Part shown: one piece after another, positions 1 through 59,895 of the stretch
How positions within the stretch are numbered: position 1 is the stretch's first letter
How the letters are laid out: each line of letters begins with the position of its first letter
Assembly (NCBI GenBank): GCA_040879165.1
Contig: JBBDKV010000028.1
Coordinates: 1-59,895, forward strand
Length of the DNA stretch: 59,895 bases
Direction of reading: 5' to 3'
Origin: Patescibacteria group bacterium
Lineage (GTDB): Bacteria > Patescibacteriota > Microgenomatia > UBA1400 > PJMF01
Made by a program: the position numbers and the translations under genes
Notes under the pieces: generated by a model
What the model was told of the DNA's origin: nothing
Seen by the model: only the letters and a program-made list of their open reading frames with translations
Databases searched by the model: none

Positions 1-2
1 GA

Positions 3-1190
3 ATAGCAGCGATCTTATTAGCCATTTTCATTGCAGCGCTCATTATTTCCCACCTTATTTCAATGATACTTTTTGTTCCGATTTTACTGGGCTTGCTAGC
101 TCTTCAGTTACTTGGTCAGAATCAAGTTTCTAAATCTCAACTCATTCTACGCTCAACTTGGATACTATCAGCATTGTTTGTAGGCTTACTGCTATCAAGC
201 TGGTATTGGCTGCCGGTTGTTTTTGAGAGGTCATTTATTCAATTTGGCTCTTCTCAACTTACAGATATATATATTGATCATTTTGTATCTTGGAGAGACT
301 TGTTTTCCCTCACTAGAGAGATCGATAGTAGTCCGTATTTTCTCGAGGTGATACAGGTAGGTTGGCTGGCAGTATTCGCAGCAGTGAGTAGTGTGCTAAT
401 TTTTTTGAAAAAATTCTTTGTGCCCGAGCAAACCAATCTTGTTATTTGGTTCTGGGCAAGTATTTTGTTTGGATCATTTTTTTTAATTACCCCTCAGGCA
501 GCTTTGCTTTGGAGTTTAATTCCAGGTCTAGATAGTACGCAATTTCCTTGGCGCTTACTCTGGATTTCACAATTAGCTGCAGTATCCATTCTAGCTTTAA
601 TTTTAGTGGCGCAAAATAAACTTTGGCAACAAGTAATGGCTGGCATTATTTTGATCAGTACTCTATGGTCAGTGTTTGCATATGCACAGCCGAAGGGTGT
701 CACATCTAGGGTGGATTATGAATGGTATGAATCAGTAGAGACAGGATCAAGTTTTGATGAGTTCCGTCCAATATGGGCTAAAGACAACTATAACCTGCAA
801 GATCGCATTGTATTTGTTGCCGATGACATGTCTGCTGAACCTAAAATTGAGGTTCAAAGTTGGACTGGCACGAAAATGGAGTATATTGTCCAGACAGATC
901 AAGCAGGATCGGTGGTACAGAAGACTCTCTACTTTCCAGGTTGGACAGTGTTAATTAATGAAGAAGGCCAGCCGATTAATTTTCATTTACCTGGCTATGA
1001 GGGATTGATAGCCTATGAGATTCCTGCTGGAAGTACGCAAGTAGCAACTAGTTTTTCTGGGTCTACCGCTGCGCGCAATGGTGGAAAAATTGCAACAGTA
1101 CTTGGAATAGTAATACTTGGTGCAGTTTTGGCAAAACCATATTTATATTTTTTTAATGCTAATAGCCATGCCAATAGAATTTCCAAGTAG
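3..1190 (+). CDS. Multi-pass membrane protein, GT-C/YfhO-like (6-pyruvoyl-tetrahydropterin synthase-related membrane family); 5'-partial
   Basis: The frame is open from base 3 (IAAILLAIFIAALIISHLISM...), so the gene starts before the window. It has many TM segments, a TQFPWRLL motif and a C-terminal LYFPGW soluble domain typical of YfhO-like proteins. Confidence 0.65.
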   Translation: MAAILLAIFIAALIISHLISMILFVPILLGLLALQLLGQNQVSKSQLILRSTWILSALFVGLLLSSWYWLPVVFERSFIQFGSSQLTDIYIDHFVSWRDLFSLTREIDSSPYFLEVIQVGWLAVFAAVSSVLIFLKKFFVPEQTNLVIWFWASILFGSFFLITPQAALLWSLIPGLDSTQFPWRLLWISQLAAVSILALILVAQNKLWQQVMAGIILISTLWSVFAYAQPKGVTSRVDYEWYESVETGSSFDEFRPIWAKDNYNLQDRIVFVADDMSAEPKIEVQSWTGTKMEYIVQTDQAGSVVQKTLYFPGWTVLINEEGQPINFHLPGYEGLIAYEIPAGSTQVATSFSGSTAARNGGKIATVLGIVILGAVLAKPYLYFFNANSHANRISK

Positions 1191-1202
1191 AATGAGAGAT
1201 TT

Positions 1203-2204
1203 TTATATTTCTCTATGCTCCTCGCTCTCAAGCGCTGCTTTGTGTTTCTTTTTGAAGCTAGTGCTTGCTACATCTTCAGTTCGCTCAGCGGTTACGTGCC
1301 AACGATTGAGCAGCGTAATCAAAAAATAACCCATAACTGCCAAGCCAATAATCAGCAGCACAGTTGAGTCAAATTGAGCGGGTAGTACATTAGCATCCTG
1401 CAGTGTTACTTCCACGCCTTTACTATTGATCCGGGTGCTCAAGATTTCTTTCCACGGCCAGAGTTTGCGCAGTGAGCCAATCATAAAACCGGTCAGAGTT
1501 GCTACCACAATGTCATGATGCTTGGTGAACAGCCAATTGAGCAGGCGAGAAAAGAAAGCTAAGCCAATTACCGCACCCAGAGCTACTAAGCCAAGCACAA
1601 AAAAATCTCGATCAGACACAGCATGAACAATTTGTTCGTACTTGCCCATGATCAGTAGCAAAAATGAGCCAGAGATGCCAGGTAGGATCATGGCACAAAT
1701 GGCGATCGCGCCGCTGAGGAAAAACATCAGCGGAGTATCTGGTGTGGAAACGGGCACCGCACCGACTATCCAGTACGCTGCAACAGCGGCAAGCATCAAT
1801 CCAGCTTTGTCATGAAAGTCCCAGGTCACAACCCGCTTGCTGACGAGCTGAATTGACGCGAGCACTAATCCAAAGAAAAAAGCGAAGACATATGGTTGGT
1901 AATGTTCTAACAAGTGCACTAATAAGCTGGCAAGTGAAAGTACCGCAACACCCAGACCAAGCGCGAGGGGAACTAAAAAGCTAAAAGGAATTTTTTTCCA
2001 AGCTTCGACAAATCTACCCTTGATGACGAGACGTAGGAACTCGCCAGTCATTACTTTAATGGAGTAAATTAATTCTTCGTAAATGCCAAAAATAAAGGCA
2101 ATGGTGCCGCCAGAAACTCCCGGCACTAAGTCAGCAGCTCCCATCATGAAACCCACACTCCCCACTTGGATTTTGCGCTTGAGAGACTGAGATGAATCGG
2201 ACAT
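1203..2204 (-). CDS. DUF368 family membrane protein (undecaprenyl-phosphate translocase-like)
   Basis: Duplicated motifs GAADLVPGVSGGTIA and AICAMILPGISGS are characteristic of DUF368. Confidence 0.85.
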   Translation of the reverse strand: MSDSSQSLKRKIQVGSVGFMMGAADLVPGVSGGTIAFIFGIYEELIYSIKVMTGEFLRLVIKGRFVEAWKKIPFSFLVPLALGLGVAVLSLASLLVHLLEHYQPYVFAFFFGLVLASIQLVSKRVVTWDFHDKAGLMLAAVAAYWIVGAVPVSTPDTPLMFFLSGAIAICAMILPGISGSFLLLIMGKYEQIVHAVSDRDFFVLGLVALGAVIGLAFFSRLLNWLFTKHHDIVVATLTGFMIGSLRKLWPWKEILSTRINSKGVEVTLQDANVLPAQFDSTVLLIIGLAVMGYFLITLLNRWHVTAERTEDVASTSFKKKHKAALESEEHREI

Positions 2205-2334
2205 GCAGTATAGTGTATACCAAGCTGCTGGACTTGTCTGCAGAAAAATGGCTGCTATGATGAGCTAAAGTGAAAGTTGCAGTAGTAATTTACAGTGCTC
2301 TGACAGCTTGTGCAGTACAGATAGAAAGGCCGCT

Positions 2335-3396
2335 ATGCACGACAAAATTATTGTTGGACTGATTTTCGGTGGGCGCTCTGCTGAGCATGAGGTGTCGATC
2401 ATGTCTGCGCGCAATGTTGCAGCTGCGCTCGATCCTGAGAAATACCTTGTTCGCTTGATAGGCATTACTAAGTCTGGTGCTTGGCTTTTTGATGATGCTC
2501 CGCGCCGGGTCATTGAAGATCCAACGCAGCAAATCTTACCTGAGCAAGCACTTGACACTAATCCAATGGTAGCTCTAAGTGCACATCAATCTGAGTCGTC
2601 AACTGATTCAACGGCTATTGATGTTATTTTTCCAGTTTTGCATGGTCCGTATGGCGAAGATGGAACGGTACAGGGTTTGGCAAAAATTCTTGATCTGCCT
2701 TGTGTTGGGGCAGGCGTGATAGGCTCAGTGCTGGGTATGGACAAAGACGTGATGAAGCGTTTGTTAGTGCAAGCCAAGATTCCCATTGTTGAACACATCG
2801 TGCTGCGCCATGGTGACAAGCGCCCAAATTTTGACCAACTCAGCAAGAAATTAGGGCAGACTTTATTTGTCAAACCAGCTAATTTGGGATCATCAGTGGG
2901 CGTCAGTAAGGTGACTTCTCAGCAGGAGTTGTCAACAGCGCTTGATACAGCGTTTCGGTACGATCGAAAAATTATTATCGAACAGGGTTTAAACAAAGTT
3001 CGTGAGATCGAGATTGGTGTCTTGGGTAATGATCAACCAGAAGTATCAGTGCCAGGCGAATTAATGGTTGCCGATGATTTTTATTCGTATGACGCTAAAT
3101 ATGGCACTGAGTCTCAAACAAAAGATCAGATCCCGGCTCAAATACCCAAGAAAATAGTTGCGGAAATTGAGCAACTCGCTCAGCAAACTTTTCAAGTTCT
3201 TGAGTGCCGGGGCATGTGTCGGGCTGATTTTTTCCTCACTGCAGAAGGCAAGATTTACTTGAATGAAATAAATACGCTGCCCGGCTTTACCAACATTAGC
3301 ATGTATCCCAAACTCTGGGAGGCAAGTGGCATGTCACAGCGCGAATTGGTGGATCGGTTGATAGCATTGGCGATGGAGGAAGGTGCTCAATATTAG
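2335..3396 (+). CDS. ddl: D-alanine--D-alanine ligase
   Basis: Motifs GGRSAEHEVS, FPVLHGPYGEDG, KPANLGSSVG, FYSYDAKY (Tyr retained, D-Ala-D-Ala type) and NEINTLPGFT. ATG 2335 follows an SD-like GAAAGG. Confidence 0.95.
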   Translation: MHDKIIVGLIFGGRSAEHEVSIMSARNVAAALDPEKYLVRLIGITKSGAWLFDDAPRRVIEDPTQQILPEQALDTNPMVALSAHQSESSTDSTAIDVIFPVLHGPYGEDGTVQGLAKILDLPCVGAGVIGSVLGMDKDVMKRLLVQAKIPIVEHIVLRHGDKRPNFDQLSKKLGQTLFVKPANLGSSVGVSKVTSQQELSTALDTAFRYDRKIIIEQGLNKVREIEIGVLGNDQPEVSVPGELMVADDFYSYDAKYGTESQTKDQIPAQIPKKIVAEIEQLAQQTFQVLECRGMCRADFFLTAEGKIYLNEINTLPGFTNISMYPKLWEASGMSQRELVDRLIALAMEEGAQY

Positions 3397-3488
3397 TTGT
3401 CAGTTGAGAACTAATATGCATCTCAAACCAACACGTTGCACACTAACAAACTCTTTTTTCTTTCGACCAAGCCCAGTATACTAATCAC

Positions 3489-3986
3489 ATGCTCCAACCA
3501 ATGCTCTACTTGCTAACTGCGGCAATTCTTACAATCATGTTTTTTTTCATGACGATGTCGAGCACAATGTATCAGTCGCATACGAGTCGACAGGAAATAC
3601 CTGAGGAATTGTCACATCTAAGCCCACAGCAATACAGAGTATTGTATGAGAATAAGACAGAGCCGGAGTATTCAAGTCAGCTGGTAGAGGAAGATAGACC
3701 AGGAATATATGTAACCGCAGATACGGGACTGATCGTGTTTGATTCCAGTCATAAATTTGGTGCAGAAACTGGCTTGCTTGGGTTCACTGAAGCGGTGGAA
3801 GAAAATGTGTATACTCGAGAAGTGAGCGGGTTATTTTCGAGCCAAATTGAAGTACGTTCCAGAGATACCAGTGCTTATTTAGGCGAACTACTTGATGGTG
3901 GACCAGGACAGGCAGGGCAACATTACTCTATCAACGGTAGTGCACTGGAGTTTATTCCCGATGATACTGCGGGCGAAGCTTTTTAA
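3489..3986 (+). CDS. Membrane-anchored MsrB-like protein with degenerate active site
   Basis: The MsrB scaffold is recognisable (LSPQQYRVL..TEP, GIYV, FDSSHKF, INGSALEFIP), but GWPSF, HLGHVF and RYCIN are replaced by GLLGF, YLGELL and HYSIN. There is an N-terminal hydrophobic helix and a TATACT-6nt-ATG start. Confidence 0.8.
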   Translation: MLQPMLYLLTAAILTIMFFFMTMSSTMYQSHTSRQEIPEELSHLSPQQYRVLYENKTEPEYSSQLVEEDRPGIYVTADTGLIVFDSSHKFGAETGLLGFTEAVEENVYTREVSGLFSSQIEVRSRDTSAYLGELLDGGPGQAGQHYSINGSALEFIPDDTAGEAF

Positions 3987-4043
3987 TTGCTGTCACCAAC
4001 ATCTGTATGCAGCTATTTTTTAGAGAGCAGTTATAATATCCCA

Positions 4044-4968
4044 ATGCTCGAATCATTTTACGATTTCACCATTGCTCGTTACGCGAGTTGGGATGCTGTG
4101 GATTACTCTGAGGTTGCCAAGGCTGACCTAGTGCAAGTGCTTGGGTTTGTTGAGGGTGGCATCTATCACTCAAAGTCGATGGTTTGGGAAGGTGACACTA
4201 GTGCAGCAGAATCAGCGAAGCAGTTTATTTTTACTAAAAAAGACCGGAAAACTATTGCCAAGCAACAGTCTTATTTTTTTGGATCGCGGCTATACGTTTC
4301 AGGTTGTGCCACTGACTCTTGAGTTATACGCTGAATTTTTTGAATTATACCAAGCAACCACCATGCAGAAAGCTAGAGCTGCCACCTATGATCTTGACGC
4401 AGTAGTTAAGGGCAAAGTTTTGACAGGTAGTGAGATGTACTTGGCTGGATTATTTAAGAATTCAAAGTTGATGTCAGGATTAGTTTTTAATTCTTATAGG
4501 AATGTTGTCACAGTGTTTTTTGGCGCAAAACAGCGTTTTGAGAATATTTCTGGGGGAATTGGTGGATTGCTCGAATACTTATTACTCGACTTTGCCTACA
4601 AACATGACATCAAAACTATCACGCATGGCAGGAGCAAAGTACCTACTGGGCTGATTTCGGGTGCTGGTTTATTTGCTTTTAAGGCTCGCTACGGTTTTTC
4701 TGCCTTTCCAGATCGGGAATGGGTCACTACCTTCGTGAGGAATCCAGCGATTTTTGTCAGTGATGCAGTTTTTATTACTATAGCGGATAATCAATTACAG
4801 TATTTGGTGTTAGCTCAAGAACCAAATGAAGAATTGCTGAAGCGCTATCGAACGCGGATTATACGCACAGTCGAGTTGAAAGGGATGACGGAAGTTGCCA
4901 AGCAGCACAGGCAATTTCTCACCCAGGCAGAGCAAACGTCTCAGCAGGCAACTGATATTGCTCAATAA
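4044..4968 (+). pseudogene. GNAT/FemAB-like protein split by a frameshift at a T7 run (4274-4280)
   Basis: ORFs 4044..4322 and 4141..4968 join into one 307-aa frame (..QQSYFLDRGYTF..) if one T is removed. A GLFAFKARYGF GNAT-like motif is present, and TATAAT-6nt-ATG precedes 4044. Confidence 0.7.
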
Positions 4969-6490
4969 TTTCTTGGTGAGCGGGAGTATCTTTTACCAAA
5001 ATTAGCACATAGTCATCAACGTAAATCGGTTCCCACGCTTCATCTCGAATTCGCCGAATCATAAACGCTTGCCCCCAATTTGTCATGTCGTGACGATAAA
5101 AATAAATAGCGCCAAGATCATAGCGCTGCACCATTGCCTCCCAGACGACTTCATCAGTTTGAGCAGCTATGTATTCGTTAATCATAAAGTCGCCAGGATA
5201 GGCTTCTGGTCGATTATCTACAAACACTCGTGTCTCGGGATATAAATCAAAGATCAAAAACCCGCCAATATCATAATTATTAAACAAATTGCCCTCGATT
5301 TCTAGGCTTTTGAAAAACGCGGCTGATTGTCTATTTGCGGGAAGTAGGCCGAGTCCGTATTGCATGCCGATGGGAGCAATATTTGCTGTAGTCAGCCAGC
5401 TAATTAGCACAGCTCCACCAATGACTGATCCTAGGCTAAGGCGAATCGTTTCTGGAATTTTTTGACGTGCCAGAGCCAGCCAATTTTTGATTTGCTGCCA
5501 CCCTCCACTGCCGATCCAAAACAGTGCCACCAGCGCGAAAATAGACTCGTAGCGGGTAATAAAAGCGGTGAGTAAGCTAAAAATGAGTACTAATAGATTG
5601 GGAAAAAGGTGCTTGGTTGATTTTTTGCGTCTCAGCAATGGCACCGCTGCCAAAAAATTAAACACCAAGACTGCTAATGTTAAATACACATAGTACGGGC
5701 GAGGGTGATATTGGAGGAAAAACCAGATGCTTTGATTCTCAGCTACTCGATAGGCATAGTTGTTAAAAATTTGCAGTGGAAAAAGGATGCCTTGTAGACC
5801 AACGGGATTGAGCAGACAAATACTAGCCGCCGCCAGGCCAATACCAACTAACTGACGCAGTCGTACCCAATCACGTTCTGCCAACAACTGAAAACCAGCC
5901 GCGCCAAGAATGACGCCGCCAAAGATAAAAAATATATGTGTGTTAACCCAGAAGAACATGGTTAGTACCCAGATTAGGGTAAATTTCCAGGGAAATGATG
6001 GCTGCGTTTTTGATCTCAGCCATCGCCAGGTTAATATCGTTAAGCCACTAAAAATAACCAGGCTAACTGCTTCAGGCCTGACTTCCGCTCGATGCGCCAG
6101 AATTGGCAGTAGTAGAAATAAACCACCAGATAGTGGCAAAAGTAGTTGGCGCTGAAATGCTCGCACTCCAAATACCATAATCAGCACCCCTGCCATAGAG
6201 AGTGCCATACCTGTTAGACTGAGCAGTTCAAAGCCACCCATTTGATAGACCAGAAATGCCAGTACACCAAAAAGCCAGTGATGATTAGGTACAGAAAATT
6301 CTGAGTTGGTAAATGAGTAAAAATTAGTTGAAAAAACGCTGCCAGATTGGAGAATCACTTGGCCGTTCATCAAGTGCCTGCCTAGATCACTGGCAGTGAA
6401 ATTGATGCGTTGCATATAGAGGGCAGCCAGCCAAAGACAGAGAAGGATTAGGATAGCCCATTGAAACCAACGCTGTTGCCAGATTTGCAT
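4919..6490 (-). CDS. Multi-pass membrane protein, probable GT-C fold glycosyltransferase
   Basis: About 11 TM segments, DLGRHL, RPE, WVNTH and FVDNRPE motifs, and a C-terminal soluble domain. TACTAT-6nt-ATG start. Confidence 0.6.
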   Translation of the reverse strand: MQIWQQRWFQWAILILLCLWLAALYMQRINFTASDLGRHLMNGQVILQSGSVFSTNFYSFTNSEFSVPNHHWLFGVLAFLVYQMGGFELLSLTGMALSMAGVLIMVFGVRAFQRQLLLPLSGGLFLLLPILAHRAEVRPEAVSLVIFSGLTILTWRWLRSKTQPSFPWKFTLIWVLTMFFWVNTHIFFIFGGVILGAAGFQLLAERDWVRLRQLVGIGLAAASICLLNPVGLQGILFPLQIFNNYAYRVAENQSIWFFLQYHPRPYYVYLTLAVLVFNFLAAVPLLRRKKSTKHLFPNLLVLIFSLLTAFITRYESIFALVALFWIGSGGWQQIKNWLALARQKIPETIRLSLGSVIGGAVLISWLTTANIAPIGMQYGLGLLPANRQSAAFFKSLEIEGNLFNNYDIGGFLIFDLYPETRVFVDNRPEAYPGDFMINEYIAAQTDEVVWEAMVQRYDLGAIYFYRHDMTNWGQAFMIRRIRDEAWEPIYVDDYVLILVKDTPAHQEIIEQYQLPAETFALPG

Positions 6491-6596
6491 ATATGTATAG
6501 TACTTGTCAGCGTGAGGTTGGGCAAGCGGCTAGCAGCACCGATGTATCCCGTTTTGTGAGAGATGTACGCTATTTTCGTGAGTGATAAATAACTGA

Positions 6597-6974
6597 CTAC
6601 TCTTTGAACTTGCCAGCTTTGCGTTCTTTAACTTTGTTCATTGAGTCCATCAGTCGCTCATGAAGATTGATTTTTTTGATGCGGGCCATGCGAAGGATGC
6701 TCATCAGAATGTCGCCCAATTCTTGTTCGACGGTTTCGTCAATTTGCGCGCGCAGGTTGGTTTTCTTACGACCGTGTTCGGCGAGGTATGCGCGCGCCAT
6801 CTCCCCAATCTCTTCAACCAGACCAAGAATCAACATTGAGCCAAATTCTCTTGAGTCACGCTTGCCTTTATCAACTTCATTGAGCATCTTAAAATACTCT
6901 TTGAATGGCGTGTCGTAATATTGCGCTCTTTTCTTTTGGGTTTTGTTTGTTTTTGCTGTGGATTTTTGAGGCAT
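6597..6974 (-). CDS. MazG-like nucleotide pyrophosphohydrolase
   Basis: LVEEIGEMA and ELGDILM acidic motifs of the all-alpha NTP-PPase fold. Confidence 0.8.
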   Translation of the reverse strand: MPQKSTAKTNKTQKKRAQYYDTPFKEYFKMLNEVDKGKRDSREFGSMLILGLVEEIGEMARAYLAEHGRKKTNLRAQIDETVEQELGDILMSILRMARIKKINLHERLMDSMNKVKERKAGKFKE

Positions 6975-7032
6975 AAGTATAGTATACAGTGTCTACGCAA
7001 GACTCGACAGCTTGACGTATACTAAAGGCAGT

Positions 7033-8829
7033 ATGTCACAGATTCAGCAAGTTAAGGACGCGCATAACATCGTCGATATCATCGGTAATCGATTGACGTT
7101 GCAGCGAGCAGGCTCTAATTTTAAGGGGTTGTGTCCGTTTCATAGTGAAAAAAGCCCTTCTTTTTTTGTCAGTGAAGAAATGCAGCGCTTCAGATGTTTT
7201 GGTTGTGGCGAAAGTGGTGATGTATACACCTTTTTAGAAAAATATGAAGGCATGACGTTTGCTGAGGCGTTGGAAACACTGGCTAAAGAGGCGGGTATCC
7301 AGCTGGAGCAGTTTGTGCCAGACAAGCAGGATGAGCTGCGGTCTGAGTTGCTGGCGGTGCTTGATTTGGCTCGAGAATATTATCATTGGTTGCTAACCAC
7401 CCATGCAGCTGGCAAGCCAGCTCGCGAATACCTCAAGGAGCGAAAAACAAGTCAAGAATCTATCAAACAATTTCAGATGGGCTTTGCCCTGACGCAGTGG
7501 GATGGTTTGATCAAATTTTTACATGGTAAGAAGAAGTATTCTCTAGAGGTGCTGGAGCAGGCTGGATTGGTCATCCGTTCTCGATCGGGACGAGTCTACG
7601 ATCGGTTTCGCGGTCGAGTGATGTTTCCGCTGCGTAATCATCGGGGACAAGTAGTTGGTTTTTCGGGTCGCCTGCTGCCTACTCTAGCTGAGGGTGATGA
7701 TGAGGGAGCGAAGTACATTAATTCTCCAGAAACGCTGGTCTATCACAAAAGTGAGCTGTTGTTTGGCTATAGTGAGCTACTGCAAGCGATTCGCAAGCAA
7801 TCTCGCGTGATTTTAGTCGAGGGTGAGTTTGACGTAATTTCATCTGCGCAGGCGCACGTTTCTCATGTAGCTGCCATTAAAGGTTCGGCATTGACACCGC
7901 AGCACGTTCGATTGCTTGGGAGAACGGTTGATGCAATTGTGTTGTGTCTCGATGCAGACAAGGCTGGTATTGCAGCCACCCAAAAAGCCATCGAAGTAGT
8001 CAACGCCGAGCAATTATCTAGAGAGCGACCGTTAGAATTGCGAGTACTGCGCATTCCAGGAGGGAAAGACCCTGATGATCTGGCCCGCAGCGATCCCAAA
8101 GCATGGCGAGAAGCAGCTAAGCACTCAATTTCCGCCTATGATTTTCTGATAGAAGTAGCTTTTGAACAGCATGATGCCAACTCGGCTTCTGGAAAACGCT
8201 CGATTATGCAGTTTGTAGCGCCGTGGCTGGCTAAAGTGCAGCACGCAGTGGAGCGCGAGCATTACGTGCAAACTCTGAGTAATCGTTTAGACGTGAGTGA
8301 ATCTAGTATCGAAAAGGATCTCAAAATTGCTGCTCGGCCAGAGCGACGAAAACGGCAATCAAAATCAGCAGATAGTGAGGAGCACACTAAGGAGCTCACT
8401 CGCCAAGAACAATTAGAGCGACGATTATGGTTCTTGGTATTGCACTCAAAGGGCGATCAATTTCTCCAACGCTTAGAAAAATTTTCAGAGCATGAGCTGA
8501 TTATGCCAGGTGCCCAAATGTTGCTGAAAGCACTGCAGTCCGCGCAAGCACACGATTGGCAGACAATAGCCCGCAATTTGCCTAAAGACCAGCAGGAATT
8601 AGTCTTTGAGTTGTATAGTGAGGAATCAGTGCTCGATCAAGACTACGAAGTGACGACAGCTGAGTGGCAACGTACCTTGACCCAGTTAAAGCAAGAAGTG
8701 ATACATGGTCAAATTCAGCAGATAAGTGATGCATTAGAAAAACTTGAGCAGAAAAAAGAATTGAGTGAGGAAGAACAAAATGAGCAAGATGAATTATTGA
8801 GAACGTTGGTTGCGTTGCGAAGGAAGTAA
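7033..8829 (+). CDS. dnaG: DNA primase
   Basis: Zinc finger CPFHSEKSPSF...CFGC, DRFRGRVMFP, KYINSPET, TOPRIM VEGEFD / DADKAG and KDPD. Confidence 0.97.
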   Translation: MSQIQQVKDAHNIVDIIGNRLTLQRAGSNFKGLCPFHSEKSPSFFVSEEMQRFRCFGCGESGDVYTFLEKYEGMTFAEALETLAKEAGIQLEQFVPDKQDELRSELLAVLDLAREYYHWLLTTHAAGKPAREYLKERKTSQESIKQFQMGFALTQWDGLIKFLHGKKKYSLEVLEQAGLVIRSRSGRVYDRFRGRVMFPLRNHRGQVVGFSGRLLPTLAEGDDEGAKYINSPETLVYHKSELLFGYSELLQAIRKQSRVILVEGEFDVISSAQAHVSHVAAIKGSALTPQHVRLLGRTVDAIVLCLDADKAGIAATQKAIEVVNAEQLSRERPLELRVLRIPGGKDPDDLARSDPKAWREAAKHSISAYDFLIEVAFEQHDANSASGKRSIMQFVAPWLAKVQHAVEREHYVQTLSNRLDVSESSIEKDLKIAARPERRKRQSKSADSEEHTKELTRQEQLERRLWFLVLHSKGDQFLQRLEKFSEHELIMPGAQMLLKALQSAQAHDWQTIARNLPKDQQELVFELYSEESVLDQDYEVTTAEWQRTLTQLKQEVIHGQIQQISDALEKLEQKKELSEEEQNEQDELLRTLVALRRK

Positions 8830-8879
8830 TTTTCTCAGCTTCTCTGGTTTCTGTATAGGACATTCTTTCCAAAGACTCC

Positions 8880-8909
8880 TTGACAATATACCCCCATAGG
8901 GTATATGCT
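8880..8909 (+). promoter_or_regulatory. Sigma70 promoter with a CsoR/RcnR-type operator in the spacer
   Basis: TTGACA 8880-8885 and TATGCT 8904-8909 (18-nt spacer). A perfect inverted repeat ATATACCC-ccata-GGGTATAT (8886-8906) has the C-tract/G-tract form of CsoR-family operators and lies directly upstream of the CsoR-family gene. Confidence 0.85.
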
Positions 8910-8918
8910 GTGATTCTA

Positions 8919-9218
8919 ATGTCAAAGCTTACTACCAACTGTACACCCGCTGATTCTCTCACCGCAAGTCCTAAAAAAGATGCCAAGAGCGATCCTATTG
9001 TGACGCGTCTGAATCGAGCGCAGGGTCAGCTAACTGGAGTGGTTGGGATGTATGAAGAGGGACGCAACTGCGTTGAGATCGTCCAGCAGATTTTGGCGGT
9101 TCGCAACGCACTTGGTAGCGCAGCTCGGGTGATGCTCAGCACTGAGGCAACTCGCTGTTCTCGAGAAAGAAAAGTGGAAGAACTCGATGCGGTGATCAAA
9201 GAGTTATTGCGAGCCTAG
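8919..9218 (+). CDS. CsoR/RcnR-family repressor, CstR-like (x-C-E-C fingerprint, no His)
   Basis: RLNRAQGQLTGVVGMYEEGRNC..QQILAVRNAL...EATRC. Confidence 0.88.
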   Translation: MSKLTTNCTPADSLTASPKKDAKSDPIVTRLNRAQGQLTGVVGMYEEGRNCVEIVQQILAVRNALGSAARVMLSTEATRCSRERKVEELDAVIKELLRA

Positions 9219-9258
9219 GTATCAAGTAGCGTAGTAAATACTTATAAAGGAGATATAT

Positions 9259-9597
9259 ATGGCAGATGCACAAGCAATCCACCTTAATCAGGATACTTTT
9301 CAGGCCACCATTGATGAGGCTGGAGAAAAACCGGTATTTGTAGACTTCTATGCAGATTGGTGTGGTCCATGTCAAATGGCTGCTCCAGTTGTTGAGGAAT
9401 TAGCTGGCGATTACGCAGACAAGGCTGTTATTGCGAAGGTCAACGTTGACGAAAACCAAGAATTGGCGCAGCAATACCAAGTGGTCAGTATTCCAACAGC
9501 GGTTATTATCAAAAATGGTGAACCGGTGGATCGGATGACTGGCTTCTCTGGCAAAGACGGCTTTACAAAGTTGATTGACAAGGCTCTTGAAGCGTAG
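9259..9597 (+). CDS. trxA: Thioredoxin
   Basis: FYADWCGPC active site; SD AAAGGAG. Confidence 0.96.
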   Translation: MADAQAIHLNQDTFQATIDEAGEKPVFVDFYADWCGPCQMAAPVVEELAGDYADKAVIAKVNVDENQELAQQYQVVSIPTAVIIKNGEPVDRMTGFSGKDGFTKLIDKALEA

Positions 9598-9637
9598 TTG
9601 GCAGTAGCACGTCTAGGCTGACTAAAAAAGGAACACT

Positions 9638-10702
9638 ATGTCACAGCACAAAGTCTTAATTATTGGAGCAGGTCCGGCTGCATATACGGCTGCGCTTTAC
9701 ACAGGTCGAGCACAATTGGCACCCCTGATTATGGCTGGCCCCAAAGCTGGCGGACAGTTAATGTGGACGACTGATGTGGAGAATTATCCTGGTTTTCCTG
9801 AAGGCATTGAGGGTCCCAAATTAATGATGAGTATGATGAAGCAGGCAGAACGTTTTGGCGCTGAGCTGCGCTATGACTACGTGACCGCGGTTGATTTTAC
9901 TCAGCGGCCATTTCGAGCTTGGACTAACAGTGCGGGAGATAAAACGGCTGAAGAAATAGTGACTGCCAAGCCAGAGGAGTATTCAGAGTTTCGCTCAGAA
10001 ATTATTAAAGCTGAGCCTGCTTTGACAGCAGACAGCGTTATTCTTGCTACGGGCGCGACTTCCATTATGGTCGGTGTGCCTGGTGAACAGGAGTTGATGG
10101 GCAAAGGAGTGAGTACTTGCGCAGTTTGTGATGCGGCATTTTTCAAAGAAAAAGAAACCTTTGTAATTGGCGGTGGAGATAGTGCTATGGAAGAGGCCTT
10201 GGCTCTGACCAAATTTGCCAAAAGCGTGACCATTATTCATCGACGTGATGAGTTCAGGGCTAGCAAAATTATGCAGGATCGCGTTTTGAAGCATGAAAAA
10301 GTCAAGGTACTCTGGAATACTGAACTGAAAGAAGTGCGCGGTGAAACAGGGGTGACAGAAATTGTGATTGATGAAGCAGGAACAGAGAAAGTCCTGCCAG
10401 CTGAAGGGGTATTTATTGCCATTGGTCATCGACCATCTACGGGAATTTTGCGCGATCAAGTGGCGCTTGACGATCATGGATACGTGGTAACTCGACAGAG
10501 TGCCACTGCTGCAGGAGTAGAGGCAGCGCAAGCTGCACTGGGCGAAGAAGGAAAAGTAGCTTTTCCGAGCATGACTTCAGTCGAGGGTGTCTTTGCTGGT
10601 GGCGACAATGTTGATATTCGATACAAACAGGCAGTGACAGCTGCGGGTCAAGGCTGCAGTGCTGCGCTTGATGTTGAGCGATGGTTGGAATCTCAAGAGT
10701 AA
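9638..10702 (+). CDS. trxB: Thioredoxin-disulfide reductase
   Basis: GAGPAAYTAA, GGQL..TTDVENYPGF, CAVCD redox motif, GGGDSAMEEA, HRRDEFRAS and VFAGGD. Two extra insertions relative to typical TrxB. Confidence 0.96.
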   Translation: MSQHKVLIIGAGPAAYTAALYTGRAQLAPLIMAGPKAGGQLMWTTDVENYPGFPEGIEGPKLMMSMMKQAERFGAELRYDYVTAVDFTQRPFRAWTNSAGDKTAEEIVTAKPEEYSEFRSEIIKAEPALTADSVILATGATSIMVGVPGEQELMGKGVSTCAVCDAAFFKEKETFVIGGGDSAMEEALALTKFAKSVTIIHRRDEFRASKIMQDRVLKHEKVKVLWNTELKEVRGETGVTEIVIDEAGTEKVLPAEGVFIAIGHRPSTGILRDQVALDDHGYVVTRQSATAAGVEAAQAALGEEGKVAFPSMTSVEGVFAGGDNVDIRYKQAVTAAGQGCSAALDVERWLESQE

Positions 10703-10761
10703 CAGTCTATATATGAGTCTGTAGTATATCTGTATTAGTGTAGTCAATTTCAGAAAGAGAT

Positions 10762-12069
10762 ATGTCTCAAAATCCACTTACTGATGCCCGAGCTCAATTA
10801 GACCAAGTAGCTGAGGTGCTGGAGAATGAATACGATGATAATCGCGCAGCCTTCCAGGCTGCGCTCAAAAATCTTCACAAACCACAGCATTTGCACGAGG
10901 GTAATCTGGAAATTACCATGGATTCAGGAAAAAAACAGACATTTCGAGCCTACCGTTCCCAACATTGCAATGCTCTTGGTCCATACAAAGGTGGCATTCG
11001 TTTTCATCCTGATGTCAGTCGTGAGGAAGTGCTGGCACTCTCGATGTGGATGACCTGGAAATGCGGTGTGGTTGGCATTCCCTATGGCGGTGGCAAGGGT
11101 GGTGTGATTGTTAATCCTCAAGAATTGAGCGCTACAGAGCTTGAGGCGCTGAGTCGAGCGTATGTCCAGTTCCTTGGTGAAGCGGTTGGACCATGGCGGG
11201 ATATTCCTGCCCCAGATGTCAATACCACCCCGGAAATTATGGCCTGGATGGCAGATGAGTGGCAGCACTTGCACGGTTCGCCAAGCGTTAATCCTCTGGC
11301 TAGTTTTACTGGCAAGCCGCTAGAGCTTGGTGGTTCGGAGGGGCGTAATGAGGCAACTGGTCTTGGGGGCGTCTATGTGCTTCAGCAGCTGGCACAACAA
11401 ATGGCATGGAAGCGACCACAAGATGTGACGATCGCAATTCAAGGCTTTGGGAACGTCGGATATTGGTTTGCCTATCACGCTGATCAGCTCGGCTACCGAG
11501 TGGTGGCTGTATCAGATTCCAAGCAGGCAGTATATGTACCTGGTGGGCTCAATCCGGAGAAAACCTTTGCATGCAAAAAAGAAACGGGTACTTTGAGCGA
11601 GTGCCGTTGCACTGACCACAGTTGTAGCGTTGAGCATGGGGAAATTTTGACGAATGAGCAGTTGTTGGAGCTGGACGTTGATGTGCTCGTACCAGCGGCG
11701 CTTGAGAACGTGATTACTACGGAAAATGCTCAGCAAATTAAGGCAAAAGTGGTCATTGAGATGGCAAATGGACCAGTTTCACCAGAGGCAGAGAAAATGC
11801 TGCATGAGCGAGAAATTCTAATTGTTCCTGATGTGCTCGCAAACGCTGGCGGTGTATCTACTTCATACTTTGAGTGGATTCAAAACCTGAGTGGGCAAGT
11901 CTGGAGTCGTGATGAGGTCTTGGCAAAGCTGGAACCATTGATGATTCGCGCCTTTGATGCTGTTTGGAAAAGACAGCAAGTCCTGGAAGGCAAAACGATG
12001 CGTGTGGCGGCGTACTCATTAGCAGTTAAGCGAGTGATTGATGCCATGTTGTTGCGAGGCGGGATCTGA
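10762..12069 (+). CDS. gdhA: Glu/Leu/Phe/Val (glutamate) dehydrogenase
   Basis: GPYKGGIRF, PYGGGKGG, DIPAPDV, QGFGNVG, EMANGP, PDVLANAGGV and YFEWIQN. Confidence 0.92.
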   Translation: MSQNPLTDARAQLDQVAEVLENEYDDNRAAFQAALKNLHKPQHLHEGNLEITMDSGKKQTFRAYRSQHCNALGPYKGGIRFHPDVSREEVLALSMWMTWKCGVVGIPYGGGKGGVIVNPQELSATELEALSRAYVQFLGEAVGPWRDIPAPDVNTTPEIMAWMADEWQHLHGSPSVNPLASFTGKPLELGGSEGRNEATGLGGVYVLQQLAQQMAWKRPQDVTIAIQGFGNVGYWFAYHADQLGYRVVAVSDSKQAVYVPGGLNPEKTFACKKETGTLSECRCTDHSCSVEHGEILTNEQLLELDVDVLVPAALENVITTENAQQIKAKVVIEMANGPVSPEAEKMLHEREILIVPDVLANAGGVSTSYFEWIQNLSGQVWSRDEVLAKLEPLMIRAFDAVWKRQQVLEGKTMRVAAYSLAVKRVIDAMLLRGGI

Positions 12070-12249
12070 TTGTGAAAGATGTGTAGGCGCGAAAATTGCC
12101 CTTTATTTTGTGAAAAATCTGAGGTATAGTACCCTACTTAATAGACAAACTCAGTGTATAATTATAGCGAAAGCTGTACATGAAAGTGACGGCTCTCTGT
12201 TTATTTCTTGCCTTGTAGAGTATAATAACAGCCTATCCAACATTCCATT

Positions 12250-13344
12250 ATGAAGAAAGTTTCTCAAACCTTTAAAGATGACATTGCAGCCCTAGTTAAG
12301 AAAGGCGAGCAACAAGGTCACGTTACCCAAGATGATATTTTACAGCTTTTTGTAGAGCCTGAAGAGTATGTCGTTGAATTAGATGATTTTTATGATCAGT
12401 TGATTCGCAAGAATATTGACGTATTCGAGTCCGTGTCTGAGGAAAGCAGTGATGAAGAAGAGGTTGACAACCTGACTCAGGAGTTAGAGCTGCTTTCTAC
12501 AATTGGTAATTCTGGTGTTTCTGATCCAGTCCGTATGTACCTCAAGGAAATTGGTCGGATTCCCCTACTCAATCGAGAAGAGGAGATTCGCTTAGCACAA
12601 AAAGTTGAGGCTGGTGACATGAGGGCAAAGAAGAAATTGACCGACGCAAACTTGCGGTTGGTGGTGTCCATTGCCAAAAAATACATTGGCCGAGGCATGA
12701 CTTTCCTGGATCTGATTCAGGAAGGCAACAAAGGCTTGATCCGAGCTGTGGAGAAATTTGACTGGACCAAAGGTTTTAAGTTTTCAACCTACGCTACTTG
12801 GTGGATTCGCCAGGCTATTACTCGCTCAATTGCTGATCAGGCACGCACTATTCGCATTCCTGTCCACATGGTTGAGACGATCAACAAGTTGATGCGTACG
12901 GCTCGTCGCCAGATGCAGGAGCTGGGTCGCGAGCCCACTCCTGAGGAAATTGGTAAAGAGATGGAGATGGATCCCGAGAAAGTGCGCGAAATTCTCAAGA
13001 TTTCTCAAAACACGACGTCTCTTGAGGCGCCTGTCGGCTCAGGTGAGGACGAGAGTGTCCTTGGCGACTTCATCGCTGACGAAAAACAAGTTTCCCCGTA
13101 TGACGCAACCAGTCAGCAGATGCTGCGCGAAAATATTGACGAAGTGCTGTCTGCGCTGTCTGACCGTGAGGCGAAAGTGCTGCGGATGCGCTTTGGGCTT
13201 GCTGGCAATAAGATGATGACGCTCGAAGAAGTAGGGCGCAAGTTTGGCGTCACCCGCGAGCGCATCCGCCAGATAGAAGCCAAGGCGTTGCGCAAGCTCA
13301 AGCACCCCAGTCGCCGGAAGAAACTGCAGGATTTTTTGGAGTAG
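12250..13344 (+). CDS. rpoD: Primary RNA polymerase sigma factor (short, no large non-conserved region)
   Basis: [60 protein letters not shown]. Confidence 0.97.
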
Positions 13345-13540
13345 TGAGCCTGGTATCAAGTTTTCTTTATTATTGTGAATAGTTCAGTCTTGAAAAGATT
13401 TCTCATGTTACCATTTGGTGCGGAATTTTATGAGTCATGGATGGAATTGGATCCAGTCCTGGAGTGAGGAATTTGAGCGTGCCCTGCAGAGATTGTAACC
13501 TTGTGGGCTTGGTGGTAGAATTACCACGTTCTTTAATAGT

Positions 13541-13917
13541 TCCCCTGTAGCTCAATGGCAGAGCATCCGGCTGTAAAGATTGCAGCTTCCACCGGAAACG
13601 GTGAAATGATAATTGGGTGAATTGTCCCGCCTGACGGGATCTTCGCGTATTGCGAGGACGGGAAGCCTACGTCCACTTTGGTGGATATGGTGATCCGCAG
13701 CCAAGCTTTCTCATCAGTAACGGAGAGAAGGAAGGTTCAGAGACTAGGTGGTTACACCAACTGAGTTTGTCGGTAATTAATCAACGAACGCAGTAGCGCC
13801 CGACGCCTTCATTTGTTGCAAATGTAACAAAAAAGGTGATGAGATAGTCCATGCCTTATAGAAATATAAGGAGTTCGTGTAACCGGAGGGTTGTAGGTTC
13901 GAATCCTACCGGGGGAG
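13541..13917 (+). tRNA. trnN: tRNA-Asn(GUU) split by a group I intron; exons 13541-13574 and 13880-13917; CCA not encoded (CCT follows)
   Basis: Joining the exons gives TCCCCTG TA GCTC AATGGCA GAGC A TCCGG CTGT|TAA CCGGA GGGTT GTAGG TTCGAAT CCTAC CGGGGGA G. All four stems pair and the anticodon is GTT. Confidence 0.95.
13575..13879 (+). ncRNA. Group I intron (305 nt, no ORF) inserted between anticodon positions 35 and 36
   Basis: P1: exon GCUGU pairs with GCAGC with the U.G wobble at the splice site. P3 UUGGGUG/CGCCCGA. Q element AUCCGCAGC, R element UUCAGAGACUAG, S element GAGAUAGUCC. P9 CCUUAUA-GAAA-UAUAAGG. Terminal omega-G at 13879. Confidence 0.93.
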
Positions 13918-14042
13918 CCTCTACTATCCCTTAATACTTTTTCACAAGTTAAATCTGAATATAGTTTGCTAAAAAACTAAACCCTACTCATTCTAAATAT
14001 TCGCTATAATATTTCTTGAAGAAAGAATGATAGGATTTTTCA

Positions 14043-17000
14043 ATGGGAAAAGATATCGCTCATCCTGAGGTTCGGGAGCACTCACTTAAAGAATTGGTCT
14101 CTAAACAAGCGCATGAGTATAGTGCTCGCGAGCGTAGAATCTTGCAGCTCAATTATCCTGAAATAAAAAATGTTCCCTTAGAGGAGTTAGCTAACGAACT
14201 ATCGGTAGGCGGAAGACAACTGTCGGTTTATGAGCTCGTACTTTTGCATGAAAACTTTCCTAAAAAAAGTTTGCAAGAGGTGCTTAACTTCTTAACTGAT
14301 GAAGAAAGCATCATCGAGTACATTCATGATATGGTCAATGCGACCAAAGATGCTAAACAAAAATTTTGGCAACTTTTTGCAGTTCTTCCACTCTCAGAGA
14401 AAATTCAAAGACATATTTTTTCAGTCATGACTGAAAAATCACAAATTATTCCTGAAATAGTGCAAGCCAGCCAGCCTGACAATGAGGAGGCAATAATTCA
14501 ATGGACTCCAAGTAAGGTTATGTTGCCCATCGCAGAATTACCTCATGTTGAAACGTATGTGGCATCTGCTGTTGACCGCTCTTACTTCGAAATTCCCAGA
14601 GCTACAATTCGTATGATCTACACCGATCAGGATGGCAAGAAAACAGAGACATCGCTGTCTCTCTCTCATGAGGAAACTGCAGCAGCACTTTCATTTTGTA
14701 GAAGGAGAATTAAGTATATTCAGCATCAACGACATCGACTTTTTGGTGCTTATCGAAGAGAGCGGCGTTTATCTCAGTCAGATCAGGTGAGTTATCAAGA
14801 ACTCAAAATTCATTACTTTAAGAAGTATACTGAAAAATGGCTAAAGCGCTTTCTCGCTGAAAATAATTTTGACCAGCAAAAACTATTGACTGATGAAAGT
14901 AATATCGAACTTGAGTTGCGTTTCAGCCAAAATAAAAAAGGCTTGTCACAGAAAGTCGGCAATTTAGTTCGCTCTCCAGAGGAGTTAATTGCTTATTTTG
15001 AAAGTAAAGTCCAAGAAAAAGATGCTTCAAAGGTCAATGAACCAACCATGATACCTCTGTCATCATTCGATGAAGTGTTGGATCCACAAGCTTTTTCTTG
15101 GACTCGTTTAGCAGATCAAGCAGAAGACACGTCATTTAATCAATCAAGGCATCATCAGCGCTCAACAGAGCATCAATATAATGAGCTGCAACGAGCGCAT
15201 TTGGAAATAGCCAACGCCACAAAAAGTGGAGATTGGTCCAGGGCTGTTGACATATATATCAGCTATCTTGAATATTGGCCGCAATATATTGAGCACCGAT
15301 TGGGTGTAATGGATATTTATAACAGATACCAGGCTGGAGAAATTGCAACAATGCCGGAAAGAATAGCTTCTATTGCTTCAGGTCCTCACGAGGAGTTGCG
15401 TGCTCAGGCAGCAATTTCCAAAAAGCTTGGTTATAAAATGCCAGAAATTGTCAGCGTAGATAATGAACCACGGATGTTGGAGGCAAGTAGGGCTCAACTT
15501 CCGGAAGAACTAAGGGGTGAGGGGACTGATGTAATTGCTGATATGAGAGATATACCAGCAATGGGTTCATTTGATATAGTTGAGTGCTCATCTTTTGATA
15601 ATCTTAAAAGTGATAGTGAAGTAGTCGCGATGTTGGTGCAAATGATAGCTATGGTGAAGCAAGGGGGATTGTTACGATTTATGGTGCAACCTCCTTTTTC
15701 AGAACAATTGTGCTCTATCTTAGAGCAGCATGGGGTACATATTCTTGAAAAAAATTCTGTATTGCAATTCAATGATGAGCTCAGAAAGCAAATTCACTCA
15801 GACATGGGCACTGAAGCACTCAAGAGACTTGAGTATAAGACTAAGCGACATGTGTATTTTCTAGCCCGAGTTGATAGGGAGGTTGATCAGAAATTATTAC
15901 TTACGGCTTTACAGTCAGCATCTGTATATGCTGATACACAACGAAATAATACTCCGACAGTTGAAAACAATATTAGAGAAGAGGCGGAAGACCTTACAAT
16001 AAACCAAATGGTGGCATTAAATCCGATATTTTTCATGGAAAAAAAGGGGTTGACGCAGAAGCATGTTGGATATGCGCTAACTTCAATTAAAGGAAAAATT
16101 GATGCGAGCATAGCAAGGCAATTGTATGCTGTATATTTTGGGGATGCGCGTTTAACCTCCTTCACTGAATTAGTGTTTGATATTGTAAAAGAGGAGTCAT
16201 TGCTTAAGGGCATTTTTTCAATAAATCTATTAACTCATAACCATATGGGAGTACGTGAGGCATTTGAAGAATATCTACTCAATAATCTGTCATATTACAT
16301 TCCGATCTTACTTGATAGCGATATAGACAGTTCGCTTAAGGAAAAAATATTGCAAACAGCGATATTTACAGATACTGAACTAAAAGCGCTTAGTGACTAT
16401 TTCACTGAAAAAATGAATGCTGATACAGATGAGTTGCATCTTGAATCAATTATTAGGCTGCTTCCCGATAACCTTCGATTTCATGTTCCGATACTAATGA
16501 GATATTCAGCTGCCTTAGCACAATACTATTTCCACTTTTCTTTAGAAAGTGTGAAGCCTGAAGTTTTGTCAAAGAATGAAAAGCTGCAAATTCTTCAATT
16601 ACCTTTTTTGAGTATTATTAAAAATGAAAAATTATTTTCTGATTATATTGAAGCGAGTCTAAGTTTGCATGATGAACAGTCCTTACAATTACTTTTGGTC
16701 AGTTTGAATAACTTGGATGAGAAAAAAATAAGCAGTTTGTCAAACACTCATCAAGAGCAATTACAGTCTTTACTGTCTACCTTTCGATCATTACCACTCA
16801 ACCCGTTACAAATTTCAGACTTAGAAAAAAAGATTTCAGGACAACACCTAGTACAAGATCGCAATATAGATAGAATGAATGAAACTTTGGAGACTCAATT
16901 GAGTATTTTATTTGAAGAGTGTATCAATCTAACAGGAAGTGCGAGTCAGAGAAGACCTGAAGTGCAGGAAGAAGTTAACAAACTTATTGGCAGTTTGTCA

Positions 17001-18020
17001 CCAGAACATGGATATGATCGATTGCAAGTACTAGTGGCCATAGAGAGAGTACTTGATCAATCCGCAGTTATTGAACAGTTTCTGAATCATCCAGAGGGAA
17101 TAAAAAATCGAGAGCAAATTATAGAAATGATAATGAACTATGTTTCGAAACTATTAGTTCAAGAACTTACTGTTTACATTTATGATTGGGCTGAAGATGA
17201 AGTAGTAGATTTCATTTTAAGTCAGTACCCCACGTATAAAACTCATATAGAGAGAGTGATGGAAAGTAGGCCAAATTTAATTAATAATGAAAAAATACTT
17301 CTAGCTTTAAATCTTGATATAACATCACATGAAGTTACAAAAATTGACACGAACTTACGAGATTATTTGTTTGAGTTTGCACGAAAAAATTTCAAATTAA
17401 TTGATAATTTGTTATACAAAAATTATTTTGAGATTCATACAATCTATTTCCCGGTTACGAGCAAGAAGTTGCTGTATGAGTTCGATTACGAGTTCGATGA
17501 TTCCCAATGGATTGACGGATCTAGTGTGTTACAAGCATTTAAGAATAAAATTAAAAAAACACCGGAGATTTGGTATTTCAAGGATATATATAGAATGGTT
17601 GGAAAATCTTTGATATTAACTACTAAACCTATATTAAATGATTTTTTGAAGGAGGTGCCTGAAGAACATAAGAAAATCATTTTTTCGTATTATATCGAGC
17701 AAATGCTCCCTCGCTATCAAGAGAACTGGACTGAGAAAATGCCAGATCTATTTTTCTCAAACCTGAACGAAGAAATTGAATTTCTTGCATCACATGGATT
17801 GGGTATTTTACCAATCAGCACCAAAGCGAAAAGAAAACGTATTGAAGTAATTGGAGTTGGGTATGAAGTGCTTATTCAAATGTTTGATGGTATTGAGAAT
17901 CGGATAATCGGCACTGTTTTTGTTCCTGCTAAAGAGGAGTTGGTCAAAAAGCCAACTGGAGTACGGCTTATTGCGAATAAAAATTACTATCAAGTACTAG
18001 GAGAATTTGCTTTTGACTGA
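14043..18020 (+). CDS. 1325-aa hypothetical protein with an internal class I SAM-methyltransferase-like domain
   Basis: Long AT-rich ORF. Around 15360-15690 the motifs SIASGP, VSVDNEPRML, IADMRDIP, FDIVEC and VKQGGLL follow Rossmann MTase order. The rest is unrecognised and helical. Confidence 0.75.
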   Translation: MGKDIAHPEVREHSLKELVSKQAHEYSARERRILQLNYPEIKNVPLEELANELSVGGRQLSVYELVLLHENFPKKSLQEVLNFLTDEESIIEYIHDMVNATKDAKQKFWQLFAVLPLSEKIQRHIFSVMTEKSQIIPEIVQASQPDNEEAIIQWTPSKVMLPIAELPHVETYVASAVDRSYFEIPRATIRMIYTDQDGKKTETSLSLSHEETAAALSFCRRRIKYIQHQRHRLFGAYRRERRLSQSDQVSYQELKIHYFKKYTEKWLKRFLAENNFDQQKLLTDESNIELELRFSQNKKGLSQKVGNLVRSPEELIAYFESKVQEKDASKVNEPTMIPLSSFDEVLDPQAFSWTRLADQAEDTSFNQSRHHQRSTEHQYNELQRAHLEIANATKSGDWSRAVDIYISYLEYWPQYIEHRLGVMDIYNRYQAGEIATMPERIASIASGPHEELRAQAAISKKLGYKMPEIVSVDNEPRMLEASRAQLPEELRGEGTDVIADMRDIPAMGSFDIVECSSFDNLKSDSEVVAMLVQMIAMVKQGGLLRFMVQPPFSEQLCSILEQHGVHILEKNSVLQFNDELRKQIHSDMGTEALKRLEYKTKRHVYFLARVDREVDQKLLLTALQSASVYADTQRNNTPTVENNIREEAEDLTINQMVALNPIFFMEKKGLTQKHVGYALTSIKGKIDASIARQLYAVYFGDARLTSFTELVFDIVKEESLLKGIFSINLLTHNHMGVREAFEEYLLNNLSYYIPILLDSDIDSSLKEKILQTAIFTDTELKALSDYFTEKMNADTDELHLESIIRLLPDNLRFHVPILMRYSAALAQYYFHFSLESVKPEVLSKNEKLQILQLPFLSIIKNEKLFSDYIEASLSLHDEQSLQLLLVSLNNLDEKKISSLSNTHQEQLQSLLSTFRSLPLNPLQISDLEKKISGQHLVQDRNIDRMNETLETQLSILFEECINLTGSASQRRPEVQEEVNKLIGSLSPEHGYDRLQVLVAIERVLDQSAVIEQFLNHPEGIKNREQIIEMIMNYVSKLLVQELTVYIYDWAEDEVVDFILSQYPTYKTHIERVMESRPNLINNEKILLALNLDITSHEVTKIDTNLRDYLFEFARKNFKLIDNLLYKNYFEIHTIYFPVTSKKLLYEFDYEFDDSQWIDGSSVLQAFKNKIKKTPEIWYFKDIYRMVGKSLILTTKPILNDFLKEVPEEHKKIIFSYYIEQMLPRYQENWTEKMPDLFFSNLNEEIEFLASHGLGILPISTKAKRKRIEVIGVGYEVLIQMFDGIENRIIGTVFVPAKEELVKKPTGVRLIANKNYYQVLGEFAFD

Positions 18021-18256
18021 TAGGAATTGCTTTCCTACTGTTGGAATAATACACAAACATCATACTCATGAGAATCAATATTCTGTAGGTCTAAATTACA
18101 ACTATTGACCAATCCTTTTTCAGTTATATGCCCCCAGTACGATGACTCGAACAGCAGTCATCCCTCACCTTTTTTGTCAGCATCATAAAAAGATATAATT
18201 CAGTAGCATCCGCTAGTCTAAAACTAACTTCTCTCACCCTCTGATATACTTACCTC

Positions 18257-19075
18257 ATGAGAAATGCACCAAGTATTGACGTAATTAAAGCTTTTGGCGA
18301 AGAAGCGGAACCCGTGTTATTGAGCGGTGGCGAAGGCTTTTCTTACAAAGTAGGCAACATTGTACTAAAACCTGTTCAAGATGTTGAACAAGCAAGCTGG
18401 AACGCCGATGTGTTATCAAGCATAGATGAAGATGGATTTCGGGTACTACGTTCTATTAGATCTATGGGTGGCGAGTGGGTGTACAAAGGCTGGCAGGCAT
18501 TTCAGTATCTAGAGGGAGATGAGAAAAAGGGTAATTGGACTGAAAAGATCGCGGTCTCTCGTCGTTTTCATGAAAAGTTGCGTGGGATTAGTAAGCCCGA
18601 TTTTATTGGCAAGCGAGATATACCTTGGGAGCGAGCTGATCTTGCTGTGTGGTCTGAGCAGCCGATTGAGTTTCATCCAGCAGTTCAGCATATTACAGAT
18701 TCCCTTAGCGCACATATTCAACCAATTGAAGCCAAAGAACAGCTTATCCATGGTGATATGACTGGCAACATTCTCTTTCATCCCACTTTTCCACCAGCAA
18801 TTATTGATTTCTCACCATACTGGCGGTCAGCTGAGTACGCCACTGCCATTATCATCGTTGATTCAATAGTCTGGGAAGGGGCGCCCGACAACCTGCTGCA
18901 GGAGATGGATAATACTACTGAGAATAATCAGCTTCTGATGCGCGCAGCTCTGTGGAGAATGAAAACATCGGAATTATTTTCGAAAAGTCACGACCAGTCT
19001 TTTGTTACAGAAATTAGCAACTATCTGCACTTTATAAAAATGCTAGTACAGCGAGTGGAGAAACAGCAGGCCTGA
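18257..19075 (+). CDS. Aminoglycoside phosphotransferase (APH)-like kinase
   Basis: LSGGEG loop, LIHGDMTGNILF and IIDFSPYW; TATACT-6nt-ATG start. Confidence 0.8.
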   Translation: MRNAPSIDVIKAFGEEAEPVLLSGGEGFSYKVGNIVLKPVQDVEQASWNADVLSSIDEDGFRVLRSIRSMGGEWVYKGWQAFQYLEGDEKKGNWTEKIAVSRRFHEKLRGISKPDFIGKRDIPWERADLAVWSEQPIEFHPAVQHITDSLSAHIQPIEAKEQLIHGDMTGNILFHPTFPPAIIDFSPYWRSAEYATAIIIVDSIVWEGAPDNLLQEMDNTTENNQLLMRAALWRMKTSELFSKSHDQSFVTEISNYLHFIKMLVQRVEKQQA

Positions 19076-19131
19076 GAGCTTTTACTTTGAAGTTGATGAC
19101 ACACCATTCAAGCAATAATGAATAAGAATCT

Positions 19132-20037
19132 ATGACAGAAGCAAAAACAATTATTTCAGATGAGCAAGCTAGCGTATTTCTTGCAACTGAAGGGATGGAG
19201 GGTGCGACTGTTGAAAGAATTGCCGGCGGCGAACTATCGCAAGCCTTCATAGTCAGAATTGAAGGGAAAGAGTCTGTTTTAAGAGTCAATAAGAGTCGAA
19301 GCGGATTTGATAAAGATGCCTTTGCTGCAAAACACTTCTCTTCTGATCGTGTGCCAATTCCTCAACTGCAACATATTAGTGAAAGATCTGGGCTCTACTA
19401 CTGCTTAACTGATAAAGCACCAGGTGCTCAGGTCTATGAAAAGTATTTAGAAAAGAATCCTGGCTCAATTCAATTACTTTTCGAAACATTGACTGCCGTT
19501 CATAACACCGACATTACTCGGTTTGAAGGGTTTGGAAAATGGGATGATCAAGGTCGAGGAGAGAGTTCGAGCTGGAAAGACTATCTAACGAGCATGCATG
19601 ACGAGGAAGAATGGCGGCAGCTGGCAAAAAGAGGTGTGTTAGATGTTGAATACCTTAATGCACTGTTTGGACAATTTGAAGCATTACTACCTGTTTTACC
19701 TGAGGAAAGAAAACTTGTTCATGGTGACCCTGCCAACGATAATATGTTCGCTGTAGGCTTGGAAGTCACGGCAGTCACAGACTGGGCTGAGTCAATGTAT
19801 GGTGATCCACTTTTTGATATTGCCTGGCTAGAATTTTGGGGAAACAATATAGATTTTACTGAAGAGTACAAGAAGTATTGTATTGAGAATGGAATTTCCT
19901 ATGATAATTATCACGAAAGAATCAAAGCATACTTGCTGTACTTAGCCATCACAACCTTGGTTTGGTACATAGAAGTCAACTCCCAAGATGGATACCATTG
20001 GTTGCGTAACAGATTAGGAGAAAAATTCAATTTCTGA
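19132..20037 (+). CDS. APH-family phosphotransferase, hygromycin-kinase-like
   Basis: GGELSQAF, LVHGDPANDNM and VTDWAESMYGDPLFDIA. Confidence 0.82.
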   Translation: MTEAKTIISDEQASVFLATEGMEGATVERIAGGELSQAFIVRIEGKESVLRVNKSRSGFDKDAFAAKHFSSDRVPIPQLQHISERSGLYYCLTDKAPGAQVYEKYLEKNPGSIQLLFETLTAVHNTDITRFEGFGKWDDQGRGESSSWKDYLTSMHDEEEWRQLAKRGVLDVEYLNALFGQFEALLPVLPEERKLVHGDPANDNMFAVGLEVTAVTDWAESMYGDPLFDIAWLEFWGNNIDFTEEYKKYCIENGISYDNYHERIKAYLLYLAITTLVWYIEVNSQDGYHWLRNRLGEKFNF

Positions 20038-20095
20038 GGAAATTCAACTGAACTTGTCCTTTGGGCTCTAGTTGAAAAATGTACTCCTCCACCCA

Positions 20096-20129
20096 CTCCC
20101 TAGTTCGTGCACTGACCTGCTGGGGGAGC
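20096..20129 (+). repeat. Degenerate repeat ending in a tRNA-Asn 3'-end-like core (att-like scar 1)
   Basis: CTCCCTAGTTCGTGCACTGACCTGCTGGGGGAGC. The last 14 nt match tRNA 13905-13918 (CCTACCGGGGGAGC) at 12/14, and the whole matches 26098-26132 at 24/35. Confidence 0.5.
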
Positions 20130-20545
20130 TTTTGCATTAGATGTCTAAAATAAATCTATATATCAATCTTTTTTCACTATTATGCCCCCAGTAGGACGGC
20201 TTGCCTTGGACTCGGACTGGTAGTGATATCCATACGTGCTGATTGAGTCGAGTGAGGTGGAGGCGAACAATGGAAGAGGTTCTGTTATGGGGTTACCATT
20301 TTGATGTGGAATAGTTCGAGTAAATAACTCATTGCTGAGTTGGGGATTAGGTTGAGGAGAAGCAGTATTCATATCTAATCATAATAGATCAGCGAAGCTC
20401 AGTGATCAATTATAGTTTCCGTTTATCATCAAAAATTACTCTATTGTCTAGCATGGCCGAGACGATCAAATTGATTTTTTTATATTTGAAATATTCTTGG
20501 CAGAAAATAATTTAAAAAATCATGTAGAATACTAAGCATCTTATT

Positions 20546-21619
20546 ATGAAAAACATTAAGTACCCATGGATTTTAGCATTTTCTGTTTTACTACTAGGAG
20601 TAGCAGCTTTCATTTTGGTATATCATTCAAGTATTGGTCAGTGTATAGACTTTGCAGATATACCATTAGCAGAAAAAAATAGATTTGTGAAAAGCATCAA
20701 AAATAAACATGAGAACAGAGCGATAGCGGGATATTTTACTCAGGGAAATCGTATATATAACTCAGATGGATTACCACATCAGTTTGTAGGTGTTGCTCGT
20801 CCATCTTTAGAATGGGTGCAAACAGGAGAGAATATCTCCCGTGAGGATTTTGCTAAGATGCGACAGCTAGGAATTAATCTCGTGCGATTGCCGTTGAATC
20901 AGCAGTATTATTTACAAAGTGAAGAGTATCGTAGGCTTGTAGATAGGTCTGTTGAGTGGATAAATAGTCTTGGCATGGCAGTGATGTTAGACTTGCACTG
21001 GTCAGATAAGGGAGGTTTAGACCCAGTCGCAGAGCAGCAAGTTATGGCAGATAAGAATTCTTTAATCTTTTGGAGAGAGGTTGCGACTTTGTATAAGGAT
21101 AACTCAGAAGTTATATTCGAACTATATAATGAGCCACATGACATATCTCCAGAAGTGTGGCTGAATGGCGGACCTAATGAGGATGGTTTTGAGGCCGTTG
21201 GCATGCAAACCATGGCAGATCTAATTCGAAACGAGGTCGGTGCAGATAATTTAATTGTCGTTAATGGTATTAATTGGGGTTATGATCATCAACCCCTCGC
21301 TCGCGTAGAAGGTAAAAACATTATTTATGGAACGCATCCGTATGGACAACATCCTGGTAAACAAATACGGCAAGACTGGGATGCTCACTTCGGTTTTCTC
21401 TCTGCAGATTACCCCGTGATGATTACAGAGTTTGGAGATACTAGTGCTTGTGAAGGAGTTTTTCAGAAAGAACTAGTAGAGTATGCCAATGAACACTCAA
21501 TGTCCTGGGTCGCTTGGGCATGGTATCCTGCAGATTGTGGTTTTCCCTCCTTGATACAAGATTGGTCAGGTACATTAAATGCTGCTGGCGCATCAATTTT
21601 CCCAATTACAAGAGAGTGA
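20546..21619 (+). CDS. GH5 glycoside hydrolase (endoglucanase-like), N-terminal membrane anchor
   Basis: NLVRLP, MLDLHW, FELYNEP (acid/base), GTHPY and VMITEFG (nucleophile). Confidence 0.9.
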   Translation: MKNIKYPWILAFSVLLLGVAAFILVYHSSIGQCIDFADIPLAEKNRFVKSIKNKHENRAIAGYFTQGNRIYNSDGLPHQFVGVARPSLEWVQTGENISREDFAKMRQLGINLVRLPLNQQYYLQSEEYRRLVDRSVEWINSLGMAVMLDLHWSDKGGLDPVAEQQVMADKNSLIFWREVATLYKDNSEVIFELYNEPHDISPEVWLNGGPNEDGFEAVGMQTMADLIRNEVGADNLIVVNGINWGYDHQPLARVEGKNIIYGTHPYGQHPGKQIRQDWDAHFGFLSADYPVMITEFGDTSACEGVFQKELVEYANEHSMSWVAWAWYPADCGFPSLIQDWSGTLNAAGASIFPITRE

Positions 21620-21766
21620 TCATTTACTACCTAAGAATTTATGTTCATATTAATTATTATTAACATAATATATAATAAGTGCTAATAGCGTGGTTATTTT
21701 TGAATAGTATTGAGAATCTAGAAGCAGTGATTTAAAAAACATCCATTAATTAATAGTAGAGACAGA

Positions 21767-23050
21767 ATGCTTACGGCACTTTTTATAGCACTTGTTCTTT
21801 TTATTCTACTCCAGGCAGTAGTGAGTACCTATCTTAATGTATTTATTTGGGAGGATCCAGATAGACTCGCTGCTATACGTTCACCAAAATTATTCCTCAA
21901 AGAACACTTCGGATTTACACTACTTGTTCCTGCTCGTCATGAAGAAGCGGTGATTAAAGAAACAATTATTAAGATGTCTCAAATACGTTATCCAAAGAAC
22001 AAATATCAAATTTTAGTAATTTGTGAACACTCAGACAAATTAACGATTACCCAAGCTAAAAATGCTATTCGAGAGCATAAGATGTCAAATGCTCGTGTCA
22101 TCACTTTTTCTGATCGACCTATCAACAAGCCGCATGCTTTAAACATTGGCTTGAAAAAGGCTTCGCATGAAATAATTACAATTTTTGATGCCGAAGATGA
22201 AGTGCAAGCAGATATATTACAAGTTGCTAACACGTTATTAGTGAGCAAGAAAATAGATATTTTACAAGCGGGCGTACAACTTATGGATTACGATTCCCAC
22301 TGGTACAGCGCACATAATGTCCTAGAATACTATTTTTGGTTTAAGTCACGACTTTTTTTTCACGCACATCACAAGGTTGTTCCTCTAGGAGGCAACACAG
22401 TTTTTTTTAAGAAATCTGTCTTACAGCAGCTGAATGGCTGGGATGAGAACTGTCTCACAGAAGATGCAGAAATTGGCATACGTTTGACATCGCAAGGAGC
22501 CAGTTGTTTAACAACCTATGATCCTGTTCACGCCACTCAGGAAGAAACACCAAGTACAGTGGGTAGTTTTATTCGACAGAGGACTCGATGGAATCAGGGA
22601 TTTATACAAGTGTTATTAAGGGGAGATTGGCGTGCATATCCTTCAGTTTTTCAAAAAATTTTGGCTTTTTACACGCTTTCCTATCCGATCCAACAAGCAC
22701 TTATTTTTATATTAACCCCGCCACTGCTTATTTTGGGTCTGGTGACAAACTTATCAGTAATGTTTGGTATGTTAAGTTTTTTGCCACTGCTCATGGTGTT
22801 GGTACATGCATCTGTAGCAATACTTGCAATGCATGAATTTATTACAGATTATGATTTGAAGCACCGATGGTGGGTGTATCCCTGGCTTGTCCTATCCCTT
22901 ATTCCTTTTCAGATTTTATTAGGTATTAGTGCTGTGCGAGCTACTTGGCGTGTAATGCGGGGGATTAACGAATGGGAAAAAACTCAACACTTAGGACTAC
23001 ATCGATCAACAGCAGAAGCAGACTCAAGCACAGTGGCAAAATATTCATGA
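21767..23050 (+). CDS. Processive GT2 glycosyltransferase (beta-glucan synthase-like)
   Basis: LLVPARHEE, NKPHALN, FDAED, TEDAEIG and QRTRW (D,D,D,QxxRW), with N- and C-terminal TM helices. Confidence 0.9.
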   Translation: MLTALFIALVLFILLQAVVSTYLNVFIWEDPDRLAAIRSPKLFLKEHFGFTLLVPARHEEAVIKETIIKMSQIRYPKNKYQILVICEHSDKLTITQAKNAIREHKMSNARVITFSDRPINKPHALNIGLKKASHEIITIFDAEDEVQADILQVANTLLVSKKIDILQAGVQLMDYDSHWYSAHNVLEYYFWFKSRLFFHAHHKVVPLGGNTVFFKKSVLQQLNGWDENCLTEDAEIGIRLTSQGASCLTTYDPVHATQEETPSTVGSFIRQRTRWNQGFIQVLLRGDWRAYPSVFQKILAFYTLSYPIQQALIFILTPPLLILGLVTNLSVMFGMLSFLPLLMVLVHASVAILAMHEFITDYDLKHRWWVYPWLVLSLIPFQILLGISAVRATWRVMRGINEWEKTQHLGLHRSTAEADSSTVAKYS

Positions 23051-25689
23051 AAAAATTATTTTCTTCACCCTATAAAACTTTTTCTGGACTTATCAAAATC
23101 TCTTTCGAGACGTGGCTTGTGATTTTCTTACTATTAGTGGCAGGTTTGGCTCACAGTTCGAACATGTTTAATTATCCATATTTTGAAAATGATGAGGGCA
23201 CTTATCTGTCTCAGGCATGGTCATTTATTGATCAGGGAAAGCTTTCTCCCTATACCTATTACTACGATCACGCTCCAGCTGGCTGGATGTTACTCGGTGC
23301 ATGGTTGGGACTAACTGGTGGTTTGGAGACATTTGGTCCAAACCCTTTGCATTCTGGAAGAGTTTTCATTTTTGTACTTCATTTGGTGTCGGTATTTCTA
23401 CTCTATGTTATTACCAAGCGAATCACTCGACAAAAGCTGGCAGCATCGATTGCAGTAATCGTATTTTCCCTTTCACCGCTTGAACTCTACTACGGGAGAC
23501 GAATTCTACTGGACAACATTATGGTATTTTGGATGCTGTGGTCACTCTATTTTGCCACAGTCACTCCACAGAAACTTCGTCATGTAGTGATGAGCGGAAT
23601 TGCTTTTGCTTTGGCAACATTAACTAAGGAAAATGCCATATTTAGTGGACCAGTAATTCTTTACATAAGTGCGATGCACGCAAATCCGAGTATTTGGAAA
23701 TGGACCATTGGTAAATGGCTCGTCACAGTTGGCGTACTATTGAGTTTGTACCCTCTCTATGCATGGATGAAAGGCGAGTTGTTGCCGGCAAGTTTTTGGG
23801 GTGATGGTAGGGATCAAGTCAGTCTAATTGAAACGCTGCAGCAGCAGGCTTCTCGAGGCAAAGGTTTGATGCCTTGGGCTGAAGACAGTGATTTTTATAG
23901 CAATTTTCGTGTATGGTTGGCTCGTGACCCATGGATTATCCTACTGGGGAGTATAGCGCTACTTACCAGTATGATTCTCAATGATAAATACAAAGCGATC
24001 AAAGCTATCTCTCTAACTGCTATTGCACAAATTTTATTTTTAGCTCGCGGGCAGTTGGTTTTTGACTTTTATATTATCGGCGTTCTTCCCTTTTTTGCTA
24101 TTCTTATTGGAAGCATGGCTGCTCGACCAGTGATATGGGCTAAGGACCACATTAGCGTGCAAGGTTATGCATGTACTTCTGTATTTCTGATTGCACTGAT
24201 GTTTGTTACTTCTGGAACTCCTGCGTTTACTGTGAATGAGACGATCAATCAACAGAAAGCAATAGACTGGGTTGTTCAAAACGTTTCCAAAGATGCAAAA
24301 ATTTCTGTAAATAATTATGCCTATCCACAGTTGCGCGGTGTAGAGGGATTTGAAAATGCAGAACTAAGTTTCAAAATAGAGTTTGATCCAGAGATTCGTC
24401 GTGGTGTTTTTCACGAAGATCCGTACACCATTGAGTACATGCTTGTGACTCACTCTGAAATTTACCACTTTTCTGAAGGGTATTTGCCATTTTTGAGCAA
24501 GACATTCGATCATAGCCAATTAGTGGCAGATTATAGAAAAAACACCACTAGCTATATTGATATCTCAAAACTTATAAGTACTAATGGAGATTGGGCGCAA
24601 GTCTATAAGCTCGATCCGAATAAAAATAATTTACTTGTAGATAGCTGGCGTTCTTATAAAAGACACTTCATTAAAGATGACGGGCAGGTAATTGATAAGT
24701 CCAACTGGACCACCACTTCAGAAGGTCAGTCATATGCACTGCTGCAAGCACTGGAGCATAATGACCAAGTTGCGTTTGACTCTGTGTGGTCGTGGACAAA
24801 AGAACACATGCAAGTGCGAGAGACGGATTCACTGTTCGTATGGAAAATGCAACTTGATGAGCATGGCAAGAATCATATTTTTGATTCCAACTCTTTGAGT
24901 TACTCCGATCAAAATATTGCATTTGCTCTCTACGGGGCCTACTTGCAGTGGGGTAATGAAAGTTACAAAGAAGATGCAAAAATAATTATTGCAGATATTT
25001 GGAGCCATGAGGTAATAGAAAGAAACAACCGATTATACTTGTTGGCATTTCCCGACGGTCAGCCGGGAAGTAAGCTACTGGTTAATCCATCGCACCTTTC
25101 ACCATACTATTATAGATATTTTGCCAAGATAGATGAGAATGATTGGAACCGACTCATTACTGATTCCTATAGTTTGCTCACAGAGGTGCAAGAGCGTTCG
25201 ACAGAGGGAATTATTCCAAACTGGATAGCAGTTGAGCAGAATGGATCTCTGAGCTCGGCACAATCTGTTGTGCCAGCTGGTGCAGATAGCTATAGTTATG
25301 ATGCCTACCGAGTGGCTTGGAGAATGAGTCAAGATGCTCAAGATCCTCGGGCAGGACTCATCTTACAAAGTCTCGGACTTTTTTATGAGCAAAAATGGCT
25401 TGATGATGGATTTATATCGACAGAGTATAGTTTGGAAGGGCGTACTCTTTCCGATTACGCTGATATTCCTACTACATCAGGAGCTGTCATTGCGCTACAA
25501 AGCACTAGTCCTGAACTTGCACAAGAAGTTTTTCAAGATGCTATTTTATCTAGATACAATGAGGATGACTACTCCTGGGGAAAGAGAGACAGTGCTTCTT
25601 CACAAAACTGGGCTGTACTCTCATTGAGTGCTTTGGGCTACTCGCCAACTACATCAGGCATTACTTTGTCTGCACCAGTCTCTAACTAG
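23047..25689 (+). CDS. GT-C (ArnT/PMT-like) glycosyltransferase fused to a C-terminal GH8 domain
   Basis: ENDEGTY..QAW, YDHAPAGW, LLDNIM and TKE motifs, then GH8 TTSEGQSYAL and YSYDAYR. The ATG overlaps the GT2 stop (ATGA 23047-23050). Confidence 0.85.
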   Translation: MKKLFSSPYKTFSGLIKISFETWLVIFLLLVAGLAHSSNMFNYPYFENDEGTYLSQAWSFIDQGKLSPYTYYYDHAPAGWMLLGAWLGLTGGLETFGPNPLHSGRVFIFVLHLVSVFLLYVITKRITRQKLAASIAVIVFSLSPLELYYGRRILLDNIMVFWMLWSLYFATVTPQKLRHVVMSGIAFALATLTKENAIFSGPVILYISAMHANPSIWKWTIGKWLVTVGVLLSLYPLYAWMKGELLPASFWGDGRDQVSLIETLQQQASRGKGLMPWAEDSDFYSNFRVWLARDPWIILLGSIALLTSMILNDKYKAIKAISLTAIAQILFLARGQLVFDFYIIGVLPFFAILIGSMAARPVIWAKDHISVQGYACTSVFLIALMFVTSGTPAFTVNETINQQKAIDWVVQNVSKDAKISVNNYAYPQLRGVEGFENAELSFKIEFDPEIRRGVFHEDPYTIEYMLVTHSEIYHFSEGYLPFLSKTFDHSQLVADYRKNTTSYIDISKLISTNGDWAQVYKLDPNKNNLLVDSWRSYKRHFIKDDGQVIDKSNWTTTSEGQSYALLQALEHNDQVAFDSVWSWTKEHMQVRETDSLFVWKMQLDEHGKNHIFDSNSLSYSDQNIAFALYGAYLQWGNESYKEDAKIIIADIWSHEVIERNNRLYLLAFPDGQPGSKLLVNPSHLSPYYYRYFAKIDENDWNRLITDSYSLLTEVQERSTEGIIPNWIAVEQNGSLSSAQSVVPAGADSYSYDAYRVAWRMSQDAQDPRAGLILQSLGLFYEQKWLDDGFISTEYSLEGRTLSDYADIPTTSGAVIALQSTSPELAQEVFQDAILSRYNEDDYSWGKRDSASSQNWAVLSLSALGYSPTTSGITLSAPVSN

Positions 25690-25711
25690 GCCTATATATT
25701 TAAAGAAACAT

Positions 25712-25876
25712 ATGTACAATACTTCTACAGGTCAAGTACTTGACTCCTCAACATTGGCTATTGGCGGTGTGATGAGCGTACCAGATACTGGTCAGTTTGT
25801 TGTTGTTCACGTATTGAGTTACGCAGCGGTTGATCAATTTCGTTCATTACTCCATTTTGTGAGGAGATCATCATGA
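25712..25876 (+). CDS. 54-aa small protein with a VPDTG (LPxTG-like) motif followed by a hydrophobic stretch
   Basis: MYNTSTGQVLDSSTLAIGGVMSVPDTGQFVVVHVLSY...RRSS. Its stop overlaps the next ATG. Confidence 0.55.
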   Translation: MYNTSTGQVLDSSTLAIGGVMSVPDTGQFVVVHVLSYAAVDQFRSLLHFVRRSS

Positions 25877-26052
25877 TAACAGCAAGTATTACAGTAGTGG
25901 TTGTTATATTTGGTTTGATCAATCTTATGAGAATGACTGCTTTTTTAATTGGATCAAATATTTATGTGTACCAGAAAGATACTCGAAAGAATAAAAAGAG
26001 CAGCGGACGCCTCCCTCTCATTAGTGTTGTGATTCCTATTTTAAGAATCTGA
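25873..26052 (+). pseudogene. N-terminal stub (59 aa) of a second GT2 glycosyltransferase
   Basis: SD GAGGAG, a TM helix, then PLISVVIP, the first GT-A strand, which normally continues A.NEE; the frame stops four codons later. It is below the ORF-track cutoff. Confidence 0.7.
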
Positions 26053-26097
26053 CAGACATCAAAGCACTCAACTGATGTAATACAATCTCTTTCACTC

Positions 26098-26132
26098 CTC
26101 CCTCATTCGAGCACCATCTCACCGGGGGGAGC
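26098..26132 (+). repeat. Degenerate repeat ending in a tRNA-Asn 3'-end-like core (att-like scar 2)
   Basis: CTCCCTCATTCGAGCACCATCTCACCGGGGGGAGC. ACCGGGGG(G)AGC equals tRNA 13908-13918 with one extra G. Confidence 0.5.
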
Positions 26133-26133
26133 A

Positions 26134-27075
26134 TCACTTTTTTCTCTCCCTTCCTTCAATATACCTTTGAACTGCTTGGGTTGAAGTCAACCAGTTTCTT
26201 CCTTGTTTATGAGCTTCAAGTTTTCCCTGCCTGGCAAGTAAGTTAAGATATTTAGTTGAATACGGTGTTTTTGGGCTAATTTCTGATAATAGTAAATACG
26301 TTTCACTTTTTTTTGTATTGGGAGTGAGTGTTTTTAGGTAAATGTCTATTGAGCGCTCAACCGCTTGCGAAATGAACCGTATTAAGAGTGTCAAATCACC
26401 AGTATCAGCTAATTGTAAAGCTCTATAGTATTTTTTCCTGTCATTTTTTAAAATTACAGCCAATGGGTAACCAGCTCGTAGTAACAATACATTCATAACT
26501 AATCGAGCAGTTCTTCCGTTTCCATCAATAAAGGGATGAATATGGACCAGCTTATGATGAAAAATTGCTGACAACTCAATTGGATGCATCTTATTTTGTT
26601 CTTTGGAGTACCATCTTAACAACTCTCTCATTTCAATCGGAACCTGCATCGCCTTTGGTGGTATATGTTTTGCTCCAGCAATAAAAACATTTGTCTTACG
26701 GTATTTACCCGCAATGTCTTCATCTGTCTTTTTGACTACTAATTGATGGAGTGAACGAATCAGGTGTTCAGAAAGTGTGGGTCGAGACTTTTTGTCTACA
26801 AGCTCATAAACCAGTTCTACAGCATCATGATGATCTTTTGCTTCCAGATGATCTTTTAATGGTTTTCCCTTTATCGTAATTCCTTCATTTATTACTAAAA
26901 AGGTTTCCTTTAGTGTTAAGCTATTACCTTCAATCGCATTTGAGTTGTAAGTCATTTCAATTTCAAAGCGTTCTTGGAGTTTTTTAATTGCAGTGCTTGG
27001 AATGGGACGTAATTTCTGTAACTGCAATTTTTTCTGATCAATTCTGGTGGCAAGTTTGGTTGAAAGATATGACAT
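26134..27075 (-). CDS. Fic family protein with a C-terminal HTH-like extension
   Basis: HIHPFIDGNGRTAR Fic motif, SNAIEGN autoinhibitory motif and C-terminal YSTKYLNLLARQGKL. Confidence 0.92.
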   Translation of the reverse strand: MSYLSTKLATRIDQKKLQLQKLRPIPSTAIKKLQERFEIEMTYNSNAIEGNSLTLKETFLVINEGITIKGKPLKDHLEAKDHHDAVELVYELVDKKSRPTLSEHLIRSLHQLVVKKTDEDIAGKYRKTNVFIAGAKHIPPKAMQVPIEMRELLRWYSKEQNKMHPIELSAIFHHKLVHIHPFIDGNGRTARLVMNVLLLRAGYPLAVILKNDRKKYYRALQLADTGDLTLLIRFISQAVERSIDIYLKTLTPNTKKSETYLLLSEISPKTPYSTKYLNLLARQGKLEAHKQGRNWLTSTQAVQRYIEGRERKK

Positions 27076-27317
27076 AGCATATATTACTAATATGGTTTAT
27101 ATTAATTATTATTCTATACCATATTAATCTTTTGTCAATAAGTTTGCGTAAGTTTTAGTAAATTTATTTACATCTGCCTTATGAATCCCCAACAACCACT
27201 CCCTATCTGTTTCGTAACAAGTTCAATAAGGCGAGCCTCACTCTTCACCCTCAACTTTCATCACTTCAATTAATATCAAATATATAAAAATAGTGAATTT
27301 TTATATATAATGAAAAC

Positions 27318-28976
27318 ATGACTGTATGGAATACATGGTTGTTCACATCATTGATCTTGTTGCTTGCCCAATTTCTTTTTGTACCTTCTGCCCATGCTCT
27401 GACCAGTATTTCCAATTGCACCCAACTGCAAAATATGGATCAGAATCTTTCAGAGGATTACGAATTAGCAAATAATATTGATTGCTCAGATACCGTTAAC
27501 TGGAATAGCGGTGCCGGTTTTAATCCTGTCGGAAATAGCTCTACTCAATTTTCTGGAACGTTTAATGGACAAGGGTACGTAATCTCCGATCTTTTTATCA
27601 ATCGAACTAATAGCGCAAATGTTGGTCTTTTTGGCTATACCAACAACGCGGAGATATCTAATGTCGGTATGGAAGATCTTGACATTACGGCTTGGCGGAT
27701 TGTTGGCGGAATCGTCGGACAAAGTTCAAACAGTACAACTATTGATACAGTATACGCACATGGTGAGGTGACAACGGTTGGAGCAACTGACGCTCATATT
27801 GTCGGAGGGATAACCGGATACAATAATGGAGGGACAATCAGCAATTCATATGCTAACGTTGCCGTTACTGCCGCAGGAGTAACTGCAGGAGGGCTTGCTG
27901 GTACGAATGGCGATACTATCAGTAATTCTTATTCTATCGGCAGCGTGAGTGGCAACAGCCCAACGGGTGGGCTTGTTGCCGTCAATAACGATACGGTAAC
28001 TAATAGCTTTTACGATCAAAACACCTCAGGACAAAGTGATACAGGCAAAGGCACACCAAAAACAACAAGTGAGATGAAACAATTGACAACATTCACTGAT
28101 GCAGGATGGGACATGCAAGCTAATGACACAGATAAAAATAGCGGATATCCGTATTTATCCTGGCAGGTGGGTGATAGTTCGCCAGTTTGGTACGCATATG
28201 TTGCGCCAACACCTACCCCCACTCCAACGCCGACGCCAACACCTTCTTCAAACAGTTCTTCTTCGCACTCAGGCACCACTCGCCCACCGTCCTGCCCAGC
28301 GTCATTCAAGCATTGTCCAAACGCAGGGCCACGTGTAGGAAGCCTACAGACACTATCATCGATAGGTAAGACAAACCAAGCTCGCCTTATTCTCACACCC
28401 CCAGCAGGATCTTTGGATTTAGTTGTCAAGATCGACGAAGTTACTTCCTCAGACTTGATGACATCTCCAACACCTGTTCCGTTTCCATGGCAACAGGGCT
28501 ATAACACCGCTAGTGAAATATATCGCATATCGGCAGTATCAGCTTTTAACGGGTATCCAGTTGAGAAGCTTCAATCTCCAGCAATATTACTACTTACTTC
28601 TGATCTGAACCGTTTTCATACTATCCAACCTGATACACTGCGGATCGGTTGGTTTGATGCAGATGCCAGGAGATGGAAACTCATTCAAAATAATACAGTC
28701 ATAGACTCAGAGCGCTCATTGATCGCAAACACAACATCGAATATGGCGTATTATGCCGTCCTGTATCCACGAGAAACAGTGATGGGAATTAATACCCCTG
28801 ACACATCAGACTTAGCAAATACATGTACGACGCATATTGTTCGCAGAGGAGAAACGCTGTGGGATATTGCACTTAATTATTTAGGAAATGGAACTTGGTA
28901 TACCAGGATCATAGAAGACAACAATCTGGTTTCAACAACACTTCAAATTGACGAAAGTCTCAATATTGGATGTTAG
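27318..28976 (+). CDS. Secreted GLUG-repeat protein with Pro/Thr linker and C-terminal LysM domain
   Basis: Signal peptide, ANNIDCSDT..WNSGAGFNPVG, repeated VGGIVG/AGGLAG/TGGLVA GLUG motifs, a (PT)n linker and HIVRRGETLWDIA LysM. Confidence 0.85.
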   Translation: MTVWNTWLFTSLILLLAQFLFVPSAHALTSISNCTQLQNMDQNLSEDYELANNIDCSDTVNWNSGAGFNPVGNSSTQFSGTFNGQGYVISDLFINRTNSANVGLFGYTNNAEISNVGMEDLDITAWRIVGGIVGQSSNSTTIDTVYAHGEVTTVGATDAHIVGGITGYNNGGTISNSYANVAVTAAGVTAGGLAGTNGDTISNSYSIGSVSGNSPTGGLVAVNNDTVTNSFYDQNTSGQSDTGKGTPKTTSEMKQLTTFTDAGWDMQANDTDKNSGYPYLSWQVGDSSPVWYAYVAPTPTPTPTPTPTPSSNSSSSHSGTTRPPSCPASFKHCPNAGPRVGSLQTLSSIGKTNQARLILTPPAGSLDLVVKIDEVTSSDLMTSPTPVPFPWQQGYNTASEIYRISAVSAFNGYPVEKLQSPAILLLTSDLNRFHTIQPDTLRIGWFDADARRWKLIQNNTVIDSERSLIANTTSNMAYYAVLYPRETVMGINTPDTSDLANTCTTHIVRRGETLWDIALNYLGNGTWYTRIIEDNNLVSTTLQIDESLNIGC

Positions 28977-29115
28977 CACGCTATACGACAACCGTGATTG
29001 GTAGTGATGTTTTTCATCGAGGTTGAACCAACTAGTGAACATGCTGAATATAGCAAAGCTGTTTTTGTAATATACCGCGCACTGATTTCCCAGCGTTACA
29101 TTGTATACTACTACT

Positions 29116-29595
29116 ATGACGAATTTTTTCGCCTTGATTACTGTTCTTGGACTGCTGCTCGCGGGCTGTTCTTTACCAGAGGGCAACCAGCAGGAACCAG
29201 TCAGTTCAGTGCTCACTAGCCCAGATTCCGAGACCATCCCCAGAGAAGTAGACAGTCAGGAAGTAGATTTCACTGCTGGTTTCGAAGTGTATACCTTGGG
29301 TACCAAGCGTATATTTACTAATACCATGTACCACAATCTGTCTAGCAATGTGTATATTGAGGCGTCGGATCCGAATGTTGTACATGTAAAGAAAACCGGC
29401 ATTACCTGGGCGGACTTTTTTGAAAGTCTGCCGTTTTCGCTAGAAAAAGACTGCTTAGTTACCGGCACTAACCAAACGTTTTGTACCAATGAAGTTGGGA
29501 CGCTGCGCTTTTTCATTAACGGGAATGAAGACTCAGATGCTCTAGACCGGGTCATACAGCCAAACGATTTTCTCAGGGTTAGTTACCAAAAATAG
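29116..29595 (+). CDS. Exported/lipoprotein-like hypothetical protein
   Basis: LLLAGC lipobox-like signal; TATACT-6nt-ATG start. Confidence 0.7.
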   Translation: MTNFFALITVLGLLLAGCSLPEGNQQEPVSSVLTSPDSETIPREVDSQEVDFTAGFEVYTLGTKRIFTNTMYHNLSSNVYIEASDPNVVHVKKTGITWADFFESLPFSLEKDCLVTGTNQTFCTNEVGTLRFFINGNEDSDALDRVIQPNDFLRVSYQK

Positions 29596-29626
29596 AGTCA
29601 AGAGCCTTCTGTTATAATTTCTGAAA

Positions 29627-29821
29627 ATGAAAAATCCAGAGATTTCAGCTAGAGCAGAAAAGGAAGTTACTGACGAACAGTGGATAGTAGTAGAGCAAGT
29701 CGGTTTCTTTGGTAAGAATCGTGACAGCTTGTACGCTGCTTGGGATGAAAAATATGGGCCTGGCAATTGGAAAATTGGCTGGCAGCTTTCATCAGGAGAA
29801 CAGCTCAATTTTTTGATATAA
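29627..29821 (+). pseudogene. Probable 3'-truncated gene (64 aa)
   Basis: It has its own TATAAT upstream and a protein-like Trp-rich N-terminus that ends abruptly 6 nt before the next gene. Confidence 0.45.
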
Positions 29822-29827
29822 TTACGT

Positions 29828-30670
29828 ATGACTCAAAGGCAATTGCTCATTATATTTGGACTCATTTGCTCAGTAGCTATTGCTATTTATTGGCTTCTGA
29901 ACTCAAATGTTTTAAGTGAGTATTTTAATTACTTACCATTTCTAGATGAGAAGAAAGTAAATAATAGTGCCTCAAAAATTCCTACTGGACGTGGAGTTTT
30001 TATTCCGAAGAAAAATCATCAATCAAATAATTTTAAACATGATGATGAGGAGTTAGAAAAAGAAACCAGTGTTGAAGAGAGCATCAATTACGTTGACTAC
30101 ACAGAACTGAGTTCAAACATTGAAAGAATTAACGAAGAATTTTCACTATATACGCATTTAGCGGGTCAACCTAATCGAGCAAAATATTATCAGAACTATA
30201 CTGTAAAATACCCAAACTCTTGGAAGATACTCACGCATACTAACAATCCAGATTTAGATACCTATGGCACCAACGTACTATTTGAAAAAGAAGGTAATTA
30301 TATTCTCATCAGGCAGCAATTATTTGAAACAACAACATGCTATTTTGATGCTGACAGACAGAAAATGGGCATGAGTGTTTGGTGTAATTATGTTGCTTCA
30401 ATACCTAATGCAGAAAGAGAGTGGAAAATTTATACTATCGATCAATCTGGAGTTAGCCGCGTAGGCTCCTGGATACAGTATGGTATCTGCGATCAAAACA
30501 GCTATGCAGAAGCAATTAGCTCATACGGGGATGAACCCACTGCAGAAGAGAAACAGCTCTGTTCACCTTGGACCCCAGTTGGTGAAATTGATTTGTACAT
30601 GCCTGTATTTGATCAGGAAATATTCAATGAATTCACTGAGATTGTTTCATCTATTTCTGTAGTGAATTAG
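29828..30670 (+). CDS. Membrane-anchored hypothetical protein
   Basis: Single N-terminal TM, an acidic linker and a YTVKYPNSW (PsbP-like) start of a soluble domain with paired Cys. Confidence 0.7.
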   Translation: MTQRQLLIIFGLICSVAIAIYWLLNSNVLSEYFNYLPFLDEKKVNNSASKIPTGRGVFIPKKNHQSNNFKHDDEELEKETSVEESINYVDYTELSSNIERINEEFSLYTHLAGQPNRAKYYQNYTVKYPNSWKILTHTNNPDLDTYGTNVLFEKEGNYILIRQQLFETTTCYFDADRQKMGMSVWCNYVASIPNAEREWKIYTIDQSGVSRVGSWIQYGICDQNSYAEAISSYGDEPTAEEKQLCSPWTPVGEIDLYMPVFDQEIFNEFTEIVSSISVVN

Positions 30671-31142
30671 GAAAATTGTATTTGATTGCACGATACATAA
30701 CCACAAGAATGAATTTCTTGAAGAAACGAAGATTGATCCATATAAATATGGAAGCGAAAGATATGAGTTGATCAAGCCAGCACTGACAAAGGCGGCGGTT
30801 TTGGAAAAAATTGGGTCGCCCGATACTATGATTAACAATTATTTTGATGTTTCTTATTCAGACAATGATGTGACATATTTTTATTGTCATCAACCCTTAT
30901 TGCTTAGAAGCAAAGAGAGTTGTATGGGTTATCGAGTAACACTTGGAGAAGATGAATTGGTAAAGAATATGCAGAAGCGTGGGTTAGATTGTGTACATCT
31001 GCCAAAACTTACCGCTGTCAACCCGATTAACGATCCGGTGTATTATTTCTATTGGTCGTCTGATATGTGGTCTTTACACGTACTGCCATCAGAACATTAT
31101 TCGATTCTACCAACAAATCAATCAGTATTTTCCGTTAACTGA
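30666..31142 (+). pseudogene. 5'-truncated hypothetical gene
   Basis: The frame is open from 30666 with no ATG (IRKIVFDCTIHNHKNEF...) and abuts the previous stop; the track start at 30768 is an internal TTG. Confidence 0.5.
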
Positions 31143-31366
31143 TGCCTAGGTTCGTTTAATGGCGCAGCGATGAATGCAGTCCGCAATAGGGTTGGGCGAT
31201 AATGCGAAAATCAAATTGATGGCCAATCAAAAAAATCACACTAAAGTTAGTAGAACCACAGACAAGTTGTGGAGCAATTCCACACAAATGCCAAAATCTA
31301 TAAACTAATGCAGTTTTTTTTGTGGTAGACTACATCATATTAAGGTACATTAGTTTACAGGAAACT

Positions 31367-31744
31367 ATGAAAAGTTTTTTCTCGTTCTTAGCACTCTTTA
31401 TTTCAGCTGGTTTTTTAATTGCTACTCCAGTTTCTGCATATTGGGTTAATGACTATTATAGAAGTGACGGCACTCATGTAAGTGGTCATTACCGCTCTCG
31501 ACCGAATGCATATACTCACGATAATTATTCCTACACTGGACCGTCTGCTAGCAATGGATACGGCTACAATGATTCTTATTATTCAGGATCAAGCTATTCT
31601 GATGATTGGTATACTCCTTCTTACAATGATAGTGGTTGGGAGTACGAAAATAATTGGAGCGACTCTAATAGTGGTAGATCTAGTTATTATAATTCTTACG
31701 ATTACTCTGGCTACGATAGCATTGAGTACGACTACGGTTGGTAA
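31367..31744 (+). CDS. Small secreted Tyr/Ser/Asp/Asn-rich protein
   Basis: Signal peptide, VNDYYRSDGTHVSGHYRSRPN motif and a low-complexity tail. Confidence 0.7.
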   Translation: MKSFFSFLALFISAGFLIATPVSAYWVNDYYRSDGTHVSGHYRSRPNAYTHDNYSYTGPSASNGYGYNDSYYSGSSYSDDWYTPSYNDSGWEYENNWSDSNSGRSSYYNSYDYSGYDSIEYDYGW

Positions 31745-31791
31745 AGATTTCTAGCCATAGTAAGACTTTTGTATTCAATAAAAAAGAATAT

Positions 31792-31980
31792 ATGCAATGT
31801 CCACAGTGCAAAGTAGAAATGGATACAGGCGGATTGATGCATGATGGTAATAAATGGTTCAACGAAGGACATTTTGTTAAGGTGAAAAGAATGTCATTTG
31901 GAGGCAAGGCAGTATATGCATTTAGATGCCCCCAATGTGGCAAAGTCGAACTGACAACCGACATTAAAGCCGGCACCTAA
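31792..31980 (+). CDS. Small zinc-ribbon protein
   Basis: CPQC...CPQCGKVEL. Confidence 0.75.
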   Translation: MQCPQCKVEMDTGGLMHDGNKWFNEGHFVKVKRMSFGGKAVYAFRCPQCGKVELTTDIKAGT

Positions 31981-32089
31981 TATTCCTGATAGCGGGAGAA
32001 CAACTCAAAGATACTTACAATTCTATTCATTTTCAATACTTTTCTGATCCGCCAATAATAAACTTTAGACTTCCTGATATAATCTCCTC

Positions 32090-33049
32090 ATGTCGATCCT
32101 AACAACTCCCAAGCCTTTTGACTCTGGCTTTCTGCCAGAGAAAGATGGACACAAGGTTAGCTATGCCCAATATGGAAATAGAGATGGCGTAAAGATAGTT
32201 TCATTACACGGCGGACCTGGTTCAAAGTCCAAGCCGCAACATGCTGCAAGTTTTAATCTAAAAGAATGTCATCTTGTCACGTTTGATCAAAGAGGTTGTG
32301 GTAAAAGTGAGCCACTGGGAAAACTTGAGAATAATACTACACCAGACTTAATTGACGATATTGAACGATTGAGAAAACACTTAAAAATAAAAGATTGGTT
32401 TGTGACCGGTGCGAGTTGGGGGTCAACTTTAGCTTTGGCATATGCACAAGGTCATCCTGATAAGGTCAAGGGACTTTTGCTCAGTTCAATTTTCCTAGCT
32501 AGAAAGAAAGATATTCGTTGGTCATTCTATGATGCCATTGGAGTAACTCGATTGTTTCCAGATTTATTTGAGCACCATCAGCGCTTTTTAGCTCGACACG
32601 GTATTCAAAAAACCCAGCAAGCCGAGCAATTACTGAATCTGGTTCAAGATTCAGAAGGTGAAAAGCAGCAGGAGTTAATTGCAGAGCTAATGAGTTGGGA
32701 AGGAAATTTAATGACTTCGCAAAAAGAAGTAGGTTTGGTAGAGGCAGAGAGCGTAACAGAGGAAGATATTGCCTCAATTTCGACATTTCTTCACTATGAT
32801 TCCAATGACTGCTTTCTTGAAGATAATCAACTGCTGAATGGCATGGAAGCAATTACTCACATTCCCGCTGTACTTGTTCATGGCAGGCACGATATTTTAT
32901 GTCCACTAGACGGACTATGGGAGTTACAAAAAAAGTTTGACCAAGTTAGAACAGTAATTCTACCTGTCAGCAATCACAAGCTTACCACAGAGGGCACTAT
33001 AGCCATGAGATTAGCCTATGAATTATTTTTAACTGAGTGGAAGCAATAA
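32090..33049 (+). CDS. pip: Proline iminopeptidase (alpha/beta hydrolase)
   Basis: LHGGPGS, FDQRGCGKS, GASWGSTLALAYA nucleophile elbow and HGRHDILCP. Confidence 0.88.
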   Translation: MSILTTPKPFDSGFLPEKDGHKVSYAQYGNRDGVKIVSLHGGPGSKSKPQHAASFNLKECHLVTFDQRGCGKSEPLGKLENNTTPDLIDDIERLRKHLKIKDWFVTGASWGSTLALAYAQGHPDKVKGLLLSSIFLARKKDIRWSFYDAIGVTRLFPDLFEHHQRFLARHGIQKTQQAEQLLNLVQDSEGEKQQELIAELMSWEGNLMTSQKEVGLVEAESVTEEDIASISTFLHYDSNDCFLEDNQLLNGMEAITHIPAVLVHGRHDILCPLDGLWELQKKFDQVRTVILPVSNHKLTTEGTIAMRLAYELFLTEWKQ

Positions 33050-33096
33050 GTAGATAGTAAGTAGTGAAGCTCAAACCCATTTGCTATACTCACACT

Positions 33097-33507
33097 ATGA
33101 AGGTTTTGTTTCTCTGCACTCACAATTCTGCTCGTTCGCAAATGGCTGAAGGTTTACTCAGATATCTGGGTGGTAGCAAGTTTGAGGTTTTTTCTGCTGG
33201 TACTGAGCAAACATTTGTCAGACCTGAAGCGGTGCAAGTCATGAAAGAAATTGGTATCGATATTTCTGCTCAGACATCAAAAACACTCGACACATATCTC
33301 GATCAACAATTTGACACGGTCATTACCGTTTGTGAACAAGCTACTGAAAGTTGTCCAGTATTCCCAAATGTTAAGCAGCGAATACATTGGAGTTTCCCCG
33401 ACCCTTCTAAGGCGAAAGGGAATCCAGAAAAAATTCTGTCAGTATATCGCGAAGTCAGAGATTTGATGAGGGAAAGGATTGAAAGAGAGCTGCTTAGTGT
33501 TGATTGA
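33097..33507 (+). CDS. arsC: Thioredoxin-coupled arsenate reductase (LMW-PTP fold)
   Basis: FLCTHNSARSQMAEG, ITVC..A.ESCP and HWSFPDP; TATACT-6nt-ATG start. Confidence 0.88.
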   Translation: MKVLFLCTHNSARSQMAEGLLRYLGGSKFEVFSAGTEQTFVRPEAVQVMKEIGIDISAQTSKTLDTYLDQQFDTVITVCEQATESCPVFPNVKQRIHWSFPDPSKAKGNPEKILSVYREVRDLMRERIERELLSVD

Positions 33508-33605
33508 GTTTAATTCAATCATGACTACATTATGAATTATTGATCTAAGACGTGAAGTTGTATTAACCTGTGAACTTCGCGTTGGCAAAAGAACCGTGTA
33601 ATTAT

Positions 33606-33656
33606 TACATACGTAAGTAATTTGCTATGTAATACTTTACATTTTTTACATAGTTG
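33606..33656 (+). repeat. 51-bp direct repeat copy A (Fic promoter/operator region)
   Basis: 42/51 identical to 36066-36116. It contains the inverted repeat CTATGTAA-13nt-TTACATAG and several TTACAT boxes. Confidence 0.75.
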
Positions 33657-33672
33657 TTATACTAACAGGTGA

Positions 33673-34758
33673 ATGATTGACAAAACTTTACCGTATAACC
33701 AACTTCCAAAACTACCGCCTCAAGCAGACCTTGATGATCCACAAATTCTCAAAAAAGTCGTTACCGCTAATAAAGCAATTTCTCAACTTAATGGTTTAAT
33801 CAGATCACTAGAAAATCCAGAAATCATACTTGAACCACTCAAAGTGAAAGAGGCTGTTGAAAGTTCGGGCATTGAAAATATTAACACCACTATTTCCGAA
33901 GCGCTACAAGCAGAACTTTTCTCTTCAGAGAAGCTAAGTCCAGAGCAAAAAGAGACTAAAAATTATAAAAAGGCTTTGCTCTTGGGTTTTGATCAGGTCA
34001 AAAAAAGAAATTTTTTGACCACGAACGATTTCATTAAAATTCAAAAAGAGCTCGGATTGCAACAACCTGGCATTCGAAATTTTCCTGGTACAAGAATAGG
34101 CAATCGACAAACAGGTGAGGTGTACTATACACCCCCAGAGGGAGAAAAACTTATCAGAAATCTTCTTAAAAATTTTGAAGAATATTACAACGATCAATTA
34201 AACGATCCCGATTACCTGATTAAAATGGCTGTGCTTCATTATCAATTTGAAGCCATACACCCCTTTTTTGATGGTAATGGCAGAACAGGGAGGATTTTAA
34301 TGGTTTTGCATCTCGTGGTTCATGGTTGTTTGATATCCCCGACACTATTCATTAGTAGATACATCAACCAAAATAGAAGTGAATACTACAGACTCCTTAG
34401 AGAAGTCACATACGAGGATAATTGGAAAGAGTGGGTTTTGTTTATTCTCAATGCTGCAGAAACGCAGGCAACAGATACTAATAATTCTATATTAAAGATT
34501 TTGAAACTGAGAGAATGGTTCAAAAATGAAGTTTTGCCAAAGTTTAACTTCACCTACTCACAAGAACTGTTGTCATATATATTTTCAAATGCTTTCTATA
34601 CTCAGAACAAACTTATGGAATCTACTCAAATTAAAAGCAATAAAACAGCTTTAGAATACATGAATGGATTAGAGGATGAAAATATTTTGAAAACAACAGA
34701 AAGTAAAACAAAAGAAAAAGTGTATTACTTTGATAAGTTTTTAAAACTACTGGAGTAA
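33673..34758 (+). CDS. Fic family protein
   Basis: HYQFEAIHPFFDGNGRTGR and SSGIEN autoinhibitory motif. Confidence 0.93.
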   Translation: MIDKTLPYNQLPKLPPQADLDDPQILKKVVTANKAISQLNGLIRSLENPEIILEPLKVKEAVESSGIENINTTISEALQAELFSSEKLSPEQKETKNYKKALLLGFDQVKKRNFLTTNDFIKIQKELGLQQPGIRNFPGTRIGNRQTGEVYYTPPEGEKLIRNLLKNFEEYYNDQLNDPDYLIKMAVLHYQFEAIHPFFDGNGRTGRILMVLHLVVHGCLISPTLFISRYINQNRSEYYRLLREVTYEDNWKEWVLFILNAAETQATDTNNSILKILKLREWFKNEVLPKFNFTYSQELLSYIFSNAFYTQNKLMESTQIKSNKTALEYMNGLEDENILKTTESKTKEKVYYFDKFLKLLE

Positions 34759-34816
34759 GTGACTGCATGATGGCATAATGAAACTAGTAAAAACTAATAG
34801 CAGAAGAGGAAAGCAT

Positions 34817-35014
34817 ATGCAAACAAAAGCGACCATTACCTGCCCTAAATGTGGCTGCCAAAAAAAAGAAGACATGCCTACAAATGCTTGTCAGCATTTT
34901 TACACTTGCGAAAATTGCGGCGAAACGCTTAAGCCTATAAAAGGCGAGTGCTGCGTTTTCTGTTCTTATGCTGATTCTCAGTGTCCGCCTCAGCAACTTG
35001 AAGCAACTAAGTAG
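34817..35014 (+). CDS. GDCCVxC-domain small Cys-rich protein
   Basis: ITCPKC..MPTNACQHFYTCENC..LKP..GECCVFCSY..CPP; SD GAGGA. Confidence 0.85.
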   Translation: MQTKATITCPKCGCQKKEDMPTNACQHFYTCENCGETLKPIKGECCVFCSYADSQCPPQQLEATK

Positions 35015-35095
35015 CGTGATGGGCTTGGGCTTTATCTAGTGTCAAAAACTTTGCCGTAGGTTATGATAATTCAGGCAAACATTATTCTTAATAGC

Positions 35096-35725
35096 TTATA
35101 TTTCTTTAAATAGCTGTTTTGTCTCTATCTCAAAGTACGTTTTTACTTGTTCCCAAGTTTTATCTACAATTTGCGCGCGTTCAGGTAGTTTTTCCGCATC
35201 CTCAAAATACACTAAAGATTTTAGCAAGTGAGGAACATCGCTCGCTTGACGCTGATATTTTTTAATAGTCAACTTTAGCACTTGGCTCAAATTCCAAGCA
35301 TCAAGTTGGCAAATAGTATACAAATCAAAGAAATCGCGCTTGAGTCCCCTGTTACTAATTGCCTCTAGCTTCATGCATGCTAAATCAGCCAGCGATGCAA
35401 TGGGTAGGTCATTAAAATGTGTAGTGTTTTCTAATAGCGGATATTGATAGTAGAACAAGCTAATTTCGGTATCTTTACTTCCTCCCAGGATTGTTTGCCA
35501 GCCTGTTGAAACTAGCCTAAACTCTGGTACACTTTTTTCTAGACGAACGACCATGGTTGGGACAGTAAACTCATTTGGAGAATATAAATCAAGATCATAT
35601 GAAGTTCGGTGATTGAGATGCAGCGCTAAAGCAGTACCTCCTGCGAGATATGTTTTTTCAGGGAGCACTGGACTTAATATGCCCATGAGCTGCTGAGTCC
35701 AGCTGGGGATTTGGTCTGTAAACAT
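35096..35725 (-). CDS. AbiEii/AbiGii-family nucleotidyltransferase toxin (type IV TA-like)
   Basis: YLAGGTALAL...HRTSYDLD and KLEAISNRGLKRDFFDLY. Confidence 0.88.
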   Translation of the reverse strand: MFTDQIPSWTQQLMGILSPVLPEKTYLAGGTALALHLNHRTSYDLDLYSPNEFTVPTMVVRLEKSVPEFRLVSTGWQTILGGSKDTEISLFYYQYPLLENTTHFNDLPIASLADLACMKLEAISNRGLKRDFFDLYTICQLDAWNLSQVLKLTIKKYQRQASDVPHLLKSLVYFEDAEKLPERAQIVDKTWEQVKTYFEIETKQLFKEI

Positions 35726-35976
35726 GCAATATCCTTATGCGGTATGTCAAGTACTAGTGACCACAACATCACATCTTTTTTACGCAGATTTTGGGATGAT
35801 TTAACGACTGCGCCAATGTCTGCAGCGGAATATGTTTTTCGTAACCACTGCCAGGCTTCGAGTGTGGCATTCTTGAGCAGTGACTCGATTATGAAGTTTT
35901 GATCCTTGTCAATACGAAGCTCACTCACTTGAGAAGAAGGAAATAAAAATTGGAATTGCCGAGGAATGTTTGACAT
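35674..35976 (-). CDS. Putative cognate antitoxin (DUF6922-like)
   Basis: Small gene overlapping the toxin start (FLFPS...NFIIESLL..WQWLRKTYS); TATAAT-6nt-ATG start. Confidence 0.7.
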   Translation of the reverse strand: MSNIPRQFQFLFPSSQVSELRIDKDQNFIIESLLKNATLEAWQWLRKTYSAADIGAVVKSSQNLRKKDVMLWSLVLDIPHKDIACLQTKSPAGLSSSWAY

Positions 35977-36065
35977 GGATATATTATACAAAATTGCAGC
36001 GAATTGTTCCATACTACTTACATTGTTTAATGTGTAAAAAATGAGATGGAAATAACTGTAAACAC

Positions 36066-36116
36066 TACATACATACGCAATTTGTTATGTACTTCTTTGC
36101 AATTTTTACATAGCTG
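36066..36116 (+). repeat. 51-bp direct repeat copy B
   Basis: 42/51 identical to 33606-33656 and 2460 bp downstream of it. Confidence 0.75.
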
Positions 36117-36192
36117 CTTGTTGTCAAGTTATAGACTGACTCAAATTTTAGCGCAGGACTTGATAATCCATGAAGCTCTGAGATAATTCGAA

Positions 36193-37569
36193 GTGTTTAT
36201 GCTCACAGTAAAGCTTGGCAAAGCATTCGAGTACTTACCTCAAGCCAACATTGATCTAGATGAAGCTTTTGATCAGCTATTTGGCGATTTGCATCCCGCT
36301 CAACTAGATATACCAGAAGAGACGCTGCGCAGTCTAGCAAACGAGTGGTTGCTATTTGATTTTCGACACACACCGGGCACCAGCCTGATTGAGCAGTATT
36401 ACTTCAGTGATCCTGATAATTTAAGTCAAGTCGAGCTTGATGAATTGAGGCAAATTATTGAATCCCAGTCACTGTATCTATTTCAAACCTATAAGTCCAG
36501 TAAGTCGCCCTATGTGTATGTAGAGTCTATTTTTACTGGCAAAAAGTATACCGTGTATGATCGAGCTTTAGCAGACTCTGTGGATACGGTGGATGGAAGT
36601 TTTGTGGCTCGGTTGGCCAAAGTTGGTCGTACCTATTATTTTGTTGGGTCTGATCCACTGGTTTTTGCTATTCGCTATACCTCAAGAGCGATTAAAATCT
36701 TTGTGCAAGAAAAAACACCCGCTCCTACTCTCAAAGATATGTTGCTTCAGTTTTCACAGTCAAAGGAAAAACTCCACAAAAACGTCGATGTCGCTGCAGA
36801 GCAAAAAAAGGTCCAAAAAAAATATCAGAAATTAGCTCAAAAATTTCAATCCAAAGTTTCATTTCAACAAATTACTGATTTTGTGTATGAAGAAAACTAC
36901 CAAGATCATTTCGCTGATTACTTTACTGACTTACTGGAGCTCGGCATTCCAGAGGAGTTGGTTGTCGACCACAGCGGTCTGTTCCTCGAGATCTGGAATT
37001 TTTATCCGCATAAAGAATTGGGCGACCAGTGTCCGCATGATGTATATCAAGAAAAATACGTGAAAGGAGCGATGCAACCAAAAAAATCTAAGCAAAAGAA
37101 GCAAAAAATTCAGTTATCGCAGGCTCAGTTCTTTACCCTCATGAAGGCAGTCTACCTTGGCAACTGGATGGCTAATGCGCAGCGAGTGGAAGATAGATTC
37201 ACGGATTATGAAGAAATTGAAGATGTTATTTTTTCACTGGCTGCAGAATTTGACTTGGGTACATATGTCAGTCATGAACCAGAAGACGGTGACACCTATT
37301 ATCCGACCAGTGAGTTCGAAGATGAGACTGACGTGGACAAAATTATTGAGGAATATGATGAAGAGACCTTCTGGACTGAGTTAGCTGAGCGTCTGGGAGA
37401 AAGGGATTTTCTTGAGAAATATTCTGCTGAGGAGATTAAGGCTATGTCTCGAGAAGAGCGGTTTGAGAAGCGCTACGAATTAGTAGACCAAGTCTCTGAG
37501 GAACTCAATAAATATGGTTTAGAAAGAGTGAGAATTGTAAAGTTGAGAGGTGGGACTCAACGCAAGTAG
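36193..37569 (+). CDS. 458-aa hypothetical protein, possibly two domains
   Basis: Long ORF with a Lys-rich linker (MQPKKSKQKKQK) separating an N-terminal region from an acidic C-terminal region. Confidence 0.7.
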   Translation: MFMLTVKLGKAFEYLPQANIDLDEAFDQLFGDLHPAQLDIPEETLRSLANEWLLFDFRHTPGTSLIEQYYFSDPDNLSQVELDELRQIIESQSLYLFQTYKSSKSPYVYVESIFTGKKYTVYDRALADSVDTVDGSFVARLAKVGRTYYFVGSDPLVFAIRYTSRAIKIFVQEKTPAPTLKDMLLQFSQSKEKLHKNVDVAAEQKKVQKKYQKLAQKFQSKVSFQQITDFVYEENYQDHFADYFTDLLELGIPEELVVDHSGLFLEIWNFYPHKELGDQCPHDVYQEKYVKGAMQPKKSKQKKQKIQLSQAQFFTLMKAVYLGNWMANAQRVEDRFTDYEEIEDVIFSLAAEFDLGTYVSHEPEDGDTYYPTSEFEDETDVDKIIEEYDEETFWTELAERLGERDFLEKYSAEEIKAMSREERFEKRYELVDQVSEELNKYGLERVRIVKLRGGTQRK

Positions 37570-37670
37570 GGTGATGAAGGATTATGGTGTTTTTCCAATA
37601 GTAGGCTAATTTTTTGGTACACAGCATGTCACTTTTGAGTTTCATTTAACCGAAGAGTATAATCGTTACG

Positions 37671-38627
37671 ATGAACTCGCAACAAGGCTCCGAGAATTAC
37701 TCTCAAATTTTAAAAGATGAATTTTCTATCACAGAGGCAGTTTTGCTGACTAAGGGTATGCAATCAGTGGTCTTTGATGTGACTGATGGCACTTTGGCTA
37801 AACTGTATAAAAAAACCAAACACACTCCAGACTTTAAACTACTGCAAAATTTCTATAGTACGCTGGACACAAGCAGAGTTCAGTTTGAGGTGCCGCACAT
37901 TATTGCTATTCATGAGTCAAAAACTCATATTTTGGTTATTGAGGCAAAATTACCGGGCAGATCACTGGAAAGATCGTCATTGCAAGCATTGAGTGAAAGA
38001 GAACTCAAAGCGTTTATTCCCAACTATGTTGACACACTTTTCTCAATTAGGCTCGTGCACAGCAGCCTCATACAGGAAGCAGAGTTGCTGATAGAGAGTG
38101 ACCAATTTTTTGTTACCAAGAGTGCTAGTTGGAAGGAATTGATTCAAAAAAGTATAGTCGCAAAAGATCAAGCAATTGGAAATGTGTTTAATCAAGATGT
38201 GATTGAATATAGCAGCAAGCTTGAAATGCTTCGATCTTATTTTACTGCTCAGGAATATGACAAACCTCAACTCATACATGGTGACTACTTCCCAGGCAAT
38301 ATGTTAGTTGATGAAAAGTACCAGATCACTAGTATGCTAGATTTTGGAACTCTGACCACCAAAGGTGACTATTTATTCGATATTGCGACTGGATGGCAGT
38401 TTGCTGATATGTATAGAGAAGTTTCAGTTTTGAATTTAAATGCACTCATTTTTGCACACATTCAAGAACGCCTGCAATCAGATGAACTGAGTAGAGTGCA
38501 TGCGTATCTCTTATTTTATAGCTTGATCTCAGCAAATATGTATTCGGCATCTAGAGATGACGGGCATTATGTATGGTGCGTAGAGAATTGGAATAATACC
38601 GAGCATTGGAGTAAGCTAGCTAGTTGA
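37671..38627 (+). CDS. APH-family phosphotransferase
   Basis: LIHGDYFPGNML and MLDFG; TATAAT-7nt-ATG start. Confidence 0.82.
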   Translation: MNSQQGSENYSQILKDEFSITEAVLLTKGMQSVVFDVTDGTLAKLYKKTKHTPDFKLLQNFYSTLDTSRVQFEVPHIIAIHESKTHILVIEAKLPGRSLERSSLQALSERELKAFIPNYVDTLFSIRLVHSSLIQEAELLIESDQFFVTKSASWKELIQKSIVAKDQAIGNVFNQDVIEYSSKLEMLRSYFTAQEYDKPQLIHGDYFPGNMLVDEKYQITSMLDFGTLTTKGDYLFDIATGWQFADMYREVSVLNLNALIFAHIQERLQSDELSRVHAYLLFYSLISANMYSASRDDGHYVWCVENWNNTEHWSKLAS

Positions 38628-38763
38628 TTGGCCTCAGAAACTTGAATTACCAATTAGAGAACACCTGACTCTGTCAATAAAAAGGGCTGAGAATTATGTT
38701 CAGAAACAATATATAAACAACCATCTCATATAAATATTTTTAAGCCTTTGCTATACTCTAACA

Positions 38764-39210
38764 ATGACAGCCATAACAAATAATCTCAGAATTGCATTGC
38801 TGAAACAAATTTGAAACGAAGAAATCTCTGCACTGAATGAACTTTTAGATAAAGGCACTGCATGGGATGTAGAGCAAGGTGAGGCGTTTCTCACCAATAA
38901 TGACAACGCACTTTTTGGTGCCTATATGAATAACAAGCTGGTCGGTTTTTTAACTGCTCATCGTTTACAAAGATTTGATACAAGAAAAGCAGAGGTATTA
39001 TTATATGAAATTGGTGTTTTACCAAAATATCAAAAACGTGGTATTGGTAAAGCATTACTGGCAGAGTTAAAAAAGTGGGCTAAAGAGGTTGGTGCTGATG
39101 AGATTTGGGTGCTCACCGCTCAATCAAATAAGGCTGCGATAGCTCTCTATACCGCTTCTGGCGGTAGTGTGGAAAGTAACAACGAACAATTGTTTGTTTT
39201 TAAAATTTAG
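38764..39210 (+). pseudogene. GNAT acetyltransferase interrupted by an in-frame TGA at codon 17 (38812-38814)
   Basis: TATACT-6nt-ATG at 38764 is in frame with the 38926 ORF (54 codons upstream, only stop is this TGA). The GNAT motif YEIGVLPKYQKRGIG is intact. Confidence 0.78.
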
Positions 39211-39281
39211 GAGAAAGTTCTTTGTACGGACAATTGGATGTGAGTTAATTCTACTCCAGGATTGTGCTATGCTCAGACAAG

Positions 39282-40376
39282 ATGTTACATGAAAATCTAA
39301 CTAGTGAGCTTACAGATCAACATGGCCAGCAAAAAGCATTGCACAAGTGGCTCCAATATTTTGCTATTTTAGTTGGAGCTGTTGTGATCTTTGGCGCTGG
39401 GTATGGAGCAGCCAAGTATGCTAGTCCTTCAGAGCAGAACCCGTCAACCTCAACAGGCGAGCCTCATCCAGCTGATGAGGAAACGACGGATCCCTCACCC
39501 ATCCTCAGACCAAAAGAGAAACTTGCTTACCAGATAATTGCCAATCAGCAGGTACTTGTATACTTCGACACTGAGTATGGTTTTGACGTTGAACCAACTT
39601 CCGAACTGGAAAAAATTTCAACTGAGCAGTTTCCTGATTTAGAGCAAGACTTGGAGCGCTTTTTGAACACGTTTGATTTTTTTGTCGATGAATTAGCGAG
39701 TCTAGCTGTAGCAGTAGATCCTGAAACTCAGCGACTGTATGCTGCCATGGAGGTGAAAGTAGGACAGGTCTTAACGGCAGTATTTCTTGCAGAATCTGAT
39801 CGATACGGCGCCGACTTCAATATGTCAGCGTTTGATGTTGCCATACACGATGGTTCAATGGCGCAGGCATATGCAGATCTCGATGTGCTCGGGTTTTTTC
39901 CATCTCAGAGAGCTATTTTGATTCGTAAAAGTAGCGGCGGTATTCCTTGTGTCCAACACAGATTCGAACTACTGTACCAAGACGGAACAGCTCAAGCAGT
40001 AGCTGAAATTGATGAAGGTTCGTGTGATGGAGAATCAAGTGCCTTACTCAGTTTTGATGGTACATATTTGTACATCGCTGATGTGGTAGAAGCAGATGCA
40101 GAATTTGACCTGTTCATAAAAGGGGCGAATGTGCCACGAAGTAGGGTTACAGCAGCATACAAGCTGAATCCACTAACAGGAGAGCGAGTAGCTAGTTCTC
40201 AAGATTTTAGTCAGGAAGTGTGGTTGTTGCCAGAATACGCAAATAGTGCACAGCTCGGATACCACTCAAGTATATTGTATACTCAGCACGTTGGAGAACA
40301 GGATGAATTTTTACAACCTGGTGGGATACTACTCGAACGAGCTTCGTCAACTGAACATGTTTTTCTCGAGATATAG
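39282..40376 (+). CDS. Membrane-anchored hypothetical protein
   Basis: One TM near the N-terminus and an acidic beta-rich remainder; start uncertain. Confidence 0.7.
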   Translation: MLHENLTSELTDQHGQQKALHKWLQYFAILVGAVVIFGAGYGAAKYASPSEQNPSTSTGEPHPADEETTDPSPILRPKEKLAYQIIANQQVLVYFDTEYGFDVEPTSELEKISTEQFPDLEQDLERFLNTFDFFVDELASLAVAVDPETQRLYAAMEVKVGQVLTAVFLAESDRYGADFNMSAFDVAIHDGSMAQAYADLDVLGFFPSQRAILIRKSSGGIPCVQHRFELLYQDGTAQAVAEIDEGSCDGESSALLSFDGTYLYIADVVEADAEFDLFIKGANVPRSRVTAAYKLNPLTGERVASSQDFSQEVWLLPEYANSAQLGYHSSILYTQHVGEQDEFLQPGGILLERASSTEHVFLEI

Positions 40377-40428
40377 TTTATTATAGACTTTTTGCAACCA
40401 GTAAATCTGATTTGTTAATTCAGCTCAC

Positions 40429-40899
40429 TCAATTCAACACCACAATCGCCGCATTGAGCAGTGTGGCAAAACTCACCCACAAGACGTACGGTATGAGTAG
40501 GTAAAACGCCACCTTTGAGAGTGAGAAAAATTTCTGCATCGTCAAAATAATCATCACTAACAAAGCTACAATGACAAGCAATCCCAGCAGCGGTGATTGC
40601 AGTCCAAAAAATATGGGAGACCAAATAAAATTTAGCCCCAGCTGTGCCAGAAAGAACAGAGTTGCAGTTTTTACTTGCTTGTTCTTTAAGCCTTGCTTCC
40701 AAATCAAGTAAAATGAGACACCCATCAGAAAATACAAGACAGTCCAAGTCGGTCCAAAAATCCAGTTGGGTGGAGCAAAAACTGGCTTATCGAGCGCTGC
40801 GTACCAAGTGGGAATGGCGGAGACGGTAAATGGTGTGCCGAGAATTCCAACCAGCTCGCAGCCAATAACTGAGGTAATTAGTTTTAGGCTGTTATTCAT
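40429..40899 (-). CDS. tspO: TspO/MBR family protein
   Basis: WYAALDKPVFAPPNWIFGPTW and PYVLWVSFATLLN. Confidence 0.93.
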   Translation of the reverse strand: MNNSLKLITSVIGCELVGILGTPFTVSAIPTWYAALDKPVFAPPNWIFGPTWTVLYFLMGVSFYLIWKQGLKNKQVKTATLFFLAQLGLNFIWSPIFFGLQSPLLGLLVIVALLVMIILTMQKFFSLSKVAFYLLIPYVLWVSFATLLNAAIVVLN

Positions 40900-40987
40900 C
40901 TAAATATAGTATGTACCGAATTGAGGATGGGGGCAACAAGGAGGAGCTCTGATCTACTCGGAGAGATATAATCTAGGTGGATCAATT

Positions 40988-42544
40988 TCAAACCAACAAC
41001 CTCTTTAACTCATGTGTTATTGCATCTTCACTTTGCAATCCGTGGCTTTTTTGAATCAGCAATTGTGAAACGGTTTCAAATTGTGCCTCTAGTATTTCAA
41101 CTGTCATAATGTGCGCTCGGTGTCTTGATCGACTTCGAATCCATTTTTGGATGAGATCTACTTCGGCACTTGATCTACTCCCACGGCGAACGAAAATATG
41201 CCATTCTTGACCGATCAAAGTCATTCCGGCCAGTAACGAAGACACGTCTTCTGACATATCCTCAGTCAATGCCTGCACAGTTCTTTGATGCATTCCTCTT
41301 GCATCAGGCAAATTATCTACATACCACCTGCAGCCTTCCTTGATGCTTGCGATTTCTTCGAAAGTTAAAATACTGTCTTGAATCAGGATGGTATTGGGTA
41401 CATCCAATGACTGACTGAGTTTTGTATCAGCATAACCCAGGCGAGTTAATACTTCTTGAGCTTTTTCTATAACCGCTTCAACAGTTTGTGCTGCATCAAC
41501 AGCGCAATGTTGCTTTTGCTCCTCTGGACAGTGTGCGCAATCATCATCAAACTCCAAGCCTTTAGGGCTAATCCAATGTGTAAATCGATCCGATGTAGGT
41601 GTTTTATAATGGTCAGTCATAATATGTGAAATAGCGCAGCTAGTATGATTGTGAACGATCGCAGGAATCTCCAACTCTTCGGCTCGTTCCCGAACAATTT
41701 CTTTATACTGACCTTTCATCACTTTTGCTGGAGAGTAAATCTGATCGCTATATGATTCGTCTAAAGGATATCCAGCTTGTTCGAAGGCGTCTAATGTAAA
41801 TTCTTCAAACACAAACAAGCCACCAACAATAATTGTGTCAGCGTACGGTGCCACTTGTTGTAGAACAGTATCGATGTTTTCACGAGAGTCATTAATACCC
41901 TTGATCATTGGACGCATTGATACGATGACGGGGATGCCAGCTTCTTTAAGTCTTTGTATTGTGCTCAGTCTTACCTTGCTACTTGAGCTTTCAATTGCAG
42001 TGGGCATATTTGTGTAGGTGACGATGCCAATCAGTCGAGCACCCGCAGCTTGGGCATTTTGTAAAGCAATGATTTCATGAGGTTTGATGCCCATTTTAGT
42101 GATAAAGCTGATAGCTGCTCTATGATTTTGCTCTGTTGTTAAGCGCGTTGCCAATTCTGCAGTTGCTAGCCAATCGTTGCCTGGATCGTTGAAATTTTCA
42201 AGAATAACTGGTGATTCTGGAGTATACAGCGGCCATTTTTTAAGCTCAGCAAGTAGGTTATCTACAGTTATATATTTTTCTAAGTCTGATCCAATGTAGG
42301 ATCGAGTATTAATTGACAATCCTCCATCAACCATCCCAGATAAGTAAGGAGCATTTTTTTCTCCATCAACTGTGTCCATTGCTATCTGGTTACAATAAAT
42401 GCAACCCACGGCGCAACCTGGACCAAGTGTTCCTGGCTCAACGGCTCCGGTCTTCTGCCAAAGTTGAGTGGGCTTGAGTTCTTGATTGTTAGGGTGTGCA
42501 TTCCAAGAATCTGGGGGATGTAGTGAAATTTCTGTTACTGCCAT
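40988..42544 (-). CDS. Radical SAM protein, SplB/spore-photoproduct-lyase-like, with a Cys-rich tail and C-terminal extension
   Basis: CAVGCIYC motif, NDP, ITK, RLSTIQRLKEAGIPVIVSMRPMIKGIND, and extra cysteines TSC..CAHC..QHC. Confidence 0.85.
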   Translation of the reverse strand: MAVTEISLHPPDSWNAHPNNQELKPTQLWQKTGAVEPGTLGPGCAVGCIYCNQIAMDTVDGEKNAPYLSGMVDGGLSINTRSYIGSDLEKYITVDNLLAELKKWPLYTPESPVILENFNDPGNDWLATAELATRLTTEQNHRAAISFITKMGIKPHEIIALQNAQAAGARLIGIVTYTNMPTAIESSSSKVRLSTIQRLKEAGIPVIVSMRPMIKGINDSRENIDTVLQQVAPYADTIIVGGLFVFEEFTLDAFEQAGYPLDESYSDQIYSPAKVMKGQYKEIVRERAEELEIPAIVHNHTSCAISHIMTDHYKTPTSDRFTHWISPKGLEFDDDCAHCPEEQKQHCAVDAAQTVEAVIEKAQEVLTRLGYADTKLSQSLDVPNTILIQDSILTFEEIASIKEGCRWYVDNLPDARGMHQRTVQALTEDMSEDVSSLLAGMTLIGQEWHIFVRRGSRSSAEVDLIQKWIRSRSRHRAHIMTVEILEAQFETVSQLLIQKSHGLQSEDAITHELKRLLV

Positions 42545-42636
42545 GAGCAAAAGTTCAATTTCAGTATGTATACCTAAGGAATTAGTGTCTGATATTTATG
42601 TATATAATGTGTATTATTGTACCATATTGCAGAATA

Positions 42637-43329
42637 TCAAACTTTGATACCTGTTTTATTTAATGCCACAGTTATTATTTGTGCGCAAGTATCGCTAACA
42701 TGTGTATTATTATGCACGACATATGGTCGCAGAGTGTTCTTATTTATTTTCCAAAATGCGTACTCATCAGCAATTCTCTGTTTAAAATTTGGCCTTAAAC
42801 GGGTTAGCCATTCTTCTTTTGATCCAGCTCGTTCTTTAGCACGTTCATATAATGTACTTAGGTGGGAAACACCAAGAAAAATAGGTACGATGATGTGTGA
42901 AGGGAGCATCCCGTCGCTTGAAAGAAGAGAAGTAATTTCAAGCAGTCTATTAGGGCTCACTTTCCAAACTATGTGTTCATTATTGCGCTGAGGAATCATT
43001 TGTTCAATACTAGTCCCTACTAGCACTGTAGTATTTGTGCCCTGAGTATACTCGATATATTCAATCAATGCCTCTTGAGCAATTTTTTCACGAAATAACA
43101 CAGTGTCAAGATAATCATAGTCTGGGTTATCGGCTTCTTCCAACCTTGGCTTTTTAGTACTGTAATTACGAATTGCCCTAAAGTTCAATCCGCGTTTTGG
43201 ACCCTCTAAAGGCAGTGATTTAATGACAGTGTCCTTACCAACTGCAGTAGGTCCCGATACTACAAGTAATTTGCTTCCTGATTCCTGTAATTTTTCTACA
43301 TTGGAGTTAAATATTTCGTAGTTGAACAT
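42637..43329 (-). CDS. Guanylate-kinase-like P-loop NMP kinase (divergent)
   Basis: SGPTAVGKDT P-loop and YSTKKPRLEE..PDYDY, resembling the GMK TTRxPRxGE..DY motif. Confidence 0.8.
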   Translation of the reverse strand: MFNYEIFNSNVEKLQESGSKLLVVSGPTAVGKDTVIKSLPLEGPKRGLNFRAIRNYSTKKPRLEEADNPDYDYLDTVLFREKIAQEALIEYIEYTQGTNTTVLVGTSIEQMIPQRNNEHIVWKVSPNRLLEITSLLSSDGMLPSHIIVPIFLGVSHLSTLYERAKERAGSKEEWLTRLRPNFKQRIADEYAFWKINKNTLRPYVVHNNTHVSDTCAQIITVALNKTGIKV

Positions 43330-43342
43330 ATGAATGTCATTT

Positions 43343-43768
43343 TCAAACTAGTTTGAATGTTGCAATTGCAAGAGTAACAAGTGGAAATGATTGGATCTTA
43401 GCCATGTCTTTGAGTTCAAACCATCGGATGTCATTAGCATCTGGGTCTTGAGTTATGTTTAAGTCAGCTGACTGAGATGTTGCAATAAGGAACAAATGAA
43501 ACAGAGTCATTTGATCATTGAAGTCAGAATTCGGCACTTCTACTGTTTTGTGCGCAATATGCGTGAATGACTTCAAAGTAAGCTCCTCTTCTAACTCGCG
43601 AGCAATCGTCTCACTAGGCAACTCTCCTTCTTCTACAGCACCTCCTGGCAGGTGCCATCTATTATGTTTATGGGGTTTTTCTGGTTGCTGCCTTCTTGTT
43701 AGTAAAATCTGAGATTTACCTTCTTGGTCAAGAATTACGGCGACTGCAGCTTGAAGAGATTCTGGCAT
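43343..43768 (-). CDS. NUDIX hydrolase
   Basis: Complete Nudix box GAVEEGELPSETIARELEEEL (G-x5-E-x7-REUxEE). Confidence 0.93.
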   Translation of the reverse strand: MPESLQAAVAVILDQEGKSQILLTRRQQPEKPHKHNRWHLPGGAVEEGELPSETIARELEEELTLKSFTHIAHKTVEVPNSDFNDQMTLFHLFLIATSQSADLNITQDPDANDIRWFELKDMAKIQSFPLVTLAIATFKLV

Positions 43769-43842
43769 GTATTTACTTTCTCTCAGGTATGCGACCTAGT
43801 ATGATACCACAAAAACTATAAACCACTCTTCAGAAAAAAGTA

Positions 43843-44346
43843 TTGACTTTTATTCACCATTTGGCATTAGATTTTTGCAGTGGAGGAATTATTGAAGAAT
43901 TATCACATTTATTGCGCTTACCTACAAAGTCTACAATGCTTTCTTATCAAGGATATACGATTGTTGGGGGTGTAAGAATTGTTGAAAATTATCCATTAAC
44001 TTTCGATCAACTACTGGAAAGACTAGCGGTATTGGGTACGAGACATGTTCGTATTGCTGGTGAGCGAAAAAAGATCTTTAGCAAAATAGCGCTAACTTCA
44101 GGGAAGGGGTTTATGAGTGAGTTTTTTGATCAATTAAAACCAGAGGTGTATATTGCGGGAGAGTTTGAGCAGGAAGCTACTAAGTACGCAGAAGATTTGG
44201 GAATACTGTTAGTCGAACTCTCACATCATGGGAGTGAGGTAGCGCCTTTGAAAAAGATTAGTAAAAAATTGTCAAAAGTATTCGCTGTACCTGTCTGTGA
44301 TATTGAAATTGATGATACTATAGAAACTGTTTTTTTAAATGACTAA
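43843..44346 (+). pseudogene. C-terminal part of a NIF3-like (GTP cyclohydrolase I type 2) protein
   Basis: HHLALD, IALTSGKG, VYIAGE and ELSHHGSE. The N-terminal region is missing, with an in-frame TAA just upstream. Confidence 0.65.
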
Positions 44347-44355
44347 GGTAATACA

Positions 44356-46341
44356 TTATAAATTTGGTTGATCAAGTGCTTCTTGCTCAGATTCCTGGAG
44401 CGCTCTTGTTTTATCTGCCAAAAAGCTTCTGAGATAGCGATAGGCATTGACTGGATTAATGCAGCTGAGTGGCTGTACTTTACAGTTTGGTACAAGATAC
44501 ACAGTTTCAGTTGCACTAAACCCGCCCTCTGCGTGAACAGTGACTGTCGCTGACATATGTTGACTAGATTCAATGTCAATCAGAACCATGCCGTTTTGAC
44601 TATTTGAATCAAAAACACTGGTTTTTACCTCTGGACTAGTAACCTCCACGGTTGGCAGTCTGGATAGTTTAACTGGATTTCCTGCTGCATTTCTGGGAAA
44701 GAAAGCTAGGCGAACTGGATTTCGACCGGCTACCGCGTAGCGATTGTTGACGTAGAGTGAACTCTGATCTTGGTCAGGAATGCCATATGCTGCCTCGGGA
44801 AATAGATCAGACCTGAATGCATCTCTAATTGTTGCTAAGTTTGTTTCATCAACTTGAAAATTAATTGTGTTGTCAATCATTTCCATGCTCCACGTTGGTT
44901 GATTCTCGCTTTGTGGATACGTGAGGTTGGTAATGTCAGCAAATTGAGAGTCAATTTCGATAGCATCAGGATGGAAAATCGCAATTGGCTGGTCATTCAC
45001 CGTTAGCACGGCTTGAGAGTTAGTTTTTTCCACAGTCACATTAGCACTATCTCCCTTGAAAAGAGTGATTCGTTCAGGCGACCCTTGCTCTGGTTTGCGA
45101 TTGGACAGGAAATCATTATATGTTTCAAGTCCAGCTGTTTCAGATCCATAAAAGCGCGACCCATCAAGTGTGAATGGAACCACCCACCAGCCTGCCGCTG
45201 CTGCCTTTTCGTCTAGATAAGGGTCTGTAAAATCTGGGTGATAGAGGCGAATGTCACTGATAAAGATCTCATCACTAGATTGGCGAATTCTGGCTCTATA
45301 GTTATCACTGCGAACCCACCATGCTTGTGCAGTTTGGTCGTGCTGCATGTCTGATCCTGCGTAGACAAATACTTCGTCTTGTGTAGTGGCAACAATTTGT
45401 GGCAGTTGGCTAATTGCAATTACGGTGCTAGCTTCAGTTTGAGCCCAGTTGCTTACATAGTCGATTTGTCGCAGGTATTCTTGTTGGTAAGCTTCAACCA
45501 TCGAGTTTTCTAAACCAAGCAATGCGAATGTGTATTCATTCGGTTGTTGGTGAGCTTGATTGAAAAGAAATTCAAAGTAGGAAAATGGAGCACCGCGCAG
45601 TCCGTAGTCGTTCGGTTGGGAAGTAAAGGCATTAGTTCGATCGCCGTAGTTATAGACAGGATCGGTGATAGTTTGACGTACGATCACAGGCATTTCTTGA
45701 TTGTTTGAGTCTGGAATTAGGGCCCAATTATTAGTGGGAAAATATGGATAGTGCATTGGCCCACCATAGAGTGTGTAGCTATCTGTGCCAAATTGTTCGC
45801 GAGTAATTTGATGGGTGAGCACACCATATGTTTCTTTGATATAGCGTAATGAGTATGGGTCGATCATCCAGGAAGTAGTAAAGTCTGGATATTGGTCAAA
45901 CAGTTGATTATATGCTTCGAACATAGTGTCAATTAGTTTTTGTCGGTCTTCAATCTCATAGCCAACCAGCATTGAGTGCTGGGCTTGATACCAGCTAGTT
46001 GAGTTACCAAGGTACTCGACCCCTGCTGCTGCAGCCAGATTTGGAGTAATTTCTAATAGTAAGCCATATTCTTGAGAAGGTTGTTGCTCAATTATGTGTT
46101 GATATTCTTCGTCAATGAGTGCGTCATAGCGTAAAGCAAAGTGTGCCTGAAGATTATGTTGGTCGAAAGTCTGCAACTGGGTTTGAAAGAACCCAATATT
46201 GCCCTCATCACAACACTCACCACCTCTCACTTGATTGATAAAAATCGTGTAGTGATTTGTTTGTGCTGTGACAGGTGCAATGCTTGATGAAAAGCTACAC
46301 ACAGCAATGATTGTGATGAAGAGATTTTTGATTGAGAGCAT
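44356..46341 (-). CDS. Large exported protein with a polysaccharide-deacetylase/GH-like N-terminal domain
   Basis: Signal peptide, HFALRYDAL, GLLLEITP, TREQFGTDSYTLYGGP..PYFP. Confidence 0.65.
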   Translation of the reverse strand: MLSIKNLFITIIAVCSFSSSIAPVTAQTNHYTIFINQVRGGECCDEGNIGFFQTQLQTFDQHNLQAHFALRYDALIDEEYQHIIEQQPSQEYGLLLEITPNLAAAAGVEYLGNSTSWYQAQHSMLVGYEIEDRQKLIDTMFEAYNQLFDQYPDFTTSWMIDPYSLRYIKETYGVLTHQITREQFGTDSYTLYGGPMHYPYFPTNNWALIPDSNNQEMPVIVRQTITDPVYNYGDRTNAFTSQPNDYGLRGAPFSYFEFLFNQAHQQPNEYTFALLGLENSMVEAYQQEYLRQIDYVSNWAQTEASTVIAISQLPQIVATTQDEVFVYAGSDMQHDQTAQAWWVRSDNYRARIRQSSDEIFISDIRLYHPDFTDPYLDEKAAAAGWWVVPFTLDGSRFYGSETAGLETYNDFLSNRKPEQGSPERITLFKGDSANVTVEKTNSQAVLTVNDQPIAIFHPDAIEIDSQFADITNLTYPQSENQPTWSMEMIDNTINFQVDETNLATIRDAFRSDLFPEAAYGIPDQDQSSLYVNNRYAVAGRNPVRLAFFPRNAAGNPVKLSRLPTVEVTSPEVKTSVFDSNSQNGMVLIDIESSQHMSATVTVHAEGGFSATETVYLVPNCKVQPLSCINPVNAYRYLRSFLADKTRALQESEQEALDQPNL

Positions 46342-46414
46342 ATGGTTATAATTACGTATTCTACTACATGGTATCTAGACAATCTTGTTTGTATTTTTCA
46401 TAAGTGGTCAGCAC

Positions 46415-46487
46415 ATTTTTCCAGAGAATTTTCTAATTCTTCAATTTAAGGTAGATCTAAGTGATTTGTTGGTTCGTCCAGAATCAG
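46415..46487 (+). repeat. 73-bp diverged copy of an internal segment of the ABC-F gene (48981-49053)
   Basis: 69/73 identity. The minus strand reads LILDEPTNHLDLP*IEELENSLEK, with three synonymous changes and one nonsense change. Confidence 0.92.
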
Positions 46488-46529
46488 TACAATGCTGCCT
46501 GTCTGACAAAACAACTGATATAATAAATC

Positions 46530-46910
46530 ATGTTTAAAAACAGCACTTCCTTTAATGTGCTCTACACAAATGATATCACTAACACACGTCGATTTTTTAG
46601 TGGATTTGGACTTGAAATTCAAGAACTTGATGCAGAGAAAGTTGTAGTGATTTTTGGTTCATTTGAGCTGCATTTTATTTTGAGATCAGCTGAGTCAACA
46701 AAGGATTATCAGTACATCACTGAAGTAAAAAATTGTGGTCAAGGAATCATTTTTTATATTCAGACAACAGATATCGATGGTGCTAAGGAGCTCATTGAAA
46801 AACATGGCGGCGTGATAAAGTCGCCAATATTTACTAATCATTGGAATTGCAGGGAGTTGCTGTTCGAAGATCCCAATGGCTATAAATTTGCGGTATTTCA
46901 AGAAGTTTGA
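46530..46910 (+). CDS. VOC/glyoxalase family protein
   Basis: LYTNDI..TRRFF, HWNCRELLFEDPNGY; TATAAT-5nt-ATG start. Confidence 0.88.
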   Translation: MFKNSTSFNVLYTNDITNTRRFFSGFGLEIQELDAEKVVVIFGSFELHFILRSAESTKDYQYITEVKNCGQGIIFYIQTTDIDGAKELIEKHGGVIKSPIFTNHWNCRELLFEDPNGYKFAVFQEV

Positions 46911-46913
46911 AGT

Positions 46914-48161
46914 ATGTATTTGATCAAATTAGACAAGGAGATTGTGAACATTAATCAATTTTTTTCAAAAATAAAAGAAGAAGAGGTGCGAAATAGCTCA
47001 TTTTTGCATTTAACAGCAAACGAGCCAGTCATGTCTCAGACCGCTCGATCATTTATGAGTTCTAAGTTAGCTGATAGGTATTTCATGGGCGCGGGAGTAG
47101 ATGGCAAGGTAGATCTTGGTCCGTTAACAGCTCTTGGTTTTCCCGGAGTGGCTGAGTTGGTTGAAGCTGCTGAGAATGCAGCAAAAGAAATGCTTGGAGC
47201 TCAAATTGTAAACTTGAGCTGTCTTTCTGGTGTTCATGCAATGATGTGCGCTATTTTGTCGACAACTGAGCCGGGAGATGTAGTTATGACAGTGCATCAT
47301 GATCACGGCGGGCATTTTGCAACTCAAGGTATTTTGGATCGAGTCGGCAGAAAGCATGTTTTTGCAGAATATGATTTTAAGACACTGTCATTCGATACAG
47401 AAAAGCTGGCTCAAAAATATCAAGAATCAGGTGCCAAAGCATTTTACATGGATGTTTCTTATTATGTTAATCCACACAATTTAAGAGAAATCAGAGAAGC
47501 GTTGGGTGCAGAAGCAATTATTATTTATGATGCCAGTCACACCATGGGGTTGATTATGGGTCAGACATTTCAAGATCCTTTTGTTGAAGGCGCAGATGTA
47601 ATTTGTGCTAACACACATAAGACATTACCTGGTCCGCACAAAGGCATGATTGCATTTAAAAATGCAAAATTAGGTGAAAAAGCGAATGATATTATAGATG
47701 ATTGTTTGTATTCCACACCCCAATTACATCACATGATTGCACTTGCTACCACTATCTTGGAAATGAAAGAATTCGGTCAAGCGTATGCTCAGCAGGTTAT
47801 CATAAATTCAAACGCTCTGGGCACTGCATTATCTAAACGAGGAATGGAAGTTCGTAACGCTAATACTGGTCGTTATTCTGAAAATCATCAAGTACACCTC
47901 TTATCTAAAAAAATTGGAGATTATCGGGATCTGTATGATCGGTTACACAAAAATAACATCACCAGTAATTTTGACAATGTTTTTGATACTGGAATGTTTT
48001 TGAGAATTGGTACCCAGGAAGTGACGCGAAGGGGAATGAAAGAAACCGAGATGCAGCAGATTGCAGCCTTTATTGATCGGGCATTTAAAGGAGAGTTGTT
48101 TTCTGATGAGGTTGCTCGTTTTGTGAGCAAATTTCAGAAGGTGGAGTATTCGTTTGATTAA
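46914..48161 (+). CDS. PLP-dependent SHMT-superfamily enzyme, non-canonical (threonine-transaldolase-like)
   Basis: LTANE, LSGVHAM, GGHFAT, YDASH, NTHKTLPGPHKG (Schiff-base Lys) and LRIGTQEVTRRG. It lacks the canonical GlyA KYAEGY, QPHSG and GGHLTHG motifs. Confidence 0.82.
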   Translation: MYLIKLDKEIVNINQFFSKIKEEEVRNSSFLHLTANEPVMSQTARSFMSSKLADRYFMGAGVDGKVDLGPLTALGFPGVAELVEAAENAAKEMLGAQIVNLSCLSGVHAMMCAILSTTEPGDVVMTVHHDHGGHFATQGILDRVGRKHVFAEYDFKTLSFDTEKLAQKYQESGAKAFYMDVSYYVNPHNLREIREALGAEAIIIYDASHTMGLIMGQTFQDPFVEGADVICANTHKTLPGPHKGMIAFKNAKLGEKANDIIDDCLYSTPQLHHMIALATTILEMKEFGQAYAQQVIINSNALGTALSKRGMEVRNANTGRYSENHQVHLLSKKIGDYRDLYDRLHKNNITSNFDNVFDTGMFLRIGTQEVTRRGMKETEMQQIAAFIDRAFKGELFSDEVARFVSKFQKVEYSFD

Positions 48162-48217
48162 GCTGATATGGTTGATAGATCCAGGCTTGAGGTCGTTTTG
48201 TGTAAAAAATTATTTTT

Positions 48218-48877
48218 ATGAAAATCTCAGGATTTAAAGAAACTATCGAGTGGTACGATCACAATGCACAGCAGTATGCTGAGGCAAGTAAAGATTTGGT
48301 ATCTCATGATCAGCTTGCAGCATTCGTTGAGCTGTTAGCTGAAGATAGTAGGATTCTGGACGCTGGTTGTGGTTCGGGCAGGGATACTGCGTTATTGAGT
48401 AGTAAAGGACTTAATACGATTGGTCTTGACCTCTCAAGTGGCTTAATAGCTGAAGCAAGAAAAAGGTTTCCTGACCAGGAATTTATCGCTGGCAGCTTTT
48501 TGGCATTGCCATTTAATGATGAATCTTTTGATGGTGTCTGGGCACATGCCTCATTGGTTCATCTGGAAACGGAGACTGATGTTAAGCAAGCTTTAACTGA
48601 ATTTAAGAGAGTCTTAAAAACGGGCGGCATTTTGCATGTCCTCGTGAAAGCGCAGACTGCAGCAGATAAAACGGCAGTAGTTTCTGACAAGCTCTCAGGT
48701 CATGATCGATTTTTTCAATACTTCACCTTAGATGAAGTGTCATCATTATTACAAGAGCACAATTTTGAAGTCATTCAGTCTGAGCAATATAACGAGGCGG
48801 AGAGGGATCCAAACGGTAGGCCAGAAGTGGAGTGGATAGCAGTTTTGAGTAAAAAAACGCTCGTTGCTGCTAGGTAG
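48218..48877 (+). CDS. Class I SAM-dependent methyltransferase
   Basis: ILDAGCGSGRD, GLDLS, FDGVWAHASLVH and RVLKTGG. Confidence 0.92.
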   Translation: MKISGFKETIEWYDHNAQQYAEASKDLVSHDQLAAFVELLAEDSRILDAGCGSGRDTALLSSKGLNTIGLDLSSGLIAEARKRFPDQEFIAGSFLALPFNDESFDGVWAHASLVHLETETDVKQALTEFKRVLKTGGILHVLVKAQTAADKTAVVSDKLSGHDRFFQYFTLDEVSSLLQEHNFEVIQSEQYNEAERDPNGRPEVEWIAVLSKKTLVAAR

Positions 48878-48903
48878 TTCTAAATTTTCCAGTGGGCAGG
48901 ATG

Positions 48904-50526
48904 TCAAATCTCCACCACTTTCCCACCCATTCGTTTGACGAAATAAGTGTCGTGGGTGATGTACAGAATGCCGCCGGCAAATTTTTCCAGGGAGTTTTCT
49001 AATTCTTCAATTGAAGGTAGATCTAAGTGATTTGTTGGTTCGTCTAGAATCAGCAGATTTGGTTCGCCGATAAACATTTTTATTAGTTGAAATCGTGCCT
49101 TCTGCCCACCCGATAGATGTGCTATTTTTTGCCTACCATCTTGAATGGGGTCGAACAAGTATTGTGCCAACAACTTTTTGACTTGCTGAGTGTCAATTGG
49201 TACTTTTTTCTCATCATAACTGAGCATGATCGCATCTTCGAGCGGGAGCGATAAGTAACGCTCACTGATTTCTTGTTCGTACTCACCGATACGCAGGTCA
49301 GGGTCAACTAGAATTTCACCTTCCAGCTGTTTGGCGATCGGCTTGTGTCCTTTTGCTAGCGAGAGTATGGTGCGCACGAGCGTACTCTTTCCTGCACCAT
49401 TTTTACCTTTGATAAATACCCGATCAGTTGCGCCGACTGTAAAACTCAGCCCGCTAAAAACTGGCTCTGTGTATCCTAAAGCGAGGTTCCTGACCCTGAT
49501 CAAATCAGAGCTGTGTTTGTTTTCTGTGACGGTGGTAATCTGAATATTTTTTTGTTTAAATTTGTGATACGAATCGACTACTTTTTTATCCATAGCATCG
49601 ACTGAATCTTGATCAATCCAAAAAGATGGCTTGACAGTTTCAGCTTTTATTTTTTCGTACTCTCGCAGCCATTGATCGTAGCGCGTTTTCCATGCCTTAC
49701 TTTTGGCGCGCATTTGCATGCCCCACTCAACTCGTTTTTTGGCTTCTTGGAGTCGGTTGAGCTGGTCTGAATACAGTTTTACTGATGTGAGGGTTTGATT
49801 GGCATTTTGGGAAATGTATTTATCGTAATTACCCTTGAAAATGTCAATTTTTTGTTCTTTTAGCTCAATAATTCTATTGACGCTGCGTAGTACATCGCGA
49901 TCGTGGGTGACCACGACTACTGTTTGTGAAAGCCTACTCATCCAATTTATAAAACGATTTTTCCCCAAGTAATCCATGTGATTGGTGGGTTCGTCGACGA
50001 GTAAGAGGTCGGATTGTGAGAACATCATCCGGGTCATCTCCACGTAGCGCTTTTCCCCACCTGAAAGCTTGGCAAGCGGCATCTGTGCTGCCTCAGTTGA
50101 CATGCCAAAATCTTTGAGCGTGCTTGTAATTGCCGCTTCAATGTTGAAGTATTTTCTTTCTGTACAGTATTCCAAGACCTTTAGATAGCGATCAAGGTTG
50201 GTGGTAAGACCTTGTTCATAATCAGAGATGACCTTGAGGTACTGATGGTAATTGGGAACACTGTTTAGGATATACTCCAATGCTGATTGTTGAGCATCTT
50301 CAATATGTTCTTGCTTGGTGAGTGTAATGCGCAGACCCTTGCGACTTTCAACCTGACCGCCGAAATCTGTGTCTTCACCGCTGAGAATTTTGAGCAGGGT
50401 GGTTTTGCCGTATCCGTTTCTCCCCACCAAAGCAATTTTTTCGCCGTCACTAATACTAAAGCTCAGATCTTTAAACAGATTCTTAGCGCCAATGGATTTT
50501 GATAGGTTAGTGGTTCCAATTAACAG
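48904..50526 (-). CDS. ABC-F family ATPase; most plausible start is a CTG at 50526
   Basis: Two NBDs (GRNGYGKTT/LSGGE/DEPTNH and GKNGAGKST/LSGGQ/DEPTNH), no TM. The conserved N-terminal strand LIGTTNLSKSIG lies 32 codons upstream of the track's TTG. Confidence 0.88.
   Translation of the reverse strand: MLIGTTNLSKSIGAKNLFKDLSFSISDGEKIALVGRNGYGKTTLLKILSGEDTDFGGQVESRKGLRITLTKQEHIEDAQQSALEYILNSVPNYHQYLKVISDYEQGLTTNLDRYLKVLEYCTERKYFNIEAAITSTLKDFGMSTEAAQMPLAKLSGGEKRYVEMTRMMFSQSDLLLVDEPTNHMDYLGKNRFINWMSRLSQTVVVVTHDRDVLRSVNRIIELKEQKIDIFKGNYDKYISQNANQTLTSVKLYSDQLNRLQEAKKRVEWGMQMRAKSKAWKTRYDQWLREYEKIKAETVKPSFWIDQDSVDAMDKKVVDSYHKFKQKNIQITTVTENKHSSDLIRVRNLALGYTEPVFSGLSFTVGATDRVFIKGKNGAGKSTLVRTILSLAKGHKPIAKQLEGEILVDPDLRIGEYEQEISERYLSLPLEDAIMLSYDEKKVPIDTQQVKKLLAQYLFDPIQDGRQKIAHLSGGQKARFQLIKMFIGEPNLLILDEPTNHLDLPSIEELENSLEKFAGGILYITHDTYFVKRMGGKVVEI
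48981..49053 (+). repeat. Intact partner of the 73-bp direct repeat (inside ABC-F)
   Basis: 69/73 identity to 46415-46487. Confidence 0.92.
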
Positions 50527-50769
50527 AAGGGTTATTATACCTTAGATAGCCATAGTATTTCTAATAGTGGTTGCCAGCTGGACCATGTCTTGTTTTCAAG
50601 ATAGCTTGAATAGGTAAAGCTCAGAATTCAGAATAGGGGATGCATCTATTTTTATACATATGACGCTCACACGATACTTTCTGAAATGGAAAAGCGTTTT
50701 GATGCTCTGATATACTGTGAATGGAGTTAGCGCATAACAATCCATTAGAGAATCCAGGTATGTGTACGT

Positions 50770-51912
50770 ATGAAAAATCACTTAATTGTCATTAGTGTTT
50801 GTGTTTTTTTGAGCGCGGTCATTTTACAATTATTTTACTTACTCCAAAATCAAACTCACACACTTCCAATGTATGTATATGATTCAAGCAATGAAAAGCA
50901 GCTGCAGACTGCACCAACTACCACTCCTGCCCCAATCACTACACCCCCACCTTCGCCAACAATCACTCTTGCTCAGCCGAAACCAGCTGCATCTGTGCCG
51001 ATTAATGTTCATTATTTTCAGACCTTTAATAACTGTGGCCCTGCCTCACTAGCCATGATGCTGTCACATTTTGAGATGTATCGAACTCAGCAAGAGCTGG
51101 GCAATCAACTTCGTCCATACCAGGTTGCTTCAGGTGACAACGATGATAAATCCACCACTTTGCAAGAGATAGCGGACAAGGCAGAAGAGTTTGGGCTGGT
51201 GGCCTATCATCGACCAGCGGGGGATATTGCGTTGCTCAAGCAGCTGCTTAATAATGGCTTTCCCGTTTTGACCAGAACTTGGCTATCAGCGACTGAAGAT
51301 ATTGGGCACTATCGAGTGGTCAAGGGCTATGATGATGAGCAAGAAGTGATCGTTCAAGATGATTCGTTGCAGGGCAAAGATTTGAATTTTTCCTATGCAG
51401 ATTTTAATGTCATGTGGGAGAAATTTGGTTACGAGTATCTTGTGCTAGCTGAGCCAGAGGATGCGCCGGTGGTTGAGGCAATTTTGGGAGAAATGCTCGA
51501 TACTTCTGTTGCCTGGCAACAAGCCTATCAAGATTTTGAGCAGCGGTTAGAAAACAATCCTGATGACATATATACGAGATTTAACCTCAGTGTTGCGGCG
51601 TATTACTTGGGTGAGCATCAGGAGTCAGTTCAGCACTTTGAAATGGTCGAGTCCCAGCTTCCATTCAGAACGCTTTGGTATCAGCGAGAGCCGTTGCTGG
51701 CATATCAGCAGCTTGGGCAATATGACGAACTGCTGCCTCGCATTGAACATATTTTGAACAATGGCAATCGTGCGTATAGTGAACTTTATCAGATTCGAGG
51801 CGAAGTCTATCTTGATCAAGGTGATGTTGAGACAGCTCGCAGAGAGTTTGAATTGGCAGTACGCTATAATGAAAATTATCAGCCAGCACGTGAGGCATTG
51901 GAGCAGTTGTGA
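50770..51912 (+). CDS. Membrane-anchored C39-like cysteine peptidase with C-terminal TPR repeats
   Basis: QTFNNCGPASLAM, GHYRVVKGYD, QDDSL and TPR-like helices. Confidence 0.85.
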   Translation: MKNHLIVISVCVFLSAVILQLFYLLQNQTHTLPMYVYDSSNEKQLQTAPTTTPAPITTPPPSPTITLAQPKPAASVPINVHYFQTFNNCGPASLAMMLSHFEMYRTQQELGNQLRPYQVASGDNDDKSTTLQEIADKAEEFGLVAYHRPAGDIALLKQLLNNGFPVLTRTWLSATEDIGHYRVVKGYDDEQEVIVQDDSLQGKDLNFSYADFNVMWEKFGYEYLVLAEPEDAPVVEAILGEMLDTSVAWQQAYQDFEQRLENNPDDIYTRFNLSVAAYYLGEHQESVQHFEMVESQLPFRTLWYQREPLLAYQQLGQYDELLPRIEHILNNGNRAYSELYQIRGEVYLDQGDVETARREFELAVRYNENYQPAREALEQL

Positions 51913-51988
51913 ACAACAATTAGTTCGTTTGGCAAGTTTGTCGCGAATTGGTCAGTGAAAAGTGCATCGCAGTTGGTTATAAACGTCT

Positions 51989-52405
51989 ATGGCAGAACTA
52001 AAAACTAAACCTACTAGCAAAGACCCACTTCAATTTCTAAACTCAATCCAGCCTGAGCAAAAGAAGCTTGATGGATTAAAACTTCTTGAGATGTTTGTAG
52101 AAATAACTGGAGAAAAACCAGTCATGTGGGGTGACAGTATCTTAGGGTTTGGTAGCTATCACTACAAGTCAGAAAGAAGTTCACAGGAAGGAGATTGGCT
52201 ACTAGTAGGATTTTCACCAAGAAAGCAAAATTTGTCACTCTATATCATGAGTGGAAATGAAGATAGCGAAGACTTACTGAACAAGCTTGGCAAGCACAAA
52301 AAAAGTGTTGGCTGTTTATATATTAACAAACTAGCAGATGTCGATGAAGCAGTGCTTGGTCAATTAATCAAAAAGTCATTTGAGTTCATGAAGAATACAT
52401 ATTAA
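51989..52405 (+). CDS. DUF1801 family protein
   Basis: MWGDSILGFGSYHY, GFSPRKQNLSLY, LGKHKKSVGCLYI. Confidence 0.85.
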   Translation: MAELKTKPTSKDPLQFLNSIQPEQKKLDGLKLLEMFVEITGEKPVMWGDSILGFGSYHYKSERSSQEGDWLLVGFSPRKQNLSLYIMSGNEDSEDLLNKLGKHKKSVGCLYINKLADVDEAVLGQLIKKSFEFMKNTY

Positions 52406-52484
52406 CCTGGGCGTTTGCAGTCACAACACAGTCAGCAACACTGTCAGCAGTGCATAATTATATGAAGATTATGTTAATGAGAGG

Positions 52485-53651
52485 TTATTGTTTCCTCATT
52501 TTTATAATTGCCTGACTAGAAGCGCTCAAACCAAATGAACTCACCATGACGCTGACAATTCCCAGAATAATCATGGCAGTAATTATTGATTGATCAACCA
52601 AGCCATACTGCAAACCGACAAAAGCCGTAGCTAAGGTTGTGGAAAGTTGTGGCACCATGGCAAAGCCAATGTACTTTCGCTCTGGCCTTGAAAACTCGAG
52701 CAACCAACTACCCGCCCAGCCTGAAATAAACTTTCCAAGAATAGAAAAACTCACCAGCGCTGCGATAAGCCACCAGGTGTTAGGCTGTGAATTGAGTAAA
52801 GCAGCAATATCAATTTTTATTCCAACAATTACAAAAAATAGAGGAATAAAGATGCCGTACGCTAGGGCATGTAATTTACTCTTTATTTCATCGGTGGTGA
52901 TAGCATCTGAAACTATCAGTCCCGTGAAAAAGCCCGCTGTAATGGCGTGTAACCCAAGCACTTCAAATAACACGACTGTTCCGAGCAGCATGGCGAAAAC
53001 TACGCGGATCTCTCGTTCAAACTCTCCTTCACGACCACCAAACTTCATTCGCAATTCTCGCACTTTAGGCACACCCCAACGTAATCCCAGCAGAATCAGC
53101 GTTAGTGCTCCGTAAAATAGCGGTAATGGCAGGCTGGTTGTCGGGTTTGTAATTTGTAAGAAAATGGATAATAGAATTAAGGCAACGATGTCATTAACCA
53201 TTGCGCTAGCAATAATGATTTTACCCAGCTTGGTAGGTAAAAGCTTGGCGTGTTCTAGTGAGGGAATGATTGCAGCAACTGAAGAGCTGATAAAAATAAT
53301 CCCAATCAGCATGCTAACCATCATGCTATATCCAAATGCCGTTGCCACGAGTATGCCGAGAATCATGGGAGTGCCAGCCGTTAACAATGAGAGTATGACG
53401 ATAGATCTTTTGTATAGCTTAAACGATGAAAGCTTAATTTCCAGACCTGCCATAAACATCAAAAAAACCAAGCCTAGTTCACCAAAAAGTTCCAGCGTTG
53501 GGTCGAGACTGACTACGCCCAAGCCAAAGGGACCGATCACAATCCCCGCAGTAATTAACGCGGCGACCCAAGGTAAGTGAAAGCGGGAAAAGATAAACGC
53601 TGAGAGTAAGCTGGACAAAAGAATGATAAATAGAGCTGTGGTAGAAATCAT
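52485..53651 (-). CDS. Cation:proton antiporter (CPA2/Kef-like)
   Basis: ELGLVFLMFMAGLE, ISSSVA, ASAMVND and FIPLFFV; about 12 TM. Confidence 0.88.
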   Translation of the reverse strand: MISTTALFIILLSSLLSAFIFSRFHLPWVAALITAGIVIGPFGLGVVSLDPTLELFGELGLVFLMFMAGLEIKLSSFKLYKRSIVILSLLTAGTPMILGILVATAFGYSMMVSMLIGIIFISSSVAAIIPSLEHAKLLPTKLGKIIIASAMVNDIVALILLSIFLQITNPTTSLPLPLFYGALTLILLGLRWGVPKVRELRMKFGGREGEFEREIRVVFAMLLGTVVLFEVLGLHAITAGFFTGLIVSDAITTDEIKSKLHALAYGIFIPLFFVIVGIKIDIAALLNSQPNTWWLIAALVSFSILGKFISGWAGSWLLEFSRPERKYIGFAMVPQLSTTLATAFVGLQYGLVDQSIITAMIILGIVSVMVSSFGLSASSQAIIKMRKQ

Positions 53652-53805
53652 ACTCTTCCAGAGTAGCAAAGACTGGAGCACACTTGCTAGTGGGAAAAAA
53701 CTAGATCAATATTCTACTTTTTTCTTACAAAATCCATACAAATATTTTACTCACTTCTCACGTATAGGAATTATACTGATTACAGTAGTACATGAAAGGA
53801 AGTGA

Positions 53806-54048
53806 ATGCCAGAAACAGTACAACAAACTAAAGATCCGCAGTCAAGCTCGATGATATTGACTGTGGTTATCCTGCTGGTAGTGATTATTATTGGACTGTT
53901 CTATTTTATGTCCGGGAGGACGAATACTGATCAGCCAGCAACCCCATCTACTGTAATTCAAGAGCAACCAGCTCAAGATGATGGTGGAGCTGCCATTGAG
54001 GTTCCTGACGAAGTCCAAGTCGATATTAATCAACAGTCTGACGAATAA
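53806..54048 (+). CDS. Small single-TM protein
   Basis: SD AAGGAAG, one TM helix and an acidic tail. Confidence 0.7.
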   Translation: MPETVQQTKDPQSSSMILTVVILLVVIIIGLFYFMSGRTNTDQPATPSTVIQEQPAQDDGGAAIEVPDEVQVDINQQSDE

Positions 54049-54160
54049 ACTACGACCAAAATTCACTCTTTTATAGGGTTCATTCTGGGGTAGAATCAGG
54101 TACGCAAGCTCCAAGTAATTAGCGCGTAACTAGCGAGAGCTGTTAGTACTTTCACTCCGG

Positions 54161-55363
54161 ATGAGCCCTATGTCTGTTCATATTACCTGTCCTCACTGCA
54201 AGCAACAATTTGAACCAAGTGAAGCGTTTAAGCATCAACTTGAAGAAACCGTTTTAAAGGAAGCAGCAGCACAGCATAAGGCTGAGCTGGCGCGGTTAGC
54301 CAAAGAAAAAGAGGAACTTGCCGTTGAGCAAGAAAAAAAACTAGCAGTTATTCAAAAAGAAGCGGAGGAAAAGGCTAAGGCCGCAGCCCAAGAGGGTGTC
54401 ACCAAGCAGCTGAAAGATCAGGAGGAGCAAATCTCTCTACTAAAAAAAAGAGCTGACCAGGCAGAAGAACAAGAGTTGAAGATTCGTAAGGAAAAACGAG
54501 AGCTTGAGGAGTCTAAGCGAAAATTTGAGCTAGAAAAACAGCGTCAACTTGATGAGGAGCGTGCCAAAATCCGAGAATTGGTGCTAAAAGAAGCAGAAGA
54601 AAAGCAAGAGCTCAGAAACAAAGAAAAGGACATGGTTATTCAGAACTTGCAAAAATCTCTCGCCGATGCTCAGCGCAAAGCAGCTCAGGGATCACAACAA
54701 AGTCAGGGAGAAGTTTTTGAGTTAGAGCTTGAGGCATTACTCCGTCAAGAATTTCCCATGGATGGTATCACTGAGGTAAAGAAAGGACAGCGTGGCGCGG
54801 ATGTTACCCAAGAAGTAGTAGATAAGAAGGGCAGTCAATGTGGCGTCATTCTTTGGGAACTGAAAAATGCCAAGTGGAGTCAAGCATGGATTCCCACCCT
54901 TAAAGAAAACCAACGCCAAGCAAAAGCGCAAATTGCCGTTTTGGTAACCACAGAAGCACCTGAAGGTCTGGATAGTTTTAGATATCAGGATGGTGTTTGG
55001 GTTGTAACACGCAAAATGGCTGTGTCGTTAGCTATGGCCTTGCGATACGATCTTGTTCGAGTCAATTTTGAAAAAATGGCCAATGTCAATAAATCTCAAA
55101 AAGCTGATCTACTGTATCAATATATTACCAGTACAGAGTTTAAACACCGGGTCGAAGCGATAGTCGAGGCATTTTCCGACATGCGTGAAACAATTGAGAA
55201 AGAAAAAAGATGGTTTACCAACAAGTGGGCAAAGCAAGAAATGCAGATTCGCCGAGTGGTTGATAACACAATAGGTATGCGGGCTGATCTTGAAGGCTTA
55301 ATTGGCAACGCATTGCCACCAGTGGACTACCTTGCGCTACCTGAAGATGAGTCAGATACCTAA
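54161..55363 (+). CDS. DUF2130 family coiled-coil protein with restriction-endonuclease-like C-terminus
   Basis: CPHC, a long coiled coil, QQSQGEVFELELE, KGQRGAD and ILWELKNAK. Confidence 0.85.
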   Translation: MSPMSVHITCPHCKQQFEPSEAFKHQLEETVLKEAAAQHKAELARLAKEKEELAVEQEKKLAVIQKEAEEKAKAAAQEGVTKQLKDQEEQISLLKKRADQAEEQELKIRKEKRELEESKRKFELEKQRQLDEERAKIRELVLKEAEEKQELRNKEKDMVIQNLQKSLADAQRKAAQGSQQSQGEVFELELEALLRQEFPMDGITEVKKGQRGADVTQEVVDKKGSQCGVILWELKNAKWSQAWIPTLKENQRQAKAQIAVLVTTEAPEGLDSFRYQDGVWVVTRKMAVSLAMALRYDLVRVNFEKMANVNKSQKADLLYQYITSTEFKHRVEAIVEAFSDMRETIEKEKRWFTNKWAKQEMQIRRVVDNTIGMRADLEGLIGNALPPVDYLALPEDESDT

Positions 55364-55443
55364 AGCATTGCTACCAAATTCAGAGACCAGCTAAACAAAG
55401 GGGTAAGTTATGCAGTGGGCACGCGATACGAAGACACCTCTAG

Positions 55444-55620
55444 TTACCAACTTGCGGTACACGCAGCAATAGTGATGTCTTGTTGAAAAGCCATTCCAAG
55501 CAGAAATGACACTAGGGGAAAGGTGATAAACAATGCCATTGCCAAATATTTGGAGAGTGGGGTGACTTCATTCCAACGAAATGTTTGTTGGCGTACTTGA
55601 GTCTTTTTAGATTTTTTCAT
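55444..55620 (-). CDS. Small single-TM protein
   Basis: WNEVTPLSKYLAMALFI TM segment; TACACT-6nt-ATG start. Confidence 0.6.
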   Translation of the reverse strand: MKKSKKTQVRQQTFRWNEVTPLSKYLAMALFITFPLVSFLLGMAFQQDITIAACTASW

Positions 55621-55695
55621 ATGCTCAGTGTATACGACAACACAAGCATTTTTCAATACTAAAAATGCAAGAGTAGTGCATTTTTGGTACCTACT

Positions 55696-55944
55696 CTAAC
55701 CCTTGAGTAATAAGCGACTGAGGAATAAGACTAGGAGTGCTCCAGAAACTGCTACCACAAATGACATCACATTAAAGCCGGTCACACCTACGTCGAAGAG
55801 TCGCTCACCTAGATAGCCTCCAACCACGGCGCCGATAATACCGAGCACAATTGAGCCAAGAATGCCGCCTTGAGCACTCGGTGAGATGAAGTTAGCAACA
55901 CTTCCTGTGATTAGTCCAAATAGTATCCAGTAGAGAATTGACAT
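55696..55944 (-). CDS. GlsB/YeaQ/YmgE (transglycosylase-associated) membrane protein
   Basis: WILFGLITG..A, LGIIGAVVGG, FVVAVSGALLVL; SD AAAGGA. Confidence 0.9.
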   Translation of the reverse strand: MSILYWILFGLITGSVANFISPSAQGGILGSIVLGIIGAVVGGYLGERLFDVGVTGFNVMSFVVAVSGALLVLFLSRLLLKG

Positions 55945-55996
55945 ATAGTTCCTTTATTGTTTATTACAGCTACCTGCTTAGCCAGGTGAGTTCTGC

Positions 55997-56395
55997 TTAC
56001 TCAGACTCCAGTTTCTCGCCAGAAAAGATGTGAATGAGCTTGACGATTCCCCAAACTAGTAGTGCGTAGACGATCATTGCAACTACTGTTGACGGCTCAA
56101 AGACCGCAGTTGTTTCAACACCCGCGCTTGTCGCACTGCGAAAAATTCCTTCAAACGGTTGCACAAAGATTCCTGTTAAACCATAAATAAATGTCACAAA
56201 GCCACTTGCCATACTTGCGCCAGTCAATTTTAAAATCAGGCGAAAGGCTAATAGTATTTCTAGTGCTCCTAAAATGAAGTACAGCACGTACTCAGTTCGC
56301 TGTGCTGTGGTAGCTACCTGCTTAGTTTCTCTCGTCACTGCTGCATGCGGACCTTGATTTTGATTTGTCACTGTTTCTTTTGTAATTTCTGCCAC
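55997..56395 (-). CDS. YggT family membrane protein
   Basis: LLAFRLILKL.GA, FVTFIY.LT..FVQPF; GTG start with SD AAGGAAGG. Confidence 0.8.
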   Translation of the reverse strand: MAEITKETVTNQNQGPHAAVTRETKQVATTAQRTEYVLYFILGALEILLAFRLILKLTGASMASGFVTFIYGLTGIFVQPFEGIFRSATSAGVETTAVFEPSTVVAMIVYALLVWGIVKLIHIFSGEKLESE

Positions 56396-56582
56396 TTAGA
56401 ACCTTCCTTATGTTGTCATTATATTTTGACTATATAGCTAATTATCTCGCTTGTATAGCTCCATTTGGTGTTTACAGTAGTATTTTTGGCACCTTTCTGT
56501 TATACTACTGATCTTCGGTTAGAAATTCCCCTTAACTTGGCGAATAATGCGATTCTCTCCGCAGTGTACTAATAGCTAGACT

Positions 56583-56717
56583 TGCAGCAATGCTGGTCTG
56601 CAGAGTTCAGTGTTACACGAATCTGTTGTGAAATTCATACAGATTTAGGCTGAGAAGCAGTAATTTCGCCTGAGCTCCAATATCAGATTTGCCAGAAGGC
56701 AGATCAAAAGGAAAAAA
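56583..56717 (+). promoter_or_regulatory. Structured 5' leader of the DEAD-box helicase gene
   Basis: Hairpins AATCTGT/ACAGATT (56620-56645) and GATTTGCC-AGAA-GGCAGATC (56686-56705) lie immediately before the AAAGGA SD. Confidence 0.5.
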
Positions 56718-57992
56718 ATGTCCTATTCTCATACTGGGCGTAGTGGTTCATCTAGTTCGTCTAGATCATCTCGCTCTCCAAATCAGTCTTTTTCAAAAGG
56801 CAAGCGTACGTTTCGTCCACAGAGTGGATTTAAAAAACAGCGTAGTTTCGGCGGTGGCGGTCGAGGCGGCTTTGGTGGCCCACAGCCAAAATATATTAAT
56901 CCTGCTCGGTATGTGAGTGAGGCAGTGCAGCCGATTCAAGAGGAAGTATTCGTGCCTAAGCACACGTTTGCAGAATTTGGTTTTGAGCAACAACTACTCA
57001 CCAACGTAGAGCAGCATGGTTACTCAACACCAACGCCAATTCAGGATCAGGCTATTCCTGCACTGATGAACGGGCAGGATGTAGTTGGTGTAGCCAACAC
57101 TGGTACTGGAAAGACGGCTGCTTTTTTACTACCTTTGATTAATAAAGTCCTTAAAAATCCAAACCAAGGTGTGCTCATTCTCGCTCCAACGCGTGAACTC
57201 GCCCTCCAAATTGCAGATGAACTGCAGGCATTTATCAAAAATTTGCCACTGGGATTTGTCCTATGTATTGGGGGTATGAGTATGGGAGATCAGACACGAC
57301 GTCTGAAAGATAATCCCCATTTTGTTATCGGCACACCTGGTCGGATTAAGGACTTGGTTGATAGGCGAATTTTTCGCACGGAGCTCTTTACCAACATTGT
57401 GCTCGACGAAGTAGACCGAATGCTTGACATCGGGTTCCGTCAAGATATTCTCTATCTGATCTCACAATTGCCAGCTGAGCGACACGCAGCATTTTTCAGT
57501 GCCACCATTAATCGTGATACTGAAGAGATCATGCGTCGGTTGCTAACTGATCCAGTGACTATCAGTGTTAAGCAGCGGGAAACAGCCACTCATGTTCAAC
57601 AAGATGTTGTGACGGTGCAGCGTGGTCAGAATAAAATAGAAGTGTTGTATCAATTGTTGCAACAAGTGGAATTTGAAAAAGTGATTGTGTTTGGTCGCAC
57701 GAAGCACGGCATTAACAAACTTGAAAAAGCTTTGTACGAACGTGGCGTCAGAGTTACTTCAATTCATGGTAACAAAAATCAAAATGCTCGTCAGCGCTCA
57801 CTCAATGAGTTTAAGCGAGGACGTGTTCAAGCACTTTTGGCCACTGACGTTGCCGCTCGCGGTATAGACATTAACGATGTTACTCATGTTATTAACTACG
57901 ATGAGCCATCAACCTACGAAGATTACATTCACCGCATCGGCCGCACGGGTCGAGCAGGTAAAGTAGGTAAGGCGTTGACGTTTGTGATGTAG
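56718..57992 (+). CDS. DEAD-box RNA helicase
   Basis: Q motif PTPIQ, ANTGTGKT, PTRELA, LDEVD, SAT, ARGID and HRIGRTGRAG. Confidence 0.96.
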   Translation: MSYSHTGRSGSSSSSRSSRSPNQSFSKGKRTFRPQSGFKKQRSFGGGGRGGFGGPQPKYINPARYVSEAVQPIQEEVFVPKHTFAEFGFEQQLLTNVEQHGYSTPTPIQDQAIPALMNGQDVVGVANTGTGKTAAFLLPLINKVLKNPNQGVLILAPTRELALQIADELQAFIKNLPLGFVLCIGGMSMGDQTRRLKDNPHFVIGTPGRIKDLVDRRIFRTELFTNIVLDEVDRMLDIGFRQDILYLISQLPAERHAAFFSATINRDTEEIMRRLLTDPVTISVKQRETATHVQQDVVTVQRGQNKIEVLYQLLQQVEFEKVIVFGRTKHGINKLEKALYERGVRVTSIHGNKNQNARQRSLNEFKRGRVQALLATDVAARGIDINDVTHVINYDEPSTYEDYIHRIGRTGRAGKVGKALTFVM

Positions 57993-58126
57993 CTTACGTG
58001 TTTTTTAGATTGTCTAAAATTAAAATTGAGATTGAGTTGAGTTTGATTTCTCTCTAGTCTATCACTGGTGGATCAGTGCTATGATAGATGATATCAGTGC
58101 TACTGAGCGCAGTCTGCATTCACCAT

Positions 58127-59893
58127 ATGAAAAACATCTTCAAAATTTTCCAGCTGTCTAAGCCGCAGCATAGATTGATAGCCATTGCTGGAGTGCTGAT
58201 TACGCTACAGGCGGTCTTGCAGCAGCTCACGCCCATTACGCTTAAGTTTGTTGTGGATGAATTGTCATTGCAGATTGCAGACGGCAGTGGTGATTATGAT
58301 CAGCTTGTCTTTCTGTTTATCTTGATTTTATTGATCAATATTGCGGTGATTATTTTTAATACCGTCAATCAACGATTGGGTGATCATATTGCCTCACGAC
58401 TCGGAAGATACTTGACTGAGGTCTATTACCGAAAAATTTTTACTTTACCACAGCATTACTTTGATTCAGAGATTTCTGGAAAGATGGTCAATCAACTTAA
58501 TCGTGGCATTATTTCTATTCGTGAATTTGTTGGTTCGGCGACTAATTTTATTCTGCCAGCCGTTCTTCAGGCTGTTTTTGGCATTGCAGTTTTGGCTTGG
58601 TTTGATTGGCGAATTGCGCTCTTGGCTCTGGCAGTTTTTCCGATTTATATCACTATTTCTAGTTATTCCACGCGCAAATGGGGAGAAATTCAGGTCAAAA
58701 AGAATGTCCATGAAGACGCGAGTCGTGGTCGCATTCAGGAGGTAATTAGTAATATAAAATTGGTCAAGACATACAACACACAGCAGCGAGAATGGCAGTA
58801 TGTTTCAAACGAATATTCGCTGCTTAATAAGTTATATGATAAGCAGTCAACGCAATATCATATTCTCAATTTTATTAGAGAATTTGGTTTGGAGATTGCC
58901 TTTGTATTGATTCTGTTTTTGATTTTCCGTAATACCTTTATTGGGACTTTTTCGCTTGGTGAAATGGTGCTCATTATTCAGATTCTCAATCAGCTTCGCA
59001 TGCCATTGTATGGTATGAGTTATATTTTAGAGCAGGTCTATCGGGCAGATTCTGATGCAAAAGAATTTTTCGAAGTCTTGTCACTCAAGGGACAGGAGCA
59101 GCGCAGTGCTAAAAAATTAGCTCCAGTGTTGAAACAACCAGCTATTGCTTTCAAGGACATTACCTTTGCCTATGATAGTACGCCGGTACTGCATGATATT
59201 AACTTGGAATTTGGCGCAAAACAAACCGTAGCATTAGTTGGTCATTCGGGAGCGGGAAAAACCACGCTTATTAATCTAATTCTTAAATTGTATGAACCAA
59301 CTTCAGGACACATCACACTGTCGAAAAAGGATTACGCCAAAGTCGATCATGCTTGGGTAAGAGAACACATCGCCTTGGTGTTTCAGGATAATGAGTTGTT
59401 TTCATCTACTATTCGTGAAAATGTGGCATATGGTGTCGCCACAGCTACAGATGAACACATTTGGAAGGCGCTTAAACAAGCCAATGCTGATGATTTTGTT
59501 AAGAAATTTGAAGGCGGATTGGATGCCAAAATTGGCGAACGCGGCGTGAAGCTATCGGGTGGTCAGAAGCAACGCATTCAGATTGCTCGCGCCATTTTGC
59601 ATGATAAGCCGATTCTGATTCTTGATGAAGCGACGAGTAGTTTGGATTCAAAATCTGAAAGTTTAGTGCAAGCGGCTCTGGACAAACTTTTTAAGAATCG
59701 CCTTGTTATTATCATCGCCCATCGCTTTTCTACAATTCAGGATGTAGATTATGTCGTGGTACTTGATCAGGGGACGGTAACTGATGCAGGTAAGCCCCAG
59801 GAGCTCGCTCGTCGTAAGGGTGTCTATTCTGAGTTGCTACAATACCAAGTTGAAGGCAATAAAAAACTGCTCAGCAAGTACGAACTGTATTAA
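58127..59893 (+). CDS. ABC exporter, fused TMD-NBD (MsbA/multidrug type)
   Basis: Six TM domain, GHSGAGKTT, LSGGQKQR and LDEATSSLD. Confidence 0.94.
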   Translation: MKNIFKIFQLSKPQHRLIAIAGVLITLQAVLQQLTPITLKFVVDELSLQIADGSGDYDQLVFLFILILLINIAVIIFNTVNQRLGDHIASRLGRYLTEVYYRKIFTLPQHYFDSEISGKMVNQLNRGIISIREFVGSATNFILPAVLQAVFGIAVLAWFDWRIALLALAVFPIYITISSYSTRKWGEIQVKKNVHEDASRGRIQEVISNIKLVKTYNTQQREWQYVSNEYSLLNKLYDKQSTQYHILNFIREFGLEIAFVLILFLIFRNTFIGTFSLGEMVLIIQILNQLRMPLYGMSYILEQVYRADSDAKEFFEVLSLKGQEQRSAKKLAPVLKQPAIAFKDITFAYDSTPVLHDINLEFGAKQTVALVGHSGAGKTTLINLILKLYEPTSGHITLSKKDYAKVDHAWVREHIALVFQDNELFSSTIRENVAYGVATATDEHIWKALKQANADDFVKKFEGGLDAKIGERGVKLSGGQKQRIQIARAILHDKPILILDEATSSLDSKSESLVQAALDKLFKNRLVIIIAHRFSTIQDVDYVVVLDQGTVTDAGKPQELARRKGVYSELLQYQVEGNKKLLSKYELY

Positions 59894-59895
59894 CT

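Follow-up and report, generated by a model that had tools for sequence, protein, structure and literature searches.

Two abutting hairpins inside the P4 helix of a group I intron that splits the sole tRNA-Asn gene of a Patescibacteria genome

The window considered here, the whole stretch of 59,895 nucleotides that was analysed, is contig C28 of a 1.13-Mb Patescibacteria genome in 29 contigs that is about 96% complete. A tRNA-Asn(GUU) gene occupies positions 13541-13919. ARAGORN in its default mode called no tRNA in the window, and the intron option was required for the gene to appear, as tRNA-Asn(gtt) i(35,305). The gene is split after U35 by an intron of 305 nt, which lies between U35 and U36 of the anticodon loop (loop position 4), at the junction of CUGU and UAA. 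The intron matches Rfam RF00028 over the full length of the model (positions 1-253) with 64.9 bits (E 3e-14; gathering threshold 50). The features of the gene are as follows.

13541-13574, plus strand: 5′ exon of tRNA-Asn(GUU), with U35 as its last base (ARAGORN; sequence; same exon/intron boundary in 20 orthologues)
13575-13879, plus strand: group I intron, 305 nt, with a terminal omega-G (Rfam RF00028; alignment with orthologues scoring 64-115 bits)
13589-603, plus strand: P2 with a GAAA loop, an element of the intron core
13623-13624, plus strand: proximal P4 5′ strand (U, G), immediately 5′ of the insert and predicted to pair with C-A of 13698-99 (homology to covarying positions)
13625-13639, plus strand: hairpin A, UCCCG-CCUGA-CGGGA, 5 bp (folds; homologous hairpins in other introns)
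13640-13658, plus strand: hairpin B, UCUUCGC-GUAUU-GCGAGGA, 7 bp with one U.G (folds; pairing kept among homologues)
13659-13664, plus strand: distal P4 5′ strand CGGG (13659-62) and J4/5 AA (13663-64) (joined to UG in orthologues; CGGG pairs with UCCG at 13694-97 in every fold)
13665-13691, plus strand: P5 hairpin (folds and alignment)
13694-13699, plus strand: P4 3′ strand UCCGCA, which would run unbroken through the proposed four-way junction (covaries with the 5′ strand across the 28 orthologues)
13747-58, plus strand: P7.1-like hairpin, an element of the intron core
Within 13575-13879, plus strand: the other intron elements, P3, P4-P6, P7, P8, and P9 with a GAAA loop
13880-13919, plus strand: 3′ exon of tRNA-Asn, from U36 and ending in GCC (ARAGORN; sequence)

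The splice sites have the expected form. P1 is made by GCUGU (13570-74) paired with the internal guide GCAGC (13582-86), which places a U35.G pair at the 5′ splice site, and the intron ends in ...UUCGUG before UAACCGG, with omega-G present; the U.G pair and the terminal omega-G are found likewise in 20 orthologues. Alignment with the orthologues shows the conserved core blocks to be intact. Among the 48 tRNA genes that ARAGORN finds in the genome, tRNA-Asn is present in a single copy. Because the intron interrupts this sole gene it almost certainly must splice, and with its core intact it may do so by itself. Joints skipping the 305 nt, seen in runs X3 and X4, were considered as spliced RNA and rejected; they are DNA from the intron-less tRNA-Asn genes of other organisms.

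Several smaller observations concern the tRNA genes and introns of this genome. At 13916-13919 the gene encodes GCC and then T, so that the DNA does not encode a complete 3′ CCA, and a CCA-adding enzyme would be needed. The tRNA set of the genome includes a tRNA-Ile(UAU) and an odd tRNA-Ser(ACU) call, and one tRNA-Thr call that wraps a contig end is probably an artefact. Three more matches to the group I intron model fall below threshold, at 27-33 bits (G000:C2:19661-19940, plus strand; G000:C13:132576-132735 and 134102-134278, both minus strand); these may represent degenerate introns or miniature ones, perhaps within rRNA genes.

Between the two parts of the P4 5′ strand lies a 34-nt insert. 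In the DNA, TG (13623-24) is followed by TCCCG-CCTGA-CGGGA (13625-39), TCTTCGC-GTATT-GCGAGGA (13640-58) and CGGGAA (13659-64), and AUCCGCA, in RNA letters, stands at 13693-99. The heptamer GACGGGA occurs twice, at 13633-39 and 13657-63. Folded alone, the insert forms two hairpins end to end with a dG of -15.8 kcal/mol (z = -3.0; 0.6% of mononucleotide shuffles fold as well), and both are retained in the minimum free energy (MFE) fold of the full intron. A reading made earlier from the sequence alone had described two perfect small hairpins. Two abutting hairpins are indeed predicted, but they are perfect only in the RNA sense, hairpin B containing one U.G wobble.

The position of the insert was fixed by comparison with homologous introns. 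When the gene was compared by BLAST with all 286 species genomes of the order, many tRNA-Asn genes split by an intron came to light; 20 were confirmed by Rfam (64-115 bits), all of them split at the same CUGU and UAA junction. In comparison with 20+ orthologues (BLAST, MAFFT), the intron core shows up to 74% identity over 216 core columns. When 17 orthologues were aligned, CGGGAA followed directly upon GGGUGAAYUG, and only the intron studied here had 34 extra bases between them. The flanks of 13625-13658 are thus contiguous in homologous tRNA-Asn introns, in agreement with the claim of the sequence-only reading that these 34 nt are extra. A pattern search found the insert-free arrangement, GAAYUG followed by CGGGAA with at most one extra base between, in 28 genomes of the order.

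In the insert-free orthologues P4 is U-G-C-G-G-G paired with U-C-C-G-C-A. The search pattern permitted 16 combinations at the four positions that make up pairs 2 and 3, and the pairing-compatible combinations alone were observed, two of the 16: UG-CGGG with CCGCA in 16 genomes, and UC-AGGG with CCUGA in 12. The pairs on either side of the insertion point, 2 and 3, therefore covary (G-C to C-G and C-G to A-U). Their joint change in the 28 orthologues places the insert within the P4 5′ strand, between the second and third base pairs. A loop-borne or junction-borne extension would leave the core helices uninterrupted, whereas here the insertion point falls between two covarying pairs and not in a loop; the interruption of P4 proposed from the sequence alone is thereby borne out. 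A single bulged base is found at the same P4 step in four of the 28 genomes, U in three and A in one (G115:C14:18462-18520, G208:C63:1293-1351, G212:C92:11981-12039 and G138:C17:5078-5136). Such a 1-nt bulge could be a deletion scar or a precursor of the module.

It is less easy to assign the two proximal pairs in the introns that bear inserts. UG and CA are invariant among all of them, and in nearest-neighbour MFE folds the 2-bp proximal P4, which would be the fourth arm of the junction, does not form; by homology to the covarying positions this arm is probably paired in the insert bearers as well. An alternative is that UG is unpaired from CA, P4 is cut to the 4-bp CGGG/UCCG, and the hairpins belong to an enlarged J3/4 in the P3/P4 junction. 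The MFE folds of every insert bearer leave UG and CA unpaired, as this alternative would have it, and the invariance of these bases means that nothing proves the pairs in the carriers themselves; moreover, the A-rich linker (AAA) of a related single-hairpin form, described below, resembles junction sequence. Nevertheless an enlarged J3/4 seems unlikely, since the homologous two positions are paired and covary in the 28 insert-free orthologues and the carriers retain exactly a pairing-competent UG...CA. A P4 of 4 bp including a G.U would be weak, and the zero linker bases at the sides of the module are predicted by a stacked junction rather than by a flexible joiner.

Inserts at the same site were sought with a pattern that anchored the conserved flanks and demanded 5-35 extra bases between them. 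Five loci were recovered from the species-genome collection and eight from metagenomes, and an even sample of 401 genomes of the phylum gave four further genomes, all from other classes. Within the family of 140 genomes the studied genome alone matches. Wherever the tRNA exons of a carrier fall on the fetched contig, the gene is tRNA-Asn(GUU) and the intron is at 35/36. A two-hairpin module of 30-35 nt occupies the identical site in 7-8 other distinct introns, from other Patescibacteria classes and from metagenomes (the full-length carriers are L037, L038, L039, L040, L043, L046 and L049; L050 repeats the insert of L049). The carriers are related, so that these counts are not counts of independent events. 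A second form at the same P4 step, AAA followed by one long hairpin, occurs in L041, in L047/48 and in an intron on two viral contigs. The IMG/VR contigs concerned (L055, 4300-4388, minus strand; L056, 4740-4828, minus strand) carry a group I intron whose P3-P6 core has the same sequence and which apparently lies outside any tRNA gene.

The architecture of the module is conserved, while much of its sequence is not. Each of the eight distinct full-length inserts, the studied one included, folds over its whole length into two adjoining hairpins, with 0-1 unpaired bases at their junction (z -2.4 to -5.0), an architecture given by only 1.9% of composition-matched shuffles. No linker bases separate hairpin A, hairpin B and distal P4 in seven of the eight. 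In hairpin B all seven pair positions vary among the homologues with pairing kept, and six of the seven show two-sided changes; the pair tables were taken from the MFE fold of each sequence, so that 100% pairing is partly by construction. Per-sequence folds were used because the MAFFT alignment of the insert bearers misregisters hairpin A and L049/L050. The sequence of hairpin A is much better conserved than that of hairpin B. The homologue of hairpin A in seven other distinct introns has the form UCC(C)(G)...(C)(G)GGA, L049 has CCCGCU/AGCGGG, and changes of the types UA/CG and CG/UA/GC still occur. The loop sequences of hairpins A and B show no conservation among the carriers. By eye, no compensating loss of another peripheral element is evident in the carriers; the GNRA loops of L2 and L9 and the P5 are as in non-carriers.

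These comparisons bear on the source of the insert. It had been proposed that a small palindromic mobile repeat had landed in the ribozyme core, that is, a recent arrival of an element of the REP or MITE type in the intron of this genome. In favour of such an event, no other carrier is seen in the family (140 genomes) or among the 28 genomes of the order that have the intron, and the repeated GACGGGA could resemble a target duplication. Like REP- and MITE-type repeats, the P4 module is short, GC-rich and hairpin-forming. Those repeats, however, are multi-copy and dispersed, whereas the module is single-copy and positionally homologous to modules in other introns: neither palindrome has a second copy in the window or in the whole 1.13-Mb genome at up to 2-3 mismatches. 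With the site-anchored pattern, all 13 of 13 collection matches are copies of the intron with a different hairpin sequence at the same site, and none is a near-identical sequence at an unrelated locus. Introns of other classes have the same architecture at the identical phosphodiester position, its sequence diverged and compensated, and the core of the studied intron groups with carriers from elsewhere. The GACGGGA repeat is explained by the likeness of the 3′ arm of hairpin A to the P4 strand, which most carriers share. The proposal of a mobile repeat is thus already largely refuted and must be considered very improbable. Since a module of different sequence occupies the identical site in related introns, and since the cores group together, the module came with the intron.

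The feature might instead be an artefact of assembly, or a sign of decay in an intron that no longer splices. The genome is metagenome-assembled, and the Rfam score of the intron is the lowest but one of its family (64.9 as against 80-115 bits), although the low score reflects the insert and need not, though it could, also point to some degeneration. A Logan contig, from an independent assembly that likely used the same reads, shows no differences over 13480-13960 at a depth of about 9. Another study supplies a contig of low depth that matches the upstream sequence at about 96% identity; from the same position it reads UCCCGC-CUUG-GCGGGA and then a different beginning of hairpin B, so that the start of the insert is common to this relative. 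With all the conserved core blocks intact in the only tRNA-Asn gene, error or decay is scarcely credible.

The descent of the module was followed in a maximum likelihood tree of 27 intron cores from which the insert columns had been removed. The studied intron falls in a clade (98/95) with the two-hairpin introns L037/38/40/46 and with L011/15/16, three introns of the same family that keep one extra U and are its closest insert-free relatives in the core tree. Holding the studied intron and the four insert bearers as one clade does as well as the unconstrained tree, or marginally better (lnL +0.6, AU p 0.57). The AU test does not reject a grouping of all two-hairpin introns in a single clade (p 0.105), or of both forms, two-hairpin and AAA plus one hairpin, in one (p 0.087). 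The deep nodes are weakly supported (52/81) and are compatible with one or two origins. The module is thus inherited together with the intron core, and the simplest history is that it arose once or twice in a mobile intron family and travelled with the intron, including into the studied lineage. On this history it was also lost at times, perhaps leaving a one-base bulge.

Mobility of the family is indicated by its coding content. An HNH endonuclease ORF of roughly 96 aa lies between P1 and P2 in L012, L017, L039 (6154-6444), L041, L046 and L047; that of L039 matches Pfam PF01844 with 28.1 bits. Because some members carry such an ORF, the tRNA-Asn intron family is regarded as mobile, and this mobility can explain the presence of the module-bearing form in different classes. 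A second length difference also varies within the family. A 36-nt P7.2-like hairpin at 13759-13794, flanked by the P7.1-like hairpin and the P3 3′ strand, has counterparts of varying sequence in some members only (L008/9, L010, L014, L020, L021 and L024). Together with the P4 module it makes up the excess of roughly 60 nt of the studied intron over its nearest relatives.

The most satisfactory account, and one that is probably correct, takes the 34 nt as a peripheral module inherited in one intron sub-lineage, built as a linker-less four-way junction within P4 and compatible with splicing. The module would leave the P4 5′ strand between the second and third base pairs, and the proximal P4 (2 bp), hairpin A, hairpin B and the distal P4 (4 bp) would meet as a four-way junction without linker bases. 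The two halves of P4 would stack along the uninterrupted 3′ strand, preserving the catalytic P5-P4-P6 column and the junction contacts, while hairpins A and B would stack on each other and be extruded beside the column. The intron would then still splice despite the insert. The insert has to be tolerated, since no tRNA-Asn gene other than the interrupted one is found in the genome. Toleration as a four-way junction, suggested before any comparison was made, suits the arrangement seen here, since two hairpins without linkers between four helices fit such a junction and the gene is the sole tRNA-Asn among 48 tRNAs.

The tight self-pairing of the hairpins in all carriers may have more than one cause. 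They could buttress the P4-P6 domain; alternatively, a looser insert would compete with P4, and the pairing would merely keep the insert out of the way. A stabilising role is a real though tentative possibility. A structurally neutral but constrained expansion at a permissive site is rated slightly above it, somewhat short of an even chance, because neither hairpin loop is conserved, which argues against a specific docking role; no obvious contact of the tetraloop-receptor type that would support a buttress is seen in the hairpin loops. Some other role is unlikely. The sequence-only reading had suggested that the insert may tune the splicing of an essential tRNA.

A regulatory role has also to be considered. 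The module may be a folding gate or switch, or a platform for a protein or ligand, in which the 5′ arm of hairpin A mimics the P4 3′ strand, its 3′ arm mimics the P4 5′ strand, and the module decides when P4 forms. The UCCCG of the 5′ arm might have two alternative partners, the 3′ arm of hairpin A and the CGGGA of P4, possibly in response to temperature, Mg2+, a protein or a ligand. In seven of the eight distinct carriers the 3′ arm of hairpin A repeats the P4 strand sequence ((C)GGGA or GGA), and both the greater conservation of hairpin A relative to B and the duplicated GACGGGA of the studied intron would be in keeping with a gate. If such a gate were true, maturation of the cell's only tRNA-Asn would be under conditional control, and the intron would hold a natural regulatory four-way junction inside a ribozyme core. 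The alternative pairing, however, is never the MFE, no conserved loop or bulge suggests a ligand pocket, and stability alone can conserve G-C rich pairs beside a junction. A regulatory gate thus appears quite improbable. The likeness of the arms of hairpin A to the strands of P4 and the repeated GACGGGA may go back to a local duplication from which the module arose; a folding switch is the less likely explanation.

The intron studied here belongs to the class of bacterial tRNA-Asn(GUU) 35/36 group I introns, which we take to be the class named 'Asn.4Ug'. The nomenclature rules given by Williams (bioRxiv 2020, doi 10.1101/2020.01.27.920355), namely loop position 4, U-1 and omega-G, fit it, and structure is not discussed in the available portion of the text of that preprint. 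Ordinary members of the class have the same host tRNA, insertion site and conserved core, with an HNH ORF in some, and an uninterrupted 6-bp P4; the studied intron and its small sub-lineage differ in carrying the 30-35-nt two-hairpin module in the P4 5′ strand. The Azoarcus tRNA-Ile and cyanobacterial tRNA-Leu IC3 introns are likewise small bacterial introns of tRNA anticodon loops, with GAAA loops on P2 and P9 and a P4'/P6/J6-7/P7 sequence very similar to that of the studied intron (…CCGCAGCCAAG… AAGGU.. AGAGACUA). In contrast, they have neither the P7.1-like hairpin nor the P4 insert, and they lie in different tRNAs at a different loop position.

The closest structural parallels are the P5abc extension of the Tetrahymena (IC1) intron and other lineage-specific peripheral extensions (P2.1, P7.1/P7.2 and P9.1), which like the P4 module are self-contained helical add-ons that related introns can do without. 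P5abc lies packed against P4-P6, and its A-rich bulge docks in the P4 minor groove. The P4 of Tetrahymena presumably also reads UGCGGG, and P5abc is assumed to make its contacts near the pairs homologous to the present insertion point. From this docking next to the insertion point, it seems sterically plausible that introns without P5abc could accommodate an add-on at the P4 face, and that such an add-on could act as a buttress. The parallel is incomplete. Extensions of the P5abc type arise from terminal loops or joining regions, whereas the P4 module leaves the middle of a strand of a core helix through a proposed four-way junction, and it is without an A-rich bulge or a conserved loop motif.

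Textbook descriptions of group I introns present a fixed catalytic core to which additions are made solely at loops and junctions. In the literature searched, neither an insertion within P4 nor this two-hairpin module was found to be described; the class of the host intron is known, and the P4-internal module appears to be undescribed. The sequence-only reading had considered that the hairpins might be common to a known subgroup of introns. They are indeed common to a subgroup, although no described subgroup with this feature was found.

The module carries a warning for annotation, in that inserts of this kind roughly halve covariance-model scores (65 as against 80-115 bits). In a compact form of 305 nt, the intron offers a natural test case for the way in which four-way junctions may be accommodated in a ribozyme core, for the replacement of P5abc-like buttressing by another peripheral domain, and for the engineering of ribozymes with insertion points within core helices. 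Between its second and third pairs P4 offers a permissive site, at which three solutions are seen: a 1-nt bulge, AAA with one hairpin, and two hairpins. In the studied lineage, a natural and evolutionarily maintained module leaves the middle of a P4 strand in an intron that is obliged to work.

Follow-up and report, generated by a model that had tools for sequence, protein, structure and literature searches.

Prokaryotic viperins (pVips), which are characterised by production of a 3'-deoxy-3',4'-didehydro-NTP and by antiviral activity, are radical SAM enzymes that occur together with CMP/UMP-type nucleotide kinases, and 12% of bacterial viperins have a kinase gene within three genes (bioRxiv 10.1101/2023.09.13.557418). 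Spore photoproduct lyase (SplB) and the PA0069 and Rv2578c families of the COG1533 group share the CxxxCxxC radical SAM core, and SplB acts in DNA repair. A further precedent for nucleotide-level modification is phage T4, with dCTPase gp56, dCMP hydroxymethylase gp42 and dNMP kinase gp1, together with the Z-genome set of MazZ, PurZ and host GMK. In these sets an NTP pyrophosphatase, an enzyme that modifies the monophosphate and a kinase that accepts the modified monophosphate occur together. Here we analyse a locus that assembles comparable roles around a very rare radical SAM enzyme, in a window of 59,895 nucleotides (positions 1 to 59,895 of contig JBBDKV010000028.1) from a Patescibacteria group bacterium (assembly GCA_040879165.1). 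As its gene partners stay linked to it in distant bacteria, the three genes probably form an undescribed pathway that chemically alters a purine nucleotide, although its product and purpose are inferred rather than demonstrated.

Anatomy of the three-gene locus

The first-pass annotation described an intact Nudix hydrolase, an NMP kinase with altered substrate motifs and a radical SAM enzyme with a second Cys cluster, encoded by three co-oriented genes, and this observation is confirmed by our analysis (Table 1). The gaps between the genes are 13 and 92 nt. Fic and AbiEii genes, which had been cited as lying near the locus, are real but are located 5-7 kb away behind five unrelated genes. In sequencing archives the sequence was found only in DNA metagenome runs and in no RNA runs.

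Table 1. Features of the locus; positions refer to the whole window.
Feature	Position	Strand	Length	Details
Nudix hydrolase gene	43343-43768	-	141 aa	First gene of the trio; MutT-like
Kinase gene	42637-43329	-	230 aa	Diverged guanylate-kinase-fold NMP kinase; P-loop GPTAVGKD
Spacer	42545-42636	-	92 nt	Between the kinase and radical SAM genes; holds the sigma-70-like site
Sigma-70-like site	42640-42613			TTGATA-16-AATAAT; consensus match only
Radical SAM gene	40988-42544	-	518 aa	From the ATG; 520 aa from an upstream TTG at 42550
Radical SAM [4Fe-4S]/SAM-binding motif	42392-42415	-		Codons for C44-x3-C48-x2-C51 (GPGCAVGCIYCNQ)
Second Cys site	41504-41638	-		C303 (HTSCA), H323-W324, C336-x2-C339 (CAHC)-x7-C347 (QHC); candidate auxiliary Fe-S cluster or Zn site
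C-terminal domain	40991-41497	-		Residues 350-518; two predicted alpha/beta KH/BON-like modules

The Nudix protein matches PF00293 with 77.6 bits against a cutoff of 21.1, and its Nudix box (G-AVEEG-E-LPSETIA-RELEEELT) is intact relative to the consensus GX5EX7REUXEEXGU, except that the last Gly is replaced by Thr. It remains below every equivalog cutoff, scoring 50.9 bits on the MutT 8-oxo-dGTP diphosphatase model TIGR00586 against a cutoff of 97.9, and also gives weak RppH-type hits.

The kinase scores 33.6 bits on PF00625, but only 52 bits on the guanylate-kinase equivalog TIGR03263, the cutoff of which is 160. Alignments confirm the substitutions noted at first pass, STK for TTR (within STKKPR for TTRxPR), by which the Arg of TTR becomes Lys, and Val for the Tyr of YGT, and reveal in addition that the Asp of the GMK motif ID.QG is Ser. 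By contrast, the P-loop, the second Arg (KKPR) and the Glu of LIEY are kept. In a phylogenetic tree the protein sits on a long branch together with the kinase of L001 (L numbers denote loci holding a member of the radical SAM family), inside a 46-member set that is separate from 78 canonical GMKs. The kinases linked to the family score 52-82 bits on TIGR03263 (60-82 bits without the window protein), compared with 108-126 bits for stand-alone GMK-type genes of CPR bacteria next to guaA and 203 bits for a canonical control. They keep the P-loop and the lid arginines, and most keep TTRxxRxxExxGxDYxF. Judged by its sequence, the kinase is therefore not a plain GMK.

A rare radical SAM family

Searches with the radical SAM protein returned only 28 homologues among 5.8 billion clusters. 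Among 1.84 billion representatives, 27 clusters were found at E<1e-30, followed by a drop in score from 175 bits to 111 bits and below. The family has no Pfam-specific, NCBIfam or PADLOC model. In 24 aligned homologues the CxxxCxxC motif, all four Cys of the second site, His323 and Trp324 are invariant. The AF2 model of the complete protein has a pLDDT of 88 and a pTM of 0.88.

The approximately 100-aa unexplained extension described at first pass is in fact a conserved, predicted folded domain of 170 aa (model pLDDT 96), which carries an invariant basic helix, W-x-R-S-R-x-R-x-R. Its best Foldseek matches are the tandem KH domains of archaeal CPSF, NusA and NusA2 (probability 0.99-1.0), albeit with a TM-score of only 0.35, and BON or secretion-ring-building motifs are matched as well. 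No Pfam match, including KH, was obtained.

Likewise, the designation SplB-like overstates what is only a remote relationship. PA0069 (NF033668) and Rv2578c (NF038135) are hit with 25.9 and 30.1 bits against cutoffs of 360 and 430, covering only residues 147-293, and the nearest outgroup proteins also hit PA0069 weakly. No model for spore photoproduct lyase (TIGR00620) was found at E<=0.01 in NCBIfam, neither phmmer nor the family profile gave a PDB hit at E<=1, and the lyase is not among the top 50 Foldseek PDB hits, the first of which is the tRNA modifier Elp3. The shared CxxxCxxC motif is common to the whole superfamily and is not diagnostic. The family differs from the COG1533 group by an extra beta insert after the cluster motif, the second Cys site and the C-terminal domain, and its partners are nucleotide enzymes rather than DNA-repair proteins. 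The enzyme is thus not a photoproduct lyase. Neither is it a viperin, as no viperin profile was matched in NCBIfam or PADLOC; it further differs from viperins in its length, its second four-Cys site and its KH/BON-like tail, in the guanylate-kinase fold of its partner and in its frequent Nudix neighbour, and no antiviral phenotype has been described for it.

No family member was found in IMG/VR, among INPHARED phages or among PLSDB plasmids, and unlike the T4-type sets the cassette is cellular.

Linkage to nucleotide kinases and phosphohydrolases

Whether homologues stay co-located, whether the kinase is a plain GMK and whether the radical SAM protein is a photoproduct lyase had been set beforehand as tests of the idea, and the neighbourhoods answer the first of these. 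In about 20 independent loci from CPR bacteria (Daviesbacteria), Acidobacteriota (Acidobacteriaceae), Pseudomonadales and other Gammaproteobacteria, and further assemblies, 13 carry a nucleotide kinase of one of three unrelated families, 11 of them within three genes of the radical SAM gene and two in the same co-directional gene run. The kinase is guanylate-kinase-like in the window, L001, L002, L003/L018, L005, L012, L017, L019, L021 and L022, of the AAA_28 type in L010 and L030, and adenylate-kinase-like in L031. Eight or nine loci carry a nucleotide phosphohydrolase of one of four families, namely Nudix in the window, L001 (two copies), L002, L005, L009, L012, L013 and L025, HAD nucleotidase-like in L007, His_Phos_1 in L012 and YfbR-like HD_3 in L013. 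Orthologues of the window's Nudix protein lie next to the radical SAM gene in L001, L002, L005, L009, L013 and L025.

Gene order and orientation differ while the linkage persists: Nudix-kinase-radical SAM, radical SAM-kinase-Nudix, and arrangements with the radical SAM and kinase genes convergent or divergent were all observed, and the kinase link occurs in at least four deep branches of the radical SAM tree. The trio is therefore a conserved functional unit and not a chance neighbourhood, and the mutual replacement of kinases and phosphohydrolases from different families points to a free nucleotide as substrate or product.

The linkage is not universal, however. Five to seven family members have no kinase or hydrolase nearby: L008, L011, L028 and L029 have neither, and L007, L009 and L013 lack a kinase. 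A 217-aa gene upstream of Nudix in L009 was considered as a hidden kinase, but no similarity was found. Some loci instead carry methyltransferases, a PhyH dioxygenase or a second, RlmN/Cfr-like radical SAM gene (L029 and L031), and the pathway may therefore differ between clades. A conserved methyltransferase partner was rejected, as the methyltransferases near L002, L010, L030, L031 and the window are only generically similar, except for the L010/L030 pair.

In L005 the trio directly follows a bona fide purA (468 bits, cutoff 402) and lies near purB, which fits a purine nucleotide. A Z-base pathway was ruled out at this locus, since the adjacent gene scores only 105 bits on the PurZ model and is a normal PurA. 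Co-regulation with SOS or uvr genes found no support either: in L011 a tRNA-Arg gene lies between uvrB and the radical SAM gene, so that this adjacency looks incidental, and no convincing LexA box was seen by eye in L012.

A plasmid-borne sister family

A distant sister family encodes a 377-aa radical SAM protein with a homologous core that includes the HTSC..HW..CxxCx7C site (hhalign 99.2%), but lacks the beta insert and the C-terminal domain. It occurs in S. meliloti (pSymA), Rhizobium, Labrenzia, Gluconobacter, Streptomyces and Nostoc, is plasmid-borne in defence-island or mobilome settings, and is uncharacterised as well. Its partners are a 3'-5' exonuclease, a small P-loop kinase-like ATPase and an HD protein or aldo/keto reductase. 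The ATPase always follows the radical SAM gene and resembles the AAA_28 partners of the family studied here (hhalign 80%, E 1e-5). In Streptomyces the sister gene is preceded by thymidylate-synthase and NDP-kinase genes. On pSymA it lies directly beside a CBASS operon and TcmP/DUF5131, and on Nostoc and Gluconobacter plasmids beside toxin-antitoxin genes.

Discussion

On present evidence, we favour with moderate confidence a nucleotide-modification cassette built around a new type of radical SAM enzyme. In this view, the MutT-like Nudix enzyme would convert a (deoxy)nucleoside triphosphate, most likely a guanine or other purine nucleotide, to the monophosphate. The radical SAM enzyme would use its CxxxCxxC cluster to cleave SAM, with help from the second four-Cys metal site, and carry out a radical transformation of that nucleotide, and the guanylate-kinase relative, with its remodelled NMP pocket, would re-phosphorylate the altered monophosphate so that it re-enters the di/triphosphate pool. 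This follows the logic of the T4 set, with a radical SAM protein as the modifying enzyme, and is related to the viperin-plus-NMP-kinase pairing. Whereas the gene anatomy, the rarity of the family, the conserved motifs and the linkage to kinases and phosphohydrolases are established by our data, the catalytic activities, the order of the steps, the purine substrate, the nature of the product and its use, be it an antiviral or anti-competitor analogue, a precursor of modified nucleic acid or a nucleoside metabolite, are inferred. In particular, the order of the steps and the guanine assignment rest on family membership alone, and literature searches for this gene combination found no relevant paper and no biochemical data for any member. 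The KH/BON-like tail with its basic helix would suit a nucleic-acid substrate better than a free nucleotide.

The first-pass interpretation, that the trio makes or remodels a non-canonical nucleotide for defence, DNA modification or repair, with defence favoured, is thus only partly supported. A defence module against phages or plasmids, as a special case of our model, is possible but tentative. Here the radical SAM enzyme would make a toxic or chain-terminating nucleotide analogue, as viperins do, the kinase would feed or activate it and the Nudix enzyme would limit self-poisoning. The viperin-like pairing with an NMP kinase and the rare, patchy, cross-phylum distribution are consistent with this idea, as are mobile or accessory contexts: a T4SS element with an integrase (L003/L018), IS elements (L008, L013), a tRNA-adjacent site (L011) and Fic genes 1.3 kb away in L002 and about 6 kb away in the window. 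However, the best hint comes only from the sister family next to CBASS. In PADLOC-DB 2.0 the Nudix protein matches the candidate model PDC-S07 (1.9e-15), which a generic Nudix protein would hit anyway, whereas the radical SAM enzyme and the kinase match nothing. Several loci lie in housekeeping surroundings (purA/purB in L005, AspRS in L010 and L030, GcpE in L028), there is no consistent defence neighbour and, in the absence of phage challenge data, a defence role is not shown. An extended version, which the data do not exclude but which we regard as unlikely, is that the family forms the catalytic core of a previously unknown, non-viperin route to a radical-modified guanine (purine) nucleotide analogue that would act as an antiviral or anti-competitor chain terminator or antimetabolite, activated by a dedicated guanylate-kinase offshoot, with a Nudix enzyme for self-protection and the KH-like tail coupling synthesis to a nucleic-acid cue.

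Somewhat more doubtful than the defence module is a role in nucleic-acid repair or modification, in which the radical SAM protein would bind RNA or single-stranded DNA through its tail and repair or modify a base, while the Nudix and kinase proteins would process 5' ends or sanitise the damaged nucleotides released. This reading draws on the KH-like matches and the invariant Arg-rich helix, the remote relationship to the COG1533 branch that contains SPL, the Elp3 fold hit, the RppH-type hits of the Nudix protein, the RlmN/Cfr-like partners, the exonuclease of the sister family and nearby DNA-repair genes in some loci (HhH-GPD in L001, DNA_alkylation in L005, uvrA in L012). Against it stand the low TM-scores, the matches of the same fold to BON and secretion-ring modules and the lack of a Pfam KH match. 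Moreover, the partners are classic small-molecule nucleotide enzymes: the guanylate-kinase fold retains its NMP-binding motif, and adenylate kinase, HAD nucleotidase and YfbR-like HD enzymes are not polynucleotide kinases.

A coincidental neighbourhood of a housekeeping GMK, a MutT-type sanitiser and an unrelated radical SAM gene appears very unlikely on present evidence, for although the linked kinases are phylogenetically nearest to the CPR-type stand-alone GMK-like genes by guaA, the linkage recurs with rearranged gene order across deep branches and several phyla, the linked kinase sits inside the cassette in a gammaproteobacterium, kinases of other families replace it, and the window kinase scores well below those stand-alone genes and has lost three GMP-contact residues.

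Radical SAM enzymes that act on free nucleotides, such as viperin, MoaA, QueE and OxsB, have each opened up new chemistry and new antiviral or antibiotic molecules. The family described here is extremely rare yet spread across phyla, and combines a distinctive second Cys site, a candidate metal site, with a unique tail domain, while its gene partners make the substrate class directly testable with purine mono-, di- and triphosphates and three small soluble proteins. If our model is correct, it would add a new nucleotide modification and possibly a new immune or antimetabolite strategy, and would give a handle on the equally uncharacterised plasmid sister system found beside CBASS. It would also explain why genome-reduced CPR bacteria, which depend on salvaged nucleotides, keep such a cassette.

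Gene organization of the locus

The window carries three co-oriented ORFs, encoding a Nudix hydrolase, a kinase and a radical SAM enzyme, on its minus strand (see table). The radical SAM gene is counted from its ATG, although a TTG six bases upstream is also open. The spacers between the three genes are 13 nt and 92 nt long, and the latter contains a sigma-70-like hexamer pair, so the radical SAM gene may also have its own promoter. No RNA data exist for the locus. As determined by Pfam profile searches, the three protein classes are confirmed, with 77.6 bits for NUDIX, 33.6 bits for Guanylate_kin and 24.9 bits for Radical_SAM, the last of which is below Pfam's gathering score. The observation made in the first-pass annotation holds, and all of its residue-level statements were verified, namely the CxxxCxxC motif and the TSC/CAHC/QHC cysteines of the radical SAM enzyme, as well as the exchange of TTR for STK and of the YGT tyrosine for Val in the kinase.

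Two further ORFs of the window match only part of their profiles. A NIF3/DUF34 ORF of 167 aa is transcribed divergently from the Nudix gene and matches only positions 98-251 of the 256-position profile; it is therefore either a truncated gene or an N-terminally short variant, and the 75-bp gap to the Nudix gene leaves no room for the missing part. A GNAT ORF of 94 aa covers only profile positions 41-113 of 116 and is probably a 5'-truncated acetyltransferase remnant.

Coordinates of features in the window and in loci carrying homologues or sister-family members
Sequence	Coordinates	Strand	Feature
Window	43343-43768	-	Nudix gene
Window	42637-43329	-	Kinase gene
Window	40988-42544	-	Radical SAM gene
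Window	43843-44346	+	NIF3/DUF34 ORF
Window	38926-39210	+	GNAT ORF
L008	2321-4372		683-aa variant of the radical SAM family
L011	about 5740-5815		tRNA-Arg(UCU)-like gene
L029	2691-3695		RlmN/Cfr-like radical SAM gene
L031	3444-4427		RlmN/Cfr-like radical SAM gene
L033 (S. meliloti pSymA)	5629-9416		Sister-family operon

A rare radical SAM family with a predicted two-module tail

The radical SAM enzyme, which had initially been described as SplB-like rather than viperin-like, has no relative in the PDB by sequence, either alone or as a family profile. In NCBIfam it gives only partial hits of 25-30 bits to the PA0069 and Rv2578c models, whose cutoffs are 360-430 bits, and nothing for SPL or viperin; a search of PADLOC likewise returned nothing. 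A word-indexed search of 5.8 billion protein clusters found only 28 homologues, and an exhaustive HMMER pass over 1.84 billion representatives found 27 clusters at E<1e-30. Below these come fragments, followed by a drop to about 65 bits for proteins of about 350 aa, which are themselves only weak PA0069-like sequences. The protein therefore belongs to a small, sharply delimited and uncurated family.

An alignment of 24 members shows that C44, C48 and C51 are invariant, as are a conserved beta-rich insert straight after the cluster motif (G75, N79, R81), the motifs ENFNDPG, FITKMGI, TYxxMPxxIE, SMRP and GGLFV, a second site made of C303 (HTSCA), H323-W324 and C336-x2-C339-x7-C347, and a C-terminal region with NLP, W448 and W-x-R-S-R-x-R-x-R. 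AlphaFold2 run on this alignment gives a confident model (pLDDT 88, pTM 0.88). Foldseek against the PDB returned only generic radical SAM barrels, namely Elp3, BioB, NifB, LipA and lysine aminomutase, all at low TM, and SPL does not appear among them. In agreement, a search of the viral structure library gave only generic hits.

The C-terminal 169 residues, modelled on their own, reach a pLDDT of 96. This predicted structure best matches the tandem KH domains of archaeal CPSF, NusA and NusA2 (probability 0.99-1.0, TM about 0.35), but also BON and secretion-ring modules, whereas no Pfam family matches. What the first-pass annotation had regarded as an unexplained extension of about 100 aa is therefore a 170-aa two-module domain conserved across the family, carrying a basic helix that would suit binding of nucleic acid or polyphosphate. 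A 683-aa variant of the family, found in locus L008 and also in L014-L016, has an additional C-terminal extension of about 170 aa without any Pfam match; it stands alone next to an IS (rve) element, and the identical protein is seen on contigs from three samples.

Linkage to nucleotide kinases and phosphohydrolases

To explore whether the three genes stay together, we collected genomic contexts by exact-protein look-ups, by a scan of 185,579 species genomes and by a metagenome scan, and scored the ORFs of all loci with profiles of the window's kinase and Nudix proteins as well as with Pfam and NCBIfam. After removal of duplicates about 20 independent loci remain, which are referred to by number (L001 and following). 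Named hosts are a Daviesbacteria (CPR) genome, an Acidobacteriaceae genome and two Gammaproteobacteria.

A guanylate-kinase-like gene lies next to the radical SAM gene in the window and L001, in the order Nudix, kinase, radical SAM; in L002, where a divergent kinase is followed by Nudix and radical SAM; in L003/L018, L017 and L019, where radical SAM and kinase genes are convergent; in L005 and L021, where the radical SAM gene precedes the kinase, followed by Nudix in L005; in L022, where the two are divergent; and in L012, where both belong to the same seven-gene run of radical SAM, His_Phos_1, unknown, isochorismatase, kinase, unknown and Nudix. Other kinase families take the place of the guanylate-kinase-like gene in L010 and L030, where the partner is an AAA_28 P-loop protein, and in L031, where it is an adenylate-kinase-type protein. 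The phosphohydrolases next to the gene are Nudix in eight loci, a HAD nucleotidase-like protein in L007, His_Phos_1 in L012 and a YfbR-like HD_3 protein in L013. On the family tree the kinase link appears in at least four deep branches.

A single-copy gene such as gmk would lie within three genes of a random gene in well under 1% of cases. The observed values of 11-13 in 20, together with the shuffled gene order and the replacement by non-homologous enzymes, are strong evidence of a functional link, and they also indicate that phosphorylation and dephosphorylation of a nucleotide belong to the pathway. Members without such neighbours nevertheless exist (L008, L011, L028 and L029), and some loci add methyltransferases, a PhyH dioxygenase, an amidohydrolase or a second RlmN/Cfr-like radical SAM protein. 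The latter, of about 330 aa, carries a CIMCATG motif and a C-terminal GxCGTL motif and directly follows the family member in the two distant loci L029 and L031, the two copies being 44% identical.

The surroundings of individual loci also point to mobile elements. In L003/L018 (896-kb and 10-kb contigs) the radical SAM and kinase pair sits inside a type IV secretion gene set comprising a coupling protein and VirB4-like, TraC-like and PrgI-like proteins, with a tyrosine integrase nearby, which is possibly an integrative conjugative element of a CPR bacterium. In L011 a tRNA-Arg(UCU)-like gene, read by eye, lies directly upstream of the radical SAM gene, between it and uvrB, a layout typical of an island inserted at a tRNA.

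A diverged guanylate-kinase relative

The P-loop (GPTAxGKD) and lid arginines are invariant in the linked kinases, and most members keep the GMK signature TTRxxRxxExxGxDYxF and YYG. Scores on the guanylate-kinase equivalog TIGR03263 (cutoff 160 bits) fall into three tiers: 203 bits for a canonical GMK control, 108-126 bits for CPR-type stand-alone genes next to guaA, and 52-82 bits for the kinases linked to the radical SAM gene, the window protein being the lowest of all at 52 bits. Since the CPR stand-alone genes on the CPR contigs L026 and L027 also remain below the cutoff, standard annotation may miss the housekeeping GMK of these lineages; one is labelled 'hypothetical protein' and another 'AAA family ATPase'.

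In a tree of 124 sequences the linked kinases fall with the CPR-type genes, in a set separated from 78 canonical GMKs with 99% support. They are significantly clustered, and the window/L001 pair sits on a very long branch. The window protein has changed three GMP-contact positions (Arg to Lys, Tyr to Val and Asp to Ser). It is therefore not a plain GMK, but it most plausibly still handles a guanine-like or purine monophosphate. This reading fits L005, in which the trio follows directly after a true purA and lies near purB.

A plasmid-borne sister family

A tblastn search of plasmids identified a 377-aa radical SAM protein on S. meliloti pSymA (L033). It aligns with the family profile over 303 columns (hhalign 99.2%), including the HTSC..HW..CxxCx7C site, but lacks the beta insert and the C-terminal domain. 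The protein occurs on 27 plasmids of Rhizobiales, Labrenzia/Roseibium, Gluconobacter, Streptomyces, Nocardia and Nostoc, covering six or more genera, and is followed by a 3'-5' exonuclease, a P-loop ATPase of about 195 aa and an HD protein or an aldo/keto reductase. This uncharacterised plasmid operon, represented also by L034, L035 and L036, looks like a candidate defence or nucleotide-modification system in its own right.

The context of the sister family varies. In Streptomyces it is preceded by thymidylate-synthase and NDP-kinase genes, on pSymA it lies directly beside a CBASS operon and a TcmP/DUF5131 pair, and on the Nostoc and Gluconobacter plasmids it lies beside toxin-antitoxin genes. 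Its P-loop partner is related to the AAA_28 partners of L010 and L030 (hhalign 80%, E 1e-5) and shares the DR..D motif of deoxynucleoside/thymidylate-type kinases.

Discussion

On the basis of these results, the best-supported reading is a nucleotide-level modification cassette, in which the Nudix enzyme would produce the monophosphate, the radical SAM enzyme would transform it and the diverged kinase would return the product to the phosphorylated pool. Whereas the anatomy of the genes and their linkage are demonstrated by the present data, the order of steps, the purine substrate and the product are inferences. The first-pass proposal, that the trio makes or remodels a non-canonical nucleotide for defence, DNA modification or repair, is partly supported.

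As to purpose, a role in defence or antagonism is possible but tentative. It is suggested by the precedent of viperins linked to kinases, the patchy distribution, the mobile contexts and the position of the sister family next to CBASS; however, no defence model matches the radical SAM enzyme or the kinase, and several loci are in housekeeping surroundings. The Fic and AbiEii genes that the first-pass annotation had cited in favour of defence are real, but they are separated from the trio by five unrelated genes (unknown, APH, GNAT fragment, unknown and TspO) and therefore add little. A nucleic-acid-directed role appears slightly less likely, but is kept alive by the KH-like tail, the resemblance to Elp3 and COG1533, and the exonuclease or RlmN-like partners. 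Pure coincidence is unlikely.

The P-loop partner of the sister family is related to the AAA_28 partners, and the association of a radical SAM enzyme with a small P-loop kinase-like protein is therefore older than the family studied here.

What the first reader, a model, noticed from the sequence alone, without database searches (positions are those of the whole stretch)
46415..49053. A 73-bp fragment of a diverged ABC-F allele brackets the VOC-SHMT-like-MTase module
Seen: 46415-46487 matches 48981-49053 (Walker B/H-loop region of ABC-F) at 69/73 as a direct repeat flanking about 2.5 kb. Three of the four differences are synonymous third-position changes (CTG/CTA, AAT/AAC, TCT/TCC) and one is TCA to TAA. 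Inference: the orphan copy came from a functional, slightly diverged allele rather than from a fresh local duplication. This fits cargo entering through an att-like site inside a conserved protein gene, or by homology-anchored recombination. Recombination between the copies would excise the cargo and truncate ABC-F.
Basis: partly seen in the sequence, partly recalled or inferred. Interest (0 to 1): 0.65.

Follow-up and report, generated by a model that had tools for sequence, protein, structure and literature searches.

The report
Orphan ABC-F gene scrap, rearrangement scar
A 77-base dead copy of the most conserved part of a translation-factor-like ATPase gene lies 2.5 kb from the intact gene in a tiny Patescibacteria genome; it is real, but it looks like an ordinary leftover of an old DNA rearrangement, not the docking site of a mobile element.

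Summary
The repeat is real. These are the only two copies in the 1.13-Mb Patescibacteria MAG. An independent k=31 assembly of the source run covers both edges of the orphan. A second run confirms that the resident ABC-F is contiguous.

The orphan is a sharp-edged internal piece of ABC-F, the Walker-B/D-loop block of the second ATPase domain. It carries a TAA stop and has no homology on either flank. It sits in the 188-bp divergent intergenic region between a 661-aa conserved hypothetical gene and the VOC gene. It derives from this lineage's own ABC-F: both copies share a Ser that all eight relatives replace with Ala, and those relatives match only 52-61/77 nt.

The excess of synonymous differences is not significant (P = 0.14-0.25), so an old local duplicate fits as well as a diverged allele. 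Nothing supports an att site. The contig has no recombinase, the genome has no reverse transcriptase, the displaced 3' gene end is missing, and the bracketed genes are not a conserved cassette.

Best reading: a non-functional scar of illegitimate or homology-anchored recombination, later trimmed by deletion, in a gene-flux hotspot. No close relative exists in public data, so there is no empty-site test. Interest is low.

The parts
46411..46487 (-). Orphan ABC-F fragment (pseudogene scar): LILDEPTNHLDLP*IEELENSLEKC(A). It is 72/77 identical to the resident block, has an in-frame TAA, and has sharp edges on both sides.
48977..49053 (-). Resident copy of the block inside the intact ABC-F (aa ~460-485 of the 508-aa ORF): the NBD2 Walker B / D-loop. 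It is the most conserved stretch of the protein family.
46448..46478 (.). Longest perfectly identical run between the two copies (31 nt, = 49014-49044). It is the only shared k=31 word and has double depth in run X1.
48904..50538 (-). ABC-F ATPase gene, 544 aa as called. Its C-terminus is complete and colinear with 540-aa relatives. The position of the relatives' ATG start is CTG here (50526-50524), so the start codon is non-canonical.
46342..46529 (.). 188-bp divergent intergenic region (32% GC) that holds the orphan. A likely extended -10 promoter for VOC, TGaTATAAT, lies at 46516-46524 and abuts the ATG, so the orphan lies upstream of it (read from the sequence).
46530..46910 (+). VOC / glyoxalase-fold protein, 126 aa. 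GC is 35%, the 4th percentile of the genome's ORFs.
46944..48161 (+). Divergent SHMT-like PLP enzyme, 405 aa. It is a paralogue of the canonical glyA on contig C29, occurs in only 2 of 41 related genomes, and is widespread elsewhere in Patescibacteria.
48218..48877 (+). Class I SAM methyltransferase, 219 aa. It is convergent with ABC-F, with a 26-bp spacer.
44356..46341 (-). 661-aa conserved hypothetical protein of Patescibacteria with no Pfam match (best homologue 47%). Its start lies 69 bp beyond the orphan's left edge.

Best explanation
The 77-bp element is a non-functional pseudogene scar, not part of a mobility system. At some time a second copy of the ABC-F 3' region lay next to the 661-aa gene. 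That copy was either a local duplicate or the allele of a closely related strain.

An illegitimate join at 46487|46488 fused the block 'VOC promoter-VOC-SHMT-like-MTase-(intact ABC-F)' to that copy, just upstream of its LILDEPT codons. The join could have arisen by tandem duplication of 46488-49053 or by one-sided, homology-anchored import of that block. A second event, a deletion with its edge at 46410|46411, removed the rest, including the gene's last 73 nt.

Since then the dead fragment has picked up a nonsense and a missense change, and the live gene has picked up synonymous ones. Today it is spacer DNA in a divergent promoter region.

Shown: the fragment, its sharp edges, its origin in this lineage's own ABC-F, and the absence of recombinases. 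Inferred: the order and kind of the two events.
For: - Real and single: the genome holds only two copies, and an independent assembly supports both edges and the phase.
- Both edges are sharp, with no flank homology.
- The resident ABC-F is complete to its last residue.
- The orphan shares the lineage-specific Ser in ENSLEK; eight relatives have Ala and match only 52-61/77 nt. Degenerate scans for that signature found nothing elsewhere.
- Outgroup polarity: TAA and TGT are derived in the orphan, and AAC is derived in the resident. This is the pattern expected for a dead copy beside a live one.
- The synonymous/nonsynonymous split is compatible with this model (P=0.14-0.25).
- The surroundings are a gene-flux hotspot. 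Every relative has different genes downstream of ABC-F, and ABC-F is inverted relative to DUF1801 in one genus. ABC-F occurs in 5/41 relatives and SHMT-like in 2/41.
- Contig C28 has no recombinase and the genome has no RT.
- No Rfam match and no fold signal.
- RecA is present, so homologous anchoring is possible.
Against: - At least two events are needed. No remnant of the presumed first copy survives beyond the 77 bp.
- If all three synonymous differences arose in the resident lineage, its synonymous rate (3 of about 17 sites) is higher than the orphan's neutral rate (2 of 77). This leans weakly (p about 0.05 on my estimate, which assumes all three are resident-derived) towards an orphan that spent part of its history inside a functional gene.
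- No close relative or raw read set was available, so the ancestral state could not be observed.
- A 77-bp neutral scar persisting at 94% identity in a 1.1-Mb streamlined genome is mildly surprising.
Confidence: 0.65

Rival explanations
1. The two copies are attL/attR of an integrated island (VOC-SHMT-like-MTase plus a replacement ABC-F 3' end). The island would have entered the 3' part of ABC-F by site-specific recombination, as e14 and phage 21 do in icd. It could still excise.
For: Direct repeats bracket 2.5 kb. The bracketed segment begins with an ABC-F 3' end that keeps the gene intact. VOC and SHMT-like have low GC, at the 4th and 13th percentiles. SHMT-like is patchy among relatives.
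Against: Contig C28 has no tyrosine or serine recombinase; the genome's five are on other contigs, and Pfam finds none among the ten neighbouring ORFs scanned. The displaced copy should run on to the old stop codon but ends 73 nt short, with no homology beyond. The three genes are not a cassette in any of the six homologue contexts inspected. No joint or circle contigs were seen, though contigs drop rare forms. None of 13 other genomes in the class with this block has a second copy.
Confidence: 0.06
2. A single event created the orphan. A 77-nt stretch of the nearby ABC-F was copied as templated filler DNA (template switch or patch capture) into a break-repair junction between the 661-aa gene and VOC.
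For: Both edges are sharp and the patch is internal to the gene, which one templated insertion explains without a later deletion. The template lies only 2.5 kb away in the same orientation.
Against: There is no convincing microhomology at either edge (only GCA at the left, from the sequence). The 5 differences still require long divergence afterwards. To my knowledge, templated filler of this length is poorly documented in bacteria.
Confidence: 0.12
3. The orphan is functional. If transcribed from the + strand as a 5' leader of the VOC operon, it would be a 77-nt antisense (31 nt perfect) to the ABC-F mRNA. Alternatively, it could be a protein-binding or UP-like element of the divergent promoters.
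For: It lies in a divergent promoter region. A TATAAT on the + strand (46347-46352) lies upstream of it. It is better conserved than a neutral scar might be expected to be.
Against: The best VOC promoter candidate (TGaTATAAT, 46516-46524) lies downstream of the orphan and abuts the ATG. The promoter scan found nothing above shuffled expectation. There is no fold signal (z=-0.16) and no Rfam family. No RNA run exists. No other genome in the class has such a copy.
Confidence: 0.05
4. Assembly artefact: the orphan or its linkage was created by mis-joining contigs at the shared sequence in a strain mixture.
For: It is a MAG. Related populations are present in the same samples: an 86%-identical VOC contig in X2 and an 86%-identical ABC-F contig in X1. 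k=31 contigs cannot phase across the shared 31-mer in X1.
Against: Both orphan edges lie inside unbranched contigs with orphan-specific variants, at the same depth as the rest. The 31-mer depth is double (19 vs 9-10). X2 phases the resident copy directly, which leaves only the window's arrangement for X1. The flanks of the orphan are not ABC-F-like, so strain mixing cannot produce it.
Confidence: 0.03

Closest known systems
Displaced 3' gene ends left by elements that integrate into protein genes (e14 and phage 21 in E. coli icd; from my own knowledge, not tested here)
   Same: A short, slightly diverged duplicate of part of a conserved protein gene lies on the far side of a block of accessory genes. 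The gene itself stays intact.
   Different: Those elements encode an integrase, and the displaced copy runs to the gene's stop codon. Here there is no recombinase on the contig, and the copy is an internal 77-bp piece lacking the last 73 nt.
C-terminal displacement / orphan arrays in Rhs, CDI and T6SS effector-immunity loci, proposed to arise by homology-facilitated illegitimate recombination (PMC5361080; HFIR also in PMC3240628)
   Same: In that model a conserved stretch of a gene anchors incoming DNA. The other end joins illegitimately, and old gene pieces are pushed downstream as orphans without any integrase.
   Different: Those orphans keep the old variable 3' region and an immunity gene, they recur as arrays, and they are seen in many strains. 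Here only the conserved block survives, there is one copy, and 13 other genomes in the class with this block have no second copy.
Remnant of a tandem duplication trimmed by deletion (ordinary pseudogene fragment)
   Same: Direct orientation, short distance, one sharp junction inside a gene, a dead copy with a stop codon, and synonymous drift in the live copy.
   Different: No other piece of the presumed 2566-bp first copy remains, so the duplication itself cannot be shown.
DGR template/variable repeat pair (common in CPR bacteria; from my own knowledge)
   Same: Two ~90%-identical direct repeats, one at the 3' part of a gene and one intergenic nearby.
   Different: The genome has no reverse transcriptase. 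Only 1 of 5 (coding strand) or 2 of 5 (other strand) mismatches fall at adenines of the intergenic copy. The 'variable' copy would be an invariant ATPase motif.

Membership tests
Integrase-mediated island in a protein-gene 3' end (e14/icd type) | Site-specific recombinase inside or beside the bracketed DNA | tested here: not met
   PF00589 and PF00239 match only on contigs C29, C13, C17 and C7, none on C28. The neighbouring ORFs are VOC, SHMT-like, MTase, ABC-F, C39 peptidase, DUF1801, NUDIX and one with no Pfam match.
Integrase-mediated island in a protein-gene 3' end (e14/icd type) | Displaced copy continues to the original stop codon of the target gene | tested here: not met
   There is no homology between 46300-46410 and 48860-48976 (score 17 vs shuffles 19.0 +/- 3.4, p=0.76).
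Integrase-mediated island in a protein-gene 3' end (e14/icd type) | Direct repeats bracket the element while the target gene stays intact | tested here: met
   72/77 direct repeat. ABC-F is colinear with relatives over residues 1-508.
Integrase-mediated island in a protein-gene 3' end (e14/icd type) | Empty site in close relatives, or excision junctions in reads | not testable with these tools
   The closest ABC-F is 81% aa. No member at 90% or above exists for any of 7 local proteins. Four collection scans gave 0 hits. Only Logan contigs are available, not raw reads, and they show no joints.
HFIR / C-terminal-displacement scar | Orphan begins with a conserved block usable as a homology anchor | tested here: met
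   The block encodes LILDEPTNHLDLPSIEELEN, which is invariant in 8 relatives of 63-81% overall identity.
HFIR / C-terminal-displacement scar | Orphan keeps the displaced old 3' region downstream of the block | tested here: not met
   Homology ends at 46411, and KCADHL* follows.
HFIR / C-terminal-displacement scar | Recurrence of such orphans in other genomes that carry the gene | tested here: not met
   Of 401 genomes in the class, 14 have the block. Only G000 has two copies. There is no second copy within +/-10 kb in the relatives' loci fetched by that point.
Tandem-duplication remnant | Novel junction joining the end of the duplicated segment to its start | tested here: inconclusive
   The junction 46487|46488 fits a duplication of 46488-49053. 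However, no other part of a first copy survives.
DGR TR/VR pair | Reverse transcriptase nearby and adenine-specific mismatches | tested here: not met
   PF00078 has 0 matches in the genome. The mismatches are not adenine-specific.
Transposon target-site duplication | The repeat flanks an insert that interrupts the gene, so the gene's 3' end follows the second copy | tested here: not met
   The gene's conserved 3' end follows the first copy (48976->48904), not the second. A 77-bp repeat is also far longer than known TSDs (my own knowledge).

The most novel reading that the evidence does not exclude
The conserved Walker-B/D-loop block of this patchily distributed ABC-F may serve as the homology anchor for integrase-free acquisition of accessory genes by DNA uptake in Patescibacteria. 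On this reading the orphan is the recipient's own block, displaced when a close relative's 'ABC-F + SHMT-like + neighbours' segment was imported. That would be a C-terminal-displacement-like mechanism outside toxin loci, and the 3' side of ABC-F would be a recombination hotspot in CPR genomes.
Probability: 0.12. Interest if true: 0.4.

Novelty: new member of a known kind. Interest (0 to 1): 0.15.

Why it matters
It matters little. The fragment is one datable footprint of illegitimate recombination in a streamlined, uncultured Patescibacteria genome. It marks the DNA downstream of ABC-F as a place where accessory genes turn over. It would matter more only if same-species genomes showed that such conserved-gene blocks are regularly used as anchors for integrase-free gene gain in CPR bacteria. 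For annotation, the practical points are three. 46411-46487 should be flagged as a pseudogene fragment. The VOC-SHMT-like-MTase trio should not be treated as a demonstrated mobile cassette. The ABC-F gene is intact, apart from a non-canonical start codon.

Tried and rejected
- **Flank homology:** I looked for decayed homology beyond the 77 bp on both sides and found none. The 53%-identity, 53-aa match reported by the genome search is the 25-aa core plus noise.
- **Donor allele or empty site:** an exact degenerate 72-nt pattern and a codon-degenerate pattern for DEPTNHLDLPSIEELENSLEK each gave 0 hits in metagenome contigs and genome contigs. Seven local proteins have no cluster mates at 90% or above, apart from the same sample. 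Only runs X1-X3 of one study hold the sequence.
- **X2 as an orphan-less haplotype:** its contig runs unbroken through the resident block. I rejected this reading because X2 coverage is patchy, all pieces are 100% identical to the window, and the whole orphan locus is simply uncovered.
- **Other mechanisms:** a DGR pair is ruled out, with no RT. An integrase island is unsupported. A transposon TSD does not fit the gene's geometry.
- **Structured RNA or known RNA family:** none found.
- **Promoter or terminator enrichment:** none above shuffles.
- **Conserved three-gene cassette:** not seen in six contexts of the nearest SHMT-like homologues.
- **Recurrent orphans in the class:** none.
- **Orthology of the window's VOC to the glyoxalase genes downstream of ABC-F in two relatives:** no tblastn hit at 1e-4.


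Full report
**Observation**

The window is a whole 59,895-bp contig (C28) of a 1.13-Mb, 29-contig, 95.7%-complete genome. Protein names of homologues place it in Patescibacteria/CPR. The repeat finder reports 46411-46487 and 48977-49053 as a direct repeat, 72/77 identical and 2566 bp apart. It is the strongest repeat in the window, and these are the only two copies in the genome.

Read on the minus strand, the resident copy encodes LILDEPTNHLDLPSIEELENSLEKFA inside a 508-aa ORF, called at 544 aa. This ORF is an ABC-F-type double ATPase. The orphan reads LILDEPTNHLDLP*IEELENSLEKCA.

**Is it real DNA?**

Logan k=31 contigs of run X1 are an independent assembly of what is probably the source sample. 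One contig covers 43000-46477, which includes the left edge and four orphan-specific variants. Another covers 46449-48395, which includes the right edge. Further contigs cover 48371-49043 and 49015 onwards. All have depth 7.7-10.1. The only word shared by the two copies, the 31-mer 46448-46478 = 49014-49044, has depth 19.

A k=31 graph cannot phase across that word. In run X2, however, one 461-nt contig spans 48772-49232 without a difference. This joins the MTase end, the ABC-F 3' end, the block and the ABC-F body. That leaves only the window's arrangement. A misassembly is therefore very unlikely.

X2 cannot be read as an orphan-less haplotype. Its coverage of the region is patchy, every piece is 100% identical to the window, and the whole orphan locus is uncovered.

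**Anatomy**

The orphan lies in the 188-bp divergent spacer (32% GC) between two genes:
- a 661-aa conserved hypothetical gene of Patescibacteria (minus strand, start at 46341; best homologue 47%);
- a VOC/glyoxalase-fold gene (plus strand, start at 46530).

After VOC come a divergent SHMT-like PLP enzyme and a class I methyltransferase. The intact ABC-F is convergent with them.

Homology stops abruptly on both sides of the 77 bp. Local alignments of the flanks score no better than shuffles (p=0.76 and 0.41). So the orphan is an internal piece. It lacks both the 1.38 kb upstream and the last 73 nt of the gene.

The resident ABC-F is colinear with its relatives to the last residue...FAGGILYITHDTYFVKRMGGKVVEI against ...FAGGIVYITHDTYFVAKMGGKVVEI.

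**Where did the fragment come from?**

The block is the most conserved stretch of the protein. LILDEPTNHLDLPSIEELEN is invariant in eight relatives that are 63-81% identical overall. At the DNA level those relatives match the resident at only 52-61 of 77 positions, against 72/77 for the orphan.

Orphan and resident also share Ser in ENSLEK, where all eight relatives have Ala. A codon-degenerate scan for that signature found nothing in the metagenome or species-genome collections. The source was therefore this lineage's own ABC-F: either the same gene or the allele of a very close strain.

**The synonymous-change argument**

The resident 75 nt contain about 17 synonymous sites. Take an old local duplicate in which the live copy may change only synonymously and the dead copy may change anywhere. 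Under that model a difference is synonymous with probability 0.36. This gives P(>=3 of 5)=0.25 and P(>=3 of 4)=0.14.

Outgroup polarity:
- AAC is derived in the resident, since all eight relatives have AAT.
- TAA and TGT are derived in the orphan.
- The other two sites are ambiguous.

This is what a dead copy beside a live one looks like. The data do not require a 'functional diverged allele'. If all three synonymous changes fell in the resident lineage, there would be a weak lean that way.

**Mobile-element tests**

- The genome's three tyrosine and two serine recombinase genes all lie on other contigs.
- The genome has no reverse transcriptase. The mismatches are not adenine-specific, so a DGR pair is excluded.
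- An e14/icd-type displaced end should run to the old stop codon. This one does not.
- A target-site duplication would put the gene's 3' end after the second copy. It follows the first.
- No joint or circle contigs appear, though contigs drop rare forms.

**Is the bracketed DNA a cassette?**

The SHMT-like gene is a paralogue of a canonical glyA on C29. It is found in only 2 of 41 family/order relatives, but it is widespread in other Patescibacteria at up to 78% identity.

In six contexts of its nearest homologues it never has VOC upstream or this MTase downstream. In one lineage (L030/L031) it directly abuts the 3' end of an ABC-F orthologue, convergently. That is the window's arrangement minus the MTase.

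The ABC-F orthologue is itself patchy: 5 of 41 relatives and 14 of 401 genomes of the class by the block pattern. Downstream of ABC-F every relative carries a different set of small accessory genes, such as DUF4256, glyoxalase, NUDIX, LapA-domain and DUF1801. In one genus ABC-F is inverted relative to DUF1801.

VOC and SHMT-like have low GC, at the 4th and 13th percentiles. MTase, ABC-F and the 661-aa gene are typical. The region is thus a gene-flux hotspot, not the site of one discrete element.

**Function**

- The scan for sigma-70-like promoters is at shuffled expectation.
- The best VOC promoter candidate, TGaTATAAT at 46516-46524, abuts the ATG and lies downstream of the orphan (read).
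- There is no Rfam match and no fold signal.
- No RNA run holds the sequence.
- None of the 13 other genomes with this block has a second copy.

Nothing points to a role.

**Explanation**

The best-supported reading (about 0.65) is an inert scar of two ordinary events.
1. An illegitimate join at 46487|46488 fused the VOC-SHMT-like-MTase(-ABC-F) block to a second copy of the ABC-F 3' region. This could be a tandem duplication of 46488-49053. It could instead be a one-sided, homology-anchored import from a close strain, as proposed for orphan arrays in T6SS/Rhs loci (PMC5361080; HFIR, PMC3240628). RecA is present, and a ComEC-like match exists but contains in-frame TAGs.
2. A deletion with its edge at 46410|46411 removed the remainder.

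I cannot tell the two sub-variants apart, because no relative closer than 81% aa exists in any collection searched.

Rivals:
- single-step templated filler, 0.12;
- integrase-type island, 0.06;
- regulatory or antisense role, 0.05;
- assembly artefact, 0.03.

With only 31 bp of perfect identity it would be rare.

**Verdict**

This is an ordinary pseudogene/rearrangement scar and is of low interest.

Noticed in passing
window 50515-50540 (minus strand): ABC-F has no ATG/GTG/TTG start upstream of its Walker A. The relatives' N-terminus MLIG aligns to LLIG here, so ATG is replaced by CTG at 50526-50524. The database call starts at ATA 50538. Either a rare start codon is used or expression is impaired.
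   Followed up: partly
window 46552-46806 (run X2) and 49373-49564 (run X1): The same sediment samples contain contigs about 86% identical to the VOC gene (depth 13) and to part of ABC-F (depth 2.4). Related populations therefore carry homologues of both genes and might supply the missing close relatives.
   Followed up: no
L030 7001-9856 and L031 6990-9845: In another Patescibacteria lineage the SHMT-like gene (76% identical) directly abuts the 3' end of an ABC-F orthologue (63% identical), convergently. In L035 an SHMT-like gene lies 2.6 kb from a distant double-ABC ATPase. This suggests recurrent linkage of the two gene kinds.
   Followed up: partly
window 46516-46532: An extended -10 motif, TGaTATAAT, ends 5 nt before the VOC ATG. 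This suggests a leaderless or near-leaderless VOC transcript.
   Followed up: no
genome contig C14 2596-2777, 3932-4108, 7764-7942, 9309-9423; C7 31169-31311: A family of 115-180-nt repeats, 85-99% identical, recurs at 1.3-5 kb spacing on contig C14. One copy on C7 is 98.6% identical to C14 7898-8040. Its nature was not examined.
   Followed up: no
L016 (G005) 7777-9691 vs window 48904-52405: DUF1801 is convergent with the 3' end of ABC-F in genus g6. It is divergent from the 5' end in the window, in G004 and in the P0004 genome. This implies an inversion of ABC-F relative to its neighbour between genera.
   Followed up: partly
genome contig C18 6131-6979: The only ComEC (PF03772) match in the genome carries two in-frame TAG codons within the matched stretch. 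It may be a pseudogene or a frame/annotation issue.
   Followed up: no
window 18089-18147 / 20143-20201 and contig C26 844-971, 6728-6812: A 59-128-nt repeat family (78-88% identical) links the window's 18-20 kb region with contig C26. It is probably the tRNA-Asn-end scars noted by another first-stage reading.
   Followed up: no
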